A program made the translations under genes and the position numbers. DNA of 64,000 bases from Eledone cirrhosa (Eukaryota): contig OZ024742.1 of NCBI GenBank assembly GCA_964016885.1, forward strand, positions 98,828,001 through 98,892,000. Direction: 5' to 3'. A model generated the notes under the pieces. That model had not been told where the DNA came from. It worked only from the letters and a program-made list of their open reading frames with translations, and did not search any database. Each line of letters opens with the position of its first letter. Within the stretch, counting starts at the first letter, position 1. Shown here piece by piece: positions 1 through 64,000 of the stretch.

Positions 1-915
1 AGGCAATCCAAGCAGAAACGACAAGGGAACGGACAAGGCGTGTGTTTTTGAATCGCCTGCCTTTTCCCCTGTGGTCAACAATTCACCTCCGTGATTCTGT
101 GCAGGCGCAAACGAAAGCTGGCTATCCACTACACCAAAACTCCCCCCAAAATTAGCCCTGACATGTCCCCACACCTCCTCCAACCAAACGACCACACCGT
201 CCAGGTTTGTAATATGACACTGTTAAAGTATACTGCAAGTGGCAGCAAGCCGATATCCGGTGGTGATGGCAGAGTAACTGTTTCAATAGGCGTTAATACA
301 CCCCTAATCTATGCCTGGACAATGTTTGGCCATCGCCGCTACGAGAATATAGAATTATCTCTAGATATTATGGTTTCACGCTGGAAATTAAAAATAAAAT
401 TAAACGTTAAAACAAAAATGAAACGTTAAAATGTTGTTTAAAGTGAATAAAAAAAAATATTATAAAGATTAAATAGGGAGATGTTTAAATTAAAGTAAGA
501 AGTTTAGAAAAGGCGGTCAATATTGGTTACTTCAGATATAATATCAATATATTGGACGATTGTACCGTATAGCAGAACAGAATAATAATTAAGGTATGAA
601 ACGTAGTAGTTAGATAAACACATAGTTAATATCTTCTTCTAGCACATGAATCAAAACAAAACCCAAGGATACGTACATAGATACAAAATGAGAAAGGGAA
701 CATGTATTGTCGTTTCTGTTTGGATTGCTTTGGGAACGTAACCTTATTATATAAGAAGCTGTCTGATGATGTCACGGCACTGGGTACGCAGAAACATGTG
801 GTCACTGTCGTCATTGAAATATATATCACACCATTAACAATAAAGGACTTTAACATCTGAAACTACTTCGCATTTTCTCATTCTCTCTCTCTCTATATAT
901 ACATATATAGAATGA

Positions 916-1010
<95 letters not shown>

Positions 1011-1011
1011 T

Positions 1012-2010
1012 GAAAGACGTAAAATAAGAAAATTTTTAAATTAACTTACTTACTAAAATTTTCACTCAAACTAATTAGTTTCTGTAAGGGAATGAATAGT
1101 TACGCAACGCAAATATAGAAAAATCCTTACGTCAGGGAGTCTATTCTCAGCTAAGTTCCCAGGCAATGCGCGGACACTAGGAACCCATATAAAAATAATA
1201 ATTCAGTGGATGGAAAAAGCAAGCGGGGACTAGATTCCAGGGCACTGAAAACATTCACTGCCTACTTGGTCAGTGGCAAATTCTAAAGAATCAATCACGT
1301 GACACTGAGGTTAATCAGTGAGGAGTGGAGTGGTGATAAGACAACAGCCTAACTACTACCATGAACCATAGCAGTAAATTTCGGCAAGTTTTGCTCAACA
1401 AATAATTTGGAGATAAATATAGAGAATTAGTATATCTATAGCAAATATATAGGTTATGTCTTAGTACCTTTGTGGTTCTATGCAAGGGGGTGCAGAACAA
1501 TTATATGAAAGACGTAAAATAAGAAAATTTTAAAATTAACTTACTAAAATTTTCACTCCAACTAATTAGTTTCTGTAAGGGAATGAATATAGTTACACAA
1601 CGCAACTATTGAGAAATCCTTACGTCATCAGGGAGTCTATTCTCAGCTAAGTTCCCAGGCAATGCGCGGATACGAGGAACCCATATAAAAAAATTTCCAT
1701 CCACTTAATTATTATTTTTATATGGGTTCCTAGTGTCCGCGCATTGCCTGGGATCTTAGCTGAGAATACACTCTCTGATGACGTAAGGATTTTTCTATAG
1801 TTGCGTTGCGTAACTATATTCATTCCCTTACATAAACTAATTAGTTGGAGTGAAAATTTTAGTAAGTTAATTTTAAAATTTTCTTATTTTACGTCTTTCA
1901 TATAATTGTTTTGCATCCCCTTGCATAGAACCACAAAGGTACTAAGACATAACATATACATTTGCTAGCATGAGTATACATCTGTATACATATGTTGGTA
2001 GATATACTAA
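1012..2010. mobile_element. (TA)n-flanked tandem-plus-inverted element carrying hammerhead motifs (Penelope pLTR/retrozyme-like)
   Basis: Unit gaaagacgtaaaataag...cccatataaaa occurs at 1012 and 1507 (direct). 1694-2010 is the reverse complement of 1012-1216 joined to about 1425-1506. Confidence 0.7.
1555..1636 (-). ncRNA. Type I hammerhead ribozyme motif with extended helix II
   Basis: Minus strand reads actcc CTGATGA c gtaagg...ccttac a GAAA ctaattag T T ggagt. Stem I is actcc/ggagt, stem III is the palindrome actaattagt, and the triplet is GUU. Confidence 0.75.
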
Positions 2011-2032
2011 TTATCTCGCTCCATCTATATAT

Positions 2033-2104
<72 letters not shown>

Positions 2105-2321
2105 TATATATATATATGTATATATACATATATATGGGGTAACAATTTATCGTTATAGGTAATCCAGTTAGCGGTTGCGAGTTCTTGTTAATACTAGAAA
2201 TAAAATCTTTTTGTACAGCCGAGTACGTCTTCCATCAAACTTTCACTATATATATATATATATATATATACAATATTAAATAAATGGAAAACTATATTTA
2301 TAAAACCATATTTATTTCATT

Positions 2322-2374
2322 ATATATATTTCGGGGATATCATATTAACAATATGCTATGCCTTCATCAGACAA
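2322..2374 (-). ncRNA. Degenerate hammerhead motif
   Basis: CTGATGA a gg..catatt/aatatg..cc GAAA tatat; stem I pairs poorly. Confidence 0.45.
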
Positions 2375-2538
2375 AATACAATATAAACAGTTTTATAGAT
2401 AAATATATTCGACATACCGTAATAAACATCAACTTCATTTGAAGAGCTTTACGCTAGCAGTCTCGAGCTAGTGTCGAGTGCTTTTATATCAGTTATAAAT
2501 ATTTACTAGTTGTAACCCAACAATTTTAAATATAACTT

Positions 2539-2660
<122 letters not shown>

Positions 2661-2693
2661 TAGACAGGTAGATAGATAGAGAGACAGACATAT

Positions 2694-2726
<33 letters not shown>

Positions 2727-2769
2727 CAGACAGACAGATAGATAGATTCCAGCAAGTGCTTTATGTGTA

Positions 2770-3110
2770 TCAGGCTGTGCTTTTTTTCTATTTTCAGACA
2801 TAAATTCGTCTCTCTTCATCACATATGATCTGTATATATGGTCTTCCGGCAAAATGTTTCGGATTGTGAGTCTTGAAAATTTGAGCTCCTTATTAATGGG
2901 GCTAATTGACTGTTTGGTTCTCATCGAAGATTTTCCGGAACATTCGTATTAATTTAAGTGTTCAGTGGAAACTAGGTCACATAGTACGTGCTTAAAGTTT
3001 GGCTACCGCTGCAGAACACCTATCAGCATCTTCCAGTTCTATGTGAACTTTGACAACAAAAGACCGTGTATTTTTCAGGAAGCGAGCAATCTCTAGATTC
3101 CTATGATCAA
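2770..3110 (-). pseudogene. Tc1/mariner (IS630 superfamily) transposase N-terminal remnant
   Basis: Broken minus-strand frames give DHRNLEIARFLKNTRSF/VVKVHIELE and SISPINKELKFSRLTIRNILPEDHIYRSYVMKRDEFMSE, which resemble the two HTH motifs of Tc1/mariner transposases. Confidence 0.6.
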
Positions 3111-3269
3111 CCTACAAAGACTTTATAATTTACTTAGTTAATACCTGTGACCCACTATCTGAAAAGAAATCATAATCAACACACGTTAGAAAAAAGGTTA
3201 AGGTTTTAATAACGTGTCTTAAAAGAGGTAAAATTCTGACCTACAGGCACACACAAACATACACAAACA

Positions 3270-3399
<130 letters not shown>

Positions 3400-3530
3400 T
3401 GAAGGCGTGCGGCTGAGTGGTTAGAGAATTGGATTCGCAATCGTAAGGTTGTGAGTTCGATTCCTGGACCAGACGATGCGTTATGTCCTTGAGCAAGACA
3501 CTTTATTTCACGTTGCTCCTTCTACCTGGA
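3400..3530 (+). mobile_element. tRNA-derived CORE-type SINE
   Basis: A box-like cggctgagtgg and B box gagttcgattcc, followed by CORE-like tgtccttgagcaagacacttt. Confidence 0.7.
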
Positions 3531-3754
3531 GTTGCGACCGATAGATAGTATTAGCAATTGGAAAGACCAACGGAAACATTGTTCCCTCGGTCCGATTTGA
3601 CGAAATTCGATCGTTCCTTTATATATATGTATATATATATGTATATAGCAATCAGATTATTCAAGTACGTGTATATATACATGATATTGTGTCTAGTCAC
3701 TACACACACACACATATATATATATATTGTTACACAACAGTTAGTTCACCCTAC

Positions 3755-3792
3755 CGAGACCAATTGTTTCACCTTAGCGGATCCTCAGCTCG
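3755..3792 (-). ncRNA. Minimal hammerhead motif (cleavage triplet mutated)
   Basis: cgag CTGAGGA tcc gctaa ggt GAAA caattg gt ctcg. Same family as 29260-29298, and it lies downstream of the Penelope C-terminal fragment. Confidence 0.6.
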
Positions 3793-3958
3793 TAATGGAC
3801 ATGGTTATACCGAACAGGAAGGAGAACGTACGAGCGCGCATGCGTAGAAACGTTCACTTCACACAGGCAATACTTAAAGGCGTGCGAGAGCTGTAAGGGA
3901 GATAACTGCGAAAGTCCGAAAAGTTTCTAGTTGATAAGAAAGTAAGGATGTTGTTGTA

Positions 3959-4230
3959 ATTCAATCCGGAGCTTTGTAGTTACGTAAGCGGTGTTTCGAG
4001 ACGTTTGGACAACGTGTGAATAATTCATTTCTCGTGTTTAGGCAATCGCTATTGCATAATCTCTTTCGAATATGTATTCCTTCATCAATACATAGTCCAC
4101 ACGACGGATTTCCCCTTGCGTATGTCTTAGAGTTAGTGATGGCTTTCCATTGAATGTAGTAGTCTATACTTGAGTCCTTGAGGGACCATACGTGGACAAA
4201 GGGCGGTAGAACTCATAAGTGTTAACGGCC
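3959..4230 (-). pseudogene. Penelope-like element, C-terminal end of the GIY-YIG region
   Basis: Minus frame HVWSLKDSSIDYYIQWKAITNSKTYARGNPSCGLCIDEGIHI...CLNTRNELFTRCP...* matches the typical PLE C-terminus pattern (W.LK...I.W...C.LC..E...LN.R.E...C). Confidence 0.7.
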
Positions 4231-4499
4231 ATCCGAAAGTGTATAAATATGTATATACACATGTACCGCGCGCTTAAACCACTGGTAGTGAAGGACCCCC
4301 CATCACTTATCAGGGCATTCTTCTAGGAGAAGGCAACTCAGGAAACCGGGATAACTCCGGTATAAAACCTGCGGCTCAGTAGTTACCGATGATGTTGATC
4401 TTTTCTTCTTTTCGGGTTATAGCTACTGTCGCTCAGTGCACAGTCTTTCCTCACGTTAAAAAATATCTTCACGCACAGGCATTGCATGATTTCATTAAT

Positions 4500-4690
4500 T
4501 AATAATTGTTTCTACTTTAGACACAAGGCCAGCACATACCCAGTACATTACTGGCACTTTATTTTATCGACCCCGTAAGGATGAAAGGCAAAGTTAACCT
4601 CGGCGGGATTTGAACTCAGACTGTAAAAGGACGTAACTATGCTAGAAAGCATGGCGTTAAACCCCCTACCGATGCTGCCAATTCCCCTAA
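4500..4690 (-). mobile_element. tRNA-headed SINE with Meta-domain-like core and (ATT)n tail
   Basis: The reverse complement has A box tggcagcatcgg, B box gagttcaaatcc, core gcctttcatccttacggggtcgataaaataaag and tail ggccttgtg..agtagaaacaattatt. Confidence 0.85.
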
Positions 4691-4750
4691 TAATGGTATA
4701 TCGAGCAATTGCCATACTCGATAACGAGTGGGGAGCCATCATATATATGC

Positions 4751-4871
<121 letters not shown>

Positions 4872-5446
4872 CGACGTGTTTCTATGTTTCCCTCTACCAA
4901 ATTTCACTCATAATTCATTTGCCAAAACAAGGGCTATAACAAGATAGCTTGTATAAAGTAACACGAGGTGAGAATGTACCCTTAACCACGTATACTTCCT
5001 ACACGTAGAACCATACCAGAACAAATTAATTGCCACGTTAATATAACTTTTTTTTTTTTCGTTACCTCGACAGTCACTGCCTGCTGTCATCTTAAATGAT
5101 GGAAACGTTTAATTTGTAGACTTTAGCAAAGGTGACAACTGTTATATTTTGATATTTGGTCACGGATGATTTCACCGAGTGTACATTTACTAATTAATAA
5201 ATCACTAAATCAATTGATAAGTCAATGATTAGTATGTATTGATGATGACGACTTAATTGTGGACATACGAGGTAGATCTATGCTTTTTAATATTAACAAC
5301 AACAACAACAACAACAACAATAATGAAAATATTATAAAATAAATATTCCTGGAGGTGCAATACGTTGGTAATGAAAATCATAACAAAGAGATTTACATAA
5401 GATAGGAGGAAGAAGAAATCAACAAAATTCAGTAATACATGTTAGA

Positions 5447-6215
5447 TAATAATTGTTTCTATTTTTGGCACAAGCCAGCAATCCACCAGTACATTACTGG
5501 TACATTATTTTATCGACCCAGTAAGGATGAAAGGCAAAGTTAACCTTGGCGGGATTTGAACTCAGTCCGTAAATCGACATACCTCTGTGCTGCAAAACCT
5601 GGCGTCCGATCCTATACCGATACTGGCCATCCAAGATGATAATTGTTTCGTCTCTTGGCACAAGGCCAGCAAATACCTAGTACATTACTGGTACTTTATT
5701 TTATCGACCCCGTAAGGATGAAAGGCAATCCAAGATAATAATTGTTTCTACTTTTAGCACAAGGCTAGCAATTACCCAGTGTATTACTGGTACTTTATTT
5801 TGTCGATCCCGCGAGGATGAAAGGCACAGTTAAACTCGGAGGGATTTGAACTCAGAACGGCAAGGGTCGTATCTCTATGCGTCAAAGCATGGCCTCCGAC
5901 CCTCTACCGATACTGCCAAAGATAATAATTGTTTCTAGGTCAGCAATTACTCAGTACATTACTGGTACTTTATTTTATCGACCGCGTAAGGAAGAAAGGC
6001 AAAGTTAACTTGGGCGGGATTTGAACTCAGACTGTAAAGGGACGTAACTATGCTAGAAAGCATGGCGTCCAACCTTCTAACGATACTGCCAATTCACCGA
6101 TACTGCCAAAGATAATAATAATATCTACATTAGGCACAAAGGACTTAATTTGAGGGTTGGAAAAATCGAATATTGATCCTAAGTGTGAACTGGTATTTTA
6201 TTTTGTCGATCTTGA
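5447..6215 (-). mobile_element. Tandem cluster of 4-5 copies of the same SINE
   Basis: gataataattgtttc...aaggatgaaaggc...gatactgcc blocks begin near 5447, 5637, 5736 and 5922, with a decayed piece near 6112. Confidence 0.85.
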
Positions 6216-7373
6216 AACGAATTATATCATAACTAAAGAATAATTTCTGACGTTCTCCCAAGCCCCTACCCTGAAAATTCTACTCTAGGCAGAAGGCCTG
6301 TAAGTTATGGGGCTTCCGAAGCCTTTTTGTTGTTGGGAATCCAAGACCCACTCGCCTTCGCGTGTTTTTACGCTAATTATACGATATGATATCATGCATA
6401 GGCGTCAGTGTTCCATGATTTCTGATTGAGGAGTGAGGGTGACCATGTATTTTACCATTTGTCTGGCTTCATCCATTTCCACGTTGGTCACCATAATTGC
6501 TTATTTTTTTCTTTTTGGTTTGCAGCTCTCGCAAAAGAATTGTGTGGTCTTGCGCTGCTGTTGCTGTTGTTTTTGCTAATATTGCTTTTGCACTGAGTTG
6601 CTGCTGCCATCGCTGCTGTTGCTATTGCGGGTAGAGTTGCTACTAGTTCCGGTGTCGCTGCTTTTACTGCTTTTTCTAAATGTCTCTGTTATATTTTTAT
6701 TTCGCTACTGTTGTTGTTGCTGTTGTTGTTGTTGTTGTTGTTGATATATTTGTTGTAATGCTGGTGGTGTTAATTCTTTTTAGTTACTTTGATAAGATAT
6801 TGTGTGGTGGTGGTGAAGGTGTTAATCAAATTCAGGTAATAAGCGTGCATTGTTAGTAATAATGTCTTTAGTCCCAGACAAATAAGAACTGTCGATGTTG
6901 CACATACTTCAGGAACACCGAGGTGCCTCAGGTGTTGCAGTTAAAATTCGCCTGAAAATAAAGAAGAAATAATAATAATAATTAGTATAATTAATACCAA
7001 GTAATGTGAGCCAGCAATTTGAAGGGCCGGGGAAAGGCGATTAAATTGACTGCAATATGTCGCTGTTGCTTATTTCATCATTCTCACACGGACGAAACAC
7101 AAAGATGACCTTGGCGGTATTTGAACTATAAGACCATGAAGAAAGCATTTTGACTGACCCTTATTATTGAGTATTGCCGATCCAATAAAATAGTAATAAT
7201 AAAAGGGCATTTGTCAAATAACAAAACACAAACAAAATCCAAGGACATCACCAAAGCAAAGAGGCTACGAAATAAAATGCAATAATTTAATTAATTCCCT
7301 TTGCGAGTACGCACAAAGCAATTACAATCTAGAAAAAAAGAAGAAACAAAATTAATTTCATTTATAATATATA

Positions 7374-7510
<137 letters not shown>

Positions 7511-8529
7511 TGTAAGATGGTGATTAATTGGGTTTGTGTTTGCAAAAATCCAGTCAATATCAAATGATCAAGCACTTCACGAAATATGTATTCTTTCAGT
7601 TATGATGTAGTAGTCCAGGACAGGATGTACAAATAATAATGATAAACACGCAAAGGTTCGATATTCAAATTCATTTTATTATATAATTCACTGTCATCAC
7701 CTAATCAGGATTTCTTAACACAGTATGTTATGGAATGCATTTATATAATATTGTTCAGTGACAGCATTACGTAAGTAAAAACGCCACAGAAATACGTATT
7801 AATGCGAATTAGTAATTAGTAATACTATGATTTTTAACATCTAACCTTCGCATTTGTCTCATTATATATAGTAATAAGAACATCCCCAAAAGAGAGTACT
7901 AATTAACATGATTTAGAATGTAGCACAATGGAAAGCATCCAGCAGATAGCTAACACCATACACCAGAGTATAACTGTAACTGTTGACTACCCTTCCGAAC
8001 ACCCTAACAATAGACTACTCTATTAGACACGGAACTCTGGATTAACACTATAGACGAGAGCGCCCAAATTGTCTCCTAACACTATGCTAAACCCATGGCC
8101 TCCAAATATCTGATACTCAAAAACTTAACAATGTCCAGTAGTGCTAAATTTAATATTCTGATGGCAGACATGGTACGAGTGATGAAGAACGTGTCCCGCA
8201 TGGGCGACTCAACATAAATGGAAAGACATATCCAACACTTCATCAACCACATGCAGTTCTCTCGCCACAACCAAAGAGACAGAATCAGAGTATACAAGGA
8301 ACCACGGAGAAATATAAGACCCTCATAGAACTGGCCATGAAAGGAATTTGCCCATTATACAGGAGCAAATCATGGAATAACTTAGATAGGACTAAACATA
8401 AGATAGGGAAAGCCACCTCATGGTACGACAACCAGTGATACCAGAGTGTCATGTTGGTGGATGTTACCCCTGGTGAAAATTAGCTAACCAATGTAGAAAG
8501 GCCCTAAGAACGACCCACTTAAAGATAAG

Positions 8530-8838
8530 GTGGTAGAAAAGCCAGGAAGTACCATAGAATCCCTGATCAGCAAATCATACCCCTTTAAGAAAAACAACTG
8601 TACTAATAAGAAATGTGTTATATGTAAAGTGAACCCCCAGATAAACTGTAAAACTAGAAATGTAGTCTATAGCATAAGGTGTACAGAGGGTACTTGCAGA
8701 AACATGACAACGACATACATAGGTGAAACAGCTCGAAGCATAAGAGAAAGAATAGACCAACACTGGGGGGAACTAAAAGGACAAAAAACGGTTCAGTACT
8801 ATACGAAGAGGTCAGACAAAAACATGACGTTTGCATAG
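8530..8838 (+). pseudogene. GIY-YIG endonuclease fragment of the Penelope-like element (Neptune-type Cys linker)
   Basis: CTNKKCVIC...CKTRNVVYSIRC...TYIGETARSIRERIDQH. Confidence 0.85.
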
Positions 8839-9262
8839 ACAACATAGAAATTAAAATGATATCTAAACATAGAAATGACCCAAATGGTAGTCAAATCAGA
8901 GAGCGAGCGACATAGAGCTTAGAAAACCAAAGTTAAACCAAAAAAATGAATGGAATAACAACAACAACCATACCCAAACAAACAATACTGATTTAAGAGA
9001 AATATAAATAAATAAATAAATAAATATATACAGAACTACAATAACAACAAACACATATAAACACACACTAGTAAACAAAGATAGAATACAAAAATCAAAA
9101 CACATTCACCCAAACGCGAACACACACACCAGACATTATACACATACGCAAACGCATGCACAGAGAGGGAGACAAAAATAAATAAATAAATAAATAAATA
9201 AATAAAATAAAAATAGCGTGAACATTACAATACAACACAATAGGAGGAAACATGATAATAGT

Positions 9263-9304
9263 ACCACTGATGATGTTGCATATGTGCAACGAAATAATTT
9301 TGTT
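9263..9304 (+). ncRNA. Hammerhead motif in the Penelope 3' repeat
   Basis: acca CTGATGA t gttgca tatg tgcaac GAAA taattt tgtt; helix II is perfect, helices I and III are imperfect. Confidence 0.65.
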
Positions 9305-9531
9305 AGACTATATATATATATATTTATATCTGTATTTTTAACCGAAGGTCATCAATGATAAACATTGATTACCAAATAAATGAACTATGGAGATATAAAA
9401 GATACAGATGCCGAAACCAACCAAACAGTGAGTGTGTTCTCTTATTAATTCTGGCAATATTGTTACAATATAACCTTCCCGAATTATAACAATATATATA
9501 TATATATATATATAGATATATATATATATAT

Positions 9532-9570
<39 letters not shown>

Positions 9571-10053
9571 AAAATGTATGACCCCGACGACAGAGCGCAA
9601 GCCGTTTCGGCGGCTATTTCTGGACTAAATTAGAATTTTTAGACTGGTAAATAAATAACCGAACTTTTCAGACGGTACTTACTTATATGGGAAGATTGTA
9701 GTTATGAAGAGGATTGGTCAACATTTCTTGTAAACACAATTATGTCTATCATGGAAGTGGGCTGCCTGAACTTGCCTGTAGAACAAAGAGGGAGTGGGTG
9801 GAACCGGTCAAGCGTTGAGAGTGAAATGTATACAACAAATTCTAAGGATTGTGTATGAAGCTAGGCCAGAGAAATTAGGCGAAAAAGGATTCTGTAGAAA
9901 ATAGAGAAGGGACATTATAGAATAGGTAAATCAATGGAGATTAGGAGATAATAAAAAAGAAATAAGAGAAGAATATATAAAAATATAAAATTGGAAGTGA
10001 TAAATAATCTGTGTATATATGTGTGTGTATATATTTATATATATATATATATA

Positions 10054-10125
<72 letters not shown>

Positions 10126-10374
10126 ATGTACAAAGAGGTTCGAGACAATAAACGAAATAAGGTGAAACGTAAAATTATTTTTTTAAATATAAAAATACAA
10201 ACGCAAGACACAATTGATTCAATCATATATATATATTTACTTTTCTCCACTCCACCTTTATATATAACTTTGGAAATGTATTCACTTATACATCTGTTGT
10301 TTTTTTTTGTTTATTTTAATGCACGTGAACTTATCTTCATCAAAGATTTAATCGGAGCATCGTTGCTGCGTCGT

Positions 10375-10550
10375 ATGTAATGCATTCCAATATTTTGTTA
10401 CAGCCATTTACATTCCGCCTTCAAATCCTGTCGAGGTCAACTTTGCCTTTCATCCTACCGAGGTCAATACAATTATAGACCAGTCAAATACTGGGATCGA
10501 TATATTCGAATGACGCTTCTTAAAATTGTGCTAAAATTAGAAACAATTTC
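10375..10550 (+). mobile_element. Diverged copy of the tRNA/Meta-like SINE
   Basis: ttcaaatcctgtcgaggtcaactttgcctttcatcc...ttagaaacaatt. Confidence 0.7.
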
Positions 10551-11515
10551 ATTAATTCAGTGGATTCACTCATTAGGTTATGTCCAATTTTCTTTCACAG
10601 TCCCCAGGCTTTATCGAATTTTGATTATACAGATCCTAGTAATTCACTTAACGCTACATCATTTCTATTGATTTCGGATAGATGATAGATGTACACTTCA
10701 CATTTGTGGAATCAGAACTCAGAACGTTCAGTGATGTAATCTTGCATACTATCTCAATTTGTTTGTGTAAGTCACTATACTGACGTTACCATCAAACAAC
10801 AGGATTTCACTAGATTTGACTGTGCTAGTGCTAGTGCTAGGTTGTTGTTTTGAATGGGGTAGTAACGGGTGCAGTAGTTGTAGGTGGTGTGGGTTGGCTT
10901 GTTAGCCTTTGTTGTGTTGATTCTCATGGGGGTCGTGGTGGAGGTAGTGGTGACGAGTTATGTCTTGGTGATTCTTGTGGTAATGGTGATGTTAGATGTA
11001 GTGGCTTTGCTGTTAGTAGTGGTGACAATGGTAATGTGAGTTGTTGTATTACTTTATTGATTTTACAATTTACCTGTAATTTATCTTCATCTTTATTTTA
11101 TTCTTCCTTCCATTCCGCCTAACTTTCTTTCATCTTCCTTTCCTGATTGTTAATTAACGTTCATGAGGTGTTTACCTCTTTAAGATGATTACCGTGTTTT
11201 TACCACCCGTACACATACCTCATATAATATATTGGCTTCACGATAATTCATTCATGTTGCTGGAATGTTGTCGTTCCTGTTATTTCTTTCATTTGTTTGT
11301 TTTGAAGCTTCTTTTTAACTTTGTTCGCTTATTTAATTATCTATTTATTTATTGAAAAAATTAAATTCCATTTCTCACTCTTAGTACGGCTGATATACAT
11401 ACTTATATTTATTTATTCATTTACGTATGTTAAAATATTACATTTTATATATATAATGTTATAAACATATATTCTTTACATAATTCCCTTCATATATATC
11501 TGTATACATACATAC

Positions 11516-11573
<58 letters not shown>

Positions 11574-11949
11574 ACTTCACGTTGAGAGAAGACATTCATA
11601 TATAACATAAATGTATTGAATATATGGAAGAGTTATGTCCACTGTACCTACTCCTGTGATGATCAAATAAATTTAAAGTGCAATCTGTCTTAATGACTGG
11701 CACTTTCTTTCAAGGTTCTTAAATGAATAATTTCGTTAGCTTTGCATATATATTTATCGGACATGAAAGACATCTGTAAGGATTATAAATAGTAGCTATA
11801 CTAATAATTAATGTTCGTACCTTGTTAGATTTAAGGGACTGTATGGTACTGAATAAGATGCATTCTTATCGGGTGAGTCGCGAGAGTGATCCGGTTGGGT
11901 CTAGATAGTGTAATGTGCATATGTAGAGCTGAGATGCGTGGAATCAAAG

Positions 11950-12040
<91 letters not shown>

Positions 12041-12124
12041 ACTTTGATAACTTTGATAGGTTTCGGCCAGTATTGGCCCAGGCCATATCTAACTTAATAG
12101 CACCACCTGGCGAAGTCTTACAAA

Positions 12125-15100
12125 TCAGTGTTTGGGCACCAAGGCCCACTCGAGCAAAGAGTTATTGTTTACGGATTCATATCCGGGTGTAGGAGGCTTA
12201 TCCGGGATTTCTTGAAGGAATTTATCCAAAGACTTCTTGAACTTGATGGGGTCTGTCTCTGCTTTGATGTGTTTTGGTGTAATGTTAAAGAGTGCAGGGC
12301 CAATTGAGGTGAAATAATTGTGCCGTATTGTTGTTATGTGATCCGAGTGGGATTTTTGACGTGGGCGGACAGCACGGGGCCCAAGCCTTGGGTGTATACT
12401 AAAGGTGATGCCAACATCATTTGGGCTAAGCTGATGGAATATTTTCCACATCATACAGATAATGTAGCGCTCTCAGCGACGTTGAAGAGAATAAAGTTTG
12501 AGCTTTTCTAATCGACCCCAATAGTCAAGGCTTGTCATGGCAACTATCTTTTTTGTAATTGACCTTTGGGGTGCTTAAACTTTCATGACATTTTATTTCG
12601 TGTGGGGTGATTACAGTGGACAACAGTATTCAAGGTGGGGTCGGGCAAATGTGGGGAAGAGAAGGACAACAGTGTGGATATCTCTCGACTGGAAAGTTCT
12701 GAGAATCCAGGAACACATTCTGCGGGCAATATCAACTTTGCTGTTTATATGAATGGCCCAGCTTATATTGTTGTCCACAATTACTCCTAGGTCTCTGATG
12801 TTATTGGAAGCCACTAGAGTTTCACCCGAAGGAAGAGAGTATGCTAGTTTCAGGGCATCCTTTTTTCCAAAGTGGATTAGCTCAAATTTATCCTCATTCA
12901 ACAGCATATTATTCATCTCTTCCCATTGGATAACAGCCAGTAGGTCTGACTGAAGGCAAGTCCGGTCACCCACCTCATTGATGACCCTTTGTACCTTGGA
13001 ATCATCTGCGAAGATTCTGATGTTACTGTGTTTGATGATGTCAGTAATGTCATTAATGTAGATGATGAAAAGAAGTGGGCCCAACACAGTGTCTTGTGGG
13101 ACGCCACTGCTGACATTGGCAGGGCTTCATTTTACTCCTTCGACTACTACATGGTGGGTTCTGCCTGTCAGGAAACATTTGATCCACTGTAGTAACCTTC
13201 CAGAGACACCAACATTGGATAGTTTTTTCAGTAGAATCTTATGATCAACCCTGTCGGGGGCCTTGCTGAAATCATGGTAGATGACATCAGTGTTGGAGCC
13301 CTCTCCCAAGGCTCTCAAAACATCTCCAAAGTGATGCAGGAGCTGCGTTAGGCAGTCCCTTCCATTACGGAACCTATGTTGGTTGGAGTTCAGCAGGCCG
13401 TTGCTTTCAAGAAAGTGGGTTATTCGTGATCTCACCACCCTCTCAAATACCTTGATAATATGAGAGGTGAGTGAGATCGAACGGTAGTTCACTGCAAGGG
13501 ACTTATTTCCATTTTAGAAAACTGGGACAACGGACTGGGACAGAAAGTTTTCAGGAATATAGCCAGTATCCAGTGAGTTCCTCCACAGATTAGCAAGAGG
13601 AGTTGCAAGTTGGTGTCGACACACCTTCAGGACACAAGCAGGGAACCTGTCGGGGCCTACTGCTGAATTGTGTTTAATTTCGTTTATCGCCGCTAAGACA
13701 TGAGGGGCGCCAAACGTTATGTCTGATATAGTGTGTTGGGGGTTAATATCACTGATACGGCCCAGATCGGCCATATCAGGGTTGCTGAAAACAGAGCAGT
13801 ATTGTTTATGCAGTATCTCGCCCATGGTTTTGGCATTGTCCTGGAGTGTGCCATTTTCATCAACTAGGGGGCCAACAGTAGAGACTTGTGTTTTTTAGCG
13901 AATGAGAAGAACACTTTGGGGTTGAGTTTGATTTTCTCAATGGCCCACCTCTCTTCAGCTATTCTCTGGTTATTGATGATGGTCATTATGCATTGCTGGA
14001 GGTTATATTTTTTTTATTCAAGCAGGGTGATAACCATTGAATGTGTGTGTTGCTGTTGGCAGTATTTTAGTGTGTTAATTTTTTTGTTTGTTCTTTTTAT
14101 TTTTCTAATAATTGTTTTTCTGTTTTGGGGGATACTGCACTTGGTTTTGTTCACAGGTTTTGATGGGGTGTGTTTTGTACATATATTTTTGACAGTGTCT
14201 ACAAAGATTTGCCAAGATGTTTTGATGTTGGTAGAAGTGCGTGCGTGTGTAAAAGACCAGTTGACATGCGATAGTTCGTTCATAATTGCATCCCAGTTGG
14301 CATTGTAGAGATCCATGTTATCAAATGGGTGGGCTGGAGAGAGGACCCTGGGATTAGCTTTCGGCTGGTAGAATCTTAGGTTACAAAGAACCATGTCATG
14401 GTCTGAGAGAGGGGTTTTTTCCACTGTAATATTATGTATAGTATTAGTGTGGTTACTAAACACTAGATCCAGAATGTTTTTATGATGCCTCGTTGGTGCA
14501 AGGACAAGTTGGGACAAGAAAAACTCATTCATGGTGTCAAGAAGTGACACGACAGCCTCTTTGTCAGTTGTTGAGGCTGTGGAATCTGGTTTCAAACTAC
14601 ATGTAGACCAATCGACACAGGGTAGATTAAAGTCTCCCATCAAAAGTATGTTGCTAGAATGGCTCTGTTTAATAAAGCATTTAACATTGTTGAGGCATTC
14701 TTTGAAACAGATTATGGTTGTTTGTGGCGGCCTATAGAGCCCAACTAATATCAGGTCATTGGCGTTATTGTGCACAGTGACTGATTCACAGTATCCATTA
14801 GAGAATGTTGTGTTACCATCTGCCGTAAAGGAATCATGCAGGAAAATGGCAGTTCCACCCTTCCTTTTGCCAACACGATTCGCACGGATGGTTGTAAAAT
14901 TTCATACTCTTAATTCGGCCTCCAAGTGGGAGTTGCCAAGGTGGGTCTCAGTAAGAATGAAGAAGGGGATGTGAAATGGATGGTTACCAACCCAATTCTC
15001 AATGAATTGGATCTTCCTTTTCTGTGCATTGATGGTTGGGCTGATACCTTGTGTATTGAGTAAGAATGTGGAGGCTAGTGTGGTGGCTGGTGACTGTTGC

Positions 15101-15138
15101 AGGGGGCATGTTTTGTGATTGTGTGTTAGTGACAGCAA
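12125..15138 (-). pseudogene. LINE ORF2 (APE endonuclease + reverse transcriptase), fragmented
   Basis: ORF pieces 14902-15138, 14014-14775, 13514-13825, 13127-13492, 12611-13087 and 12125-12454 are colinear. Confidence 0.9.
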
Positions 15139-15413
15139 GGTTGGTGTTGGGTGATGGCTAAAGTGTTTTTCTCTATCTCTTTTGCCAGGTTCATGGTTAA
15201 AAAAGAAAGATTTTTTTTTGGTTCAGGGAGCAGTTTTTGATTGGATTTGTGGTTACAACATTGGATAGGGTTGCAGTTCCCTCTTTTGTTGTTGTTTTTG
15301 TATTTGTTGTAATTGTGTCTTTGTGAAAAGACTGGAGCAGCGTTATTTTTGTTGTTGTTGTATTTGTTGTTGTTGTGATCGTGTCTTTGTGACAAGACTG
15401 GAGCGGTGTTACT

Positions 15414-15962
15414 TTAGTTGTTTTTCTTGTTGTAATCATGTCTTTGTGAGGAGACTGGAGCAGCATTACCGCAGCAGGGGATGGCTTTATTGTGGTTTGT
15501 GGGTTGGCAAGAAGCCCCTTTTCTGTTCGTGCGTTGTGTCCCAGGAAGATGAGTGAAGGGACAGTCAGTCAGCAGACATAGCCTCTCACGTTGGGAATGT
15601 TGGCAGATTTTGGGACTGCGACCTATACGTGCAGACAGCATACTTTGGTGATGGCTGACAGTGTTAGTGCGCCTAGTACCCGGTAAATGAGTAAATATAC
15701 AGACGCTACGTGTGCATAGCTTCTGACGTAGTGAGTAGCGGCATATTTGGGGGTTTCTAGTATGTGTATTGCATACAGCTCCATATAACTTTTTTATAGT
15801 TATTTTGACTATGGCATGGCTTTGGTGGTGATGACAACTGTGGTGGGAGAGGGAGCAGTGGTCCGTTACTAGCAGTTGGTGTAGGTGTGGCAGGAGATGG
15901 TGACCGTGGTGATGGTGATGGCGATAATGATGGATGAGTGAGTGGCTGAGTGATACTGTCAT
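15414..15962 (-). pseudogene. Probable LINE ORF1 fragment with two CCCH zinc fingers
   Basis: ICRYSLRQKLCTRSVCIFTH and ICQHSQRERLCLLTDCPFTH (C-x8-C-x4-C-x3-H), directly upstream of the APE domain. Confidence 0.65.
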
Positions 15963-16319
15963 TTAGTAGCGATTATGCTTGAATTCAGTAGTGGTTGCTC
16001 CTGGCTTTCTGGCTGTTATTGTTGTTGTTGTTGTGTTTGTCCATTAGAGTAAATATATCGAAGTTTTTCAAAGTTATTTTGAATTAGTTTGAATTAGCAG
16101 ATCTCGTCGTAAATGTTTGGGTTGTTTTTTCAGCAATTTCATTCAGACATGACGCGTTAATATTTCATGTTTGTGACAGAGAAAACCATTTGTTTATTAA
16201 GAGGACAATTTCATTTTCAGACCAATTTCGTCCGTTGTGGGTTTGCTGGTCAGTAGTCATATTTATTCATTTATTTTTTTATTATCCTTGTGTGCGTTTT
16301 AAGATATTTGTTATTTGAT

Positions 16320-16362
16320 ACGTGAGTGAGACTTTGGTTATTTGAAGAAATTAAAGAATCGC

Positions 16363-16410
<48 letters not shown>

Positions 16411-16560
16411 TCTCTTATAGATGTCAATTTGGTTGTTTGAGGATGTTAATAGTTTTTGGTTATTTGGTTGTTTGAAGATATCCAACGAAAAACGAGTGTA
16501 TATATTATATTATTTGATATAACGGGTGTATATAATATTATTTGAAGAAATTAAAAAATC

Positions 16561-16603
<43 letters not shown>

Positions 16604-17000
16604 CTCTCTTATGGATGTGAATTTGGTTGTTCGAGGATGTTAATAGTTTTTGGTTATTTGGTTGTTTGAAGATATCCAAGGAAAAACGAGTGTATATAAT
16701 AGTTTGTAGTTAAGAAGACTTACTTGCGAGTTTGTAGGGAAAGCACGTGTATTTGTATATACTTTTTTTCCCTATGTGAGTGAGCCTTTGGTTATTTGAA
16801 GATATAAAGGTAGTGTATATATAGATGTGTATTCTCTTTTATGGATGTGAGATATGGTTATTTTTGTTTTTTAAGATTGTTAAAAGTTTTTGGTTATTTG
16901 GTCGTTTGAAGATATTAAGAGAAAAACGAATGTATATAATAATCTGTAGTTATGAAAACGTATTTACTTACGAGTTGTTAGGAAAAGCACGTGGTTACAA
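16320..17000. repeat. Three-unit degenerate tandem repeat (about 200-250 bp)
   Basis: ttatttgaaga..., gtttttggttatttggt.gtttgaagatat and gaaaaacga.tgtatata recur three times. Confidence 0.75.
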
Positions 17001-17319
17001 GTATATACAAAGTCGTTGGGACACCTAACCGTACGGAATTCCTTCCTTGCTCATATTCCAACCAGGTTTGATGGTCTTTATTTTCTCTCGTTCACGATTT
17101 CACCAAATTTAAATTCATAGAAATTTGGGACTTGACTCCTTCTTCCTCATTTTTCGTTGCTTCACTATCTTTGTTTGTTTACACTCGTGTCTCCTTTATT
17201 TACGTGTCCCAACGACTTTTTTTTAGCCGTTGCTCGCACCAACTGGAGGTATATGGTCTTTAAAGTGATGAAATACCAATGATGGTTGGAAGATCACTGA
17301 TGAAGGATTAACTTTATTC

Positions 17320-17458
<139 letters not shown>

Positions 17459-17802
17459 ATAGTTGTAGAACACTGGAAAGTAAAATCCGTAGTGGGAGAG
17501 CACTCAGTCCATGGGATGAGTTAGGTGAACTAACTGTTGTGTAACCACTACTATATATACATATATATATATATATATATTAGTAATAAGTATTAGTTAG
17601 TATTCGGTTTTTAGTTTTAAATTTTTACCAGTTAAAACTAAAAACTGAATACTAACTAATACTTATTACTAATTTATACTTATTTCTAATTAAACTATTT
17701 TTCACTGGGAAACATTTATCAGCATTTTCTTTTCCTTTTTACTAATATATCACAACTCGTGTATCACACCTATATTTTAAATATATATATATATATAAAT
17801 AT

Positions 17803-17920
17803 ATAATTGTTTCTACATTTGGCACAAGGCCAGCAATAATCCAGTGCATTACTGGTACTTTATTTTATCGACCCCGTTAAGATGAAAGGTAAAGTTAACC
17901 TAGGTGGGATATGAACTCAG
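17803..17920 (-). mobile_element. 5'-truncated SINE copy
   Basis: ataattgtttctacatttggcacaaggccagc...gatgaaaggtaaagttaacc. Confidence 0.8.
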
Positions 17921-18239
17921 AGTGGCAAGTTATATATTATATATAAATATATAATATATAGAAATGTGTGTGTGAGTGTATGTGTGTGTGTGTGCGTGCG
18001 TGCGCGCGCATGTGTGTGTGTGTCGGTGTGTGTGTGTATGTGCACATGTGGTATCACGATTGGTGGGAGTAAAATCAGTCGGCTGGATTTTTCAGACGGC
18101 ATGGTGCTACTTCAGGCGACTGAAAATAATCTGTGACTTGCACTTGATAGGTCTGATGCTGAGTGCTGCTTGGCTGGAAGGAAAATATATACTACGAAAT
18201 CTGAGAGACTCGTCCTCTCAAGGAAGCCTGCGCAATGCA

Positions 18240-18670
18240 CTCTACATCTGAATGGAGTTTCTCTGATGCAAGTAGATAAGTTCAACTATCTCGTGGCCGA
18301 TTGATGAAATGAGTGAGATTGAAATAATTTCAAGAATAGCAGGGAGTGGAGCAGTAAATAATGCGCGATCTTCATCACTCGGTAATCAGAAGATGGGAGT
18401 TTTGCTTAAAAACCTAACTAACAATTTTCAATTCGATATGTGTGCTAACCCTTTCTTATGGTCATCAATCTTAGGTAGTGACCGAGAGAATACGCTCACG
18501 ATTACAAGCGAGGAAAATGGGATTCCGCCGAATGGTTTTTGGTGTATCGTTACGCAATAAAGTACGTAGCTCGGAGATTAGAGAGTCACGCCAGGTATAG
18601 CTGCTACTTCTCCGAATTGAAAAGATCACAGCTCTGATACTATGGGCATGTGATAAGAATGTCTCTCTAT
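18240..18670 (+). pseudogene. Decayed RTE-clade LINE 3' fragment
   Basis: NGVSLMQVDKFNYL and EIEIISRIA, followed by a decayed L.YYGHVIRM-like segment. Confidence 0.55.
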
Positions 18671-20192
18671 TCCTTTAGAAGTTCCATGATGAATGGTTCA
18701 GTGTTCTAGGACAACAGATGCCCTCCCACCACCACCACTATAGTGGTAAGTGCAAACCTATGGTAAAGCAGGCGGTACTTCAAAGGTTTGATATCTTCGG
18801 ATTTGGGGCGCAAGAAAACTGTAATATTGGTCTGTCGCTGAAATTTACTGGTTGCTCCTGTGGATTCTATCGCTGCATATTGCGCCCCAGATGATGGAAT
18901 ACCACCACTGAAAGGGATAATTGTGATACCATCAAGTTGGTGCCAGTATTATCTTTACTTCGATATATTGACATTAAATAGCATGCAAGCTGCTTCCATG
19001 TGTTTACACATCTCATAACTAGTCGGTTAAAACAAATGTATACGTGTCGAAAATAAAGAAAAACAATAATGAGTTATGACTTACTAAATATATACCGCCT
19101 GGAGGAAATCCGAGAAGAGTTTTAACAAACATCAATAAATGTACCAATTATCTAAATCATCGCATATCATGAACCGAATTCCGTTATCAGGAAATTCGCA
19201 TGTTAAATTTCCATTGAAAGTTGTGAAGCGGAAAACTCAAACATATATAAACGGAATGGAATATTATAGATGCAATACTTATTAGAAAAAAAAAAAAAAA
19301 AACATATAAAAATAATAGATTCATTATATCGGATACCTAATTTCAGGGGCGGAATTATTCAAATACAAACAAATCTTTACTAGATATGATGACTAATTTG
19401 AAAAGAGCCATCAAACCAACATACAACGAAATTTCGAATCAAATAAGATTTTATAACTGTCTGCGAATATATTTTGTGTAGAAAAAATATTTTAATAAAA
19501 AGATAAACTTAGCCACATACAATTGATCTAACAATCTAAAAGAATATTTAAAAAGAATTTATATATTATAAACGAAACTACTACATAGTGTGAAATTTAG
19601 CGAAAATGAAAAAGAAATATATGAATAGTTTATATATTACATCGAACTGTTTCTTTGCCAATCCCCACGATAGCGTGTGTAAAAATAAAATATTAAAACT
19701 AAACATCTTTGTAGATAAATACGAATTATAACAGACTCGATGCTCCGCAAATAATACAACGATCTGTTTTGTTTTGTATTATATAGCTTTGAATATATCG
19801 ACTGTTTAGAAATCAATTACAATATAGTGATATCTGAATAACATTCAGTCAAATTAAGTCTCTTCAAGAGCCTCTAAGTTCGAATCAATGGAAATTAAAT
19901 AATTTATGGAAATTGGTCAGAAAAGCAGTATCGATAAGCTGATATAGGAGAATATTTTAAGGTGTTAAAGTTTTAATTCAAATCAATTTGTCAAATGTGG
20001 TGTCAAATGATGAAAAATCTATTTTTATATAAAGATGTAGTTAAATAATGAAGTATTTTCAAGTTTGTTTAGCTATACACGTTGAGAACGTCAGACTCAT
20101 ATAAAACACAAAGTAAGTATCGAGTTACACAGTTTAAAACTTTCTATACGCCTCATTTATTTTGATCAGGTGAACAATATATTTATTGATTT

Positions 20193-20384
20193 ATAATTGT
20201 TTCTACTTTAGGCTCAAGGCCAGCAATTACCCAGTGCATTACTGGTACTATATTTTATCGACCCCGTAAGGATGAAAGGCAAAGTCAACCTCGGCGGGAT
20301 TTGAACTCAGATCGTAAAGGGACGTAACTATGCTGGAAAGCATGGCGTCCGACCCTCTACCGATACTGCCAATCAACCGCCCTT
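20193..20384 (-). mobile_element. Full-length tRNA/Meta-like SINE
   Basis: Complete from head (agggcggttgattggcagtatcggtag) to tail. The similar flanks tttattgatttataatt and tttattaatttataat may be a TSD. Confidence 0.9.
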
Positions 20385-21166
20385 ATTTATTAATTTATAA
20401 TAATTGCAGATAATGTTTAATTGGAAGATCGATTCCCCAAGGGATTCGGTGATGAGTGTTCAGTTATTTGCTCAAATGGCTCTCCATTTAATGAATGTGT
20501 ACGTGGTTGAGTATTCTACGTACACGAGTGCGCTAAATAATATTCTCAGACAAAATCAGTGTGACACTATGTGATAAGTCTGGACATGACATTTTCAATT
20601 CCAATTCATACAACAGCATTTCACGCAGTTTCCATCTTCTGAATGCAACGCAAATGTTTGGGTATATCCGAAATTATAATAAAGGCATATTTGAGAAGTG
20701 ATGGAATTCGCAATAGAAAATCTTGTAAAATCCTAGGCAGAGTCTAACCCAGATACAGGGTTAGACTCTGCCTAGGATTTGTCCCAGAACAATGCAAAAT
20801 TGAGGATTCATTCATAGAAGATAGTGTTTATCATTCTACTTTTAACTCCCAGTATATCGCAATTTTCACACAGCATTCGAAATCTTTTATGGTAAGTACT
20901 TAACCTAAAATGATATTACGATTCTTATATGTATTCTACAATGCATTTATATATATTTATGAACGCATACATAAAGTATGTTTAAAAATTATTATTTGAA
21001 AGCATAAACGTCGTTGTGGTTCTTGATTGTTTTTGTTTAGTTTGGTCTGTTATGTTTCTTTTTTTTTTAAATTAGCTTCGTATAACATCTCATTATCTAC
21101 CAATCATCTATCTATTTTTCTCCAACTCTCTCTCTCTCTGTCTCTCTCTGTCTCTCTCTGTCTCTC

Positions 21167-21199
<33 letters not shown>

Positions 21200-22113
21200 T
21201 CCTCTCTTCCTCTCTCTCTCACTCTCTCTCTCTCCTTTCGCTCATTGTATATATATATATACATATATATATATGTATATATATATATATATGTGTGTGC
21301 GTGTGCGTGCGTGTGTGTGTGTGCGCGCGCGCGTAGTGTGTGTGTTTACACATATGGTGCGTGGTGTCAGTGAATGGTAAACATATATATCTATATATGA
21401 ATCATATATATGAGTGGGGGAAGGTGAATTCAGGTATTGAAATGTTAAGCTTACTTCAATTTCATTCAGCAAACTGTCACCTATTTATTAGTCAAATAGC
21501 AATTAACGAGTCTGGGAACATTAATGTCCGTAGCCTTAAGACAGAAGAACATAAAGCCTATCACGATACTTCTGTGATACGATTTACCATTACCAGAATG
21601 GCACTAGGTGAAGCAGATGAGGAACCTCGAATGGTATTTCGTTTATTTCGTTTTATCGATGATTTAAAGTAGGTTAAGTTATCAGATTAATGGGTGAAGT
21701 ATTTTATAATGTTATACACGGTCTATTTCCGTGACCTACTCATGTCAGCTTTGTAGCGTATTCCTATATGTATGTATTCTTATATGTATGTATGTATGTA
21801 TTTATGTATGTATGTATGTATGTATGTATGTATGTATGTATGTATGTATGTATGTATGTATACATATATATAGATAGATATACACCCACACCCACACACA
21901 TACACCAACACACACACCCATACATATATATATATATATATAAAGATTTCGCGTTGACATAGTTGTATATATGTATGTATATGAATTTCGTATATATAAT
22001 GATATACGGTATGTTTACGAAAAAATACTTGGAAAACATTCTATACATGAATATTGAAAGGTTGACTGCTAGCGCCGTCTAGCAGATTCCAGAATAAGCA
22101 GCGTTGTGCAACT

Positions 22114-22151
22114 TTCTATAGGCATTTCAAGCTCTGGCTATCATCAGTAAA
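22114..22151 (-). ncRNA. Minimal hammerhead motif
   Basis: ttta CTGATGA t agc caga gct t GAAA tgcct a taga. Confidence 0.55.
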
Positions 22152-22438
22152 CTACTCTATGTGAGAATTGAATTTTCTAATTTCAAGTTGTGCCAACTTA
22201 TACAGCTCCATAGACAAATGAGGCGAATCAGCCCATCTACACCAACAGAGGGCCGGGAAAGCACTGCCCTGATTATGGCAAGAAAGGCATTGACAGTCGT
22301 CCACCGTTACCTCTCCTGGAATCCGGTAGATGGCACTAACCGTCGGCGTTTCAATATTCATAGCTAGAAGGCTTTCCAAAATATTATTGGTAAACATACC
22401 GTGTATCATTACATATTCGAAACTCACATACACATAGA

Positions 22439-22482
<44 letters not shown>

Positions 22483-22745
22483 AAAAAATAGAGGTGTGAC
22501 AAATGAGTTGTGATATATTAGGAAAAAGGAAAAGAAAATGCTGACAAATTTTTCCCAGGGAAAAATAGTTTTATTAGGAATAAGTATAAATTAGCAATAA
22601 GTATTGGTTAGTATTCAGTTTTAGTTTTAAGCTTTTACCGGTTGCGCATTTCTATTGCTTTTCAAAATTAATTTTGAGTTAGAGCGCTCGTGATGTCTGC
22701 TCATATTAGACAAACATCTTTCTCAGCATTTTCATTTCCTTTTTA

Positions 22746-22838
<93 letters not shown>

Positions 22839-22897
22839 GTATATATATAATGTTAATAATAAAAATGACAATTTGTTAAGTCTTCATAACGTTTATC

Positions 22898-22984
22898 GAG
22901 TTGTGACAAGCGTTTCGCTATTTATCAACTCTTTGTTCGATCTGTATCCAGCATGACTCTGGAATCAGAAGCTCATCGGAACTC
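22898..22984 (-). ncRNA. Degenerate hammerhead motif (U4C, long loop II)
   Basis: gagtt CCGATGA gct...agc GAAA cgctt GTC acaactc. Confidence 0.45.
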
Positions 22985-23215
22985 TGTTGTATATATATAT
23001 CTATAAATATGTATGATGTTGATAATATATTTCGTGTTGTTTCGTTATGACTGATGGTGACGGTGGTATGGTCACCTTGCGGCTGTACGGCCGTGGCCTT
23101 ATTTGTTCACGATATATATATATATAGTATTAATTGTTTCTATTTTAGGCACAAGGCCAGCAATTACGCAGTACATTACTGGTACTTTATGTTATATATA
23201 TATAATAATAATAAT

Positions 23216-23258
<43 letters not shown>

Positions 23259-23272
23259 TATATATTATTATT

Positions 23273-23344
<72 letters not shown>

Positions 23345-23385
23345 TATATATTATTATTATTATATATATATATATATATAATTAT

Positions 23386-23444
<59 letters not shown>

Positions 23445-23506
23445 TTATTATTATATATATATATATATATATAATTATTATTATATATATATATATTATT
23501 ATTATT

Positions 23507-23577
<71 letters not shown>

Positions 23578-23911
23578 AATTATTATTATATATATAAATA
23601 TATATATATATATATAATATATATATATAATAATAATATATATATATATACATACATATAAGTGTGTGTGTGTTTATGTATATATATATATATATATAGT
23701 AATTTTCATACCAAAAATTGCCAAGCACTCAATCCGAGGGATGAGTTGTAATATATAAAATTTAGTTAAATGACATTTCCTCTATTGAATATACGCGTTT
23801 CAGTGCTCCTCTCTCCACATCTTCGTTATGGATATTCTTAGAATTAAAGTTCTACTAGGGAATTCACATGGAGGAGGAGATAACTTTGGGCGTTCGATTG
23901 TCAACCATATA

Positions 23912-24106
23912 AGGGCGTAGTGGATTGGCTGTATCGGCAGAGGGTGGGACGCCATTCTTTGACGCATAGAGTTACGGCCCTTGCCATTCTGAGTTCAAAT
24001 CCCGCCAAGGTTAAATTTGCCTTTCATCCTTACGGGGTCGATAAAATAAAGTACCAGTAATGCTCTGAGTAATTGCTGGCCTTGTGTCAAAAGTAGAAAC
24101 AATTAT
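23912..24106 (+). mobile_element. Full-length tRNA/Meta-like SINE
   Basis: agggcgtagtggattggctgtatcgg...gagttcaaatcccgcc...gtagaaacaattatt. Confidence 0.9.
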
Positions 24107-24298
24107 TCTTTCGTCGGTTTGTGCAAAATAGAACAATTTTGTTCGTGTATAAGTTTGAGGAATCTAATATATTGACTTGAAAACATATAGTAGGATGTTT
24201 ATCTAAAATGCTTCTCGCATGCTTTGATACATACAGATTCCGAGATAGAGTGCTCCTTTATTCTTTCTGTTTATGATGTAGTATCTAACAATGATGTT

Positions 24299-24440
<142 letters not shown>

Positions 24441-27194
24441 CGTGTGTGTTGGATGATGAAACATACATCTTTATTCTGTTGCATTTCTGAAGATTGTTTA
24501 CATATTAACTTTGCTTCTGTACAAACCAATATCTACAAATTTATATATCCGTTTTCCGTATGTTTCATCGACTAAACGATTACTGAAGCAATTCATCGGA
24601 TGATTAGACACATAACAGTACTAGAACATCCATTATATACCAATTTCAAGAATATAACCAAAACAACCCAAAACATTTTTGGAGGTAGGATTTTGATTGT
24701 ATAACACTATAACAATTACACGTACATCTACCACAATTATATACATTGATTTCATACACTATGTAATAAAGTTTGTCACCGTGTTATTAAAACACGTACA
24801 ATTGTTTTGTAAAGCGGAGATCATGCTCAGAGAGTCATAATTTGTGTCTATGTTTTTGATGGTTTCCTTTGAGAGAATTGCCGCTTTAATGACTCAGTAT
24901 TAAAAGATTATAAATTGAGTGGAGGACACCTATATTACTCGAAATGCTACTAGAAATGGTATTAAAATTAATGTATTCAGTGCAATGTATATTACATTGT
25001 GATATGATACTGTCTTGAATAAATATATGTGATATGTCTCACCTGATTACTCAGTAATATAAACACTAGACAATTTAAACTTGATCACTTCAACGGTTAA
25101 CCTTGCTATAATAAATTCTTATTGTGAAGTAGCCAATTAAACGCTTGTTCACTGACAAAGTTTTACTGTGTTATATAATTCTATATAATTAATAATTTCT
25201 CTATAAAATAATGATTATATTTACACTAATTTGTATATTAATAATTCTGCATTTTTTTCAAGTTTCGTTGAAAATAATCAACTAAATATTTAACTAATTT
25301 TCTAAAAATGTAACATGATTTCTTACTATTTTTTATTCTGTTTATGTATGCTATGTTAATGATGGGTGATCCCGTGTCATAAGTATTTATGTTTAGAGCA
25401 GAAAGATGTAGAAAGTTTGGAATGGATGTTATACAGTTAAGAAAAATTCCCAAATGCACCCTATTGATCTTCATCGGTAACATATGTCTCCGTATAGGCT
25501 TCAAGTCTCTACACAGACAAAAGTAACTGGGGATGCAGAAAAAAATACTCATCACAACCAGATATTACAAAAACACCAGCAATAACAACAGTCAAAGAAA
25601 TAGCAAAATGATGTATATTTTCACTGAATGGAATAAGTCTTTTTGCACATGCACTTTCTCATCACCATAAATATCATCGCCCCCATTTTTGCTGTCATTA
25701 TCATTTTCGCGATCATCATCATGTTCATTATCATCATCAGCATCTCATAATCATTTTTAGGTTGTAGCTGAGTGACTTTTCAATTGCTATATTGACACTC
25801 TACCGTATCCAGCCTTAAACCACCTGTGAGATAATACACACGGATTAATCCCCATACATCCTTCTATTTACCCCCGACATTTTATTCCCCTTGGATACAA
25901 TATTTTATCACCCAATATGCATCATCTATTTGAATTCTTTTTCTGTGCTAATAAAAAGCGTGACTCATATATGCATAAGCAGTGAGGGACATACAAACGA
26001 AACCCAGACGACACCCTGTTTTCGTTTAAACAAGATGGGTACACTGGATAATATAGTTCTGGATATACTAATAGCTTGGTCATGGCTGGAATGCTTGATC
26101 ATATGCTTCTTCAATCGAAGCTAACCTCTTGATATCTCAGGTGGTAGATCGGAAAACGCTAACGTATAACTAACAATGATAAGATCATTAATAACGAGGC
26201 AGGTAGACCTGGTTGCTCGATCTGCCAGGAATATGAATAAAAATACCGTGTCTGAAAGAAAATTCGACTGGATGTACACAGCCAGAATCCCTGCAATAAA
26301 ATTTCTTTAGATCAGATCTGACCTAGAATTAAGCAACAACACTATTATATGATGATAATAGTCATTATTGTTCTTTCTATAAATATATTATGAATTGAAT
26401 ATCAAAGTCTCACTACAATGCAACTATTATATATATGTATGCGTGTGTGTGCGTGCCTGTGTGCGTCTCGTATTCTAATTTAGACACAAGACCAGTAGTT
26501 AAATGTCTATAATGATTAATGCACTGTTGGCCGATCTCCAAAAATATATTCGTCTCATCATTGACAAATTAATCTTGTAGAGCATACAGACAGAAATCAC
26601 AGGTATTATATTTTAAATGTAATAAAATGATTATATTTTAAAATCAAACAGTTTATGCAAATTCATCTGGCCAGCAGCTTAATGGATACTGAATAGTTCG
26701 TGCGGTAAACAGAAACACACTGGAATTTTGGCTTTTGAGATATATTTTAAAATGCAAGCAACGCATGGACACAGTTTTGCGGAAAGTTTGTATTGCAATC
26801 ATAATGACCTGAATTCCAACTTACAGCATTTTATTCTTCGGCAGGTAGCTTTTAATGGCGGGTTGATCCAAGATAGTGTATGAAATTGAGTTGTCGGAAA
26901 CCTTCCAGGTGGATGAGCTCTACCGATAAATTCAGTGGATAGGTGTTACGGGAAAGAGTGAGAGAGACAAAGTGAAATAAAGAAACGTAAAGGGAAAGAG
27001 AGTAGCATGAATGCCATTAGTTCCTACGTTTCTCACTTCTCAAAATGTTCCCCCGAATGTCATACTATAAAGAATGTTAATCGACGTGAAGTGTGTAATA
27101 TTTGTGTAATTTCATCACTTCAATAAGGGTTTGTATATTGATAAACTTATATGCGCATGCCTACACTCACACACACATTCAGAGAGAGGGAGCG

Positions 27195-27247
<53 letters not shown>

Positions 27248-27270
27248 CTCACAAAAACACACACACATAC

Positions 27271-27319
<49 letters not shown>

Positions 27320-27322
<3 letters not shown>

Positions 27323-27615
27323 ATAATAATAAATGTGAAGACCATAATCCAAAGAGTGCTCTATTAGGATAAATATATATCAAATATATAAAAAGCATAG
27401 AGTAAATATTTATTAAAATAACAGATTAAAGTTTAAGCAAAGAATCGTTGCTTTCAACCTTAACGGGTTCTTCAGAAGATCCCGTTAAGGGTGAAAGAAG
27501 TCATTCTTTGCTTAAACTTTAATCTGATATTCTAATATCCGAAGAATAAAACGGTGTAAGTTTGAATTCAGGTCATTATGATTGCAAAACAAACTTTCCG
27601 CAAAACTGTGTCCAT
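27320..27615. mobile_element. (TA)n-flanked fold-back element, same family as 35753-36834
   Basis: Its first ~150 bp match 35753-35910. It has a palindrome centred near 27472, and 27539-27615 is the inverse of 26765-26841. Confidence 0.7.
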
Positions 27616-27643
27616 ATATATATATGTATATATATATATATAC

Positions 27644-27687
<44 letters not shown>

Positions 27688-27788
27688 GTATATATATATA
27701 TATATATATATATATACGTATATATATATATATACGTATATATATATATATATATATATACGTATATATATATATATATATATATACG

Positions 27789-27969
<181 letters not shown>

Positions 27970-28486
27970 GAAATTTCGCTCTCTATGGCTGAATACAATA
28001 AATGTGATCTGAGTTATTCGAATATTGCAATTTTGCAAACAAGCCTCAATTTTATAGCCTTGTCAGGAGGGTGATACCCATAAATATTAGTGTCTGCAGT
28101 TCTGTTGGCATGCCAACATGAGAGCAAAAATGAAGTGTTCATTCTCCTGACATGGCTATAAAATTGAGGGTTGTTTGCAAAATTGCAAACGAATCGAATG
28201 TTATTATTAATATTTGAAAAACTCGGATTACATTTTTATATATATATATAAAGATTTTTCCAGTTTTAAACTAGTAAGGCCATTATTCAGCAGAGTACTC
28301 GATACATGGAATACTAGAGTCTGACTGGATAAAAAAAATTATAGCTGAAAAGTGTGAGGTAACTACGAGTAAAGGTACATATAATTATATGAATATAAAT
28401 ATTTTCTAATTCTTGTCTTTTTTATTGCCATACATGTTTCGTCCAAGTAGCAAATAAAGAAGTAAATATGATTTACAAGGATCGAT

Positions 28487-28558
<72 letters not shown>

Positions 28559-28720
28559 CGGCATGACATACGCATACATACACAGACAGACAGACACATA
28601 CATATATATGTATATATATATATATACACACATATATATATATATATTTTTTTTTTTCAAAAAACAAGATGGCGTAGGACAGAACAAAGGAGAGACAAAA
28701 AAACAAAGAAAAGAATCCCA

Positions 28721-28763
28721 GTCACTGATGAGGTCACAGAATGTTTGACGAAAGATCTTTGAC
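28721..28763 (+). ncRNA. Intact-looking minimal type I hammerhead in a solo Penelope pLTR-like relic
   Basis: gtca CTGATGA g gtca cagaatgtt tgac GAAA gatct t tgac, with palindromic stem III agatct. Downstream 28790-28915 resembles the 3' end of the Penelope element at 9413-9495. Confidence 0.8.
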
Positions 28764-28909
28764 AATATATAAACAATCATCTGGTTGTGGAACCAACCAA
28801 CCAACCGGAAATCTATAAATTCCTAAATTTATAAATTTATTACAATAAATTGAAGTGAAAGCAACTGGTGCGTGTGTTTCTTATTGGCAACATGACCCTC
28901 CCAAAGTAT

Positions 28910-28962
<53 letters not shown>

Positions 28963-29259
28963 CGTGTGTGTGTGTGTGTGTGTGAAACCTAAACGGAATG
29001 TAACACACTTAAACGAAACAGTACGATGTATTTTAGTTTAACGCTTGATATAGTAGGAAAAAAACACATATATTCTGTACTCGCATTCATGAAAGAGAAA
29101 TATGTATAGGCGCGTTTGCGTGTGTGTGTGTGTGTGTGTGGTGTGTATATATATATATAATAGAACACTGGAGGGTTATATCCTTAGTAGTAGTAGTCGA
29201 GCACTAAGTCCATGGACGAGTTTGGTAGAAATAGTTCAACAAAAGTTAGTTCGTCATAC

Positions 29260-29298
29260 CGAGAACAAACGTTTCACCTTATGCGGATCATCAGCTGG
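29260..29298 (-). ncRNA. Minimal hammerhead motif
   Basis: ccag CTGATGA tcc gcataa ggt GAAA cgtttg T T ctcg. The host family is also present at 3728-3800 and 17461-17550. Confidence 0.55.
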
Positions 29299-29375
29299 AA
29301 CTGATTTTCTGAATAAGGTGAAACATTTGTTCTCAGTTTGGTGAACTTACTGTTGTGGAACTATTTATATATATA

Positions 29376-30173
29376 CTAGCAGCTGAGCCCGCTTGTACCC
29401 GGGGCCACTTTTTATTAAGTTAATAATTTGAAAAATATTATTGAAAGTTTATTATAAAGAAGCAGTTTCAGGAAAAAAAATAGAAATATGAAATTGGGGC
29501 TGGACGGCGTACAATGAGAAGTGGGACGACGTGAAAAGCGTTGTTTATTAACAGCGAAATAGCAATGTCGATCATATGCAATTTGAAAAATACTACTTAC
29601 TGTTAGTGGTGGTTAACATGTATTAGAATTAAAATAAAAACACGCGTCCCTTCTTCGCAATTTAAGGGTTTTATTTCTTTTGATGGAAAACAGTGACCGT
29701 ACTGCAGAATCGGTACTGTATGATCGTTAAATGTCGAATGATGATAGTTTATTAACAGCGAAATAGCAATATCGATGATATGCAAGTATAAAAATGCATA
29801 TTATGAAGGTTTGTATGATAGTTTACACTTTTTCCTGAAACTGCTTCTTTATAATAAACTTTCAATAATATTTTTCAAATTATTGGTACTGTATGTTAAC
29901 AGCGAAAGAACGTTGGTGAGTTTAACAATTTGTATGAAATTGTAAATAAGACAAAAGTATTAGAACAGGGGGAAATAACTCACCGAACGCGATAGTTTTG
30001 GGGTCCCAGGGACCATACTTTTCAAGTTAGAGATTTGAAACCTCGTCTATTTGCTTCCCTGGACAGTTTTACATAGGTGTGTAAATTTTCATGTCAGTCC
30101 GATCACGTCTGCTACCATTTAACCGTGCACATCTGATTTTCAACCACCGCCCATTTCACAAATATATATTAGA
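29376..30173 (-). mobile_element. Non-autonomous Helitron
   Basis: The minus strand starts A|TCTAATATAT and ends with a short GC hairpin (cccg...cggg) then CTAG|T, consistent with insertion between A and T without a TSD. Confidence 0.7.
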
Positions 30174-30178
30174 TATAT

Positions 30179-30254
<76 letters not shown>

Positions 30255-31408
30255 TTAATGTTCCGGTGTATTTATATGACATAAATCTATATTTATAATA
30301 TCATGTAAATCTACAGATTTTTATATCACTGTACATGTGCATGGAGGAGTGTGTTCTTATATGTGACTATAGTGGCATTTGCGGGTGCTTGTAGCTCTGT
30401 CTTAATGTTTGTATTTAGTTGTATATGTCATTGGAAAATTGTAAATATATCAAATAATATTTGGTTAAGTTTTATTAGTTTTGCATGGCAATAGAAACGT
30501 CTAGGAGTCATTGTTCATTTCTCGTGGTTATTGTTGTCTCAGTTCTTTACACTCTTTGTCTTCTGGAACTATCTAGAAATTGTCTCTTTTATGGCATAAA
30601 TCTCAGATCACAAGCAGTCACTCAATCGACTTTATTGTCTTAATCACTTATGCTGCTCTATTGAAATAGTTCTCCTTCAATAATATTCTCGATAATTAGT
30701 ATACATACACACACACGATCGTACACACACCCACATAAACACCCACATACATAGATACATACATACATATTATATACATACATACATAAATATACATGTA
30801 TATATATATATATATTTAATTGTACACTAAACATCCGAAATTAAATGCATAGTTGCACAGTCCTTGATTAACCGTAATTGGGAGAATGTACGTATTTCAT
30901 TGAGACTGACAAATCATTTTCCATTGTTTGAAAAAATTAATTAGGGCCAGCAAATGTGAAATAATATAGTTTCAAGATACGCAATTACCTAGCCACTAAC
31001 AAACATCACAATCTAGTCGTAAATAATTAATACAGTCTAATAATTCATGCCAAATATTCCTCGCAAGAACAACTTTTAAAAATTCAGAGAATCTGAGAAT
31101 ATATTTGTACTGAGCCCTAAAACAAATAATTGATTCGAAATTACTGACTACAGATAATATGATCCCAGTTAATAAAAGCAACTTCTTTCTATGGAAACCA
31201 TGTTACTAATATCTTAATAATAAATATAACAAGCATCTTTAAAAGTTACACAACTTGACAATGTCAAATTTTACCTGACAATAACCAAGTCTCATCACAG
31301 AAATATACATTACAAACACTTAACTGAAAATAAAAGTCATACTTTTCGCTAGACAATCTGTCTGCTTCAATTTTAAATAATTATATAATTCACACTCACA
31401 CACACACA

Positions 31409-32711
<1,303 letters not shown>

Positions 32712-32808
32712 AACCAGTAAGACCCCGACAGCTGAGCTCAAGCCGTTTCGACGGCTAATTCTGGACTAATTCTGGTTAAACCAGTGTTCTGGTTTAACCG
32801 CTTTACTT

Positions 32809-32845
32809 CCCTCCGAAGAAGAGATATTATCTCGAAAATTAAGGA
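32809..32845 (+). ncRNA. Minimal hammerhead motif with U4C change
   Basis: cct CCGAAGA a gagat att atctc GAAA att a agg. Confidence 0.6.
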
Positions 32846-33003
32846 CATTTAAATAAATATAAGGTAAAAGACTAATTGTCAACAATATCTTTTGCATTTG
32901 CATTCTTTATTCTATGTCCATACCTGCATTGTTTTAGCTTTATTTTCCATATACAAACGTTTATACCTCATTACACAATGCTTCAAGTGAACTATAACCT
33001 CCT

Positions 33004-33050
<47 letters not shown>

Positions 33051-33397
33051 AGAAACGTAGAGGGTTCTGTGGCTACTGAAAACAAAGTGTAAGATAGTAA
33101 TATGGACGTAAGCAAGAGAAGAAACCCTTCATCAGCTGTTAACTCATAGATGTTCCGGCGCTTAAAACAGCCGAAACATCTATGATCGCAGTTAGAGCCA
33201 GACAGAGTGTAACATAATAATACAAGGACGAATGGTTATTCCTTCATTATGTTTATTGATATACTACCGCATAGATCCGACGAGCTTTTTATTCCAGAGT
33301 CGGGGTAGATCGATTCAGATCGAACCTTGAGTTGATCAGTTGTGAAACGCGTGTCACCAATCAGTAAAAGTAATGAAGCAATAACCATTCATCCTTG

Positions 33398-33530
<133 letters not shown>

Positions 33531-33723
33531 GAGAGAGAGATAGAGATGAATATATTGTGTATCGGAAAAATACATTGCCCTCCAACGCTGCAAGAACTGA
33601 TGATGGTCTTGCAACTGTCCTGCGAGGTATGGGATGAACGCACAAGAGTTACGTTCCCAAAACACCAAGTAAAACTTGAACATTTGGAAATTGAATGTTG
33701 TTACTCGTAATAGCAAGGATTAA

Positions 33724-33945
33724 CCCTTTAGCATTTACATAACTTTATATATACTATTGTATTTTTTGTGGTAAAGGTTTTATCTCACAGAATTATCTCA
33801 CATAATATCCAATCTAAGAGATTTTGAGGTTATTTATTTTGAGAACAATATCTTAACATGAATATTAGTGGCCAGTTACACCAGGTTTGAACAGAAAGTG
33901 ATGAGAGAAATCTGGCCGGATATGGTCGGTTTAAATGCTAATGTG
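33724..33945. mobile_element. piggyBac-type MITE
   Basis: TTAA at 33720-33723 and 33946-33949, with imperfect TIRs ccctttagcattta / taaatgctaatgtg. Confidence 0.7.
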
Positions 33946-34149
33946 TTAAGGACGGGCGGATGAGGTCAGAATATACAGGATAGATATAATTGGGGTTTGC
34001 TCAACAAATATTCGTGGCTATATTACAGTAAATTGGGATGGAGGATAGAAACTAGACTATTTAGGTTTGGGTCCATAAATAACTTGACAGACTTGAGTAG
34101 CGCTAGTCTCAAGAACTCCGCTGTCAGAATATTTTATGGACTCGGTCCC

Positions 34150-34620
34150 ATTGGGTGAGAAGTACAGAAAAGATGACCAAATATTCACACTGCAACATGT
34201 CTTTGAGAAATCGTTCTATTATATTTAAGAGGCTTATACTTGTATCGTAGACCTCAAAAAGGCATACAACAGTGTTCCACTGGACCTGTTTTGGAAGGTT
34301 CTGCAGGAGTATGGGATTGATAGTTAGCTTTTTGTTTCCCTGAAGTATATGTACGAATGCTCTAGTTTACGTGTTTGTATAAATGGTGTTAATTCGAAAC
34401 CATTCAATGTGGGTGTCTGACACCGCCAAGAGGTGGGTATATTGTCACCTATACTGTTTCTAAATGCCATTGAGAGGATGACACGTTGGAAGTGGCATCA
34501 AGGTTGTTGTTGATCAGTCGGCTAGAATGTGCGGACAATAAGCTACTTAACTCGTCAGAATATGATCTCCGACGTGTACTTCATATGTTTGCTGCTAAGT
34601 ATTGCCGGAAATGTATATCA
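34150..34620 (+). pseudogene. Decayed RTE-type reverse transcriptase fragment
   Basis: DQIFTLQHVFEKS...AYTCIVDLKKAYNSVPLDLFWKVLQEYGID...NSKPFNV...LSPILF. Confidence 0.75.
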
Positions 34621-34631
34621 GACAAGATCGA

Positions 34632-35330
34632 CAATATTTGTTTCTTAAAATAATCAAATTAGATTAATTCAACAGCTAAATACACAGGAATAAAAAGGTT
34701 CTTACCAAAGAGCCAAAATATTGACAAGTTGACCCTAAATATGACTAATATCTCTAGGAAAGTCATGAACGACATCACAGCTTTTTAACTTTCATTTTGA
34801 AAGTACGTTTATAATTATTAATTTTCATTATATTTTTATGGCTGTCTCGATGACCTGGTTAGGAGAATCATATACGGTAGTGATCATGGTCTCATGTTCG
34901 ATCCTGGTCGGGAGTAGGTTTCTCGGTAAACCGCTTCAGGTTTTTTCTTTCAATCGGATGTAAAATACAAACTGAAAAAAACATTACATGCACATCTAGA
35001 CCGTGATTGAACCCAGGGTCAGAGACTCTACTGTCTCTAGTACCTACCACTGGGCCACGTAGACAACTACGAAAATCTTTCGAAAATTCATAATTATAAA
35101 CATACTTTCAACATTTTCAAAACAAAGTGATGTGGTGTTGTTCATGCCTTTCTTAATGTTATTGCTCCTAGTTAAGTTCGACTTCTAAATCATTTGGGTG
35201 TTTCATAAAGTAAATACTCGTTTTGTTTCTCATCTATCTAGGGTGTAGTTTAACCTGTAATATATATTTAATTTCTGTTGTACCTCATTTCTCCGTCCCC
35301 TCTCTCTCTCTCTCTCTCTTTCTCTTTCTC

Positions 35331-35411
<81 letters not shown>

Positions 35412-35500
35412 CTCTCTATTACATTTGAATCTATGATTTCGGCTTACTTTATTCATATATATATATTTGTTTTTGCATGTCAGATTCAAGCTTACGATGA
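34632..35500. repeat. Copy 1 of an ~850-bp repeat with two convergent tRNA-like sequences inside a degenerate inverted repeat
   Basis: Homologous to 37245-38580 and 38600-39110. Confidence 0.7.
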
Positions 35501-35504
35501 TTGG

Positions 35505-35570
<66 letters not shown>

Positions 35571-35579
35571 TGGGAGGGA

Positions 35580-35621
35580 CCGTCCTGTCGAAAGCCAGCT
35601 AAGCCTGAAATGCATAGACGG
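35580..35621 (+). ncRNA. Minimal hammerhead motif with A6U core change
   Basis: ccgtc CTGTCGA aagc..gcct GAAA tgcat a gacgg; 5-bp stem I and palindromic stem III atgcat. Confidence 0.65.
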
Positions 35622-35722
35622 TTGGCCCCTTGCTTCTGCTGGACATCACCAGAGAGCGTTAGCCCCCCGGTGTTTACATAGCTACCGCTTCCTAAAACCG
35701 TATTTCTTTGGAGATACGAAAC

Positions 35723-35756
<34 letters not shown>

Positions 35757-35839
35757 ATAATAATAAATTTGAAGACTAAAATCCAAAGAGGGCTCGATAA
35801 GGATAAATATATATCAAATATATAAGAACCGTAGAGCAA

Positions 35840-36826
35840 ATATTTATTAAAATAACAGATTAAAGTTTAAGCAAAGAATCGCTGCTTTCACCCTTAACGG
35901 GATCTTCTGAAACTAACAAAGTCAATCTGTAAACGCAGAACTGGATATTTCAAAAAACGTTGCAACCAGAGTAAGACAGGAAGACGATACTTTGGTTCGT
36001 GGAAACGTTCGCTGGCAAAGAACGAGGAAAAACGAATATAATACGTCATTAATAGGAGCGGTGAAAAACAATTACGCGCAAAGACAGAACCACGTTTATG
36101 GTATAAAAGAGCTCGTAGACTAATGTTCTCTTAGCTGGTTCATAGAGACGTTCTCTGGCAATGAACGAAAAATACGAGGATAATACGTCATATGTGGACC
36201 GTGGAGAACAATAGCACGCAAAGACAAAACCACGTAAATGGTATAGCAGAAGTTGTAGACTAAAATTCTAACTAGGAGACCGAATGAATCTCCGCTACAG
36301 AGTTAAGAACAAAGTGTATGTATTTATTTATTTCTATTACTTCTGTATTGTATTTATTTACTTTTTTCTTAACTCTGTAGCGGAGATTCATTCGGTCTGC
36401 TAGTTAGAATTTTAGTCTACAACTTCTGCTATACCATTTACGTGGTTTTGTCTTTGCGTGCTATTGTTCTCCACGATCCACATATGACGTATTATCTTCG
36501 TTTTTTTCGTTCATTGCCAGAGAACGTCTCTATGAACCACCTAAGAGAACATTAGTCTACGAGCTCTTTTATACCAGAAACGTGGTTCTGTCTTTGCGCG
36601 TAATTGTTTTTCACCGCTCCTATTAATGACGTATTATATTCATTTTTTCCCGTTCTTTGCCAGCGAACGTTACCACGAACCAAAGTATCGTCTTCCTGTC
36701 TTCCTCCGGTGCAACGTTTTTTGAAATATCCAGTTCTGCGTTTACAGATTGACTTTGTTAGTTTCAGAAGATCCCGTTAAGGGTGAAAGCAGCGATTCTT
36801 TGCTTAAACTTTAATCTGTTATTTTA

Positions 36827-36834
<8 letters not shown>
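35840..36834. repeat. About 1-kb near-perfect inverted repeat (arms ~470 bp, spacer ~56 bp)
   Basis: 35840-36309 is the reverse complement of 36366-36834 with few mismatches; the island is flanked by (TA)n. Confidence 0.95.
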
Positions 36835-36879
<45 letters not shown>

Positions 36880-36946
36880 CAAGGTTTAGCAAATAAGAAA
36901 AAGTTTCCAAATATATTTAAAAAAATTCACTGTACTTACTATTGTT

Positions 36947-37033
36947 ACCTTTACCGAATCGGTTTCGAGTCTCAAAAATAAATCGACAGTCCTTGCGGCC
37001 TTCCATTGGAAAGATAAACTCTCGTCAGAAGGT
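36947..37033 (-). ncRNA. Intact-looking type I hammerhead with long loop II
   Basis: acctt CTGACGA gagt...actc GAAA ccga t tcgGT A aaggt; all three helices pair and the triplet is GUA. Confidence 0.75.
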
Positions 37034-37276
37034 TCTTTTCACTCGGAGAATATAAAATTCCCGAGTTCAAATTACGAACTGGCGCTATTCAAAATTGTTC
37101 CCGAGATGAGAATGAATGATGTGGAAGCAATTCTGTCAAGGGCCGTGTGTAAAGATAGAAGCAGAGGCAGGTAGGTTAGTCCACTACCACTATAAATAGT
37201 AGCAGTCAAAACGACCTAATTTTGTCACGATATATATATATATATATTATTTGTTTGTTAAAAACACATAGGATTA

Positions 37277-37456
37277 ATAATTGTTTCTACATTAGGCACA
37301 AGGCCAGCAAATATCCAGTTCATTACTGGTACTTTATTTTATCGACGCCGTAAGGATGAAAGGCAAAGTCAACCTCGGCGGGATTTGAACTCAGATCGTA
37401 AAGGGGCGTAACTATGCTGGAAAGCATGACGTCCGACCCTCTACCGATACTGCCAA
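37277..37456 (-). mobile_element. tRNA/Meta-like SINE inserted in repeat copy 2
   Basis: Near-identical to 20193-20384. Confidence 0.9.
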
Positions 37457-37528
37457 ATGTTCTCACCAAAGAGCCAGAAAATGACAAGTCGACCCTAAAT
37501 ATCACTAATAGTTCTAGGAAAGCCATGA

Positions 37529-37959
37529 TTGAAACCACATATGTTTGGGTCTGAGACTTGGACACTGACCAAAAGACTCACTCAGATGGTGGATGGGTGC
37601 TACACGATAATGCTGAGGATGGCTCTGAATATTAATCAGTATACACTGAGGATGAAAAACTCAGAGCTGTATGGGAGCATCCCAAAAGTCAGCTCAAAAG
37701 TGACACAGAGGAGACTGAGGTTGGCTGGACATGCTCACCGACATCCAGAGTTGACATTGCACTCAGTGCTCCTTTGGGAGCCCCTACATGGACACACTGG
37801 AAGAGGAAGACCAAGGTTAACATATGTTGATGCCCTAAGGACAGACACTGGTCTGTTAGAGATGCAGGATATGGCAGCGATAATGAGGGACAGAGACCGC
37901 TGGAGAGAACTCGTCCATGGATCTCGGGAATTTTACCCGCCTTAGATAGATAGATAGAT
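37529..37959 (+). mobile_element. 5'-truncated RTE-clade LINE with (TAGA)n tail
   Basis: FGSETWTLTK...RRLRLAGHAHRH...LLWEP..G..GRGRPRLTY...DRDRWR, stop codon, then agatagatagatag. Confidence 0.85.
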
Positions 37960-39138
37960 GTTTAACTTTCATTTTGAAAGTACGTTTATAATTATTAACG
38001 TTCATATTAATTTTTATATCTGGCTCGGTGGCCTGGTTAGGGGAATCATAAACGGCGGTGATCATGGTCTCATGTTGGATCCTGATCGGAAATAGGATTG
38101 CCATAAACATTTTCAGTTTTTTTCTATCGATGTAAAATAAAAACTGATAAAGTTTACATGCACCTCTTGACCAGGATTGAACACAAGGCCAGGATCCCCA
38201 CCGTTTCTAAAACCTACTGCTAGGCCACAGAGACAACTACGAAAATTCATACTTATAAACCTACTTTCAAAATGTTCAAAACAAAATGATGTGGTGTTGT
38301 TCATGTCTCTCTTAATGTTATTGCTCCTACATAAAATCGACTTCTAAATCAATTGGGTGTTTCATAAACTACAGCCTCGTTTTGTTTCTCAACTATCTAG
38401 ACAATATTTTAACCTGTAATCCATGTTTCATTTCTGTTGCACCTCATTCCACCCCCGTTCTCTCTCTTTCTTTCTTTCTCTCTTTGATATTTGAATCTAC
38501 TATGATTTCGGCTTACTTTATTCATATATATATATATATGTTTTTTGCCTGTCAGATTCAAACTTACAATGATGGGCAATATATACATATATGTACATAT
38601 ATTATTTGTTTATTAAAATATCAAATTAAATTAATTCAACAGTTAAGTTAAACACACATAGGAATAATAGGTTGTTACCAAAGTGCAAGAAAATTCAAAA
38701 GTCGACCCTACATATGGCTAATAACTCTACGAAAGCCATGAACGACACCACAGCATTTTAACTTTGATTTTGAAAGTAGGTTTATAATCATCAATTTTCC
38801 TTATACTTTCGTAGCTGTCTCGGCGGTTTTGTTGGAGGAATCATAAACGGTGGTGATCCTGGTATGAACTTCGATGGTGGTCGAGAGTGGGGTTCCCGGG
38901 AAACCTTTTCATTTTTTTTTCTATGTGATGTAAAAGAGATACTGAAAATGATTACATGTACCTCTCGACCAGGATTGAACCAAAAGCAAGAAGGATCTCC
39001 ACCGTGTCTGGTACCTACCTCTAGGCCACAAAAACAACTACCAAAATCTTACGAACATTCATACGTATGAACCTACTTTCAAAATGTTCAAACCAAAATG
39101 ATGTGGTGACGTATGATGTATATGTATGTGTGTATGTG

Positions 39139-39195
<57 letters not shown>

Positions 39196-40277
39196 ATGAA
39201 TGAATGAATACACTAAGCTTTAGATATAGTAGAATGTACTGATAGAATTTACTAATAGAAACTACTGATTCCAGCCATTTGCACTATCATATTTGGTTTC
39301 TATTAATTTCTGAAGAATTGGTTGACCAAATGCTTTGCTTAATTGTTTTATTTACTTTTTAAAAGATTTTATTCTTTCTCTATTCAGGTATTTTTTAAAG
39401 CAAAGCATTGGCAATTAAAACACTTCAGTGGCCCTTGTAATGCTACTGTGGACCCCCTGGGGCCTACCTGCCATTGGGCAATCTGTTAATTTGGCCAGTC
39501 CCCCACTGTATGTATGTATGCTTGCATTTAACCTTCAACCATCACGATGCTTATTGTAACAATTGTATGATCAATGAAATAGCCTGCCTATAAACATAAC
39601 GTGAATGTGTCTGGTCTTTCCATAGACACGTGTACACTTAACATAAATCTCAAGGACATTCACCGATTGAATTAGCAGTATAACTCATTTTTTCCAGATT
39701 CATGTTCTGGCTTCACGCGAAATAAAATGCTTTTCGGAAAGACTAAACGCGCCTCGAGTAGAATAAAATTAAGTAATCTAAAATAAGAAAAACATCACAA
39801 GCGTTTTACTCTGGGTTTAGAATTTCCGTTAAGCAACATAAAGCTCAACAATTTTTCCCCTTACTGTAGTTTTTTAAACAAAAGAATAGAATTGAACCTC
39901 TCAATATGTTAATACCGTCTATTCGGCCAGAAGTGTTCAATTATCGGAGGGGCTTCTGATTATCATTATGAGAAAAGGTGAAAAATCAGGTGCCTCCTGC
40001 GAGCCAGTAATGTGTACAATACTGCATACAAGTTTAGATCGACAAAACAGGGTAAATAATTGTATATCACGTACAAGGTGTCGAGTCTAAAATTGTCATG
40101 AGAAGTATAAGCCAGTATCAACTGTTTAACAACTCATCACTTATGCTGGGAAAATAACATATATAAGAAAAATGTATCAGTAATATACTTTACACCGCGA
40201 TAGAAGATTGTTAAAAAATCATAATTTAGAGAAGCTTATAAATATAGAATTATGTTAAATAAAAATTCATATATATC

Positions 40278-40310
<33 letters not shown>

Positions 40311-41289
40311 ATGTATTTATATATATATGTTTTTGTGCGCGTGTGAGTGCGTGTGTATGTGTGTGTGTTTGTTTGTGTAGGGGTGTCTGTGTGCTCGTGT
40401 GTATGTTTTCTAAACTTACATTAACACGAAAATAATTATAATACCAAAGATGTATGTCTTTATATACGTATTTAATTTCCAATGATCCTAGCAAAAGTGT
40501 TTATAATTCTATAACACATCTAAAGAGAAAGGGAAGATTATTTCCAGAACATCCTCTTTGTTCTGCTTTAAGAAAATATTACATATGTTTATAATCTGAT
40601 TATTTTACTACATCTATCCCATAGTTTATTCATCCTACCATTTATCATAACATATATGTGTGTGTGTGTGCGTGTGTATACATACATACACACACACGCT
40701 CACACTCACGCACACACATATATATATATATATACAAATAGACAGAAAAGAATTCTGAGTTGCAACGTAAATAAATGTTATCACTATATTGTTTCGATAT
40801 CGACAAGCTCATCATAGTGAAATATAAACCACGAACGATGCTGACACTCGTAAATGTATTGGGTGTTTTAACTGGCGAACAGCCTGTATTTATAGTCATA
40901 CAAACACCTACCATGTACGTGCACACATATATATATATATATAGGAAAAGAGTCAGGACCCCGACGGCTGAGCTCCGGCCGTTTCGACAGCTGGTTCTGA
41001 ACTAACGCAGTATTGTTAGCACAGCACTAGTCTGGCTGAACTTATGAAGAGGTAATTCCATACTTGGGCATGCCCTGGTGTCAAGGAGTTCTCGAATTTG
41101 TTTTTATCAGGGGAGTGGTCAAAGGTTTTGTAAACACAGTTAAGTTCCTTCATAGCGGCGGGTGTGGTTGGCGTGGTCATGTAAGCCGGTCATATTACTC
41201 CCTATCCTTGATCTACAGGCAAGTTCAGCCACCCCATATATATATATATATATATATATATATCATACACACACACAGACACACACACG

Positions 41290-41323
<34 letters not shown>

Positions 41324-41779
41324 CATAAAGTGAGAGATATAGACAGATAAATGCAAAGATATATATATATATATATAGATAGATAGTTAGATACATAAAT
41401 AGATAGATATATAGATAGATAATTGTGTGCTTGTGTATGTGTTTATGAAGAGATATTAATGTACCAATAGATAAAACTGATTCAATTCGTACCTGCAAGG
41501 GTATAGAATACGGATATATAATGAAAAGAGAAAATAAAAGGATGAATTGGAACATGGCTTTAGAAATAGTTTCTGTAAAAGCATCATTGAAAAAGAGAAG
41601 AACCTCGTAGTTTCCTTTGCAGTGAATGCTTTCTTAATATGAAAGTGTTTTACTAACATTTTCTTCTAGGCTTTTCTCTTTCAAACCGACACAAACTTAC
41701 AACCATCCTCACATTCATACCTGCATACTTGCAGACACACGCTCACCCAAACACACACACACACACACACACACATATG

Positions 41780-41816
<37 letters not shown>

Positions 41817-41991
41817 CTGTGTCTCTCTCTAAGTGTGTGTACGTGTGTATGTATAGGAATATATATATATACATATATATATATATAATATACATAAATG
41901 CATATAACATATATCCATCTGCCTCACATATTTAACAACACCAATGAATACATATTTGCATACATATATTCATACATTGATACATACATAA

Positions 41992-42051
<60 letters not shown>

Positions 42052-42055
42052 ACAA

Positions 42056-42136
<81 letters not shown>

Positions 42137-42559
42137 TGTGTGTATGTACATATGCATATATTTATATATGAATGTATATAAAAGTGAATGTAATCTTTCA
42201 TCAACTGTAAATTCTTTGTAATAAGCATGAAGGAATAGCAGAAAGCTTTGAAAATTCTTTGTCTTTGAGATATAATGCAGACAATCGTCGTGAAAATCTA
42301 TACTATCGATTTTCTGCAGGGCTAAAATCATGAAAAATCACGATCTGTCAGAAATCTATTTCTTGTGAAATTCTAAATCAACATAAAGCAGGATTATTTA
42401 AAAAAAAAAACTTTGTATATCAAATGTGCCAAGTGAGACTATACCTAAAAAATCTTTGTCACTCATTAAATTTGAACCATCTCCAATTTCTTCACATCAT
42501 TTCTTTTACTTTTCTTTCTCTTTTCAGCTTAACATCCATTTTAAATTTCATGTTTCATT

Positions 42560-43270
42560 TCTGGCAGCTCCATTAATTTATATTGGATTCAGTGGCCTCG
42601 TTGTGATAGATGTACTTGTACATGAGTCATTGTTCACCAAGCTTTGGTTAAGCCATCTCAAGTCAGTGTACCTAAAGCATCGCTATTAGAAGCAAAGAGC
42701 TGACACAGCTTAGAATGTGATAGGCGATAGAATTGGCAAAAGCCTCGCTGAATGAAATTCAATATTGTAATTACATATCTTGCCTTTGATACTCTGAATA
42801 CGAATTCAAAATAGGAGTCTTGTCTGTCTTGTATATCTCTGAGGTTCATGAAATAATATGCAAGGGATATTACTGTTTTCCCAGGCTGGTGCTTCGCATC
42901 CTCGGCTTCATCTGAAGACACAGTATCTTATCATGGATTCCACTCAGAACCTGCAGATCTGACTATTTTATTTCTAATAGTGCAGTGTCATTATGTTGCT
43001 GGCTGCAAAGATCGTTAAATCTCGTTATTGGTGTTGTAGGTATGTTATTTAGGATAATGTTTGTCATTCTCTACCTGGTGCACAGTATATAGTGTGGTCA
43101 TCTGGAAATGTATGATATAGAGTTTAGTAGTGTAAGCATAGTAGTGTCACCATCATCCTCATACTTCAATTGTTGTAGCAGACAGCCGTGAGCACTCATC
43201 ATTTATTGAACCTTTCATAACCCTTTGTAGCCCCATGGTCTGATGATTAGCTGTGGATATCACTGAATTA
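42560..43270 (-). pseudogene. Possible highly decayed RTE-like LINE fragment
   Basis: Scattered motifs LKYEDD, RVSKARY and LRWL occur in the expected order; weak. Confidence 0.3.
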
Positions 43271-44486
43271 TGGATCCGGAAGGAGAACTCGGACACGTAA
43301 CAACAAAGCATGTGTAAAATTCGTCAATTGTTATTTGTATTGTTATTTTATGTAAACCGCAAAAAGAGAAAATTGACAAGGTATGTGAACTGCAGGTGCA
43401 AAGAGCCGGAACAATTACTAAATATATTTTATGCAAGGCCATAACGAATTTGCCACTTCGGTCACTCTCTCAGGCGGTCTTTGTGATATTTAGGACGTGT
43501 GTCATACGATGTGACATGCACGGCAGCTTTAGTGGGATGTAATGTGTGTAGTGTATTTTATAATAGCAAATACATATTGTGAGGGTGGTAGTTTGTGTGG
43601 TAGAGCGTGATAGTACGAAAACGTTCGTTGTGTAATATAATTTAGTTACTATGGATGCTGTGTGACGTATAACGTGGTATATTGGACAGGTTATGGTGAA
43701 TGTGATGAATATAATTTTTGCTGCAAAATTATGAATATGTATTACAATATATGTATGCATGCACCTTTTGAGTTATGTATCGTTGTATTTTGGGCAAAAG
43801 GCAACAGATTTGAACTCATATCTTCTTCAATGGTAGTTTATAACCTTATCTGTTCACTCAACCATTTCTTATCCAGCTAGCTCTTTGCATTAATCTCATG
43901 TATTAGCTATAGAATGGAACATTTATTTATTTATGTCTGTTGTATGCCTGTGTTATTTTTCAATTATTCTAAATTACTTTTAAAATTATGAAAAAGTTGT
44001 TGATATGAAGTTCAATGTCTTGCCAATAATATCCGTATTACGTATTTTTCGTTGTTACTGCTGTTTTCTTAATATTTTTTTTGCTTATTTATTACTATTA
44101 TTATTTTAATTTAATTTTATTTTATTTTTTGTTGCGACATCTAAATCCGGTCCTGAGTTCAAGTTAAAATGTTAGCATTGAAACGGAAGAAAAACTAATT
44201 GTCCGTATATGGTATTAGAGGAACAAAGGCTGTTGATCTTTAAATTTGTTTCCAGAGTAAACAAACGTGAAAGCTTTGTTCTATCATATAGCAAAGATAG
44301 GCATACCCCAACATCAGCCTCACCACAATAGTTATTATACTCATATTCATCATCATTTTCGACATCATCTCAATCTACCATCATGTGTAATTTTTGCGTC
44401 TCTATGCGTACATCTGCATAGGTGTATGGGGCTATTTGAAAGTGCATCCATGAGTGATTTTAGAGAATAAACAAAGGGTTTACACA

Positions 44487-44545
<59 letters not shown>

Positions 44546-44577
44546 TCTCTGTCTCTCTATACATGCATACACACATA

Positions 44578-44614
<37 letters not shown>

Positions 44615-45189
44615 CTGTGAGTGTGTCATTTTAAAAATAAAATTTGAATATAAGTGTAATATAAGTGTATAAATATGTTTCTAAATTTTTAGTCTGTTTA
44701 TCTATAAATGTTTCTCTTTATAGTTTATATGTGTATATATGTGTGGCATATAGAAATGTTTATGATATTATCTATATACAGAATTAAGTTGGTTTTTTGG
44801 AAATTTGAAAATAACAAATTTGTACATATTAACTGCATAGAAAACTTTAATTATATATAAACTTATAAAAATTAAGAAGACACAAAATTGTGTAGCCATT
44901 TATTTGACAATTTCGAGGGAGAGCGTGTGTATGGATACGTGTGTGTATATTATATTCAATCTCAAACCGAAAAATTTATAAAGCGTTCATTAATTTATTT
45001 CTGTATTGAAAAGAAACAAAATCCGCCCACTCTCATAAACATACATACATATTTCCAAATATATAAATATATATGCATAAGTACATCCATACATACATAC
45101 ATATATATATATACAGCTATACATTAAATATATGTATGTATATACACATATATATGTTTACACACACTAACAAACAGACACACACACAT

Positions 45190-45221
<32 letters not shown>

Positions 45222-45746
45222 TATATATATACATCTATATATGCATATATATTTCATGTATATATATATATATATATATGCAGTCATTCATACTTACATG
45301 CATACATACACACACACATACACACAAACATATATACATACATACACACAGATACACATAATACAAACACACACACATACAAACATACATATATACATAT
45401 CTGATTTCACTTGTTGCTTCTATTCAAGCATAATTGTGTCTGTTTGTTATCAATTACTTTTACACTCCAGTAAGTTAAGCAAGCACCGATTTCTTATAAA
45501 TGTAGCAGTTATCTTCAGCATTAACCAAAGACAATTCTTTCTTACTTAATATCTTTCAGAAGCTCATTATAATTTACTGAAAGTAAAAAATAATAATAAT
45601 ATAGAAATCACAAAAAAATAAAATTACAAAGAAAATTTGATTTAATTGAATTTAGAAAAATTCATATTTTTTTTTATTATTTTAAATTTATTATTAATTT
45701 ATTTCATTTTCCTCTGATTTGTCGTTGTGATTGCTATCATTATTGT

Positions 45747-46312
45747 TGCAATTACCCAGTGCATTACTGGTACTTTATTTTACGGGGTCGATAAAATAAA
45801 GTACCAGTAATGCACTGGATAATTGCTGGCCTTGTGCCAAAAGTAGAAACAATTATTGTTGTCTTATTTTGTTGGTGCCGTGATTGCCAAGGGCGGTGGA
45901 TTGGCAGTATCGGTAGAGGGTCGGACGCCATGCTTTGACGTAGAGAATTACGTCCCTTGCCATGCTGAGTTCAAATCCCGCCGAGGTTAACTATGCCTTT
46001 CATCCTTATAGGGTCGATAAAATAAGGTAATGCACTGGCTAATTGCTGGCTTTGTGCCAAACGTAGGAACAATTATTACAGTTGCATTTATCTGGATTTA
46101 TTATTATTATTGTCGTTGTTGTTGTTGTTGTTACTATGTAGATATACATTTATAATGTTTGTCATAACATTGTTGTATTTTGCCGTTCATTATTATTGTA
46201 GTATCGGTGGAGGTTAACTTTGCCTTTCATCCTTACGGGGTCGATAAAATAAAGTACCAGTAGTACACTGGAAAATTGCTGGCCTTGTGCCAATAGTAGA
46301 AACAATTATTAT
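45747..46312 (+). mobile_element. Three SINE copies: inverted 3' dimer, full-length copy, internally deleted copy
   Basis: 45747-45857 is a fold-back, 45889-46077 is full length, and about 46198-46312 is partial. Confidence 0.85.
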
Positions 46313-46319
46313 TGTGTGA

Positions 46320-47708
46320 TTAGGAATACGAAGCGGTGACAGGGGCAAAGATAAACCAGGAAAAGTCGGTGAGCTTGCAGCTCGGCACCTGGAGTTGCAA
46401 GTCCATGCCGTCCGACAGCGTCGTGGGGCGTTGGACGGACGGACCGGTTAAATTGCTCGGGGTCTGGTTCGGAATGGACCTCCAGATGGAGAAAAACTGG
46501 CGCGAGATGACGAGCAGGGTGGCCTTCTTCAACCAGAAATGGGCCGAGATGAAGCTGTCTCGGAAAGGCCGGGCGTAGGTGGCGAATACGTACATCGCAT
46601 CCGTCATCTGCTACCGCCTCACCGTCGTCCCTTGCCCCGGCCTAACTCTCACCAGAATGCAGCACCTCCTCTTCCGCTTCTTGTGGATGGTACGCGATCC
46701 CATGTTCAGACGATCCATCTGCTGTCAACACCCGTTGCGTGGAGGACTGGGCATGCCATGGCTGATGATGCGCAAACATGCGCTGAGGCTGCAACATCTC
46801 TGGTGCTTCCTTGATGGTGAACAGGTGTGGTCGCCGTTCGCCAGGCATGTTTGCCCACAGCTCGGTTCCTTGACGTAGCTGCAGTCCTGGGCCAGGAAAA
46901 GACCGAGGAATAGTACTTGGAAACTGGAATGTCTCCAGGCGCTCACCACCCTCTGCCAGCTGGGCACCAGTATCGGTGGAACATCCACCTCGGCGTTCTA
47001 TAGTGGACTAGTGGAGGGGAAGAGCGACGACGTTCTCGGGGAGATCCTGAGCGTCGAAGAACTTTCAGCCCAGGTCCTATGGTAACTTCCAGAAATCCCT
47101 GGCCTGGCAGTGCTACCGGGAAGCGTTGCCGGTTCGAGATAAGCTCTACAGCCACGGAAATGCCGTCAGCCGAGCCTGTCAGTGATGCGCGCAGAGCGAC
47201 GAAACCGTCGGGCACGCACTCGTTCAGTGCCCGAGCATTGCTGACTTGTGGAGCTATGTCGAACAGTTGCTGTCGCGTGTATTACTGATCCGGTTAACGA
47301 CTGAGTCCATTGTGCAGATGGTCTCGCCGTCTTCCTTCGAGGAGGTAGGGCAGGTGGTTTTCATCTGCCTGGTGGCCATGGCGAAAGAGATTGTGTGGTG
47401 GACAAGGTTGAAAGGGTTAAAGACAGGCACTTTCCTCTTCAGCGAATGCCTGATTAACTTTTTCAGTTTCACTTGAAGAGGAAAATCAGGGTGGAGAGGC
47501 AAGTGCTGCTTTCTGGCAAGTATGTTGAAAGGTGGGTGAATGTAGCGAGAATGATCCGAGTAAACGGGACCGCTCTGAATATACGCTTGTAGTTTGAGGA
47601 ATAGAAAAATTGAAAGAGGGCGCTTTTGTGTGGTTTTCGCCACGAGCAACCCTCAGAAGTTTTCACCGTATAGGGGAATTTTTCATTGTTTGAATTTTCA
47701 TTTTTATT

Positions 47709-47745
<37 letters not shown>

Positions 47746-47903
47746 TCTATGTCTTTTTTCTTTTTCGTTTCTTATATAAATAATAAAAATCTTTACACGC
47801 ACAAAACCCACATCGTACCGTCCTGTACCGCCCCGTGCCGTCTGTGATGTTTTTCTTGATGTCAGCCCTTGTGGCCAATAAAGAAATCATTATTATTGTG
47901 TGA
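46320..47903 (+). mobile_element. 5'-truncated Tx1/L1-clade LINE with 15-bp TSD
   Basis: GAKINQEKS, KLLGVWF, LSRKGR, HPLRGGLG and C-terminal ALPVRDKL...C..C....ETVGHALVQC, with internal stops. It ends aataaagaaatc(att)n. TSD attattattgtgtga at 46305-46319 and 47889-47903. Confidence 0.9.
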
Positions 47904-48039
47904 CATTCTTATAGTTTGTTTGTTTTTTTCTGAGCTGTCGCTGCTGTTCCTTTTAATATTATCAGCGCCATCATAATTGTCATTACTATTATTATTAATA
48001 TTATTATTATTATATTTTTATATGTTCATTGTTAAATTA

Positions 48040-48157
48040 GTCTTGCCATTGTGCACTTTTACTCGACCTTATTGTAAACCCCCACAGTCCCTGTCTTTGT
48101 ATTGTCCCCTACAATTCGGCCCTTGTGGCTAATAAATGAAATCATTATTATTATTAT
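48040..48157 (+). mobile_element. Tx1-family 3' end fragment
   Basis: ggcccttgtggctaataaatgaaatc(att)n matches the end at 47865-47897. Confidence 0.65.
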
Positions 48158-48158
48158 T

Positions 48159-48429
48159 GTTCTTTGAGTCTCAGTCATTGATGTTAGTTAACTGGAAAGT
48201 TTGTTGAAATGAATATCAAGCCACTACCTGCAGCCTCAGATATTCAGGACGTATCGGAGGGTTCTTGCTGTTCCCAGCAAGCATGCCTTTTGAAGCGTTC
48301 CAAAAAGCGTGGCGGGGCCAATTTTCTTTAACCATCCCTGGAAACTTTTTGAGATAGTACCTAGTGCGCCTATGACAATCGGGACCACTTTGACTTCATG
48401 GCAGTTCCAAATCCTTTTTACCTCCCACA
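48159..48429 (-). mobile_element. R4/Dong-like element, short 3' fragment
   Basis: WEVKRIWNCHEVKVVPIVIGALG...RYVLNI* plus the 3' UTR shared with the full-length copy. Confidence 0.9.
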
Positions 48430-48446
48430 TTAATTATTATTATGTG

Positions 48447-48755
48447 ATTGGGCCTACTCTGAGTACGTATCTGTAAATTAAAGGTGGAAAACTGGGAGAG
48501 GGCACTTGCCTTGGTGGTCAGGGTCACTGTGGCCTTTTACTGGGCTTTCTCCACAAATGTCCCTCCGAAGTCTCCCCCCTATTGGGGAATTTTTCATTGT
48601 TATTTTTTTGTTACATCCTCTGTTTTTGTTTTTTACACGCAGAAATGCCCATTTGTACCGTCCTGTATTGTCCTGCACTGTCCTTAATGTCTACTTTATG
48701 TAAACCCTCGTGGTTAATAAAGAAATCATTATTATTATTATTATTATTATTATTG
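48447..48755 (+). mobile_element. Tx1-family 3' UTR fragment
   Basis: ggggaatttttcattgt, tttacacgca.aaa, gtaccgtcctgta and aataaagaaatc(att)n are all shared with 47570-47897. Confidence 0.8.
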
Positions 48756-48760
48756 TTGTT

Positions 48761-50210
48761 ATTCCTTGAATCTCAGTCATTGATGTTGGTTAACTGGAAA
48801 GTCCGTTGGATTGAATATCAAGCCACTACCTGCAGCCTCAGATATTCAGAACGTATCGGAGGGTTCTTGCTGTTCCAAGCAAGCATGCCTTTTGAAGCGT
48901 TCCAAAAAGCGTGAAGGGGCCGATTTTCTTTAACCATCCCTGGAAACTTTTGGAGATAGTCCCCAGTGCGCCTATGACAATCGGGATCACTTTGACTTCA
49001 TGGCAGTTCCAAATCCTTTTCACCTCCCACTTTAGGACCTGGTATCGGTTAATTTTCTCCCTCTCCTTCTCTTGCACTCTCGTGTCGAATGGGCAGGCCA
49101 CATCCACAATCAGACACGATCTTTTTTCTTTGTCCACAACCACCAGGTCAGGTCTATTGTGTTCCAGTTTTTTGTCCGTCTGTATCCTAAAATCCCACAG
49201 CACCTTCACCTGATTGTTCTCCATCACCGCCTCTGGCCTATGCTCATACCATTTCTCAGAATGTGGTAAATTGTTTACTTTGCACAGGTGCCAGTGGATC
49301 ACCCTGCCCATCACATCGTGTCTCCAGCCCTTATAGTGGGTCTGGGCTAGGTGTTTACACTCGGACACAATGTGAGCCACAGTCTCCTCTCTCTCTCCAC
49401 AGATCCTGCACAGTGGGCTAGCCTCCTCCTTGTAAATATGGTGCTTCAACCACTTCGTTTTGAGGGCCTGCTCCTGCGCAGCCATTAGCATTCCTTCGTC
49501 AGCCTTTTTGAGGTCTCCTCTTCTCAACCAGTTCCATGTCTGTGGATCTCTAAATTCAGTTTTCTCAAAGAAGGTACTATGAAGGGATTTTCCCTTAAGG
49601 CTGCTCTTCCTCCTTGATGTTATTTCCTCCTTGGACATCCCCTGGCCTACTGTCCCCTCCTTCAGTACAGTTCTGAGCATTGGCTCCTTACTATAGGTCA
49701 CGTATTTGTATAGGTTGTTTTTCTCCATCTGAACACAGTCCTCTATGCTGATAAGACCTCTTCCACCCTCAGATCTCCTTAGGTAGAGTCTATCGACATC
49801 ACTCCTCTTGTGGAACATGTTGTAGATAGTCAATAGCTTCCTAGTCTTCCTATCCATTTCTTTTTGTTCAGCAACATTCCATCTCAGAATTCCCGCACTG
49901 TACCTAATAATAGACACAGCTCGGGAATTTACTGCGCTTATGGCATTTCTGCTGTTCAGATGTGACTTCAATACGCTCCTTACTCTCCGAATGTATTCAG
50001 TTCTTAACAATTCCTTCATTTTTTTTGTTCTTTATGCCATCAGCCTCCAGAACGCCCAAATACTTGTATCCTTCCTCAGAGTCAATTTCCTTTATCATCT
50101 CACCTGTTGGTATCTGGATCCCGTAACTTCTGCTCAACCTACCCCTCCTCATCACAATGACTCCACATTTACCAATACCAAACTGCATACATATATCACT
50201 GCTGAAAATA
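48761..50210 (-). mobile_element. R4/Dong-like element, 5'-truncated copy nearly identical to the full-length copy
   Basis: ORFs 48838-50019 and 49997-50188 are split by a +1 in a homopolymer; (ATT)n lies on both sides. Confidence 0.95.
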
Positions 50211-50242
50211 TTATTATTATTATTATTATTATTGCTATTGAT

Positions 50243-53200
50243 ATTCCTTGAATCTCAGTCATTGATGTTGGTTAACTGGAAAGTCCGTTGGATTGAATAT
50301 CAAGCCACTACCTGCAGCCTCAGATATTCAGGACGTATCGGAGGGTTCTTGCCGTTCCAAGCAAGCATGCCTTTTGAAGCGTTCCAAAAAGCGTGAAGGG
50401 GCCGATTTTCTTTAACCATCCCTGGAAACCTTTGGAGATAGTCCCCAGTGCGCCTATGACAATCGGGATCACTTTGACTTCATGGCAGTTCCAAATCCTT
50501 TTCACCTCCCACTTTAGGTCCTGGTATAGGTTAATTTTCTCCCTCTCCTTCTCTTGCACTCTCGTGTCGAACGGGCAGGCCACATCCACAATCAGGCACG
50601 ATCTTTTTTCTTTGTCCACAACCACCAGGTCAGGTCTATTGTGTTCCAGTTTTTTGTCCGTCTGTATCCTAAAATCCCACAGCACCTTCACCTGACTGTT
50701 CTCCATCACCGCCTCTGGCCTATGCTCATACCATTTCTCAGAATGTGGTAGATTGTTTACTTTGCACAGGTGCCAGTGGATCACCCTGCCCATCACATCG
50801 TGTCTCCAGCCCTTATAGTGGGTCTGGGCTAGGTGTTTACACTCGGACACAATGTGAGCCACAGTCTCCTCTCTCTCTCCACAGATCCTGCACAGTGGGC
50901 TAGCCTCCTCCTTGTAGATATGGTGCTTCAACCACTTCGTTTTGAGGGCCTGCTCCTGCGCAGCCATTAGCATTCCTTCTGTAGCCTTTTTGAGGTCTCC
51001 TCTTCTCAACCAGTTCCATGTCTGTGGATCTCTAAATTCAGTTTTCTCAAAGAAGGTACTATGAAGGGATTTTCCCTTAAGGCTGCTCTTCCTCCTTGAT
51101 GTTATTTCCTCCTTGGGTATCCCCTGGCCTACTGTCCCCTCCTTCAGTACAGCTCTGAGCATTGGCTCCTTACTATAGGTCACGTATTTGTATAGGTTGT
51201 TTTTCTCCATCTGAACACAGTCCTCTATGCTGATAAGACCTCTTCCACCCTCAGATCTCCTTAGGTAGAGTCTATCGACATCACTCCTCTTGTGGAACAT
51301 GTTGTAGATAGTTAATAGCTTCCTAGTCTTCCTATCCATTTCTTTTTGTTCAGCAACATTCCATCTCAGAATTCCCGCACTGTACCTAATAATAGACACA
51401 GCTCGGGAATTTACTGCGCTTATGGCATTTCTGCTGTTCAGATGTGACTTCAATTCGCTCCTTACTCTCCGAATGTATTCAGTTCTTAACAATTCCTTCA
51501 TTTTTTTGTTCTTTATGCCATCAGCCTCCAGAACGCCCAAATACTTGTATCCTTCCTCAGAGTCAATTTCCTTTATCATCTCACCTGTTGGTATCTGGAT
51601 CCCGTTACTTCTGCTCAACCTACCCCTCCTCATCACAATGACTCCACATTTACCAATACCAAACTGCATACATATATCACTGCTGAAAATACGGACAGTG
51701 TCAACAAGCACATCCAACTCCTTCTCACTTTTCCCGAAGAGCTTAAGATCGTCCATGAAGAGGAGGTGATTGATGGTAAGCTCTCCCCTTCCCAACTTGT
51801 ATCCTGCTCTCACTTTTCGCAGCATAATGGTCAAGGGCATCAGGGCAAGGACAAACAACAGAGGGGACAGGCTATCTCCCTGGAAGATACCTCTCTTGAT
51901 CTTCACGCTTCCCAAGGATACTCCAGTTGATGTCAACTCTGTCTCCCAGGACCCCATACTCCTGCCCAGCAACTGTCTGATGTTATCTGCCACCCTGAAG
52001 ATCTCCAGGCTTTTGGTGATCCAGGAATGAGGCACCATGTCAAATGCCTTTCTGTAGTCTATCCATCCCATGGCAAGATCAGTGTGTCTCCTCCTGCAAT
52101 TCCCCATTACCATCTTATCAATAAGCAACTGGTCCTTTGTACCACGTGACTTCTTTCGGCATCCTTTCTGTTCGTCCGGCAACAAGTTGTTTGTGTGGAG
52201 GTGATGGTAGATTTCCTCAGACACAATGCTCGTCAACAGTTTCCACATTACGGGCATACATGTGATAGGTCTATAGTTGGTAACATCATTACCCTTGATT
52301 CGGTCTTTCATTATCAGAACTGTGGTACCTTTTGTCAACCACTCTGGCACCTCACCCGACACCAAGCAGTCATTGAACATGGCCGTCAGCTTCGGGTGGA
52401 GGGATGTTAAATGTTTAATCCAATACCCCTGCACACCATCTGGGCCTGGTGATTTCCAGTTGGTTAGTTTTTTGGCTTGCCCCTTAAGAGTTTCAACTGT
52501 GATACTCAAATCAGTCTGTTGCTGTGCCTGCTCACCGATCTCCCTCTGTACTGTCTCAATCCACCCTGCCTGGGCATTGTGTCTATCATCCTGCTCCCAT
52601 ATTCCTCTCCAGAATGTTTTAGCTTGTTCCGCCCCAGGGATCAAGTCGGTGCCTCTTTCTTTCCCCTCAAGCTGTCCAAACAGCATCTTCTGGTTGTTGT
52701 CGAACATGCGGTTCTGTTTATACTGACTGACTCTGTTCTCGTATCGCCTGATTTTGGCACTCTTTGCTACAATGCGTTGCTTCAATTCCTCTATGATAAT
52801 ATTTAGCTTTTTACTCCTAGTTTTGTATTTTATTTCCAGTCTATTTTTAGTGCCTATGTTTTTTAGTGTCCCATTCAGTAGTGACTCAAGCTTTCCTATG
52901 TCATTTCTCATTTCCCCGATTTGCCCACTCAGTCGCTTCTTCCACCACGGCTCTGCTCTTTCTTGTCTGTTGTTTCCTCTCGCTTTTATACCAAGTAGTT
53001 TCCTCACCGTATTTGCTGTTGCTTTGAGGATATTGTTGCACTGGTGAAGACTCCTCGCCTCAAGGTATGGGATGACTTTGTTTACCTTAGCTGTTGTTTC
53101 TTTTAACTTTTTCCTGTCTACAAATCTTAGGTTCATAGGTCTCCCACTATCATTGTTCAACTCATCTACCACTAAATTTAGGATGTCAACCGAATCTTGT

Positions 53201-53890
53201 CCTAGCCCGTCAGCATTCATCTCCTCAGTGGCCGTATCTCTGTTCCAGGTATTATTTATCTCAGTATTCAGATCATTGTCTGCTTCGGGTGGTTCCTCCG
53301 CTCTCAGGACCTCCTCACCTTCATTTCCCGCCGGCTCGCTTGTCTGGCATACTACACCCGCCATCTCCAAGCCATTCTCTCTGCTCAGTTCCTCCAGTTC
53401 CAGCTCGCTTATCCACCCATTAGTTCTTATTACCCGAGCCTGCCCGGCCAATTTTTGTTCATCTAATTTATATAAACCAATCTCGTTCCAGATGTTATGC
53501 ATCCGTCTCCTGTAGCCCCTCTCCTTGGGGTTACTTTTCAGGTAGCATTGCATAACAGTTCTATTCAATTCTTTCGTCCAGTTGGTTCTGGCTCCTTTCC
53601 TTCTTCTTCTTCCTCCAACATCAGCAGTATTTCGTTGACAGTCAGGTTCCTGCTGCTGAGCCAGGGGGCACCTGTTGGGTGAGAGTCTGTCACATGACGT
53701 TCTAGTCTCCATTTCACCGTTATTCGAACTGTTTATGTTCGATATTTAAACACTCTTATCGAGGATTGGCGAATGTATGTTTACATAGCCATCTGTGGAT
53801 CCGCCATCCCACTTGGCCCTTGTGTGGCATTATCACCACGCTGTATACGGACACACATAAACAAACAAACACACGGGCAGAAAGGGCCCC
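50243..53890 (-). mobile_element. Full-length R4/Dong-like RLE non-LTR retrotransposon
   Basis: Single intact ORF, about 77-bp 3' UTR running into (TAA)n, and a structured 5' UTR; the 5' limit is approximate. Confidence 0.9.
50320..53712 (-). CDS. 1130-aa reverse transcriptase + CCHC zinc knuckle + restriction-like endonuclease (R2 superfamily, R4/Dong-like)
   Basis: WKSPGPDG, NYRPITC, WIDYRKAFDMVPH, GIFQGDSLSPLLF, LFMDDLK, YKYLG, GGRGL, CRICGEREETVAHIVSEC, RHD, RPDLVV..IVDVACP..EK..Y..L. No APE domain. Confidence 0.95.
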   Translation of the reverse strand: METRTSCDRLSPNRCPLAQQQEPDCQRNTADVGGRRRRKGARTNWTKELNRTVMQCYLKSNPKERGYRRRMHNIWNEIGLYKLDEQKLAGQARVIRTNGWISELELEELSRENGLEMAGVVCQTSEPAGNEGEEVLRAEEPPEADNDLNTEINNTWNRDTATEEMNADGLGQDSVDILNLVVDELNNDSGRPMNLRFVDRKKLKETTAKVNKVIPYLEARSLHQCNNILKATANTVRKLLGIKARGNNRQERAEPWWKKRLSGQIGEMRNDIGKLESLLNGTLKNIGTKNRLEIKYKTRSKKLNIIIEELKQRIVAKSAKIRRYENRVSQYKQNRMFDNNQKMLFGQLEGKERGTDLIPGAEQAKTFWRGIWEQDDRHNAQAGWIETVQREIGEQAQQQTDLSITVETLKGQAKKLTNWKSPGPDGVQGYWIKHLTSLHPKLTAMFNDCLVSGEVPEWLTKGTTVLIMKDRIKGNDVTNYRPITCMPVMWKLLTSIVSEEIYHHLHTNNLLPDEQKGCRKKSRGTKDQLLIDKMVMGNCRRRHTDLAMGWIDYRKAFDMVPHSWITKSLEIFRVADNIRQLLGRSMGSWETELTSTGVSLGSVKIKRGIFQGDSLSPLLFVLALMPLTIMLRKVRAGYKLGRGELTINHLLFMDDLKLFGKSEKELDVLVDTVRIFSSDICMQFGIGKCGVIVMRRGRLSRSNGIQIPTGEMIKEIDSEEGYKYLGVLEADGIKNKKMKELLRTEYIRRVRSELKSHLNSRNAISAVNSRAVSIIRYSAGILRWNVAEQKEMDRKTRKLLTIYNMFHKRSDVDRLYLRRSEGGRGLISIEDCVQMEKNNLYKYVTYSKEPMLRAVLKEGTVGQGIPKEEITSRRKSSLKGKSLHSTFFEKTEFRDPQTWNWLRRGDLKKATEGMLMAAQEQALKTKWLKHHIYKEEASPLCRICGEREETVAHIVSECKHLAQTHYKGWRHDVMGRVIHWHLCKVNNLPHSEKWYEHRPEAVMENSQVKVLWDFRIQTDKKLEHNRPDLVVVDKEKRSCLIVDVACPFDTRVQEKEREKINLYQDLKWEVKRIWNCHEVKVIPIVIGALGTISKGFQGWLKKIGPFTLFGTLQKACLLGTARTLRYVLNI

Positions 53891-54283
53891 AAAAATGAAT
53901 AAGCATAAGTTTCATTGTAATGTAGTGTTCGAATGTCTGACTTAGTTTTTGTTTTTTAAGTTTTACTTCCCCCCCCCCTCTTCTCTGTCCGTCCGCCTGC
54001 TTCTCTCTTCATTCTTATTTTCTTTACGTTTTTGGGGTTTCTTTTTTTGTTTTTGTTTTTCTCTGTTTTTCTCGTTTTTTACTGTTGTTGCTGTGCTGCT
54101 TTTGTTGTTTGTTTTTTCTTTTTTCTTTTGAGTCTATCTATATATGTTGATGCCTTCCTCTTTGTTAGTAGTAGGAATTCTATAATGTGGAAGTGGTAGC
54201 CAGCAGAGACTAGCGGCGTTGGCGATACTGACACAGTGGTGGCGGTGATGTCGATACCGAGGCAGTGGTGGCGGTGATGCGAC

Positions 54284-54353
<70 letters not shown>

Positions 54354-54374
54354 GTTGTTGTTGTTGTTATTATT

Positions 54375-56552
54375 ACTCTTTGAGTCTCAATCATTGATGT
54401 TAGTTAACTGGAAAGTTTGTTGAAATGAATATCAAGCCACTACCTGCAGCCTCAGATGTTCAGGACATATCGGAGGGTTCTTGCCGTTCCCAGCAAGTAT
54501 GCCTTTTGAAGCGTTCCAAAAAGCGTGAAGGGGCCAATTTTCTTCAACCATCCCTGGAAACTTTTGGAGATAGTCCCTAGTGCGCCTATGACAATCGGGA
54601 TCACTTTGGCTTCATGGCAGTTCCAAATCCTTTTTACCTCCCACTTTAAGTCCTGGTATCGGTTAATTTTCTCCCTCTCCTTCTCTTGCACTCTCGTGTC
54701 GAATGGGCAGGCCACATCCACAATCAGGCGTGATCTCTTTTCTTTGTCCAAAACCACCAGGTCAGGTCTATTGTGTTCCAGTTTCTTGTCCGTCTGTATC
54801 CTAAAACCCCACAGCACCTTCACCTGATCGTTTTCTATCACTGCCTCTGGCTTATGCTCATACCACTTCTCAGAAAGTGGTAAATTGTTTACTATGCATA
54901 AGTGCCAGTGGATCACCCTTCCCATCATGTCTCCAGCCCGTATAGTGAGTCTGGGCTAGGTGTTTACACTCGTATACAATGTGAGCCACAGTCTCCTCTC
55001 TCTCTCCACAAATCCTACACAGTGGGCTAGCCTCCTCCTTGTAAATGTGGTGTTTCAACCACTTCGTTTTGAAGGCCTGCTCCTGCGCAGCCATTAACAT
55101 TCCTTCTGTAGCCTTTTTAAGGTATCCTCTTTTCAACCAGTTCCATGTCTGTGGATCTCTAAATTCAGTTCTCTCAAAGAAGGTACTATGAAGGGATTTT
55201 TCCTGAAGGCTGCTCTTTCTCCTTGATGTTATTTCCTCCTTGGACATCCCCTGGCCTATTGTCCCCTCCTTCAGTACAGTTCTGAGCATTGGCTCCTTAC
55301 TATCAGTGACGTATTTGTGTAGGTTGTTTTTCTCCATCTGAACACAGTCCTCTATGCTGATAAGACCTCTTCCACCCTCAGATCTCCTTAAGTAGAGTCT
55401 ATCGACATCACTCCACTTGTGGAACATGTTGTAGATAGTCAATAGCTTCCTAGTCTTCCTATCCATTTCTTTATGTTCAGCAACATTCCATCTCAGAATT
55501 CCCGCACTGTACCTAATAATAGACACAGCTCGGGAATTTACTGCACTTATGGCATTCCTACTGTTCAGATGTGACTTTAATACACTCCTTACTCTCCGAA
55601 GGTATTCAGTTCTTATCAATTCCTTCATTTTTTTGTTCTTGATGTCATCAGCCTCCAGAACGCCCAAATACTTGTATCCTTCCTCAGAGTCAATTTCCTT
55701 TATCATCTCACCTGTTGGTTTCTGGATTCCGTTACTTCTGCTCAACTTACCCCTCCTCATCACAATGACTCCACACTTACTAATACCAAATTGTATACAT
55801 ATATCATTGCTGAAAATACGGACAGTGTCAACAAGCACATCCAACTCCTTCTCACTCTTCCCGAAGAGCTTAAGATCGTCCACGAAGAGGAGGTGATTGA
55901 TGGTAGGCCCTCCCTTTCCCAACCTGTATCCTGCTCTCACTTTTCGCAGTACACTGGTCAGGAGCATCAGGGCAAGGAGAAACAACAGAGGGGACAGACT
56001 ATCTCCCTGGAAGATACCTCTCTTGATCTTCACGCTTCCCAAGGATAATCCAGTTGATGTTAACTCTGTTTCCCAGGACTTCATACTTTTGCCCAACAAC
56101 TGTCTGATGTTATCTGCCACCTTGAAGATCTCCAGGCTTTTGGTGATCCAAGAATGAGGCACCATGTCAAATGCCTTTTTGTAGTCTATCCATCCCATGG
56201 CAAGACCAGTGTGCCTCCTCTTGCAATTTCTCATTACCATCTTATCAATAAGTAACTGGTCCTTTGTACCACGTGACTTCTTTCGGCATCCTTTCTGTTC
56301 GTCCGGTAACAAGTTGTTTGTGTGGAGGTGATGGTAGATTTCCTCAGACATAATGCCTGTCAACAGTTTCCCCATTACGGACAGACATGTGATTGGTCTA
56401 TAGTTGGTAATATCATTACCCTTGATTCCGTCTTTCATTATCAGAACTGTGGTACATTTTGTCAACCACCCTGGTACCTCACCTGACATCAAGCAGTCAT
56501 TGAACATGGTTGTCAGTTTCGGGTGGAGGGATGTTATATTTTTAATCCAATA
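54375..56552 (-). mobile_element. R4/Dong-like element, 5'-truncated, frameshifted sister subfamily
   Basis: ORFs 54870-56507 and 54452-54928 are split by a small deletion near 54925; (ATT)n tail at 54284-54374. Confidence 0.95.
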
Positions 56553-57059
56553 GGAGAAATTATCGTTAGTCGCGTATATGTGTTGACATATTTTTTCTTA
56601 ATATTGAATTTTAACATTTTGTTAAAACTAAAACTTGAGGCAATAATAATAGTAATTATTATTATTATGCTGAGATTGGTGGTGGTGGTGGTGAAATTGC
56701 CGTTATCTGGCTGTTGTGTTTAGTGTCCACAGAGGGGTGATGGGGTAGGTGGTGTATCTAGTTTCTGATGTTGGTGAAATTGCTGTTATTTGGCTGTTAT
56801 ATATAGTGTAGACAGAGGGGGTTTTCTTCCATTTATAACCATTTTCTTTTTTTGAATATAAAATGTATAATACAAAATTGAATATTTGAGCGATATAACA
56901 ATATATTATGGATCCGAAATTTTTTGGGACTCAAGCCGGATGTTTTATGTATCATTTGTACTGAGAATTGTTATTTCACAATTGATTTAAATATGTAAAA
57001 AAATCAAAACTTACGGGAGCGATTTCACGACCTTCTATCCACCATGACAGAAACACATA

Positions 57060-57099
<40 letters not shown>

Positions 57100-58900
57100 T
57101 GCATTTATCTAGATTTATGTTCATACGAGTTATCACCAAGTCACAACCAGTGACCTCAAGAGACAACAAGGTCCGCTATGTTCAAGAAAGAACATACATA
57201 TTCACACATGCATCCTTAGTGTTTAGACTTGTGATGTACTTATATTGACAGGATCTTCCTTAGTATATGGGCAATTCCCATTAGTACTATCTTTTGTATT
57301 TCTCCTATACGCGGGTTTCCTGGGATTTGCGATAAGTAGTCGTTAGACCCCTTAGGTATCATTCCCAGAGCGCCTACAACCACTGGTATTGTTTTAGTTC
57401 TCAATTTCCACATTTTTCCAATTTCTATCTCCAGGTCCTTATACTTGCTCAATTTTTCAAATGTTTTTATAGATACATTCTTGTCTATTGGAACAGACAT
57501 ATCAATTAGCAGGCATACCCTACTTTGAAAGTCCTTCAATATTATATCAGGTTATTTGCATCTATTTTTCGGTCTGTTTGGATGCTAAAGTTCCACAAGA
57601 TTGAGATGTGATCTTTTTCAAGTATGGGAGGTGGTTGATGCTCCCACCAATTCTTTTGATGGGGCAGGTCAAAATGCTTACACATTATCCAATATATGTA
57701 TTGTGCAGCTCTGTCATGCCTGTTTAGGTATTCGGTTGGAGCTATAAGACTGCACATTGAAATTATATGGTCAATGGTCTCTGGTTGTTTTTTGCATACA
57801 CGGCATAATGGCCTGCACCCATTTTTTATTATGTTGGCTTGGTAATTTTTTGTTGGCAGACACTGATCTTGTGCCGATATAATCAGTCCTTCAGTCTCCG
57901 ATTTCAGTCCAGAAGATGCCAACCACTGATAGGTTAAAGTTTTGTCAACATCAGGATTGTTAGCTCGCTCTGGGTATTTTCCATACAGAGGCTTTTCTTG
58001 CCATTTCTTAGCCAGTTTCTGTAGCAGTTCTTTCTTTGCAGTTACTTTTACCTGCTTTGCTTTTTCTGTGTTTTCCATTTCAGCAGTAAATGGGACTTCT
58101 GAAATTTGTAGTCCATTACTGTATCTTTGTGCATCTTTTGTAATGGAATATGATCTTTTGGTGCTTTCGTGTTTCAAAACGAGTTTGATCATCCAATCAT
58201 GTGATTCCCTTAGATATGTGGATAATCCAATTGTTGCAGTTTTCAACGCAATGTCTAACTGGACTAACCCACGTCCTCCTTCTTTCCTAGGGAGATATAT
58301 TCTATCTATGTCTGCCTTAGGGTGATGCATTCTGTGCACGGTTAAGAATTTTCGGATTTTTGTATCGAGCCTACGGATCTCTGTGCTTGACCAGTTGATG
58401 ACATTGTAACTGTAGGTTACTACTGGTATGGCAAGCGTGTTTATGGCATCGATCCTATTCCTTGCATTCAATTCCGTTCTTAAGATTGCTCTGACTCTGC
58501 GGTAACATTCCTTCCTTATCCTTTCCCTCATTGTCGAGTGCTTGATTCCGTCTCCTTCACAAACACCTAGATATTTGTAAGTTTTTTCTTGATCAAGCTC
58601 TCTTATCACGTTCCCCCGATCAAGATTAATGTCTGAACTCTTCAGCAGCTTTCCTCTGGTGAACGTTGCTTTGGCGCATTTATCCAGTCCAAACTCCATT
58701 TTAATGTCATCACTGAACTGCTTCACAGTGGATAATAGCCCTTGCAATTGTTCATCATTTTTTGCAAATAGTTTCAGGTCATCCATGTAGAACAGGTGAT
58801 TAATAGTTTTGTCATAGACTCTATATCCATGTTTTCTTTCATTGAGCATTTTACTTAATGGTATAAGTGCGATGCAGAATAAAAGCGGTGATAAAGAGTC

Positions 58901-58901
<1 letters not shown>
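57100..58901 (-). mobile_element. Second R4/Dong-like family, 5'-truncated, embedded in (ATT)n
   Basis: DSLSPLLF, FYMDDLK, GGRGL, CRVC..ETIDHIISMC, RHD, LIDMSVP..EKLSKYKDL and IPVVVGALG, with a frameshift near 57545. Pure (ATT)n at 57061-57099 and 58902-58961. Confidence 0.95.
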
Positions 58902-58962
<61 letters not shown>

Positions 58963-59454
58963 GCATTAGTACTATACATTGTATCTATATTAGTAGTATT
59001 AGTAGTAGTAGTCGTAGCTTTTGGGGGAGAGCAGTAGACCATAGCTTGTTTCATTAAATATGTTAAGAGTTTAATTTAAATTGCTTTATCTCTTATATGT
59101 TGGTGTTGCAGTTGTTGCTTATGTTGTTGTTGTTGTTGTTGTTCTTTTCACCAATTTTTTGCCGTTTATTTTACATTTCCTTTAGGATTTTGATAATATA
59201 TTTCTTGAAAAATAAAATAAAATGAATGACAACCAAATATATATAAATGTACAAAAAATAATTATATATATATGAAGAAAGCAATTAACTTATTCCTAGA
59301 CATTATTTATAATATATTTGTTTGTTTGCTTGTTTGATTTTCTTGTTGTGGCAACTTTTGTTTGTTTATTGATACTAATATTGTTGTAGTTCTTCTGTCG
59401 TGCAATTTTCAAAATATTCATGCTGCCTATTTCTTTACAGCGACGCTTAATCTT

Positions 59455-60040
59455 TTCACCATCTTCCTCCCCCTCCTCCTCATCCTCCTCCTCCTCATCA
59501 TCATCATCACACCAACATCATCATCATCGTCCTCATAATCATCATGATCCTCATCATGTTTCATCAACATCATCATCATCATCATCGTCATCATCATCAC
59601 CATCATCATCATTATCATCACACCTTCATCATCATCATCATCGTCATCATAATCATGATGATGATCATCATCATCCTCAACATCCTCAACATCATCATCA
59701 CCATCGTCGTCGTCATCATCATCATCATCATCATCACCATCATCGACACCATTATCATCATCATCGTCATCTTCATCGTCATCGCCATCACTATCATCAT
59801 CATCATCATCATCATCTTCAACATCATTATCCTCGTCTTCATACGTATATCATAACCGACCATCGCCATCGTCTTGGTCATCATCAGCACATGATCGCTA
59901 TCATGGTGATGATGATCATGATCCTCCACCGCCTTCTTTTCCTCATATTTCTCCTTCTGTTCATTATCATCATCAAAACCCACTATCATTAGCAACAACA
60001 TATTCATCATCTCTATCGTAATCATCATCATCATCAGTGC
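59455..60040. repeat. Degenerate (CAT)n microsatellite
   Basis: Direct reading; source of the His/Ser/Ile/Met-rich ORFs. Confidence 0.9.
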
Positions 60041-60377
60041 CCTCAATCATCATGAGTGTCCTTACCCTTAATAGTGTCATTGTAAATATTCATTCTTTAA
60101 TAATACTTAATATTTTCCCCAAGCCAAGAAAGAATCGCCATCTTATTTGTGTTGTTTCAAGTAAATATTCACGTTGCTATGTTGTTGTTTTTTTATTTTT
60201 CAATTATAATCATTCGACACGAAATCTTGCTATTCACACACACAAATGCATTTACACATAAACAAACACATACACACATAATACACATACACAACTACGA
60301 ATACAGATAGACACACATACGCATGTAAGTATCTCTCTCTCTATATATATATATATTTGTGTGTGTATATATATATA

Positions 60378-60408
<31 letters not shown>

Positions 60409-61093
60409 GTGTGTGTATATATATATATATATGTGTGTATATATATATATATGTGTGTGTGTGTATAATATATATATATATATATATATACATATATATG
60501 TATATGTGTCTATATATATATATATATATATAAAGGTAGAGAGAGAGAAGGGGTGAGATGATGAGGGAGATAGAATAGGCTTCAGAGGGAGAAACATGAA
60601 ATACATAAATAAATACATATTCGTAAAATTACATACACACATATAAAGTTATATACATTCATACATTCACATATACAGAACGGCATACATATATGAACCG
60701 ATAGAATGATAGATTCAATTACACAATATGCACACATACAGAAACTGTTGGAGACATGCAGCAGACACTGGATTTTTTGTTGCTATTTTTTCAACGAACA
60801 TATTTTATCTCATTAAGGAAGTTTTAAAATAGAGTTATGTTTAGAACTAAAATGACATCAATAACATACACACATACATACATACATACATACATACATA
60901 CATACATACATACATACAAACTTGATTGCTAGTCCCTGGTTTTCGAGTATGGCCATTCCACATTAACATTATTAATATTTATTTATACATACATACATAC
61001 ATACATACATACATACATACATACATACATACATACATACATACATACATACATACATACATACATACATACATACATACATACATACATACA

Positions 61094-63935
61094 TAAAAAT
61101 AAAATTGAGACGATGTTTGGTAACAGTAGAACCAGAACTCTCCAATATAAAGTGATCACCCTCAAACAAGAATTGAGAGCTGTTAGCGAAAAACGCCGAT
61201 ACCTGAAGAAGGTAGATGAGAGAAAAGTGCTTAATAAAAGTTTCTGACGAAACCAAACGTCAGGCTATAGAGATATGAAGGGCAAAATAATAAGTGTCAC
61301 TGATTCCTTTTGGAGCAAAATATGGGGTGAAAAGGAGAATTTCAACTAAGATGCAGTGTGGCTAAGAGGAATCCGAAAGAACTATTAATCCTACACTACA
61401 ACAGAAACATACGAAATAAGTGACGGTCGCCTTGAGACTGTGATAGGAAAACACCAGGAAGAGACATGATTGTCGGCTACTGGTACAAAAAACTGATATT
61501 CTATCGGAGGTATCTTACTGACGTCTACCAACATGTTCTTAAGGGAGATACACTTATACCAGAATGGTTGACATTAGCACAAACATTACTGGTCCCCAAG
61601 AACAAAGACAGCCACTTGGCAAAAAACTACCGACCCATTGCATGCCAGAACCTGATGTATAAGATGTATACAGCCTGCCTGAACATATTCCTCCAAGATC
61701 ACTGTGAAAATAATAACATCATCACTGATGAACAAACAGCTGAAAGGAAAGGGGTTTGGGGATGTGCTGAACAACTCCTAATCAACAAAACTGCGATGTC
61801 GGAGGTGCGACGACGTAGGAAGAATATGGCTACAGTCTGGCTGGACTACATGAAAGCTTTCGATTCTGTTATCCACTCTTGGACTTGCTAAAGTCCCAGA
61901 TATTAATACCAGAGCCATAGAGAAGCTGTCTTCTTCTTGGGCTACTATCCTAAGGTTAAATACAGAGAGGGAGGACTTTATTCTCACTGCTAAAATAAAA
62001 TATTGCAGGGGTATATTTCAGGGGGACACTCTCTCTGTGATATTATTCATCTTGTCATTAAACCCCTTGTCCTTTCTGCTCAAGAAATGTGAGGGATACA
62101 TCATTGGCTCACAGGAGAACAGAAATACGAACCTAGCCCATAATTTCTTTGTGGACGATCTGAAACTCTATGCCAAGAACATGAATGGGATGAGGAAAAA
62201 TCTTGACCTGGTTACAACGTTCTCAAAGGATATAGGAATGCAGTTTGGCCAAGATAAATGCTCATACATGACTGTAAAGCGGGGAAAACAACAACCCAAT
62301 CTAGGAACATTGTCATCAATGGCCTAACTGTTTCACCGACATCTGAGGACTGCTACAGATACCTGGGGATAGATGAGAACATATCCTATAATGGTATCTG
62401 TAATAAAGAACGCGTAACCAGGGAATTCTACAGCCGAATAAGAAAGATCTGGTCATCGGAACTCTCTGCGCAAAACAAAACAATGGCTCACAATGTGTTT
62501 GCTGTGCCTGTCCTACCACCAACGTTTGGAATACTCAATTAGACGATAGACGAAATCCGAGCAGTTGATGTTGGAACTCGAAAAATACTGAACAACACCG
62601 GAAACTTCCACATCAACAGTGATATAGACCGCCTTTACTTGAAACGTAAGCAGGGAGGCAGAGGCCTAACATTAGTCTAGACAACATTTGAATGTCGCAT
62701 CATATCTCTCCGACAACATCTACGAACCTCGAAGCGTAGGAGCCCGATTCTCGAGCAAATCTATCTGCATGAAACAGATAAGATCCTGAGAGTTGGGAAG
62801 GAACTCCTCGAGAGATATTCCCTGTGTGATAATCAAAATCCTACACCCAGGGATGTCGCTCAGCAGTATCGCAGTGACTCCATGGATAAAAAACTGCATG
62901 TCTATCAGCAAAAAATCATGCATTGATATGTTGCCAGGAAGCTCCAGAGTGAGAGTAATATAGATAAGGAAAGTAGGCTATCTTGGACCAACAACCGCTA
63001 TATTGGCTCCACTTTGAAGGATAAGCTTTTGCAATCCAGGAATAGGAGATTAGCACGAAATACCTGATTCACAAAAGAGATAGGGATGCAGGCAAAACAC
63101 CTTGATGTGATACCAAGTGCAGACTCTGCAGAACAAACATCGATGTCATCAGCAGCTGTCCAAAATGTCATCGCGGTACTATCTACCTATGAGGCATGAT
63201 GTTGTGGCCAAAACTCTGTACAATGCTGTTCGTAAAAAAGATAGCCCCAATAATAAACACATTAAAAGCTACAGCAATGTGGAACACATCCATGTACATA
63301 ATATGAAAGAGTACTGTTGGAATGTTCCAGTAAAAACCCCAATAAAATGAAAGCATAACAGACCAGACATTATGATATGGGACAGGGAGAAGAAAGCATG
63401 CACAGTAGTGGGAATTAGCTGCCCAGCAGATGCCAATATAATATCAAGGATTAGTGAAAAGGAGATTATTTATGCAGAACTGATGAGAAATCTGCAGATA
63501 CTCCAACCTGATTACACCTTCAGATTTATGCCTGTGATTATTGGGGCACTGGGATATGTTAGTAACTGCCTCAATACAAATCTTGAGAAGCTAGGCTTCA
63601 CAGGAACAGAAAGAACACAACTAGTTAGGAAATTACAAGTACAATCCATTAATGGAACAGTAAAAATATGTAAAACATTCCAAAAATGTTGCATCTAATA
63701 ACTGCATATACACATGTACAGATGCAAAGCATATACACATGTACACATACAACTCAAAACATCCACATCCACACATACAATAACATCATATCTACACATG
63801 CATGCATACATACATATCTACCTAGTTGATGTTGTGTAAATTCCAATGAGAGAGTCTTGTGTCTATGTTAGAAACCGACTCTCTCGCTATTTGTAAAACT
63901 TTGTGAAATTATAAAACCAGAAGAACATACATACA
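61094..63935 (+). mobile_element. Third RLE (R4-like) family, decayed, flanked by (CATA)n
   Basis: KNYRPIAC, WLDYMKAFDSV, GIFQGDTLS, FVDDLKLY, YRYLG, GGRGL, CRLC, RHDVV, RPDIMIWD and PVIIGALG, with many stops. (CATA)n at 60985-61093 and catacatacat at about 63926. Confidence 0.9.
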
Positions 63936-64000
63936 TGCTTGTATATATACATATGTGGTTTAGAATTTCCCTTCAGAATCTGGTAGATTCGGAGTCACTT

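What the first reader, a model, noticed from the sequence alone, without database searches (positions are those of the whole stretch)
48159..58961. Same-orientation pile-up of (TAA)n-associated R4/Dong-like retrotransposons around one intact copy
Seen: five RLE elements lie within 11 kb, all on the minus strand, each with its 3' end running into (TAA)n. They comprise two subfamilies of one family plus a distinct family at 57.1-58.9 kb. Copies at 48761 and 50243 share ccttgaatctc and gtccgttggattg; copies at 48159 and 54375 share ctttgagtctc and gtttgttgaaatg. Known: Dong elements of the R4 clade target TAA microsatellites. Inference: each insertion leaves or extends a (TAA)n tract that becomes the next target, so the hotspot feeds itself.
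Basis: partly seen in the sequence, partly recalled or inferred. Interest (0 to 1): 0.72.

Follow-up and report, generated by a model that had tools for sequence, protein, structure and literature searches.

The report
Retrotransposons that double their own target
Five copies of jumping genes from two families sit nose-to-tail in TAA repeats here, as many copies do elsewhere in this genome; matched filled and empty sites show about twice as much repeat around an inserted copy, which likely invites the next insertion, so this is a known habit measured directly rather than a new system.

Summary
Confirmed, with corrections. Five minus-strand Dong/R4-like LINEs are present and all five 5' junctions lie in or beside (AAT)n. 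The ORF-intact copy lacks about 817 nt of 5'UTR; copy D is near full length with a 2-kb internal deletion; opposite-strand Tx1-like fragments share the tracts. The pile-up is typical of this genome: 623 of 1,657 full-length heads abut another Dong tail, and a nine-copy chain turned up in a 43-region sample. The feedback idea passes a direct test in paralogous tracts of a young RTE family: empty tracts hold a median 13 triplets, singly filled sites 25 (target duplication plus an element-borne tail), and 9 of 45 filled sites carry further Dong copies against about 2 expected without feedback and 3-4 with simple doubling. Site quality and same-event chains are not excluded. The two Dong families (41% protein identity) share exchanged 5' heads. 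TAA targeting and double insertion at duplicated targets are published; this scan already noted the Tx1 co-occupancy and head sharing on other DNA of this genome. No named Dong/R4/Rex6 tree and no long-read check were possible.

The parts
58903..58959 (-). (ATA)19 tract at the 5' junction of copy E
57101..58902 (-). Copy E, Dong-like family 2, 5'-truncated inside the RT; one frameshift near 57552 at the endonuclease RPD motif
57047..57100 (-). E tail (12 AAT units, 57062-57097) plus 15 extra bases of unknown origin at D's 5' junction
56556..57046 (-). 5' head (5'UTR start) of copy D, older family-1 type; the same head type is carried by family 2
54375..56552 (-). Body of copy D (older family-1 subfamily), joined to its head across a deletion of about 2 kb; frameshifted
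54286..54374 (-). D tail: AAC/AAT units then (AAT)22; target of copy C
50243..54285 (-). Copy C, young family-1 subfamily; lacks about 817 nt of the 5'UTR
50320..53712 (-). Unbroken ORF of C, 1130 aa: Myb-like helical domain (about 45-112), RT (FMDD 652), CCHC knuckle (941-958), RPD..D restriction-like endonuclease motif (1026-1043)
50211..50242 (-). C tail and 5' junction tract of B, 7 perfect AAT units
48761..50210 (-). Copy B, 5'-truncated family-1 copy, 98.6% to C, one frameshift
48729..48760 (-). B tail, shared tail-to-tail with the plus-strand Tx1-like fragment
48445..48730 (+). 3' fragment of a Tx1-like APE LINE, opposite orientation, ending in (ATT)n
48159..48433 (-). Copy A, 275-nt 3' fragment of the older family-1 subfamily, 5' junction in 3-4 AAT units
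48031..48142 (+). Short 3' end of a related plus-strand element, tail-to-tail with A across AAT units
46324..47891 (+). Older decayed Tx1-like 3' fragment (about 80% to a full-length copy)

Best explanation
The stretch is a stack of five Dong/R4-like retrotransposon copies from two families, likely built by separate insertions over time into (AAT)n tracts, each insertion likely leaving about twice the repeat it found and so adding a target. Shown: junctions in (AAT)n on both sides; fixed orientation to the repeat strand; filled sites hold 25 triplets in two tracts against 13 in one at empty paralogous sites; duplicated flanking bases at three sites; subfamily-linked AAC units at tail starts that the empty tract lacks; neighbours of different ages in both orders. 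Inferred from the known TPRT pathway: the restriction-like endonuclease nicks the repeat, reverse transcription starts on an RNA that already carries a few AAT/AAC units, staggered second-strand cleavage duplicates target, and slippage at the 5' junction can add more. The Myb-like N-terminal domain would read the repeat (untested). Order here, inferred from divergence: D and A first, then B and C; E's place cannot be fixed. A Tx1-like APE family enters the same tracts on the other strand and would feed on and add to the same supply.
For: Junctions: 5/5 here; 55/64 positional sample; 27/29 young heads. Paralogous-site test: 664 host tracts, 45 ending in a Dong copy; empty median 13 triplets (n=24) vs 14.5 + 10.5 = 25 (n=30 of 32 singles), p=8e-9; flank bases duplicated at L174, L186, L178/L234; 9 of 45 with two or more Dong copies vs 1.6-2.2 expected without feedback (p 2e-5 to 3e-4); filled and empty hosts of the exposed subtype do not differ in age. 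Tail signature follows 3'UTR haplotype: AAT.AAC.AAT.AAC in 42 of 64 of one haplotype and 0 of 20 of the other. Genome-wide 623 of 1,657 heads abut a Dong tail (37.6%) vs 18% for no feedback and 30% for one added tract per insertion. Age-discordant neighbours in both orders.
Against: Dong may simply prefer longer alleles, which would inflate the filled-site total; the pre-insertion allele of each site is not known. Re-hits exceed even simple doubling (9 vs 3.0-4.2, p 0.003-0.02), so another factor contributes. The within-host control (two weaker tracts 3.7 kb away) was hit by Dong in 2-3 of 40 hosts vs 9 of 45 re-hits, only p 0.05-0.13. The 18% and 30% expectations rest on a 7-unit cut-off and equal tract quality. 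Nine of 64 5' junctions failed the three-unit rule; two of 32 single host insertions lost the 5' tract. No long reads span the locus.
Confidence: 0.8

Rival explanations
1. Fixed hot sites: some tracts or regions are intrinsically better targets (longer, purer, more open, better tolerated), and stacks form there without any feedback.
For: Full-length heads abut Dong tails more than equal-rate doubling predicts (37.6% vs 30%); F1 sits at 8 of 16 host sites that hold F2 but at 29 of about 462 others (p=5e-6); the youngest host subtype has no insertions at all (0 of 45 filled sites).
Against: Host tracts start near-identical (13 triplets) and equal in age within the exposed subtype; insertion measurably adds repeat; second tracts in the same host copies are hit less often (2-3 of 40), although not significantly.
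Confidence: 0.1
2. Same-event chains: the reverse transcriptase jumps from the end of one RNA to the 3' end of another, writing several copies in a single insertion.
For: Excess of three- and four-copy chains at host sites (3 of 45 vs 0.2-0.4 under doubling), one made of four short copies of 207-462 nt (L193). End-to-end template jumping is described for R2 (title seen in the reference list of PMC2881922; content recalled).
Against: Neighbours of clearly different age in both orders (99.1/93.1, 99.2/91.6, 88.4/96.4, and D/C here 93.4/98.9); opposite-strand Tx1-like copies inside stacks cannot come from one cDNA; D decayed before C arrived. It may still explain a minority, B-C included.
Confidence: 0.07
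3. Local tandem duplication, unequal exchange or mis-assembly of one or two copies.
For: It does occur in this genome: seven listed junctions with the same private variant at about 4,911-nt spacing on C2:353.61-353.64 Mb. No record spans the locus.
Against: Here every copy has a different 5' end, two families and three age classes are mixed, and B and C are each closer to copies elsewhere than to each other.
Confidence: 0.03

Closest known systems
Dong (Bombyx mori), DongAg, DongBg and Darwinula Dong1/2; R4/Dong clade (PMC3812793, PMC7998251, PMC3774820; passages read)
   Same: Single ORF with Myb-like N-terminus, RT, CCHC and restriction-like endonuclease; (TAA)n target on both sides.
   Different: About 18,400 copies in two families; measured doubling of the tract; two families with 41% protein identity share exchanged 5' heads; no HDV-like ribozyme found at the 5' end, whereas B. 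mori Dong has one.
Double insertion at a duplicated target (R1, P, jockey tandems; McGurk and Barbash 2018, PMC5932611; passages read)
   Same: [quoted passage not shown]
   Different: The target is a microsatellite that also grows by the element's own tail; stacks mix families and an opposite-strand clade; chains reach nine copies by apparently separate insertions.
Microsatellite-targeting Tx1 families Kibi (TC)n, Koshi (TTC)n, crocodilian (TTCC/TTTC)n (PMC4494074; passages read)
   Same: Two-ORF APE LINE with strong microsatellite preference (798 of 818 reverse-strand 5' ends follow ATT x3).
   Different: Target is (ATT)n, the complement of the Dong target; not among the targets listed in the passages I read.
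5'UTR recruitment and inter-family recombination in mouse L1 (Sookdeo et al. 2013, PMC3600994; abstract read)
   Same: Families gain or exchange 5'UTRs; the young head has a tandemly duplicated unit of about 320 nt.
   Different: Here the exchange is between RLE families only 41% identical in protein, and both head types are found on both families.

Membership tests
R4/Dong clade | One ORF with RT followed by CCHC knuckle and PD..D restriction-like endonuclease; no APE domain | tested here: met
   RVT_1 E=6e-23, CRICGEREETVAHIVSEC at 941, RPD..D at 1026; endonuclease stretch aligns weakly to R2
R4/Dong clade | N-terminal diverged Myb/SANT-like domain without zinc fingers (PMC7998251) | tested here: inconclusive
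   Four-helix domain, pLDDT 90-96 at residues 41-110; best fold matches mostly Myb/SANT incl. TRF, Zeste, ISWI and R2 8ibw 147-215 but only Z 5.0-5.9; Atlas Myb leads 0.76-0.85; no Pfam hit; no zinc-finger hit in the N-terminus
Dong lineage | Insertion into (TAA)n, repeat at both junctions, fixed orientation | tested here: met
   5/5 here, 55/64, 27/29; empty and filled paralogous sites
R4/Dong clade | RT phylogeny grouping with named Dong, R4 and Rex6 | not testable with these tools
   The 120 listed homologues (up to 68% identity) bear no clade names; solved R2 and L1 are distant, E about 1e-29 and 1e-14
Dong/R4 (B. mori, Ascaris) | 5' HDV-like self-cleaving ribozyme (PMC3774820; accessory feature) | tested here: inconclusive
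   No Rfam ribozyme match and no hit of my own descriptor in three heads; the descriptor had no positive control
Tx1 clade (opposite-strand partner) | Two ORFs, APE-RT-zinc knuckle ORF2, closest named relative a Tx1 protein | tested here: met
   Exo_endo_phos, RVT_1, zf-RVT on a 1099-aa ORF2; best named hit 'Transposon TX1 uncharacterized 149 kDa protein', E=5e-84, 31%; no tree built

The most novel reading that the evidence does not exclude
A filled (AAT)n site becomes more than twice as attractive as an untouched one (supra-linear feedback), so two Dong families and an opposite-strand Tx1 family jointly manufacture a large share of this genome's long AAT tracts (about 43% touch a Dong copy), and the resulting stacks are where distantly related families trade their 5' promoter heads.
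Probability: 0.3. Interest if true: 0.65.

Novelty: new variant of a known kind. Interest (0 to 1): 0.44.

Why it matters
Microsatellite-targeting retrotransposons normally hide their target-site changes inside the repeat. Paralogous tracts carried by a young RTE family give empty and filled versions of the same site in one genome, so target duplication, tail addition and re-insertion can be counted. The result turns 'the hotspot feeds itself' into numbers (13 to 25 triplets; 20% re-hit against 3.5-5%), explains how a site-specific element reaches about 18,400 copies without exhausting its target, and links microsatellite birth, retrotransposon stacks and satellite-like arrays. The locus itself is one of hundreds and has no special status.

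Tried and rejected
Random 200-kb background held only 3 long tracts and was too small for a census; replaced by whole-genome pattern counts and 90 sampled tracts. Read check: only short-read contigs were on offer, none spans the locus, joints listed are short-sided and come from repeats: no evidence either way. HDV-like ribozyme: nothing in Rfam or by descriptor. Named Dong/R4/Rex6 references: none among the hits; the Dong paper PMC309301 is not held. First tract-length script mis-measured several 5' tracts; one search replaces those lengths (the binomial tests do not depend on them). Apparent 100% matches to copy A were a 92-nt partial match and one locus fetched three times, not a segmental duplication. 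A baseline for the second host tract in empty hosts was not obtained; one search gives only a total (888). Rejected: D's junction at 56552 as a non-TAA 5' end (it is an internal deletion); C as a full-length source copy; tail-only reading of the repeat. Literature searches for self-insertion of Dong, for ATT-targeting Tx1 and for head exchange found no paper on these points for Dong; Kojima and Fujiwara 2004 and Repbase reports are not in the library, and no supplements were opened, so absence from print is not established.
Full report
Anatomy. Read on the minus strand the region is: (ATA)19, copy E (58902-57101), 12 AAT units and 15 extra bases, copy D (57046-54375), AAC/AAT units and (AAT)22, copy C (54285-50243), AAT units, copy B (50210-48761), AAT units, a plus-strand fragment (48445-48730), AAT units, copy A (48433-48159), AAT units, and two more plus-strand fragments. 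C encodes an unbroken 1130-aa protein with RT, CCHC knuckle and RPD..D endonuclease motif; its N-terminus folds into a four-helix domain whose best matches are mostly Myb/SANT domains, at modest Z 5.0-5.9. This fits the R4/Dong architecture and (TAA)n target described in PMC7998251 and PMC3812793 (passages read). The window lies at G000:C3:98,828,001-98,892,000 in a 3.0-Gb genome. Dong-R4 and L1-Tx1 are abundant, recently active LINEs in octopus (PMC13282606, PMC8967140, passages); that this genome is an octopod is my impression, not tested.

C is intact only in its ORF: 29 of 29 best relatives continue upstream, by 817 nt in the full-length copy used as reference. The 490 nt upstream of D's body is D's own 5' head: it is 95-98% identical to 29 other copies, 27 of which run on into the family-1 body within the 1.5 kb read, so D has an internal deletion of about 2 kb and its 5' junction is at E's tail. 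Thus E-D-C-B is one contiguous chain and all five 5' junctions touch (AAT)n. The plus-strand fragments belong to a two-ORF APE LINE whose best named relative is a Tx1 protein.

Genome counts. Family-1 3' ends number 12,411 and family-2 6,029 at up to one mismatch; perfect (AAT)n tracts of 7 or more units number 62,065. In 90 sampled tracts (first 30 on C1 for each end phase), 11/30, 3/30 and 7/30 are Dong tails, about 27% when weighted, and about 43% touch a Dong copy on one side. Among the first 100 young 3' ends on C1, 20 gaps are under 10 kb against 1.2 expected, all 20 same-strand. Of 1,657 full-length heads, 423 follow a family-1 tail and 200 a family-2 tail (37.6%, a lower bound). With 43,625 founder sites, no feedback predicts 18% and one added tract per insertion predicts 30%; both figures assume equal tract quality. 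In 43 regions chosen around family-1 3' ends on C1 0-35 Mb (two listed ends, held as other loci, were left out; family-2 copies enter only when near family 1) there were 66 elements: 55 of 64 visible 5' junctions had three or more AAT units within 35 nt, 26 of 64 followed another Dong directly, and the 40 chains were 25 singles, 12 pairs, two of four and one of nine. The window's chain of four is therefore not exceptional; simple doubling alone predicts about 340 sites with four or more.

Direct test of feedback. A young RTE-like family carries an internal (AAT)n tract in its 5'UTR, 664 copies by exact flank. Thirty-two end in a family-1 copy and 13 in a family-2 copy; all 45 were resolved upstream at least to the next element (two stacks that begin with a Tx1-like copy were not traced to the host's far side). 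Empty tracts hold a median 13 triplets (24 of 30 sampled; 6 were filled or had another flank); singly filled sites hold 14.5 on the 5' side and 10.5 on the 3' side, 25 in total (30 of 32; two had lost the 5' tract), p=8e-9. Three sites show 7, 13 and 19 flanking bases duplicated beyond the repeat, direct evidence of target duplication (L186, L174, L178/L234). Most tails begin with AAC units that the empty tract lacks at that place, and the pattern follows the 3'UTR haplotype (42 of 64 vs 0 of 20), so part of the tail is likely copied from the element's RNA. Thirty-two sites have one insertion, nine have two or more Dong copies (six of two, two of three, one of four) and four have a Tx1-like copy plus a Dong. 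All 45 lie in the older host subtype; the younger subtype (28 of the first 100 listed, counted by eye) has none, so I used 664 and about 478 as denominators. Filled and empty hosts of the older subtype do not differ in divergence. Nine re-hits compare with 1.6-2.2 expected without feedback (p 2e-5 to 3e-4) and 3.0-4.2 with simple doubling (p 0.003-0.02). Against over-reading: Dong may choose longer alleles; two weaker tracts in the same host copies were hit by Dong in 2-3 of 40 hosts, lower than 9 of 45 but only p 0.05-0.13; the excess over doubling may come from site quality or same-event chains.

Order of events. Family-1 neighbours differ in age in both directions (for example 88.4 then 96.4, but 99.1 then 93.1 and 99.2 then 91.6 percent to a young copy), so new copies enter the 5' remnant as well as the tail. 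Here C (99.8% to its nearest copy) sits in the tail of D (96.1%). B and C differ at 19 sites and one gap and are each closer to copies elsewhere, which argues against local duplication or mis-assembly; spanning long reads were not available.

Shared niche and head exchange. 798 of 818 reverse-strand 5' ends of one Tx1-like subfamily follow ATT x3 within 6 nt (forward counts are inflated by overlapping matches). In the positional sample 17 of 55 family-1 copies end tail-to-tail on a Tx1-like copy and 14 of 53 start against one. The two Dong families are 41% identical in protein with almost no nucleotide match in the ORF, yet 28 of 30 family-2 copies read upstream carry part or all of a head 80-89% identical to D's head. 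In a tree of 77 heads (of 80 found) two head types each occur on both families; family-2 heads are 91% identical to older family-1 heads and 95% to young ones, while the two family-1 types are 88% identical; one clade for family-1 heads is rejected, p-AU 4.5e-8. That implies at least two exchanges; that stacks are where they happen is inference.

Comparison and verdict. TAA targeting by Dong is published, as is tandem formation by double insertion at duplicated targets (PMC5932611, passages), microsatellite targeting by Tx1 families (PMC4494074, passages) and 5'UTR exchange in L1 (PMC3600994, abstract; PMC2881922, passages). My searches found no paper that measures tract growth or re-insertion for Dong, an ATT-targeting Tx1, or head exchange between Dong families, but the key subscription papers and Repbase are not held and I opened no supplements. 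Earlier notes of this scan report the same stacks, the Tx1 co-occupancy and the shared head on other DNA of this genome, and a similar stack in another genome; I reached these points before reading them, and they are not independent support. Verdict: real, works like and very probably is Dong (tree untested), the self-feeding mechanism is supported and quantified, the locus is ordinary for this genome. Interest 0.44.

Noticed in passing
G000:C2:353,611,455-353,641,018: Seven listed family-2 tail-to-head junctions at about 4,911-nt spacing sharing a private variant: a satellite-like array likely expanded by unequal exchange (or an assembly repeat). Identical junction pairs also at C1:95.27 Mb and C1:165.46 Mb.
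   Followed up: no
C1:2,795,164-2,814,178 (L269, L270): Chain of at least nine same-orientation Dong copies of both families over 19 kb, ending tail-to-tail on a Tx1-like copy.
   Followed up: partly
5' junctions of full-length copies, e.g. L020, L041, L248, L329, L331, L332, L335, L348: Runs of (AAG)n between the AAT tract and the head, which begins AAGGGAAGAAG; 7 of 74 heads by a strict rule. Likely slippage at 5' joining that seeds a new microsatellite.
   Followed up: partly
window 57018-57013 region of D's head; L020, L344: 73 of 79 heads have GTAAGT, a splice-donor match, about 45 nt from the start; two copies at one locus lack a stretch starting exactly there, but the right end is not at an obvious AG. 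Bears on the intron proposed in e1-10310237; inconclusive.
   Followed up: partly
L234, L235 (C2:367.72 Mb, 368.81 Mb): At two host sites the RTE body is missing beyond a Tx1-like copy; in L234 the Tx1-like copy joins the host's 3' tract region to its 5' tract, as if recombination between two insertions had deleted the host body.
   Followed up: no
window 45785-46311 and at least nine other places: An abundant SINE of about 195 nt, often ending in (ATT)n like the Tx1-like family, also sits in AAT tracts.
   Followed up: no
L061, L065, L066, L084-L086, L090, L115: Another unidentified element end lies directly downstream of 8 of 90 sampled AAT tracts.
   Followed up: no
window 12611-15962, minus strand: A decayed APE-type LINE (Exo_endo_phos_2 and RVT_1 fragments) with a 66-nt repeat upstream; unrelated to the stack.
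   Followed up: no
window 31409-32709: A 1.3-kb (AT)n-rich tract; the window is dense in (AT)n, (TG)n and (AG)n microsatellites.
   Followed up: no
L025, L247: Two copies have inverted 5' junctions without an AAT tract, resembling twin priming.
   Followed up: no
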